Shown piece by piece: positions 1 to 64,000 of a stretch of 64,000 nt of DNA. A program made the position numbers and the translations under genes. This DNA is from the human T2T-CHM13v2.0 reference genome, Homo sapiens. The stretch lies in NCBI RefSeq assembly GCF_009914755.1, contig NC_060939.1. One strand, written 5' to 3'. Within the stretch, counting starts at the first letter, position 1; every line of letters begins with the position of its first letter. Under the pieces are notes generated by a model. The model was not told the DNA's origin and did no database searches. It saw only the letters and a list, made by a program, of their open reading frames with translations.

Positions 1-320
1 TAATACAAAAATAATTCCTGAGTTAAGTGTTATTAGCTATATGGATCTAAAATGCTGGTTTTGAATAGAACACTTCTAATGAAGTATTCATTGTGTAAAA
101 GAATCCTAACAATTCACCTTACACAGTAAGAGCCGTGCCCAGCACAGTGTTTTGCTTTAGTACATGCTTTACAAATACTGGTGGAATAAATAATTTTCAT
201 TCCTTTCACATAATTTTATTAGAGTGTCTGATTAGTTCAACATTATTTCACATATTTTGATTAATATAGGATTTCAGAAATTAATGCCAGTCAAATTAAT
301 GTTTGACTTCAGAAAATTAG

Positions 321-503
<183 letters not shown>

Positions 504-743
504 TGATAATAGTTATCACCCTAGTTGGAATTGGATTCAAGAATGAAAGCGACTCCTGTGTACATAAATATACACAGCTTTCAATGGGGGGAATGTGAGT
601 ATGCTAACTTGTGCTTTCAACAGTCATTACACATTATCACAACTTTATATAGAAAAGGAATCTAAACAATTTTGTTTATTGTACTACCATTTGATTTTTA
701 AATTCTCTTTCACTGTTGTTTTCATTCCTTCGTTTTTGTTTAA

Positions 744-1871
<1,128 letters not shown>

Positions 1872-2089
1872 ACAGTTTTGTCTTTTATATATGGTTCTTT
1901 TTTCTTGTCCCCAGATATTTTTTTTAATCTTTTCCTATCTTAATCTGGCATTATCTATTTCATTGTTTTTCCAAAGAAATTGCTTTTGTAAATATTTATT
2001 CTTTATAACACATTTTGTTTTCTAGTCTGTTAATTTCAGTTTTTACTCTTTTATTTCAGTTTTTCACTCTTCCTAATTTTGTTGAATTT

Positions 2090-2360
2090 TTAAAAATTTA
2101 AATTTACATATGGTAAAGTTTACTTTTTTGGTGTACATTTCCATGAATATTTACACATGCATAGATTCTTGTAATCACCACAGACAGGACACAGAATGAT
2201 TTGAACAACTCCAGGAATTCCCAAGTGCTGCCCCTTTGTATTCACACTATCCTGCCACCCTAACCCCTGGCAACCACTGATATGCTTTTTGTTCCTTTAG
2301 TTTTGCTTTTTCCAGAATCTCATACATAGACTTAATGTAGTATGTAACCTTTTAAGACGG
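2090..2360 (-). mobile_element. Old L1M 3' fragment
   Basis: acccctggcaaccactgat...tttccagaat L1M 3'UTR-like text. Confidence 0.6.
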
Positions 2361-2567
2361 GATTTTCAGCCTGGGCAACAAAGTGAGACATCTCTACAAA
2401 AAATTAAAAAAAAATTAGCCGGGCATGGTGGCACACATCTGTAGTCCCAGCTACTTGAGTAGCTGAGGTGGAAGGGGAGGGGTTTTAGGTTGCAGTGAGC
2501 CAAGATCGTGCCACTGCACTCCAGCCTGGGTGACAGCGCAAGACTGTCTCAAAAAAAAAAAAAAAAA

Positions 2568-2802
2568 TTCTCGTAAGGAACATGCAGCCTAGAACCCTCG
2601 CAGGCACCTGTGCAGTTTAATAGGGTTCACACTCTTGTGAAAATGTAATGCCTCTGCTGATCTGACAGGAGGCAGAGCTCAGGCAATGAAGTGAGCAATG
2701 GGAGAGTAGCTGTAAATACAGATGAAGCTTTACTTGCTCCTCGCCTGCCTGCCCACCACTCACCTCCTGCTGTGTGGCCTGGTTCCTGGTTGGGGAGCCC
2801 TG
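2568..2802 (-). mobile_element. MER1A-like hAT-Charlie DNA transposon fragment
   Basis: gctgatctgacaggaggcagagctcaggc...gctgtaaatacagatgaagctt matches the MER1 reverse complement. Confidence 0.8.
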
Positions 2803-3153
2803 ACTCAAGCTTTACCCAATTTCTTTTGGTTTATTTTGCTTTTGTTCCCACTCATTCCTTAAGATGAATATACTGTTGAGCTAATCAATGGCTAACTTGC
2901 CCTAAGGCTTGAGGTTGGGGTTGAATAAACGAGAGGCCTTTATTCAGATCAGCAGGAGGGGTTTCCTCCAGTAGGATTGTTTTGTTCTGGCATCTTTTAA
3001 CTTTAAAGCTTCCCTTAAGCTGGTTTCTCTTCATGATTCTCCTTCCAGGTGACCATCTCTTTCCCTTGGCTCTTTGGGCCCAGCAGTGGTGAATTTCCAT
3101 TTTTGTTGGTTCTAGGTTACTGGACTACTCTTTGTGGTTTCCTGCTTCTCACA

Positions 3154-3290
3154 GTTGACCTAAAAGGAAGAAGCTGAGGCAAAATAAGCAGAAAGTTTGT
3201 TTGGGCCAACTTGAGCATTGCAACCTGGGAGCAGAGGTTCAAGTTGCCCTGAATATACACTCCAATTAGCAGCAGTTATAAGTAGATTTT
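3154..3290. mobile_element. ERV1-class LTR fragment (subfamily uncertain)
   Basis: gttgacctaaaaggaagaagctgaggcaaaa...gttcaagttgccctgaatatacactcc resembles MER-type LTR termini. Confidence 0.5.
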
Positions 3291-3651
3291 TTTTTTTTTC
3301 CGAGACTATGTCTCTACAGAAAATTAAAAAATTAGCTGGGCATGGTGGCTCGCACCTGTATTCCCAGCTACTCCAGAGGCTGAGGCAGGAGGGTTGTTTG
3401 AGCCTGGGAGGTCAAGGCTGCAGTGAGCTGTGATCACACCACTTCATTCCAGTCTGGGTAACAGAGTGAGACCTGTCTCAAAAAAAAAAAATTTTCAGGA
3501 AATTAAAGTGTTAATTGCTGCCATCTAATCCTTAGACTTCATTCAGGATTCACTGATTGTCCTAGTAAGATCCTTACAGCAAAAAGATTAAGTTCAGCAT
3601 CACTTGTTGCATTTAGTTATCTTAACTCTAGTCTAATTCAGTCTGGAATAG

Positions 3652-4119
<468 letters not shown>

Positions 4120-4401
4120 TGATACCAGTATCACTGAATTTACTTTGATTGCTTGATTAAGGTGGTGTCTGCCAGATTTTTTTCACTGTAAAGTTACTCT
4201 TTCTCTTCTTTGTAATTAATAAATATTTTGTATTTAATAAATATTTTGTAGGAAGTACTTTGAAACTATGTATTCCGGCCCTCATCAGACTTTCAAATTA
4301 TTTATATCTGTGATCCATGGTTATATTATATATTATATCTTTGATTCATGGTTTCTCATTTTATACAGTGGATTACAACCTGTTACTATCATTGCTTATT
4401 G

Positions 4402-4793
4402 TGTTAAAAGAAAAATTTTAGACAAATTTAACAGAGCTTAATTGAGCAAAGAAGAATTTACAAATAAGGCAGCCCCTAGAACTACGATAGGTTCAGATAC
4501 AGCCTGAGGCTGCCACATGGTTGGATAACACTTTTGGACAGAAAAAGGAAAGTGACATACAGAAAACAGAGGGATGAGGTACAGAAACAGCTGGATTGGT
4601 TACAGCTCATTTTCTTCATTTGAACACAGTTTGAACAGTTGGCTGTCTGTGATTGGTTGAAACTTGGCTACTTGTTACAAAAGTAGGTTACAGTCTGTTT
4701 ATACATTTAGTTAGGTTATAATCACTATGTATGGAGAAACCCTTAGGACAAACTTAAAATCTGCAAGGAGACAGCTTTAGGCTAAACTTAACA
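4402..4793 (-). mobile_element. Solo ERV1 LTR, MER57-like
   Basis: TG...CA termini, 4-bp TSD attg (4398-4401, 4794-4797), two ATTGG (CCAAT) boxes. Confidence 0.8.
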
Positions 4794-5134
4794 ATTGTGA
4801 TGCTCATTTTGTTCCTGTTAGTGGAAAATGATATTTAGAAACCAAGTTCTGGGTGCTAGATGTGATCATTTCTGTTGGGGTATCACTGTTTTCAGGTCCT
4901 CTTGGTAAAGTTAGACAAAGCTAGGGAATATATATTTGCATATACATTTTCATATATATACACATACATTTATCTATTTCTTTTTCAATCTATATTGAAG
5001 CCTATGAATTCTCACTGATTCTGATCTAATACCATACAATTCATTCTTTTTTGTTTCCTTGACTCTACATTAAAGGAAAATAATTCATTCTTGCTTTCTT
5101 CCTCTCCTAATTTATAACTCCTTTATCTGATGAT

Positions 5135-5535
5135 GAGGCTGGCTGTGGTGGTGTGCAACTGTAGTCCTAGCTACTTGGAGGCCACGGCAACTCCTTGAGC
5201 CCAGGAATTCAAAGCTGTAGTGGGCTGTGATTGTACCACTGCACTCCAGCCTGGGAGACAGAGTGAGACCCTTAAAAACAAAAAACAAAGAAAAAGAATA
5301 ATGAAAAATGAAAGCCAAGTTTCTCATTATCACCTGTAGCTCGCTCTCTCTCTCCCTCTCTCTCTCTCTCTCTGTCTCTCTCTTTTTTTAGAGACAGGGT
5401 CTCACTTTGTTGCTTACCCTGGAGCGCAGCTGCATGATCATAGCTGATTGCAACCTTGAACTCCTGGGCTCAAGTGATCCTCCCACCTCCGACTCTTGAT
5501 TAGCTGGGACTTCAGGCATGAGCCACTGCCCAGCG
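5135..5535. mobile_element. Two inverted monomeric Alu-family elements (FRAM/FAM-like) separated by a (CT)n tract
   Basis: sense copy ~5135-5300, (CT)n ~5344-5383, antisense copy ~5385-5535. Confidence 0.75.
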
Positions 5536-5973
5536 GATGTCTCTCCGTTTTGGATCCATACTTCCTTGTTCAAATAAAACTAACTTGAAGGAAGGGGTGG
5601 GGCAGAGAGATTTGTTTGACTGTCTCTGTGGTTACTTGCCTGGGTATCTGTTGTTCCTGAGGTGGGAGATCTTTAGTTGTAACTATGAACTTTCCAAGGT
5701 TGACAGTGAGGTATTAAGAGATGACAAATGGAAGTACAAAGATTTTTCAGAGGGAGTCATGTGACATGGTTGTTCTCCTGTTTTGTCCAGAGCTCTGATG
5801 TTCTGAAGGATTGAAATGAAAAGGATACATTTTATATTTTATGGTGATACAGTCCTGGGGTCAACCTCACTGAAGAGAGGCCTTTATCTGGGGACATTAT
5901 GTGGGGCTTCAAGGTAGGGACCTCTCTCAAAGTGTGCTTTGAAATAAGTAAGTATAGCTTAAGATGCAGATCA

Positions 5974-6326
<353 letters not shown>

Positions 6327-7518
6327 TCATTTTCCTTTCTCCAAATATAATATTTATGTCTCCTCTTTATTCATATTCTACTATGTACTGGTATTGAACT
6401 GTTTACTGACTCTATGGTCTATCTCTCCAACTATATGATAAGTTTGTTGTGGACTGAAGACAGTGTTTGAAAGGTTTTTCAAACCTCTCTCAGTGTCCTG
6501 TGTGGTGCTGGGTTCCTGTTAGGAACTCAATAAATACTTTCTTCCAAGATTAAGAGAATTCTAGTTCTGGGACTTGGATGGTTCAAGACTCATTTCTTTC
6601 AAAATAATGACTCTTCTTTCTTTCCGTTGGGTATGGCATAGATTTCATTTGGCTTTGTTCGTGTTTACCTTCATTTCAAAATTTCTGTTGTAGTCTCTCC
6701 CTTCTCTTGTTCTTTGGGAACTGTTTAAATACCAATTTCCATGGTATGCATTGCATGGATAAATGTAAAATGTGGACGAACATGGGAAATAAATCTCTGT
6801 ATTTCACAGCATAAAATGGAGAAGGCAAATAGGAAATCTAGACTCATTTGTCAAAGTTACATATAGGCTGTTGCCTGGAAAAATCTGCAATTTATCAGGG
6901 ATAGTATCTGGTCCACACTTGGGCCAGGGCCCAAATTATGTCAGTTAACTTCTAGCTAGGCTTACAATGGGAATAGATGCATCTATAAACATTTATATTG
7001 GGTAGAGACCCAAAGATGAATGGCCTGTAGTGGGATTGAAGGAACAGCCCAGAATTTACCTGACATTTATGAAGTGTGGACAGTATTTCCTGAAACTGTG
7101 GGTTTATGTTTGCAAAGCTGGCACAGATGACACTTTCCCTTGTTAGACTGTTCACACTTTGGGTAAGCTACTGCCAAGTGGACAGTGGCTTATGTAAGGC
7201 TTGGATGCCTTGTGAGTGGAGCTATAGTATGCTTTCCCATGCTATATACATTGGGAAATTAAATAGAAAATTTTAATTACTAATTAAAATGAAAAATATT
7301 AAGTTGTCTAAGCATAAACAGAAAAACACTATTTATGTCTATAATATAACAAAACAAGGTTCAGCTTAGTATCCTCATTATATTTAGGTATTCTTAATTA
7401 CTGTATTTACATCAGAATTTAAGATCTTGAAGGAACATTAGATATATTATCTAGAAATAAAACAAAAGTCTGAAAGAGTAATTTCACCACCAAAATGTTA
7501 AGAATGTATTATCTCTGA

Positions 7519-9831
<2,313 letters not shown>

Positions 9832-9861
9832 TAATGGTTTATGTGAGGGTTTTTGATATCA

Positions 9862-15720
<5,859 letters not shown>

Positions 15721-15724
15721 AAAT

Positions 15725-16170
<446 letters not shown>

Positions 16171-16219
16171 AACAGGGAGTGTAGTCTTGAGTTAGCAGCT
16201 CCTTTGTCCCTAATTACGT

Positions 16220-16340
16220 GTATTACTTTGTTTAATCTTCACAACAAACCTGTATTACAGATACAAAAATAAACATTTTATACCTAAAGAAACTGAAGTT
16301 TACAAAGTTTAAGTAACTTGCCCAAGATCACACAGCTTTG
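16220..16340. mobile_element. MIR fragment
   Basis: gaaactgaag...aagtaacttgcccaagatcacacagct MIR core. Confidence 0.7.
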
Positions 16341-16644
16341 AAGTATAAGAATACACTACACCTTGGAATCGTATCAGAGTTGTCACAGAATTGAAGGGAA
16401 AGTTGAAAAATGGGCAAGAAGGCATGGGATGCTAAGCAGCAGGGACCCCAGGCAGAACCATATCACAGAATCATCTGATTTGAGCACACACTTGGCACTT
16501 CTACCACTGTATGCCCAGCAGCAGTGCTATTGGATCCTTGATGCCAGCATGGACAATTTATTAACTATTCTTTATTTTTATGTCTTTCTTTCAAAATTCA
16601 AATGATAATCTAGTTGTCAAGTGACATCTAGTTGTCTGGCCCCG

Positions 16645-16952
16645 TTTCTTTCTTTCTTTTTTTTTTTTTTTGAGATGGAGTCTCACTCTGTCGCCTAGGC
16701 TGGAGGGCAGTGGCACGATCTCAGCTCATTGCACTTCCGCTTCCTGGGTTCAAGCGATTCTCCTGCCTCCGCTTCCCAAGTAGCTGGGATTATAGGTGCC
16801 CGCCACCATGCCTGGGTAATTTTTTGTATTTTTAGTAGAGACAGGGTTTCGCCATGTTGGCCAGGCCTGTCTCGAACTCCTGACCTCAGGTGATCCACCC
16901 ACCTCATCCTCCCAAAGTGTTGGAATTACAGGCCTGAGCCACCGCGCCTGGC
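16645..16952 (-). mobile_element. AluS
   Basis: Alu consensus, flanking tgtctggcc repeat. Confidence 0.9.
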
Positions 16953-17865
16953 CCTGTCTGGCCTCATTTCATGTGCTAGTGTTGTCCTAGATGGAGAGGA
17001 ATATCTGGCCTGTTTGGCTTCTATAGTAGAGCATTGAGCTGTGCTTCCCACCAAGACTGACACAACCAAAGATTCAAAGGAAGAGTATTTTGATGCTGGG
17101 CAACAATACAAAGGGTAAATATCCGCTGTACCAGCTGTGGGTATGCAGATGCCCACGTAGCATTCTGCTGAAGACTGGCTGAACTAGGAAGCTGTGCCTT
17201 CCCCATAAAGCTGGCTATTTTTTCCTGAGACCAGAGTCTGCCTAACAGAGCTCAGTAGGACTTCCAAGCAGTATACCAAGTACAGGAGTTTTCACATGAG
17301 GACCTCTGCCTATTTCTGATTCACTAAAGCAGGGGTAAATGACCAGCAGAACCAGCCAGCTCTTAGGGTCAATCTGAGGAGGGAGTGTGTAGAAAATAAA
17401 TGCATGTGGAAAACACCTCCCTAACTTCTGGTCTTACTGATCTTCAGTATGGTATCCTAAGACCCTGAATTTGTATGTTATTGGGCAATATTTCACTGCA
17501 GCTTTACCTGATTAACCATATTAAATGTTTTCTTACGAGAGATACAGAATTATTTTGCTTGCATATCTTTGCTCTTCTACACTCTCTTTGCCTTAAGTTT
17601 AGAGACCATATTACTTTTGTATCTTATCTTCAGAGTCTAGTATTGTGTCTAGATACACTAGGCACTTAAAAAATTTGACCGGCTGAATGAATGAATTTTC
17701 CTTAGCTATCTTTTTATGAAGCTAAATTGATTCTTATGAAATGGTAGTGAATTAATAGTCATGTATGTTTGAAATATTTTATATTTTTTTAGATTAGAAA
17801 ATAATTCTAAATCTGCTATGAGAAGAAGGACCACAGTGATATTTCCTCTGCTTTTGTTGTTACAG

Positions 17866-17982
17866 GTTTTCCAGGATTTAGGGATGGAAGTACTGTCTGG
17901 AGTTGCCAAAGGCTATAACATATGCCTTTTTGCTTATGGACAGACAGGCTCTGGGAAGACATATACCATGCTGGGGACCCCA
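17866..17982 (+). CDS. STARD9: STARD9 exon ~4 (117 nt), P-loop: [39 protein letters not shown]
   Basis: tacag|GTT acceptor, CCA|gtgagt donor; Walker A GQTGSGKT. Confidence 0.97.
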
Positions 17983-18133
17983 GTGAGTATTACAATGATA
18001 TATATTCCTAATGCCACAGCAAGCCTGAACCTTGCATTGTCCTTACTACTGTGAGACAGAATATGATTTCTGTAGGCAGTCAACTTTAAAGAAGATTGAA
18101 TGAGCCTTCTTCTGTTTTAAGAATGAGTTTTTC

Positions 18134-18638
<505 letters not shown>

Positions 18639-19023
18639 TTAACCCCTCTTTATTAAACCCTGAAGAGCCTTAGAATTTTACAGCTCCCTTTGACAAAGCA
18701 GTTCTTGTCAGTCCTGCTGAATTTCTACTTATCTCCAGGTTCATTATTTGGATCTGTTTTGCACCTTTGTTGTGGACAAGACCTGGACTAAATCTCAAGT
18801 GCATGCTAGAGCTGTGCAGAGATTTGATTATTGTGGCCAAGCTCCAAGCCTACATGTGTTAGATCTGTGTGTTGGAAGAAAGCAGGAGAACTAGCTCCTG
18901 AGTCAGGGGCTTTCAAAAGTATGCAGGATTTAATGAGAGGCTTCCTTTATCACAGAAAATCAGGAGGGCAGAGTTGCTTAAGAATACCTTTTTGTTTTGG
19001 GTTTAGAAATATCCTGGTCGGGG

Positions 19024-20525
<1,502 letters not shown>

Positions 20526-20917
20526 TAAATGTGTATTTTGAATACTCATATACTCTTGTCCGCCTGTAAGGACTGGAGGTATAGGGGGCTGGGGGAACAT
20601 TGGTAAAGTGTTTTTATCCAAGAATAATGTAATCTTCATTGCATAAAAGCAGGTATCTGGGTTTGCCGGCTTCTCCTCTTTTCCTTCTTATGGTGATACA
20701 TATTCCTCTCATTTGGTACATTTCTCCCATGAGTGTCTCTCAGAGCACTGGCACATAAAAGTCTTCTATATTCCCCAGTGAAACTGCCTGGAGTGAAGAG
20801 GCTAGCACAAGGAGTCCATGCACTCATCCCCCATGCTGAGGATGGTTCCTGGGTATTCTGTGGGGGAGAGCATCATCTTAAGTAAACAATAATGCTTTCC
20901 TTTCTTCTGTTCACCAG

Positions 20918-20950
20918 GCCTCTGTTGGGTTGACACCACGGATATGTGAG
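20918..20950 (+). CDS. STARD9: STARD9 exon ~5 (33 nt): ASVGLTPRICE
   Basis: caccag|GCC, GAG|gtatag; kinesin GxxPR motif. Confidence 0.95.
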
Positions 20951-21036
20951 GTATAGACTATCTTTTGGCTGGATCCTCTCAAAGTAGGTCTCTCTACAAT
21001 TCCTACAATGAAACCCCAACCCTCTGGTTTGTGCAG

Positions 21037-21098
21037 GGTCTCTTCGTCAGGGAGAAAGACTGTGCCTCACTGCCTTCCTCCTGTAGGATAAAAGTAAG
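21037..21098 (+). CDS. STARD9: STARD9 exon ~6 (62 nt): GLFVREKDCASLPSSCRIKV(S)
   Basis: gtgcag|GGT, AAG|gtaaga; phase 2 matches next exon. Confidence 0.95.
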
Positions 21099-21710
21099 GT
21101 AAGAACCTCCCAAGCTCTGGGACCTACAGTAGTTCTTCTTCTACTCCAAATTCTACCATGTTCAGCTGTCCTCTCTTTGCTTCCAGAGTCACCACAGGGA
21201 TGGAGAAAAGCCACAGAAGAAATATCTTGCAGTACAAGAGCTGAGAAAGATACTTAGGCCCTTGGTTGTAGGAAACTTAATTTCCTACCCATAGACTTAA
21301 CAAGCAGGTCTTTCCTTCTGTGGCCCAACTTACCCTGGCTGTCTAGTAGCCCTTGAGATGCCTTCACAGAACAATAGAGCTCAACGGTCATGTTTGAAAT
21401 TCACTCAAGAAACAACCTCTGTGGCTGGGTGCGGTGAATCTGGGAGGCGGAGGTTGCAGTGAGCCAAGATTGTGCCACTGCACTCCAACCTGTGAGACAG
21501 AGCGAGACTCTGTCTCAAAAATAAAAAATACAAAAAACTCTATTGTATATGTATGGAAAGAGAATCAAGGGGGAACCTTGGCTTGATCAATGCCTTAGAG
21601 TGTCAGAAGTGGAGCTGGAACAAGAACTAAGACCTCCTGATTTTTAGCTCAATGTTGTTTCTACTTTTTTTCAAAATATAATTATGTTGCCTTTTTCTAC
21701 TTATCTCTAG

Positions 21711-21823
21711 TTTTCTAGAAATCTATAATGAACGGGTGCGGGATCTGTTGAAGCAATCTGGTCAAAAAAAGTCCTATACCCTGCGGGTCAGGGAGCATCC
21801 AGAGATGGGGCCCTATGTACAAG
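21711..21823 (+). CDS. STARD9: STARD9 exon ~7 (113 nt): [37 protein letters not shown](G)
   Basis: ctctag|T, AAG|gtgagc; EIYNE..DLL and VREHP kinesin-3 motifs. Confidence 0.97.
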
Positions 21824-21889
21824 GTGAGCTACTGTGGTCCTGGAGATCTGAAACCAAACTGAAGCCTGGGAAGCTCTCCTAATGTTCCC

Positions 21890-22330
21890 TAATTCATTGA
21901 ACATAGGTGTAATGAACACTTATCGTGTGCCAGCTACTGTACTAGACACTGAATATGTATTGATAAATAGAGAAGACGTGGTCCTGCCCTCAGGCAAGCT
22001 TACAATCTAGTGGGTGTGAGTCAGGAAACAAACAATTACAAGTAGTGATAAAGGTTAATAAATAAATGGATGTCAATGGCAAAGAACGTTGGAAAGTGTT
22101 GGTGGCCCACCTGTATGAGGTGATCAGGAAGAGCTTCTCTGAGGAGGAAACGTTTAAGCTGAGACCTGAAAGGAGTATAGTCGTGTGAAGAATGACGTAA
22201 CGTGGTGAGAAGTGTTTCAGGAAGAGGGAGTGGAATGGACTAGAGCCCTGGGAGAAGGCTTGATGTTTTCAAGGGGCCAGTGTGGCTAAAGCATGGTGAA
22301 TGAGAGGGAAAACTGTAGGGAATGTGGTGG
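21890..22330 (-). mobile_element. L2 fragment
   Basis: attcatt...tgtgccag...ggtcctgccctc...agcttacaatctagtggg...tttaagctgagacctgaa. Confidence 0.75.
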
Positions 22331-22589
22331 GGTCTGCAGGCGCCCAATATGGCATGGCCTCTACTGGTTCCCTGGTAAACCAGTCCCCTTTCTCTGCCAT
22401 TGGTGGTGGTAGTCAGACATCAGACATGGGGTAGGATTTGATGTGTTTCCTAACCAAATACTGGTGTTTGGTGCTTGGTACCATCTGTCTTATATCATTA
22501 AGGTAGGTCCTGCTATTAAGTAGCAACAGTTGGGTTCTTTTATAGGCGAAGTTTTTACCCTTCCAGGCCACTTATAAGAAGTAATATAT

Positions 22590-23904
<1,315 letters not shown>

Positions 23905-24371
23905 TCAGATATCCGCATTATACAGAAAACAATGAAATCTGGAGAAAGTTAAGGGTTGTTCCCAAAGTCACACAGTTAGAGTTGGGACAGAATTGAAACT
24001 GGGAAACTTGCATTGCATTGGAAGAGAAGAATGGAACAGAATCCTGTATATCAAGAACCTGGAAGGAGACCTAGGTTCCTAGATGATTTGATTGGTATAG
24101 TACCTGCAACTCAGAAAATATGACTCTTGGAAGGTCATATAGCTTGGGTCATGTGTCCAATGTCAATGACAGGATCAGGATTCAAATCTCAGGGTTCATG
24201 GTGCAAAGTTCAGGACACTTTTGGATACCTTTATGGAGTGAATCCTTGAAGGGAGGGAGGTAGGAAATACTACATTCTAAACCAATAAAAAATCTCTTAG
24301 ATTCTGTGTTACAAGTTTCTTGAAGCCATTCTGGACTTTCTTAAACCATTACAAATACAGGTGGACATTTC

Positions 24372-24595
24372 GTTGTTTTGTTTTTTTTTAAATTATACTT
24401 TAAGTACTAGGGTACATCTGCACAATGTGCAGGGTTGTTACATATGTATGCATGTGCCATGTTGGTGTGCTGCACCCATTAACTCTTCATTTACATCGGG
24501 TATATCTCCTAATGCTTTCCCTCCCCCCACCCCACAACAGGCCCCTGTGTGTGATGTTCCCCTTCCTGTGTCCAAGTGTTCTCATTGTTCAATTC
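24372..24595 (-). mobile_element. 5'-truncated L1PA 3' end (~225 bp)
   Basis: ttatactttaag..tagggtacat L1PA terminus; perfect 15-bp TSD acaggtggacatttc at 24357-24371 and 24596-24610. Confidence 0.93.
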
Positions 24596-24610
24596 ACAGG
24601 TGGACATTTC

Positions 24611-24916
<306 letters not shown>

Positions 24917-25793
24917 GACATTTCTTAATGAAGGAGCCATGAGCTGAAATAGTATAGAACCAGCCTTGGAAGCTAGGACCCTGAGTAGTCACACTGAACT
25001 ATGTTATTCTCATCATCACCCTCTGATGAGATCTTAGTAAACTTTTTTAAAAAAATGTTTTCTTTCTTTATTGATACATATATCTTATCTATCTGCCTGT
25101 CCATCTGTCTTAAGGCTTATCCATTCTGTGAATATGACTTTAAAGTGGAAAGTGGTTTCTGGCATGAAACCAATTCTACAGAAATTTATTGAGTACCTAC
25201 AAGATGCCTATACTATTCCAGGTGCCATGGGAAATATGAAAATATAAGCCCTTAAAGAACTTGCAGTTCCAGTTCAGAATTGTGAGATGGACCTTGATAG
25301 CTACCTAAATCCAAAGAAAGGAAAAGAGTAGCCTTTCCATTAAAAAGTTTATTTATTAGTCGAGAGATTAAGTTGAAATCTGAAATGCACAAGGGCCTGC
25401 CCAAAGCACACATAAGAGGCCAGTGGTTATAGGATCTAAACTGATCTCTAAGTGAGACAAAGACAATATTGTATTTTTACTGTGGCCTTTATTTTAATAT
25501 AAAGGTACAGGTGCAAACCAAGAAGCAGGTAGTTGGAACTTGAGAAAAATTCTGTATTTCCTGTGTACTCAATCTATAAGTCACAGGAGTTTCCCCCCAA
25601 CCCCAACCATTTAGTTCTTGTGCCTTTTTTTTCTTGCCTTTCTGCATAAACTAGGACCTCTAGTACAATAGTAAATAAAAGTGGTGACAGTCTTGTTCTC
25701 AGAGGAAAGCTTCACCATTTTACCATTAAGTAATATATTTGCAATAGTGATTGTTTTTAATAGATATTCTATATGCTTCTCAAACTGTAGTGA

Positions 25794-26765
<972 letters not shown>

Positions 26766-27046
26766 CCTCTTTTGTAGTATATTTATTTATAGCTATAAAT
26801 TTCCTTGTAAGCATGACTTTAGCTGTATTGCACCAGTTTTAATGTGTAGTATTTTCATCATCAATCAGTTTAAAGTATATATAATTTCCAATATGATTTC
26901 TTTTGACTCATGGATTTAGAAGTGTGTTTCTTTATTTTTTAACACTCAGGGATTTTCTAGTTGTATTTTTGTTATAGGTATCTAGTTTAATAGTATTGAG
27001 TTCAGAGAACATGCTCCACATAATTTCACCTAAAACAACATGTATA

Positions 27047-30144
<3,098 letters not shown>

Positions 30145-30159
30145 GTATAGCACAGTTTG

Positions 30160-33300
<3,141 letters not shown>

Positions 33301-34029
33301 TTTAGCAATAAGCCCATGAAGTTACTTTGTTTTTGAATCTCTCATACAGAGATTCTCTGGAACAGTTGGGAAGGCCTTTGGGACTTGGTCAGTAACCAGC
33401 CATGAAGATTTACTTTCATGCCCGTAGGCTCCTCTTCACCTATCTAAAGCCTCCCCATTCTATAGTGGCTAAATTTAAGTCTCACTTCTTCTGTGGAACC
33501 TGTCCTGACCACGCCTCTGATCTCCTCATCATGTATCATCTTTCCAACTCCTGTGGCACTTGGCCATATTGTCTTGTGTAGTGTAACTTACCATGATTGT
33601 AAACTGTGGGAGGACAGAGATGAGTGTACTGTGTATTTTGTATGCCAAACCGAGTCTGCCACCTTGTGGGGAAAACAACACTGGCCTACCTCAGGGACTT
33701 TGTGAGGGCCAAATGAGAACAGTTCTTATAACCTATATAGCAGAACTGTAAGGAATTATAGTTGTTGTTAGCATATGGTCTATATGACTTATAGACCATA
33801 ATCTCTGTGAGGACAGAGACCTATATTCCTAGAGTCTATCATATACCTGACAAGAGGTTTCCAATAAATATTTCTTGATTTAATTTATTATCTGAATGAA
33901 TTTGGCCAGATTCCCTCATTTTTGTCTATTAAACAATATGAAATAGGAATGATAAAGACTTACAAGAAAAGGTTAAAGTTTACCAAAAATCTCATTTAAT
34001 TTCTTTTTTCCGTTTCACAAATCCGATAG

Positions 34030-34099
34030 GTTTATCTCAACATGTAGTTACCAATTATAAGCAAGTAATCCAACTCTTGGAGGAGGGAATTGCAAACAG
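34030..34099 (+). CDS. STARD9: STARD9 exon ~8 (70 nt): LSQHVVTNYKQVIQLLEEGIAN(R)
   Basis: gatag|GT, CAG|gtaaca; phases consistent. Confidence 0.95.
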
Positions 34100-35495
34100 G
34101 TAACAGGTTTGTTTGTTTCTGTCATTCTTTTATCCTCACACTCCTATCCTGTGTTCCCATTTCCCTTTGGGGAGTGTATAATGACACTTAAAATTGTCTC
34201 TGTGTGTAGAGATGTTCACAACCAGGAGGCTCTTCCCAGAACAATAGTGTTCACAGGGTAAGGGGTGGTGACTAAGATTTAGTCTCTTCTCACTAGTAAT
34301 GAAGCTGGAATCTGTTCTGGACATAATAATATTAGGCAGTAAGCCCAAGGAAGTTACTCTATATTTTGTTTAGAGCTTCTAAATTTGGAAGAAAGGGTTC
34401 TTACCTGCATTGTCCTCTCCTCAGGTTTGATAGATATAAGGATGAATATAGTGTAAAAGGTTCATAAAAACATTTTTTTCTAGTTTTGCATACTTATAAG
34501 GTAGCCCCTCAAAAGACTGTTTTGAATCTGCTATGAATAACTAGGTGCTGTAGATTCCCCTAAAAGCTATTGTAAATTGTAATAACATTTCATGTTGTAA
34601 GTTACTATGAAATACCTAGAATATTACTAGTAAATGTCCCTAAAAAAGGCTTTTTTTTTCTGGGGTAAAAAGGTCTTTAGAGCCTTCTATTTATCCTGTT
34701 AATAGCAGGACCAAGTTAATTGAACATAAAGGAAGAAATTTAAATTTAACATTCTCCTGAGCTTCATGGAACTCTCCTGGAGACACTTACTTCTGGTCTT
34801 CAGGGTACCCTGAGCTCCATGATTTTTCAGTGTCAGGCTTGAATCATGAGACTAGCCTCTAGATTTTGGCCCTTTTCTTCAATTCTCCAGATCCTCTGAG
34901 AACAGAGCTCAGTGAGATGCTCTTAGATAAAGGAAAACCTCTCCTGACTTTAAGGGTTAACACTGTAATGGATTTCTAAGGGAGACTGTGAATTCCGCCT
35001 GGCTTAAGCATGATATTGATGTGATTTAAGATCTCATTTCCAAGATCTTTCTGACACTGTAGAATTAATATTCTGTGTTTAATCAAAACTTACCTTCTCT
35101 GTCTTTGAGGTATCTTCTCTAGCAAGCTTTCTACATCCACTTGTCTTATTAAAATGACTCCAAGAATAAAATAAAATAAAGTGAAAGAATAAAATAAAAT
35201 GGGTCTATCTTGGGCATGTTCTTCCAGGATGATGACGCTCTAGTCTTCATTTCCCTTTTCACTTGAATTTTTGCTTCTATTGCTTAAAAAAAAAAAGTTT
35301 CAGTGTAGTTTAGTATGAAGCTACACTCCGTTTTATGCTCAGATATCAGCACCTAGAGTGCTGCTTCTGCCCTCTTTGGACTATTCTCTTCACGATACTG
35401 GACTAAATATGTGTGTTTTATGATTCTTGTCGGTGAACCTCAGCACTAACATTTCTTGTATTCTGTATGGATCCTTAAGAATCCACCATGTGTAA

Positions 35496-35992
<497 letters not shown>

Positions 35993-36249
35993 TGTTTCTT
36001 TTCCTTTCCTCCTACTCTCATATTTATAGGTCCTCTGATAGAACCTAATATTGTAAACCGGATTTACACACAATCCGTTAAGCTATACACCTAGAATGGG
36101 TAGAAGCATTTTATAAAGACTAATCAAAATATCTTCTGCTTATATTTATTTTTAACATTTTAAAACGCTTTCACATCGGTGTGATCAGTATGGACATTTA
36201 AAACAAAAGGTTGAAAAGAAAATAAGCATTAAAATGAAATATTAGAAGA

Positions 36250-43290
<7,041 letters not shown>

Positions 43291-43297
43291 AATTTCT

Positions 43298-43625
43298 GGT
43301 CGGTGCAGTGGCTCATGCCTGTAATCCCATCACTTTGGGAGGCCGAGGCAGGCAGATCACCTGAGGTCAGGAGTTCAAGACCAGCCTGGCCAACATGGTG
43401 AAACCCTGTCTCTGCTAAAAATACAAAATTAGCCAGGCCTGGTGGTGCATGCCTGTAATCTCAGCTACTTGGGAGGCCGAGGCAGGAGAATCACTTGAAC
43501 TTGGGAGGCCAGAGGTTGCAGTGGGCCGAGATCGTGCCATTGCACTCCAGCCTGGGTAACAAGAGCAAAACTCCGGCTCAAAAAAAAAACAGACAAACAA
43601 AAAAAAAAAAACAAGAAACAAAAAT
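43298..43625 (+). mobile_element. AluS
   Basis: Alu consensus, TSD attaacaatttct. Confidence 0.9.
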
Positions 43626-44171
43626 TAACAATTTCTAAAACAAAATAACAAAACCGACATTGAATCGGGGTTGGGGGCAGAGTAGTTTCTTCTTGGGGGC
43701 TGGATGGCGCTAAATAGAACTTACAGGGCAGAGTTTCTACCCTGGCAAGTTAAGGTGCTGTGACTGAGGTTAGGAAGAGACCATCAGAGGCCACCCACAT
43801 GCTGTGGCTCTCTGCTAATAAGAGTCAGAGCCCCCTGGGAGGGAGTTGAGCATTTGCGTGGTAAATTGTACTGAAATTTCCTGATGCCACTGAAAGTTGT
43901 GCTCAGCAAACTTCATGGAAGTTTATGTACTTAGTCTGTAAGTTCTGCTGGTGTTTTTTGTTTTGTTTTTTTTTTTTGAAGTGATGATCCAGGGCCCTAT
44001 TGATTTTATCTGTCAGATATTGAGAGCTCACCTGGTTTACATCACATTAGAATACAGATTTGTTGAGTGAATTGGATAAAAATCCAAAATATCACCTTGG
44101 TTAGAAGAGTTCTAAGGGGAAAACAATACAAATCGTTCCAAATGACAGGCTTTAAATGTTTTCTCCTCTAG

Positions 44172-44239
44172 GCAATCCTGGAGAACAACCTCCCTTCTGA
44201 AATGGCTAGCAAGATCAACCTTGTGGACCTAGCAGGCAG
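44172..44239 (+). CDS. STARD9: STARD9 exon ~10 (68 nt), switch II: AILENNLPSEMASKINLVDLAG(S)
   Basis: ctctag|GCA, CAG|gtaatt; LVDLAGS motif. Confidence 0.97.
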
Positions 44240-44393
44240 GTAATTAGGATTTTAAAGCTAAGGGGAATTACTCTTGTTCTTGCCTGTTTTACAGGGAATA
44301 AGCTGTTCCAATCTTTTTCACATTTCAGTCATCCTGAGAGTATTACAAAAGAAATAAGCTCTTTGAATGCTAGGTTAAGAAGTTATTTTCTAG

Positions 44394-44912
<519 letters not shown>

Positions 44913-45807
44913 TCTCAGTGAAGGTAACTGAATTAGTACAACTTTTCTCTTTGATTTAATATTGATTTTATTTTTTCTTTAATATTGATTTTTATGCAGT
45001 TCTTTACTTAAAAAAAAAGTTTTACTTTGTGGTGCACATCTGTAGTCCCAGCTATTCAGGAGGCTGAGGTGGGAGGATCACTTGAGCCCAGGAGTTTGAA
45101 GCCATCCTGGGCAACATAACAACATAGCTCAACCCTATCTCTAAAGAAAAAAAGTTTAAAAAATCTTGAAAGGTTGAGAAGATACTGCCTTGTAGGTATT
45201 AGAAGGGAGCATGAATTATAGTTACATATGTATTTAGAAAGAGGTAGTCTTGAGGGGGATAATGTGATCACAAGAAAGGGTAAGATGAAATAAGGCAAAT
45301 TTTCTTATTTTAAAACATAATATGGTACAGTATTCCCTTAAGAACTAAGTGCTGTTTGAAAGGAACTATTATCAGCCAATTGGAAGTGTGAATTTTTAAT
45401 ATTTCCCATTTACTTAAAAAAGAAATTCAAACTGTTGTCAGCTAACGGCACAAATACCATAAAACTATAAATATAGGAATTTAAAACAATAGAGAAGTGA
45501 ATATACCAAAAAGCCGTGCTAATATCATTACTGTAAATGAGCATTACATTTAGCATAAAGTGTTCTGACAGTCAAAATAAAAACAGAAACATAATGAGTT
45601 ATTTGATTTTTATTGCCTGAGAAGCAGAAAAAGTCCAGTTCATTACAAAATGGTAACATTTTCTTCTGGAACTGAATTCTAAAAGGAATTTATTATGTGA
45701 GTCCTTTACAGCATGATATACAGAATAACGGATAGTATTTTTCAACAGCATTGTAAAGATAGTGTCTTATTTGCTTTTGTTTTTGTTTTTCATTGACTGT
45801 GTTTTAG

Positions 45808-45905
45808 CGAAAGAGCAGATCCCAGTTACTGTAAGGACCGCATTGCTGAAGGAGCCAATATCAACAAGTCCCTTGTGACTCTAGGAATTGTCATCTCCAC
45901 CTTAG
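45808..45905 (+). CDS. STARD9: STARD9 exon ~11 (98 nt): ERADPSYCKDRIAEGANINKSLVTLGIVISTL(A)
   Basis: ttttag|C, TAG|gtattt; EGANINKSL motif. Confidence 0.97.
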
Positions 45906-46294
45906 GTATTTTCTGATAGATAATGGGAGTGGGAGGGAGAGTTCGGAAAATAACTCATGTTTTCATTTTGTCGCAATAGGGTAGACACAGGGTTCCTTTT
46001 GATAAGGTTACCTTCTGGTTTGGGGCATGAAAAGTTGATATTTGTCCTTGGTTTTAGAGTAGAATGCTGTCCTACTACCATCATTTCTCAAAGAGGGGAG
46101 TCTAAAAAATTATGTGACTCAAACATTCCATATCGTGAGTCTAAAGTCTTTAGGAATACCTAAAATATCCTATTGTATGCAGAAGGGATTAGGAAATATG
46201 ATACTTAAGTCTGTGTTCTCCAACCATTGTTTTGTTTTAATATATTTGCTTCATAATTCCTTCTTTCTTCCATTTTCTTTTTTCATCTTTTAAG

Positions 46295-46504
46295 CCCAGA
46301 ACTCCCAAGTTTTCAGCAGCTGCCAGAGCCTCAACAGCTCAGTCAGCAATGGTGGTGACAGTGGGATCCTTAGCTCTCCTTCTGGGACCAGCAGTGGAGG
46401 GGCACCCTCCCGAAGGCAGTCTTATATCCCATACCGAGACTCTGTGTTGACCTGGCTGCTGAAGGACAGCCTTGGAGGCAACTCTAAAACCATCATGGTT
46501 GCCA
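46295..46504 (+). CDS. STARD9: STARD9 exon ~12 (210 nt): Ser/Gly-rich loop-12 insert plus [26 protein letters not shown]
   Basis: tttaag|CC, CCA|gtgagt; [12 protein letters not shown] motif. Confidence 0.97.
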
Positions 46505-46711
46505 GTGAGTGGGATGCCAGAGCTGGACCTGTGTTGGGACTGGTACTCTATCTCAGAGAAAGGGCCATGGCCCCAGTGAGTGGGATGCCAGAGCTGGATC
46601 TGTGTTGGGACTGGTACTCTATCTCAGAGAAAGGGCCATGGCCCCAGTGAGTGGGATGCCAGAGCTGGATCTGTGTTGGGACTGGTACTCTATCTCAGAG
46701 AAAGGGCCATG
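46502..46711 (+). repeat. 71-bp tandem repeat, ~3 copies, each beginning with the exon-12 donor CCA|GTGAGT
   Basis: GT at 46505, 46576, 46647 (period 71). Copy 1 differs from copies 2/3 by one C/T at 46528. Confidence 0.97.
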
Positions 46712-46833
46712 ACCACCTAGGTTTCTCATTTCATCAGGGGTCTTATACAGCATGGGCAGTAGTAACAAGGCAAGTGATTAAGAGCTGGGATGGATGGGCT
46801 GGCATGTTTTTAAACTTTCTCCTTCTACCTCAG

Positions 46834-46931
46834 CGGTGTCTCCTGCACACACTAGCTACAGTGAGACCATGAGCACACTGAGATATGCATCCAGTGCCAA
46901 AAACATTATCAACAAGCCACGAGTAAATGAG
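46834..46931 (+). CDS. STARD9: STARD9 exon ~13 (98 nt): (T)VSPAHTSYSETMSTLRYASSAKNIINKPRVNE
   Basis: cctcag|CG, GAG|gtgaga; ETxSTLRYA, neck linker. Confidence 0.97.
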
Positions 46932-47212
46932 GTGAGACCTTTTCAGAAGTCCTGGTCTGGTATAGTTTACACAAAGCTTTCCTTATTTTTTTTTCTCTCG
47001 TGATTTCTTTCTCTTTGTACTCACCTCAACTTTCCAGACTTGTCCTCCAGATGATGAGGGAGTAGAATTCTTTCTTGTACTGTCATCTCCTTCTTTCCTA
47101 TCTCTACTGCCTTCATTCAGTAACCTTTTATGAATGACTTATTTCAGATACTTCTCTAAGGCCATTCCTCTTAAGATTTCTTAGTTTACCATTACTACTC
47201 TAAGAAAGGTCA

Positions 47213-47680
47213 TTTATTTTTTATTTTATTATTTTATTTTTAGAGACAGGGTCTCACTCTGTCACCCAGGCTGGAGCGCAGTGGTGCAATAATGGCTCAC
47301 TCTAAGAAAGTTCATTTAAAAAGTTTGTGTTTACTGCTTTTATTTTGAATTTATGTTGATTTATTCCTGTGTTTTTGTATTTGTTTGCCTGTTTTGAGAA
47401 GGGGTCTTGCTCTGTTGCCCAGGCTGGAGTGCAGCAGCACTATTGTGGCTCACTGCAGCTTCAACCTCCAGGGCTTAAGTGATTCTCCCACCTCAGCCTT
47501 CTGAGTAGCTGGAACCACAGGTGCCTGCCACCATGTTAGGCTGGTTTTCAAAAAAATTTTTGTAGAAACAAGGTCCCACAATATTGCCCAGGCTGGTCTC
47601 AAACTCCTGGACTCAAATGATCCTCCTACCTCAGCCTCCCAAAGTGCTGGGGTTACAGGTGTGGGCCAAAGTGCCCAGTC
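47213..47680 (-). mobile_element. Heavily 5'-truncated Alu (to ~47298) and AluJ (~47375-47680)
   Basis: TSD actctaagaaag[g/t]tcattta around the fragment. Confidence 0.85.
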
Positions 47681-47801
47681 TTATGCCTGTGTTTTTTTAT
47701 GCAAGTAGTCTGTGTTTTATTTTTCTCTATGCAAATTGCAGTGACTTCTCTGTTTAGATTAAAAGGAGAGTGTATGAATTCATTGGTTTTTGTTTATCCT
47801 T

Positions 47802-47803
<2 letters not shown>

Positions 47804-47839
<36 letters not shown>
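47804..47839 (+). repeat. (AC)n microsatellite, ~18 units
   Basis: direct reading. Confidence 0.95.
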
Positions 47840-47841
<2 letters not shown>

Positions 47842-47967
47842 CATACGTACACTGTTTTAAAAAGGCAATGTAATTAGGCAGTATAGGCTTAGTCACAATA
47901 CAGGAAGGTTAGTACCTACTACCTATACATGCCCTGGCTTTTGTGTTACCTGCTTGACCTCTAGGGA

Positions 47968-48153
47968 AATGATTCTCAAACTTTAGTGTGTATCCGAATC
48001 ACCTGGAGGGTTTGTTAGAATGCTGCTGGGCCCCAGTCCTTCAGAGTTTCTGATTTATTTGGTCTGGGGTGGGCCAAACTGTGCGTTTCTAACAAGTTCT
48101 TAGGTGAAGTGGGTGCTGCGGGTCCTGGGACCACAACTTGAGAATGACTGCTG
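47968..48153. mobile_element. MER5A-like element
   Basis: gattctcaaacttt...gaatcacctggaggg...tctaacaagttc...ttgagaatgactg. Confidence 0.8.
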
Positions 48154-48266
48154 TAGAGACTACTCCAAAGGAGTAATCTACCTCTTCCCAGCCAATTGCA
48201 ACTAGCATTTCACAGCTGAGTGGGACTTGATAACAATCAGTGGTGATGGAGTTCTCTGTGTTTCAG

Positions 48267-48344
48267 GATGCAAACTTAAAACTGATTAGAGAACTCAGAG
48301 AAGAGACTGAAAGACTGAAAGCCCTGCTGCTGAGCTTTGAACTG
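48267..48344 (+). CDS. STARD9: STARD9 exon ~14 (78 nt), neck coil: DANLKLIRELREETERLKALLLSFEL
   Basis: tttcag|GAT, CTG|gtatgc; LIREL neck-coil motif. Confidence 0.95.
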
Positions 48345-48799
48345 GTATGCAGACAGTCAGAACCTTTCCGTACTTAAGTGAAATTCTCCTTCTGAGCCTC
48401 TTTTCTTCTCCATAGAGTCTGGGCCCTGCTGCATTCTATGTTCTCAATTGACTCTCTTACGGCAGAGACAGGAGCAAAGACAAAACAGAGATTTCTCTGA
48501 TTTCTCAGTGTAGCTTCAGATGGTGTGGGCATTTTTTCACTTTATCATCTCTTGTCTTGTGCCTGGATGGTCCTTGCCCTGTGTGGGCAGGTACGGAGAA
48601 TGGGGCCCTCCAGGAAAATTTCTTTGTATTTTCCATCTTTGTACCAATATGAGCCCAAATACTTAGGCTCCTGATTTCTTATTTTAATAATAAAGTTTTT
48701 CCTTTATCTGCATCTTATCCTCCTCCACAAGTGTAAGGGTGGGACCTACCTGAAGTTCAGACCAGGAAAATATCAAAGCACATCTCTATCTTTGTGCAG

Positions 48800-48862
48800 A
48801 GAAACTTCAGTTCATTGAGTGATGAAAACCTGAAGGAGCTGGTTCTCCAAAATGAATTGAAG
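48800..48862 (+). CDS. STARD9: STARD9 exon ~15 (63 nt): RNFSSLSDENLKELVLQNELK
   Basis: gtgcag|AGA, AAG|gtgggt; phase 0/0. Confidence 0.93.
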
Positions 48863-49134
48863 GTGGGTGTGTTGGGTGGACTCAGTTGTTCTTTACATCA
48901 CCTGGGAGCTCCTCCATTATTCCGGAGCTAGGTAGGGTTGCTCCCTTGGCAGGGCAGAGAAGAGCTGTCTCATTTAAATACAATGTTTGTTTCCTTTAAG
49001 CCTTGACCGGGGGATGTGTTTGCCTAGGGGGACTGTTAATGGCTTTCTGACTTTCTGTATTGTTCTCTCAGGGATTCGTAAGTCCTTTGGATAGTGAGAG
49101 TAGCCTGGGGGCAAAAGACTGTTTTCTTGTCTAA

Positions 49135-49819
49135 ATCAGTCAACCAAGATGTATTCATTGTTTGAGGATCAAATAGGTGCTCAGCATGATGCTGCAAGAG
49201 GTACAGAGAGGTCCCTGCCCTCATATGGTTTGCAGTCTAGTTGGAAACACATTTAGAGAATGGTGTGTTTCATGAACCATGTGATTTAGCTGAAAGAGTC
49301 TAGGGAAGGAAGAAATCATTATGGTTTGGGATTTTCAGAGCAGATATCATATGTTGGTGCTGGAAGGCAGAGAACTGACCTTGAACTAGCCCTTGAAGGT
49401 TTGCTAGGGTTGTTACATAGGGAGAAGGGGTAAGGCATTGGGTGAGGGAGGGATAACATAAGCAAAGCCTTGAAACTGGGAGAAGGAAGGGGTGTGAGAG
49501 GCCATGTGGAAGCACACACCGTGAGGAAGACTAAGCTGGTTAGAATGGGTGTTCATGGTAGAGGGTAGTGCAGGTAAGGTTAGGGCACATTTAGAAGGTT
49601 TGAACTTGGTGTAAACAGGATTAATAGCTTCTTGAATCAGGTTGGTGACATAATAAAGGAGTATCTTTGGAAAATTAATATGATAGTTGTATGCAGGATG
49701 AATTGAAAGGTGGGAAGACTGGAAGCAGGGGACTAACCAGGAAAGAGACTGCTGTAACCCCGTGAGGGCAAGGACAAGACATTTTGGAAAAGTAGAATAA
49801 ATGGTGATTCCCAGAGACA

Positions 49820-49820
<1 letters not shown>
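49135..49820 (-). mobile_element. L2 fragment
   Basis: ggtccctgccctcat...cagtctagt...agccttgaagg...gagactgctg. Confidence 0.65.
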
Positions 49821-50799
<979 letters not shown>

Positions 50800-52171
50800 T
50801 AGATTTAAATCCTACAACCAAACGTTTCAATTTCCAATATTCTGTTGCATCATCCTTATATGTTATTAAAGTATCCTGGCCATGTTAACATTTTGTCACC
50901 CTTAGTAAACCTCAAGACTAAATCACACGTCTAGAAGTTTCTCTAAAAAATTCCTCCTTCAGTCATGTATTCTGATTTTTTGTTCAGAAAATATCATCCC
51001 TCTATACTAAGAGATGAAGTAGTGGAGCCAAAATCATTCCAAACTCATTAGCATTCTTGCATTATGCAGGCCAGCTGAGCTGGACTTGAACCTGCCCCTT
51101 GTTGGCTGTATGATCTTAGGCAGTGTAGGAGTAGGTGGTGAAAGCTGGCCAGAGGGGCAGCTGTGCCAGGTTGGCTGAACTGTAAGCCAGAGTGTCCTGC
51201 CACTCACCAATGCCAGGGGTCCCTATCCAACCCAGCCCTTTACAGGTACCCTGTAGTTTCCTGGTTTCCAAACTTCAACTCAATGATTATTAAAATAATG
51301 TTTCTAGGGTACATAAAGCACTTGTACCTAAACCTGGCATAATTTTTTTTAACTATTCCCTTTATGAGAGAAGCACTTAGCTAAATCTAATTTTTTTTTT
51401 TTTTTCTGAGCTTCCTCAGTTCTTCCATTCCCAGGATAAGCTCAATGCTTAGGCATCGGTTTCCACTAAAAGAAGAAAAAGTACCCTACATTTATCACTG
51501 TGCATGTCCCTAAAGTGGTCTTAGCTTAAGGCCTCTAAGGCTGGGTACATTTACTTTTAAAAACTCTGTTCCTGGTACACAGTAAGAACTCAGTATTCTA
51601 CTGTTATTATTGTTTTTATTGTCTTATTACATGATCTTCCAGACAAGTTCCATATAGTCTTAGTTCCACCTGGGGAGATTCCTCTCAGTGCTTTGTGGTT
51701 CTGTGAGCCGTGTGCAAGCTTATATTATAACTCAAAGTACTGTACTTTGGGAAAGAAGTGTGTAGGTCATAAAAGGGTTCCCAAGTATGGATCATGTAAA
51801 ACTGGGGTGGGGAAAGGGAAATTATAAACATAGATGTCTAACATCCCAATTAATTTTTAAAGAATAACTTGAAAATAACATGTTTTTTTCTAATTATAAA
51901 AACAATACATGTTCATTGCAGAAAACTTTAAAAATAACATTTATTGAGGGGGCTTCTGTTTATACAAGTAACACTTGCTTATTGAAGAAAACTTGGAAAA
52001 CACAGCTTGCAGTTGGAGGAGGTACAAGGGCTTCTGTGGGGCTTTGAATAGTATCTGGGAGGATCATAAGAAAGCAGTACCCTGGGGAAATAGGAATAGA
52101 TTGTAATGACTTCTGACCTTTAGTCTGTTCCCCATGCTGAGTGTCTCAGATCACCTCCTATACCTCTGCAG

Positions 52172-52351
52172 ATAGACCAGCTGACTAAAGACTGGACCCA
52201 GAAGTGGAATGATTGGCAGGCCCTCATGGAGCATTACAGTGTGGACATCAACAGGAGGAGGGCTGGGGTGGTCATCGACTCCAGCCTGCCACACTTGATG
52301 GCCTTGGAGGATGATGTGCTCAGCACAGGTGTTGTGCTCTATCATCTCAAG
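52172..52351 (+). CDS. STARD9: STARD9 exon ~16 (180 nt): IDQLTKDWTQKW...PHLMALEDDVLSTGVVLYHLK
   Basis: ctgcag|ATA, AAG|gtgagg; kinesin-3 pre-FHA PHL..D..LS..LY motif. Confidence 0.96.
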
Positions 52352-52769
52352 GTGAGGAGGCTAGTGTATCCTTTTCTTCCTAAGCCACTGGTTCCAGAGG
52401 TCAAGGAGGGAAAAGCTAGGAGCAGCAGCCATGTTACTGTGAATTGAAATCAAGACAGATGCTACAGAGCTGCCTTCAGGTTTGCTCTCAGGAAACGTCT
52501 ACCTGACAAATTGTGATCTGTTTTGCCTTCGTATGTATAGAGCAGAAGACTGGAAATCAGAACAATTGTTTTTCAACTGCTGCTACTGTTGTTCTTATGT
52601 AACTTACTTTTGTTCTCTTTGCCTTAATTTCCTCATTTTAAAGTAAGAATGATGCTTATCATATTCCTTTTCTGGCTTAGTGAAGCATAGGGGTATAGTC
52701 ATGGAGAGTGAAACCCTAACCTCAAGATAACCATTAGTGCTCCTAAACTCTACAAATACAGACTGCTCA

Positions 52770-53117
<348 letters not shown>

Positions 53118-54301
53118 TCAGAGACTAAAGGGAATTCAGAAGATTTGAAAGTTTTCTTCTGACACTTCCCCACTTCATTCAACCCCAAATAAACAGTACA
53201 CTTCCCACTTCTCCATCACTACATTTACCTGGAAAAGGAGACAGAGAAAGTAGGTAAAGGAAGCTTAAAACATAGGGAGGGTCCAAAGAGCTAGAGTAGT
53301 GTGATGGTGGGGGAAGAGGGGATGACAGGCATCCATCTAGAAAAAGATTAAAGTTAAAGCTTCCAAACAGCACCTGGCCCACCTGGCTCTGTGTCACCTG
53401 GAGGCCAGTCCTCATTTCTGATTGAAGTGGTTTTGAGAGTTAGTGACCTATGGTAGATAGAGTCTTTTATCTTGTTCTCATCAATGTGTTCTACTGTGGG
53501 AGGACAGTTCCTTTTGACAGCAGAACGTACTTCCCATGCTCAAAATCCCTGTGCTCACTGAAAATCTAGTTTTCATTCTCATAATTATCCCCAGCTGACG
53601 TTTAAAAAGAACAAAGAGTTTCTGGGGAGTATGTAATGCTGCTGTTATCCCTGGAGAAATTGGACTCCTTCTTAGTGCTGCAGGGCATATGGAAGTGAGA
53701 TGTTAGCAAAGCTCATCGGTGTTCTTAGGATAAGCCCTTTGGGAAGTTGTCAGAGACTGAGCTGCTCAGACAGAAAATTTAAAGTAGCTTATTTTCTGGT
53801 ATACAGGGTATAAATTTTCTTAGTGAAAGTGCCTGAGGCAGAAGTGGCTGGCAACTTTTACCTTAGCAAGAAAACTAAACACCAAATGGCTGTATAGATC
53901 CTCCCATTAGTCAGAAGCACAGAGAGAGGTTGGAGGTCAGGAAGAGACCAGATTGATTAAAATGGTCACTATTTGAGTAGAACTGATCTGATATATGGAT
54001 TGGATGTAGAGTGAATAGATGAAGCTAGAAATCAAGTAGTAGAGCTTAGGGTCGCAGCAGAGGGTTAAAGGACATGACTATTAGATTGAATCGTAGACAT
54101 GGAGATGAATGATGAACTCATCTGAAGATAGGATTGCTGATTTTTTTTTTTTTTTTTTTTTTTTTGAGACGGAGTCTTGCTGTGTCACCCAGGCTGGAGT
54201 GCAGTGGCGCGATCTTAGCTCACTGCAACCTCAACCTCCTGGGCTCAAGTGATTCTCCTGCCTAAGCCTCCTGCATAGCTGGGATTACAGGCATGCACCA
54301 C

Positions 54302-54805
54302 TGTTGGGAATAATGCTTAAAATTTTAAGGAAATTGAACACTTAAAGGATTTTTAGTAAAGCAATTTTACTTTTGTGCAGAGGGGTGCTTCTCCTTGGCC
54401 AGTTGCCATGAGAACACATCTGAACAAAGGGGCATGAGAGCCTTTATTTCTGACACAAGTCCTGCTCCTGTACCCTTTCTCCTTCCCCATTGGCTGGGGT
54501 TGGGTCGTACATTCTAAACTAATCCTGGTTGGCTAAACATCTGAACCTTTTTGGATAAGGTGGGCACATAAGGGAGAGGGGGGAAGGGGTGTCTGCAATG
54601 AGCTAGAGAGCTAGTTTTTTTTTAAATAAGGAAAGGAATGTGAGCTGGTACTGATAACGCTGGTACTGTGGCATGTCTGGGCATGTAATAAAGGCAGAAA
54701 GGAAGAAAAAAGAGAAAAAGGAAAAAAAGGGGTGGGGGGTTACTATGAATTGAAGAATAAAGGATTGATCAGGCTATTTGAAGAGAAACTTCATCATATC
54801 CCACA
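54302..54805 (-). mobile_element. Solo LTR10-family (HERV-I group, ERV1) LTR, 504 bp
   Basis: Minus strand TGTGGGATATGATGA...CCCAACA; 5-bp TSD accac; minus-strand CCAAT, TATA-like AATAAA, AGTAAA signal. Confidence 0.82.
54669..54688. promoter_or_regulatory. Candidate p53 response element TGGCATGTCT-GGGCATGTAA
   Basis: Two RRRCWWGYYY half-sites, zero spacer, both CATG cores intact, 17/20 match. Confidence 0.6.
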
Positions 54806-55757
54806 ACCACCATGCCCGGCTAATTTTTGTGTTTTTAGTAGAGACGGGGATTCACCATGTTGGCCAGGCTGGTCTTGAATTCCTAACCTCAAGTGATCCA
54901 CCCATCTTGGTCTCCTAAAGTTCTGGGACTACAGGCATGAGCCCTCACGCCCCGCTGGACTGCTGATTTTCATTGCTTAGTCAGTGCATAGTGAGGATTT
55001 TACTCCCTTCCTTGTGCATTTCTGGTGGACCTGGGTGATGAGATTTTAATCTACTTCTAATCCTGGCATTTCTGCATTTTATGTACTTTCCCCACCTTTT
55101 GTTTGTTTAGCTATTGACTTAGGTAATAGTACTAACAGTAATGGCCCAAGATTCTGTTTGTTGTTGTTTGTTTGTTGGTTTGTTTGTCACTAAGTTGGTT
55201 ACAGACCTAGAACTAGTCCCTGGCAACTCGGAAGCTGTTTTTTCCTGGGTCACCTTGGGGAAGTGTCTTGGGTGGGAAGAGGACAGAGGGAAGGACAGGG
55301 AGAGCCCAGGTTACTGATATGCTGGACTTCATCCTCATAATTGCCTTTGTGCCACTAACACTCCCTACATAAAGAGGCAGGGTGGGCAGTGAACACATAT
55401 GCCAGCCAGCTCAGTCCTCATCTGACATGCCATCACCTTTTGTTGGTAATTTCTACCCTGCAAATCTAGAAGTTATGATGTGCCATAGCCTTTATCTTTT
55501 TGGAAGGGCTGTCCCTGAACGCACATGAAAAGTTTCGACCGTTTTCCCTTGAACTGCCCTCTGATTCTGTTTGACAGTGTTTGTGGAGGCTAGCATCTGT
55601 TGACTTCTGTGGTCCTCAGTGCCTGAGCAGGAAAGGCTGGCTCTGGCTGTTTGTGTGTTTGCAGAGAGGAGGGACAGAGGGGCATGCAGTGCGGACAGAG
55701 CCTCATTCATTATAGCTAGGATTCTTCCTTCTCGCAAGCTATTTTGGAGGAGTGTCA

Positions 55758-56466
<709 letters not shown>

Positions 56467-56499
56467 TTATGAAGTCGAAAAAGCTGCAGGGGCTTAGGA

Positions 56500-56700
56500 T
56501 CCAGAGAGACCTGATTTCTAGTTATAGCTCTTCTATTTGGTATGTGGGTTTCTCAGGCAGTTTATCCCCTGTGAGCTTCAGATTCCTCATCAATAAAAAG
56601 GAGATGTTAATACCTGTATTTTGAGTTGTTAAAGGATAAAGTAATATGATTTGTATAAAGTACTCAGCATAATGCCTAGGACATATTGAATAGTCAATAA
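56500..56700. mobile_element. MIR
   Basis: gagcttcagattcctcatcaataaaaaggag..taatacct...tgtataaagtactcagcataatgcct. Confidence 0.7.
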
Positions 56701-57454
56701 ATGATAAAGATATGTCTAAAATTTAGCATCCCGGTTGCCATGTTGCTGCCTTTTCCTAACATAGCTATGTGGGTCTTAAGCAAATTTGCCATAATCTGAG
56801 GTCTAAAAGGCCTTGTCTTCAACTAATCCACTGATTCATTTGTACTAACTCCAGTTTCCCCCTCCTCTCTTACACTCTCTTCCAGTTCTTTTTTATTCTA
56901 GAGGTGCTTTTCTCCTATTTGTGCTTTTACCCTTCTTAGAATCTGGTGTCTGTTAAACTTCATCTGCGGACCAAGAAGGTAAAAATCCTGTGTTTCCATA
57001 AATCTTCACAAAATGCTTGTTTGATTGAGACTTACTGGATCAAACTTGGACCACATCAACCTTTGCCCCTTAGGGAAAAGCCATACTTTTGCATGTACTT
57101 TCTCGGACTAGAGAATTTTTCTGACCAATGGCTGTAACTATTCCCTAACTTTAGGCTGTGGGACAGAAAGGAGTTTGCCCACACTTGCTGGACTTTGCAA
57201 ATAGCTTGGGCTGCTTTGTGGTATATTTTTTAGCTCTACCATCTCAGGGGCTTCCTGGGCTGTAGAGTGAGTGGGCAGAGGGTCAGAACAGCCGGGACCA
57301 AAGTTGAGAAGTGGTACCGACCAGGCTGGGATGGGATGAGAAGTGGTACAGATGAGGCTGGGAAGACAGTGAGAATATTCTAATGTGGACTCTCCTGTAG
57401 GGCAAGGCTCTGTCCCTTTTAATTCTCATTAAAATGGCTTTTTTCCCCCTTTAG

Positions 57455-57506
57455 GAAGGGACAACAAAAATAGGAAGGATTGACTCAGACCAGGAACAGG
57501 ACATTG
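57455..57506 (+). CDS. STARD9: STARD9 exon ~17 (52 nt), FHA start: EGTTKIGRIDSDQEQDI(V)
   Basis: ctttag|GAA, TTG|gtaagt; FHA IGR motif. Confidence 0.96.
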
Positions 57507-57841
57507 GTAAGTGGCAGAGTATATGAGTCCAGCATTTTGGGGCTAGTATTTGTGCCCGAAAGGTTTCTTCGAGGACTTTGATGATGCTCTGAGAAGAAGG
57601 GAATCATTGGCGTATTCAGGGCCTGCTTCTCTTTCTGCTGCTAGGTTTCAGGTCTGGGACGTCACAGGGGGAGACCCACGCAGTGGGAGGATTTCAGGTC
57701 TGGGTGGTTTCAGGTCAGCTCTTCCTCTTTTATTATGGTATGAGGTCTTCCAGATTTTGGATTCTGATCTCACAGAAAGAAATGGAGAGGGTGTTTCCCT
57801 GCATCGTCCTCCCACCCAAGTGACCACCACCTCTTTTGTAG

Positions 57842-57979
57842 TCCTGCAGGGTCAGTGGATTGAGAGAGACCACTGCACTATCACCAGTGCCTGTGGTGTA
57901 GTTGTTCTACGACCTGCCCGTGGGGCCCGCTGTACAGTCAATGGCCGGGAGGTCACTGCCTCCTGCCGTCTGACTCAAG
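57842..57979 (+). CDS. STARD9: STARD9 exon ~18 (138 nt), FHA: LQGQWIERDHCTITSACGVVVLRPARGARCTVNGREVTASCRLTQ(G)
   Basis: ttgtag|TC, AAG|gtagga; HC and VNG FHA motifs. Confidence 0.95.
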
Positions 57980-58199
57980 GTAGGACTGTCTGTAGCCCTG
58001 TTTATCCCAAGATGAGTGATGGACCAGCTCCAGTTTCATGGGCCCAAAGAGCTCAGTGAAGCAGGCTTTAAAAATGGATCACCCAGCCTCTGCACCCTGA
58101 AGTCTGAAGATTTTCTAATATGATCCTATTCCCATAAACAAGCCTTAATTCCAAAGTCTTGGAGTGAAGAATGACTGTATGAAATTTGTACCTGTGTTA

Positions 58200-58340
58200 A
58201 TTAGCTCTGTCTCCCTAGGAAAGTCTCTGAGCCTCAACTTTCCTCATCTATAAAATGGGGATAATAATAGAATCATTGTGAGGATTGAATGAACCTTATA
58301 GTTCTTAACAGTGTGCTTTGCACTCTGTAAACACTCATTA
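58200..58340. mobile_element. MIR
   Basis: ctctgagcctcaactttcctcatctataaaatggggataataat. Confidence 0.8.
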
Positions 58341-58678
58341 TCATTATTACTTTAATTACCGCTACTGTTATTAATCTATGCAAATTCTGTCTGTTCTTTT
58401 GAGACTGAGCTGAGATTCCTCCTCTTCCATCAAGTGTTCCCTGACTACTCCACCTGGAACTCAACTTCCTTTCCCTTGGAATAGTAGAGTTCTTCCTGTC
58501 TGTCTTATTAATTCAAGATGTATGCTGTGAGATGCAGAATTAATATGTATCTTATCAACTCAGCAAAATTATCAGTTATCGAGGGCATGACTTTGTCTCA
58601 CAGAGCAGTGCCGTACACATAGTATGTACTCCAAAACATGAGCTGTTGATTGAATTCTCATTTGTCTCTGTGCTGCAG

Positions 58679-58761
58679 GAGCTGTCATAACCCTGGGGAA
58701 GGCACAGAAGTTCCGATTCAACCACCCAGCAGAGGCTGCTGTCCTGCGGCAGCGAAGGCAG
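58679..58761 (+). CDS. STARD9: STARD9 exon ~19 (83 nt), FHA end: AVITLGKAQKFRFNHPAEAAVLRQRRQ
   Basis: ctgcag|GA, CAG|gttagc; FRFNHP motif. Confidence 0.96.
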
Positions 58762-58886
58762 GTTAGCAGGGCTGTGTTTTCTAGGTTATTGCTGGCCTCC
58801 CTGTTTCCACCTTTTAGATGAAAAGCCAAGCTGGGAGAGGTGGAGGCGATGACAGCAGCCTCACTGTGCTTTCTTCCTTGTTCAAG

Positions 58887-58990
58887 GTTGGAGAGGCTGC
58901 TGCTGGTCGTGGCTCGTTGGAGTGGCTGGATTTGGATGGAGATCTCGCTGCCTCCCGGCTGGGTCTCTCCCCTTTGCTTTGGAAGGAAAG
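58887..58990 (+). CDS. STARD9: STARD9 exon ~20 (104 nt): VGEAAAGRGSLEWLDLDGDLAASRLGLSPLLWKE(R)
   Basis: ttcaag|GTT, AAG|gtaaga; open frame matching recalled protein. Confidence 0.9.
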
Positions 58991-59984
58991 GTAAGAAATA
59001 GCTGCTTATACTGATGTGGAACCTACTGGGTTCGCTTCTTAGTCCATGACAGCATGGATCAGGGTGGGGGTGGGGGGTGATTAATGTAGCAGCCAAGGTC
59101 TGAATGAGCCCTTGTCTGAATCAACTTGGGCAAGTCATTTGATGATGCTGAACTAGCTGCTAAGTTCGTAGTTGGCAGGGAATTGGTCTTGGCCCTTGTT
59201 CATTTCCTCTTTGGTATTTCGACTTTTTTCATCACTGAAAGAGGTACATTATTTGATGTTCCTGTGGCCACTTTTCTCTCTCCACAAAATTTAGCTGTGC
59301 TGTGTTTGTGGACATCTTTGTTCTGAGCTTACCTTCCCATATACTCCTTTAAGTTCTGGCCTGTGTGTGAGCTCATAGTATATGTCACGTAGTGTATGTG
59401 AGCTCATAGCTTCCAGAACGTATGGCTTTCTCTGAGTTTTTAAAGATAGTGTGTGACTGAGAAGGCTTTCTTTCTCATAACCAAGAATCCAGAACTGTGC
59501 ATAGAGGGGCAGAAACTATAGGAACAATATGAAAATATCTTTTGGTTCTACCCTCTCATACCCACTTTGCCTGCATTGTAACTATGAAACATTGAGTCAG
59601 AGTTTTATATGGGATTGATGGCAACTACTTTTCTACTTCATACTTCATCCGTTTCTACATAAAACACCCTTCCCAGATCCAGAAGCCTTGCAGATTTGGT
59701 ACTGGGAGTCCTTCTATTCCTGTACGTCAAAGTGACCTCTGCCTTAGAGATTTCCTTTAGAAAATTTCAGCAGGGGACTTGGTGCCTGTGACATCACTGG
59801 TGTTGGGAGGCTGCCAAACACCTTGAGCACAGGGTCTCAGTAGTTATGATGGCCCGTAGTTTCTTCAGAAGGATCCAGCAGTTCTTTCCTCAGGCCAGCA
59901 GCATTTGATGGCAGATGAAGACAATCTTATGTCTGACCTTGGCAGTGAGGAATGTTGGATACAGGAGCAGAAGTGCTCTGATCA

Positions 59985-60307
<323 letters not shown>

Positions 60308-62647
60308 TCAGGAAAGCATGAACAGCAGGCAAGTCCTCATAGGAGAGCTGCTGAGTGAAGGATGCTACAACAGAAATTGCGTGAAGGATGATCCTAGTGT
60401 TGAGTAACTGAGAGCTCTATGGGATGGAGAATAAGGTAGAAGAGGTGACACAAGGTGGACTCAGGACTTAGGCTGGAGCTTTTGCTTTGTCAGAGTGACT
60501 TTCCTTTTTTGTAGTGAAGTCATGAAAGTAGCTCCTGTTTTAGGTAAGGTTTGTGTTGGGAAGACTCTTTGAAGATCTGTTTTTCCCAGAGTTCAGAGGT
60601 TTACAGAAAATAACACTGCAACTTAAATAGCTGAGAATGGAAGAGATGCATTGCAGCAGACAAAACCGATTCACGTCCTGGCTGTACTGCAGAAAAGCTG
60701 TGTGACCTTAGGCAAGTCAATGAACCTCTGAGCCTGTTTCCCTACCTCTAAAGAGACGATACTGCTATCTGTTTTCCAGGGATGATTGAAAGAGCGAGTA
60801 TATATGCACGGTGCAGACACACCCCACAGCCCCTATTGCTGCCAGCAAGGCTGCCTCCCTTTCTCTTTCTTGTCCTCCTGTCTCAACCCAGCTGACCTAT
60901 CCACCCCAGAGTACATCATGGTGTTGTGCTCTTCTCTTGCCTTTTTAAAGTCTTCTATGGCTCTCTAGCCCCACAGGCACTGACATGAGCTTTCAGACAC
61001 ACAAGAATGTGTCCTTTCATTCAGAGAAGACAGGAATTTCAGAATCAAGGCCTCTCCCACCCACTGTCTCCACTCTTGAGCACCAGCTCTAGGAGCCTGT
61101 AGGCTGGGCTGGTCCTGCCCAGCTACTGTAGCCAGCATCTGTACCAATCCCTGGTGGAGGTGGTGTGGTGTGGTGCTCAAGTCCGTGATTGGGCAAAGGG
61201 ACCAGGGAGAGGAACCTGCACGACTAGAGAAAAATATAAATTGTCAGCTGGGCTCCCAGTCTGGATTTGTGGTTGTGTGTCTACGAGTCTCTCCCTCTGC
61301 TCTTGGATGTGGTTGGCTCCAAAGCCTCCCTTTATTCCAGGTTTCCTTTCCCTCATTTATCTCTGGAGCAGCATTCATGAGGAGCCTGCAAAGCTGGAGC
61401 TAGCTCCAGAGCCAGGGGAAATTGGCCAGTCTGCCTTCCTTTTCTCCTTGCAGCAGTAATCTGGACCAGAGGGGAATTTGTCTTTGAATACCATTGCCTG
61501 TGTTCTTGGCATTTTCCCATTTGGAATTGTAGGGGGTTAACCTTAAGTGCCTAGAGCCTGGGAGACACTGTTGCTGCTTCCGCTGCCACCACCGCTGCCA
61601 CTGCGGCTTTAGTAAGTAGATGCCACTGCAATCTGCTGCAGAAGCTGCCAGACCCCGAGGCTGGGGGACAGCTGTGAGAGAAGAAGCAGGAGAGTGCAGT
61701 GGAGTCCTCACAAGCAGGTGTCTAGGCAGCAGCTGGGGGATACTGGAGCCATCAGAGATGAAGGGCAATTACCTGATAAAGACAGAGGTCCCTTGGCTGG
61801 CAGGTAAATGAAGACTTGCCCTTTGTAATCTAGCCAGACATGTAGTATAAGGTTGCTATTTTCTTTTTCACCTGCTTTCTGGGAACTTGACAAAATGTGC
61901 TTAGCAGAGGGACCATTCTGTGCGGCCTCTTGGGTGAATGTGCTGCATCTATACAGATGGCAGCAGACAGCCTCTCCTTGCAGGTCCTATGGCTATGCAG
62001 GAAACAATATCATAGCTGTCACTTTCTTAGGTGAAGGGTAAGGAGCACCCCTTCTAGGGAGAAGCAGATTGTAAATCTGAAGGTTGAGGAGAAAGCCAGA
62101 CAAGGAGACTGAGTAATCTCAGGGAGTTCAGATAAAGACCCTGTCTCAGCCTCTTGCATCTGGTGGTCTGTGGGTCTTAGCTGGGTTTGTCTAGGATGGG
62201 CTCATGTTTGTAATTCAGCCATTTCTATAGTCAGACAAAATTTGGAGCAGTAATACAAGCATGATACATATGGATGTATGTTTCCTGTTAACTGCTTTCT
62301 CTATTTGTTTGGCATTAACAGGTTTCTATTCCAGTTGCTATCCTGAGCCTCCACATAACAGAGAGTAACCTTCCTCTTTCTGTATGCTCCACTGTGTATA
62401 TTTGGCCTTTTGCCCACAGCAATCAGTGCCAGTCTTTTGAGCACACTCACTCAAGTGTCTGGACCTGTCCTAGTCCTTGGACCTGTTGCAGATTGAATGA
62501 CCTCATAGCCTTCTTCCCTGGGAAGAGACTGTGGTTGTGTCAGCTCCCACTCCCATTCCCCCGGGCTATTCCACCTATCACTCTTCACCCATCCATCTTT
62601 TACTATCCTCCAAAGGCTGCGTTATGAAATCTTAATTTCTTCCAAGG

Positions 62648-62868
62648 CAGGGGCGGCAAACATTTTCTGTAAAAGGCCAGATAGTATTTTAGGCTTTGTG
62701 GGCCATATGGTCTGTGCTGCAACTACTCAATTTTGCCAGGGTGGTGCAAAAGCAGCCCTAGACAGTACGTAAATAAATGGGTGTGGTTGTGTTCTAATAA
62801 AACTTTATTAATAAAAACAGGCAGCAGACCAGATTTGGACTCATAGGCTTTCATTCGTGGACCTCTTC
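62648..62868 (+). mobile_element. MER58A-like hAT element
   Basis: cagggg..ggcaaac.ttttctgtaaa.ggccagatagt...ttctaataaaactttatt...ccagatttgg. Confidence 0.8.
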
Positions 62869-63322
62869 TGTGATACCCGTGTGATTTCATTCTGCTCTAC
62901 AAAGTGGTGGATCTCCTAAAAAGTGGTTCCCTTACAGCGTATGGGTCATACTGCCTGAGATATAGTTCCAGCATCAAACCAATAAGCTTCTCCAAGCTTC
63001 CAAGTCATGACATCCTGGGATTGTGGGGAAGGCTAGATAAAGCAGGCTTGATTCTAACTTTTTTGTTAGCCTCTGGCAGAATCTGACTCTTCCCAGCCAC
63101 TCCCATTCTGTGCCCATCCTGGGGTGCCCATACAGTTGGCTCCTTTAAAAACCTAAATGACAGGGATGAAGATACCCTGCAGAAAAAGCATTTGAGGTCC
63201 TTACGTGACCCCCAGGGAAAGGTCAGCAAGTAGGTAGAAGCTGTCAGTTTTCAGAGTAAGCCTCTGAGTCATCTGTGGTCATATAGGAACCTGGTGGCAG
63301 AGTAAGGCATGACTAAAATCTA

Positions 63323-63706
<384 letters not shown>

Positions 63707-64000
63707 TCATTTATATCCACACTCACTCTCCCTCATTCCCTCTCACTGGATCTAGACAAATTCTTGACATATTTCACCAGTAAATGCTTCAGTATATATC
63801 TTTGAAAGGTGTGGTAGAGTCTAAAACTCTTGAATCCTATTCCAGGGCTCATTCACTGAAAACAGCTCTGGAGTGGAGACCAGCTCTCCTTTGGGTCACA
63901 CACACACAGGCGTGGTGTGTGTATAAATTATCAGCTGCCTTTTGCTACCAGATCACAGAGGATTTCTGTTTCAGGGAATGGAGGTGCAGTAACAATCTCT

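What the first reader, a model, noticed from the sequence alone, without database searches (positions are those of the whole stretch)
46502..46711. 71-bp tandem repeat clones the exon-12 splice donor into two unproductive competitor donors
Seen: three near-identical 71-bp units start at the last 3 exonic bases, so CCA|GTGAGTGGG occurs at 46505 (true donor), 46576 and 46647 with identical -3..+6 sequence and downstream context. Residual introns would be 329, 258 and 187 nt, all spliceable. Donor 2 (+71 nt) reads exon 13 as RCLLHTLATVRP* (TGA 46870). Donor 3 (+142 nt) reads HGVSCTH* (TAG 46853). A 4th copy would restore frame but hit the TGA at 46648, so every extra donor is unproductive. Established: identical 5' splice sites compete, the intron-proximal one is often favoured, and such premature stops trigger NMD. 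Inference: copy number could act as a heritable dial on full-length STARD9. Near-identity of the units suggests a recent, possibly polymorphic origin. I cannot tell whether this has been described.
Basis: partly seen in the sequence, partly recalled or inferred. Interest (0 to 1): 0.85.

Follow-up and report, generated by a model that had tools for sequence, protein, structure and literature searches.

The report
Minisatellite repeating a STARD9 splice donor
A 71-base stretch that starts at the end of a STARD9 exon is present three times in a row, so the intron carries two spare copies of the splice signal; this layout is already known from several human genes, where the spare copies are mostly left unused.

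Summary
A 71-bp unit is repeated 3.0 times at 46502-46711 (99% match) and starts 3 nt before the end of the exon at 46295-46504. CCA|GTGAGTGGG therefore occurs at 46505, 46576 and 46647. The unit was found nowhere else in the genome. A coordinate comparison indicates that GRCh38 also holds three copies.

This layout is a described class: a minisatellite whose first unit spans an exon-intron boundary. Known cases are F7, CBS, interferon-inducible 6-16, LMNB2, PDGFA and ABCA7. In all six the most upstream donor dominates. In three of the six no spare donor is used at all. In F7 minigenes and in ABCA7 cell lines, repeat number did not change spare-donor use. The STARD9 annotation also uses only the first donor.

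The most likely reading is a largely silent boundary-spanning minisatellite, not a copy-number dial. No RNA, population or ape data could be reached. I found no paper describing the STARD9 repeat. It is a new member of a known kind, of modest interest.

The parts
46295..46504 (+). It encodes kinesin motor profile positions 273-302 of 327.
   Evidence: Hub annotation; frame; Pfam PF00225, E 2.7e-11
46502..46572 (+). Repeat unit 1 (C at position 27, G at position 69). It spans the exon-intron boundary and holds the donor in use, with GT at 46505-46506.
46573..46643 (+). Repeat unit 2 (T27, G69), with spare donor 2 (GT at 46576-46577). Its use would add 71 nt and shift the frame.
46644..46714 (+). 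Repeat unit 3 (T27, A69), with spare donor 3 (GT at 46647-46648). Its use would add 142 nt and shift the frame. TRF ends the array at 46711.
46562..46573 (.). Perfect 12-nt palindrome at the unit 1/2 junction, 2 nt upstream of spare donor 2. The same palindrome stands at 46633-46644, ahead of spare donor 3.
46633..46644 (.). Second copy of the 12-nt palindrome, at the unit 2/3 junction.
46648..46650 (+). TGA in the exon-12 frame. It stops intron read-through and would stop a hypothetical fourth-copy donor isoform.
   Evidence: stop 143 nt after the exon end
46834..46931 (+). Next exon (exon 13), encoding kinesin motor profile positions 305-327 of 327. It is the shared acceptor for all three donors.
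   Evidence: Hub annotation
46853..46855 (+). TAG reached if spare donor 3 is used.
   Evidence: (peptide HGVSCTH*), counted from 46834
46870..46872 (+). TGA reached if spare donor 2 is used. It ends 59 nt before the exon 13/14 junction.
   Evidence: (peptide RCLLHTLATVRP*), counted from 46834

Best explanation
This is a small minisatellite of three 71-bp units. Its first unit spans the exon 12 / intron 12 boundary of STARD9, so the 5' splice site is repeated twice inside a short 329-nt intron. The architecture matches F7 intron 7, LMNB2, PDGFA, CBS, the interferon-inducible 6-16 gene and ABCA7 intron 18.

Shown:
- The repeat and the identity of the three donors.
- The reading-frame consequences of using each donor.
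- That the annotated mRNA uses the first donor.

Inferred from the precedents:
- The splicing machinery takes the most upstream of the identical donors (5'-to-3' selection and exon definition).
- The two spare donors are functional in principle. They stay silent or are used in at most a few percent of transcripts, and those transcripts would be removed by nonsense-mediated decay.
- The spare donors would become the main site only if donor 1 were mutated, which would give a +71-nt frameshift and hence still loss of function.
- Copy number is not expected to tune STARD9 output appreciably.

The repeat probably arose by local duplication or unequal exchange and is carried as neutral intron sequence.
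For: - The repeat and the identical donors are real and the unit is unique to this locus.
- The hub annotation gives the exon end at 46504 in the selected transcript. None of the exons listed for the other 16 RefSeq transcripts ends at 46575 or 46646.
- Borensztajn 2006 (PMC1557585; abstract, Introduction, one Results section and Discussion read) describes the class.
  - In F7, with 5-9 identical sites, only the most upstream is used.
  - The spare sites work only when those upstream of them are inactivated.
  - Among 50 extra clones per transfection no other variant was seen.
  - 8 to 12 repeats gave no change.
  - LMNB2 (100-bp unit) and PDGFA (81-bp unit), the two cases closest in unit size to 71 bp, use only the authentic donor.
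- De Roeck 2018 (PMC5954066; passages and one section read) covers ABCA7. One-unit retention was 2 +/- 1% and independent of repeat size.
- GRCh38 and CHM13 have the same net length across the repeat. The gene models built on GRCh38 therefore saw the same three donors and still chose the first.
Against: - No RNA data were available here, and decay would hide transcripts made from the spare donors. Absence from RefSeq models is therefore weak evidence.
- In 3 of the 6 described genes (6-16, CBS, ABCA7) one or two spare donors are used. In ABCA7, cycloheximide raised the stop-bearing isoforms.
- A purine-rich stretch (AGAGAAAGGG) lies just upstream of spare donors 2 and 3. It could act as an enhancer for them; this is inference.
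- The intron is short. Model-substrate work, which I recall rather than read here (Reed and Maniatis 1986; Eperon 1993), favours the donor nearest the acceptor.
- The F7 paper notes that early duplication experiments disagreed with one another.
Confidence: 0.72

Rival explanations
1. Spare donors 2 and 3 compete effectively with donor 1, the products are destroyed by nonsense-mediated decay, and copy number, if polymorphic, sets the fraction of productive STARD9 mRNA as a heritable dial.
For: - The donors are identical from -3 to +23.
- The frameshifts and early stops are confirmed.
- Spare-donor use exists in 6-16, CBS and ABCA7.
- A paper title seen only in reference lists links the CBS repeat to reduced CBS activity (Lievers 2001).
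- The proximity rule from model substrates is recalled, not read here.
Against: - In all six natural cases the upstream donor dominates.
- Repeat number had no effect on site choice in F7.
- Repeat size had no effect on one-unit retention in ABCA7.
- The hub table lists no transcript using the spare donors.
- Two of two reference assemblies appear to hold the same three copies, so polymorphism is not shown.
Confidence: 0.08
2. The repeat acts as a positive intronic element. Its G triplets (three per unit) and U1-binding spare donors mark the sequence as intron and raise the efficiency of splicing from donor 1. More copies would then mean more, not less, productive mRNA.
For: - There are 14 GGG in the 329-nt intron, 9 of them in the repeat. 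None lies in the last 100 nt of exon 12 and none in exon 13.
- G triplets in alpha-globin intron 2 are reported to enhance splicing and aid border recognition. This comes from one sentence in PMC1802585. McCullough and Berget 1997 itself was not held.
Against: - In F7, mutating the G triplets of the repeat did not change the splicing pattern.
- Nothing here tests efficiency.
- Three copies is a small dose.
Confidence: 0.1
3. Assembly or alignment artefact: the true locus has one copy.
For: None found.
Against: - The units carry two distinguishing substitutions.
- An independent assembly (GRCh38) has the same net length between markers on either side of the repeat.
Confidence: 0.01

Closest known systems
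F7 intron 7 37-bp minisatellite (Borensztajn et al. 2006, PMC1557585)
   Same: The first monomer spans the exon-intron boundary, so identical donors are repeated in the intron. The annotated or physiological mRNA uses the most upstream one. Use of the next site shifts the frame.
   Different: F7 has a 37-bp unit in 5-9 polymorphic copies, a weaker donor (TGG|GTGGGT) and experimental proof. STARD9 has a 71-bp unit in 3 copies, with polymorphism unknown and no experiment.
ABCA7 intron 18 25-bp VNTR (De Roeck et al. 2018, PMC5954066)
   Same: The VNTR begins at the donor of the flanking exon. Retention of one unit through the second donor gives a frameshift, an early stop and decay.
   Different: ABCA7 has 12 to hundreds of units. 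Its length effect is on skipping of the next exon and on disease risk, not on spare-donor use. Nothing comparable is known for STARD9.
LMNB2 (100-bp unit) and PDGFA intron 4 (81-bp unit) junction-reiterating repeats
   Same: They have long units close in size to 71 bp, the exon/intron junction is reiterated, and only the authentic donor is used (as summarised).
   Different: They have 10-18 copies rather than 3. I saw only the summary and the titles, not the original papers.
CBS exon 13/intron 13 31-bp VNTR and the interferon-inducible 6-16 gene
   Same: These are boundary-spanning minisatellites in which two spare donors are used besides the authentic one. For CBS, an association of repeat number with enzyme activity is in a title.
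   Different: They have shorter units and many more copies (16-21 in CBS).

Membership tests
Minisatellite reiterating an exon/intron junction (F7 IVS7 type) | Head-to-tail array of units of tens of bases | tested here: met
   Period 71, 3.0 copies, 99% match, score 413
Minisatellite reiterating an exon/intron junction (F7 IVS7 type) | The first unit spans the exon-intron boundary, so the donor sequence recurs identically in the intron | tested here: met
   The unit starts at 46502 and the exon ends at 46504 (hub table). The donors at 46505, 46576 and 46647 are identical from -3 to +23.
Minisatellite reiterating an exon/intron junction (F7 IVS7 type) | The mature mRNA uses the most upstream donor | tested here: inconclusive
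   Met according to the hub's RefSeq table: the exon end at 46504 keeps the kinesin frame open and no listed exon ends at 46575 or 46646. No RNA reads could be examined.
Minisatellite reiterating an exon/intron junction (F7 IVS7 type) | Copy number varies between people (VNTR) | tested here: inconclusive
   Only two haplotypes could be compared, and only indirectly. GRCh38 and CHM13 show the same offset (42616986) on both sides of the repeat. No population data could be reached.
Minisatellite reiterating an exon/intron junction (F7 IVS7 type) | The spare donors become active when the upstream one is inactivated | not testable with these tools
   This needs minigenes or patient RNA.
Unproductive splicing coupled to nonsense-mediated decay | The alternative junction creates a stop more than 50-55 nt upstream of the last exon junction | tested here: met
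   The stops fall in exon 13 of 33 (positions by counting). The 50-55 nt rule is recalled textbook knowledge.
Unproductive splicing coupled to nonsense-mediated decay | The isoform exists and rises when decay is blocked | not testable with these tools
   No RNA-seq access. Full-text and supplement searches found no such junction.

The most novel reading that the evidence does not exclude
STARD9 transcripts use spare donors 2 and 3 at a substantial rate that decay hides from annotation. The 71-bp copy number varies among people or apes and acts as a splicing and expression QTL for this kinesin. That would be the first case in which repeat number itself sets spare-donor use.
Probability: 0.07. 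Interest if true: 0.55.

Novelty: new member of a known kind. Interest (0 to 1): 0.3.

Why it matters

On my reading, the value is practical.
- STARD9 adds a clean three-copy natural substrate with a long unit and a short intron. It could test why the first of several identical donors wins (5'-to-3' selection versus proximity).
- A mutation of donor 1 should shift splicing to 46576 and add 71 nt, which helps variant interpretation.
- Gains or losses of a unit, depending on how they are normalised, may be annotated as splice-donor indels although the junction sequence is unchanged (inference).
- Reads in the repeat can give false spliced alignments. I saw the EASTR paper, PMC10632439, only as a search listing and the start of its abstract.

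Tried and rejected
**Dispersed repeat family.** Rejected. The unit matches only the three local copies in the own genome, though that search gives lower bounds.

**RNA structure hiding the spare donors.** Inconclusive.
- Local-window unpaired probabilities of the 9-mers show no consistent difference across 3 settings.
- A global fold of exon 12 to exon 13 gives a mean unpaired probability over +1..+6 of 0.51 for donor 1, against 0.22 and 0.23 for the others.
- I do not lean on this. The F7 authors likewise found no explanatory structure.

**Donor strength.** No MaxEnt tables were on hand. By a simple count, the donor matches 6 of 9 consensus positions, within the 5-8 range of the 17 annotated donors in the window. 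All three copies score the same by any -3..+6 measure.

**Literature on the STARD9 repeat.**
- STARD9 + 'tandem repeat': 7 papers, none on this by title.
- STARD9 + VNTR: 1 paper, irrelevant.
- STARD9 + splice + nonsense-mediated decay: 1 paper, irrelevant by title.
- STARD9 + minisatellite: 0 papers.
- STARD9 + sQTL: 2 papers, the 1 listed irrelevant by title.
- Predicted GRCh38 junction coordinates: 2 chance number matches.

**Supplements.**
- Hamanaka 2023 has one STARD9 row, on a different repeat, and none of the junction coordinates. One of its files was not searchable.
- Bakhtiari 2021 lists two other STARD9 repeats, both labelled coding.
- Eslami Rasekh 2021 has none.
- The 1,019-genome structural variant paper has none in the one file held.
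- Stored supplement files may be cut, so these blanks are weak.

**Closed or unavailable.**
- Paper reading closed, so the second structural-variant paper was not checked.
- McCullough and Berget 1997 was not held.
- No primate or population sequence is reachable with these tools, so age and polymorphism stay open.

**Dating from unit differences.** Ambiguous. One possibility is a single substitution since the triplication, if A69 is flank sequence. The other is that unit 2 is a chimera of units 3 and 1, formed by unequal exchange from a two-copy allele. Near-identity alone does not show a recent origin.

Full report
**What is there.** Reading 46200-47000 and running Tandem Repeats Finder show a 71-bp unit repeated 3.0 times at 46502-46711, with 99% matches, no indels and a score of 413. 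The units starting at 46502, 46573 and 46644 differ at two positions only. Position 27 is C in unit 1 and T in units 2 and 3. Position 69 is G in units 1 and 2 and A in unit 3. Over the whole window, 6 rows score 80 or more. This array is the only minisatellite among them, apart from a 304-bp tandem pair that looks like two Alu elements. A search of the window's own 3.1-Gb genome with one unit found only these three copies (that tool's counts are lower bounds). This is a local triplication, not a dispersed repeat.

**Relation to the gene.** The hub's RefSeq table places a STARD9 exon at 46295-46504 and the next at 46834-46931. The repeat therefore begins with the last three exonic bases. CCA|GTGAGTGGG stands at 46505, 46576 and 46647. 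Donor 1 is identical to the others from -3 to +23.
- Joining the annotated exons gives an open frame that starts with a kinesin P-loop region (Pfam PF00225).
- The exon before the repeat covers kinesin profile positions 273-302 of 327. The exon after it covers 305-327.
- With donor 2 the exon grows to 281 nt, the intron shrinks to 258 nt, and the frame ends ...RCLLHTLATVRP*.
- With donor 3 the exon is 352 nt, the intron 187 nt, and the frame ends ...HGVSCTH*.
- Read-through of the intron stops at the codon that starts 143 nt past the exon end, at 46648.

Because 71 is not a multiple of 3, the frameshifts are a by-product of unit length. The stops lie in exon 13 of 33, so decay of such transcripts is the textbook expectation (recalled rule).

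**A second haplotype.** A supplement of Hamanaka 2023 (PMC10078293; supplement passage, methods passages) lists two GRCh38 features for STARD9: the intron chr15:42663917-42665253 and a GT repeat at chr15:42658289-42658318.
- The intron is 1336 long by LeafCutter convention. It matches window 46931 to 48267, an offset of 42616986.
- The window has its GT run at 41305-41332, which gives the same offset at the run's end.
- The two markers flank the 71-bp repeat, so GRCh38 and this assembly have the same net length across it, to within 2 bp.

GRCh38 therefore most likely also holds three copies. This is 2 of 2 haplotypes, compared indirectly. It says nothing about population variation.

**What it is.** A search on G triplets and splice-site choice led to Borensztajn et al. 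2006 (PMC1557585). I read its abstract, Introduction, first Results section and Discussion, and passages elsewhere. The paper describes this exact architecture as a class: minisatellites whose first monomer spans an exon-intron boundary, so that the donor recurs in the intron.
- **F7 intron 7** (37-bp unit, 5-9 copies): only the most upstream donor is used. The spare sites are functional but act only when those upstream of them are inactivated. Fifty extra clones per transfection showed no other variant. Constructs with 8-12 repeats behaved the same, and so did constructs with the repeat's G triplets mutated.
- **LMNB2** (100-bp unit) and **PDGFA** (81-bp unit): only the authentic donor is used.
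- **Interferon-inducible 6-16 gene** and **CBS**: the two next spare donors are used as well.
- **ABCA7 intron 18**, a sixth case (De Roeck 2018, PMC5954066; passages, one section): a 25-bp VNTR starts at the exon 18 donor. One-unit retention through the second donor shifts the frame, amounts to 2 +/- 1% of transcripts, rises with cycloheximide together with the other stop-bearing isoform, and does not depend on VNTR size. What does depend on size is skipping of the next exon.

The model needs three things: spare donors that compete well, a preference for the donor nearest the acceptor, and an effect of copy number.
- In 6 of 6 natural cases the upstream donor dominates. In 3 of 6 nothing else is used.
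- The two cases with units near 71 bp fall among those three.
- In the two cases where copy number was tested against spare-donor use (F7 minigenes, ABCA7 cell lines), it had no effect.
- For STARD9, the hub table lists no exon ending at 46575 or 46646 in any of 17 transcripts.

Several points weigh the other way.
- Decay would hide such transcripts.
- The intron is short.
- A purine-rich stretch lies just upstream of spare donors 2 and 3.
- Model-substrate studies that I recall but did not read favour the proximal site.
- The F7 paper itself notes that early duplication experiments disagreed.
- A CBS paper known to me by title only reports lower enzyme activity with the repeat.

I put the silent or nearly silent reading at about 0.72 and the dial at about 0.08.

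**Other features.** The intron holds 14 GGG, 9 of them in the repeat. The last 100 nt of the upstream exon and the whole downstream exon hold none. This fits the idea that G triplets mark small introns (one sentence in PMC1802585; the original paper was not held). In F7, however, such triplets were dispensable. A perfect 12-nt palindrome sits at both unit junctions, 2 nt before each spare donor. Predicted RNA accessibility does not separate the donors reliably.

**History.** There are two equally simple histories. In one, the triplication was followed by one substitution in unit 1, with A69 being flank sequence. In the other, a two-copy allele with two differences was extended by unequal exchange, which would make unit 2 a chimera carrying T27 of unit 3 and G69 of unit 1. 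No outgroup sequence was reachable, so near-identity cannot be read as a recent origin.

**Is it in print?** I found no description of the STARD9 repeat.
- Full-text searches for STARD9 with 'tandem repeat', VNTR, minisatellite, sQTL, and splice plus nonsense-mediated decay, and for the predicted GRCh38 junction coordinates, gave nothing relevant.
- Four supplements gave nothing at this place.
- Supplements are held only in part, one file could not be searched, and paper reading closed. This absence is therefore weak.
- Tandem-repeat catalogues and genome browsers, which I could not see, very likely list the array.

**Verdict.** The kind is known and experimentally dissected in other genes. 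The proposed mechanism runs against what those genes show. STARD9 is a new member of a known kind, of modest interest.

Noticed in passing
46615-46646 (and the same place in units 1 and 3): Each unit also holds an acceptor-like motif, CTCTATCTCAG|AG. Donor 1 to the AG at 46626-46627 would be a 123-nt intron, followed by a 19-nt stretch (46628-46646) that ends at spare donor 3. That is a conceivable micro-exon, and it also shifts the frame. The pyrimidine tract is short and I saw no clear branch site.
   Followed up: no
46562-46573 and 46633-46644: A perfect 12-nt palindrome containing CCATGG lies at both unit junctions. In the minimum-energy fold the two copies pair with each other and loop out unit 2. 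It might bear on how the duplication arose or on spare-donor access.
   Followed up: partly
41305-41332: A (GT)14 run in the intron upstream. Hamanaka 2023 lists it against the STARD9 intron 46931>48267 in tibial artery, with a last-column value of 0.80, which looks like no association. GRCh38's interval is 30 bp against 28 bp of pure GT here.
   Followed up: partly
47804-47839: A second dinucleotide run, (AC)n on the + strand, inside the intron that follows exon 13.
   Followed up: no
17980-17988: The first annotated exon in the window (17866-17982) has the same donor 9-mer, CCA|GTGAGT, as the repeated one. This is probably coincidence.
   Followed up: no
55841-56435; 9245-9507: A 304-bp period tandem pair whose consensus looks like Alu, and a TCTTCC array of about 45 copies. 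Both appear to be ordinary intronic repeats.
   Followed up: no
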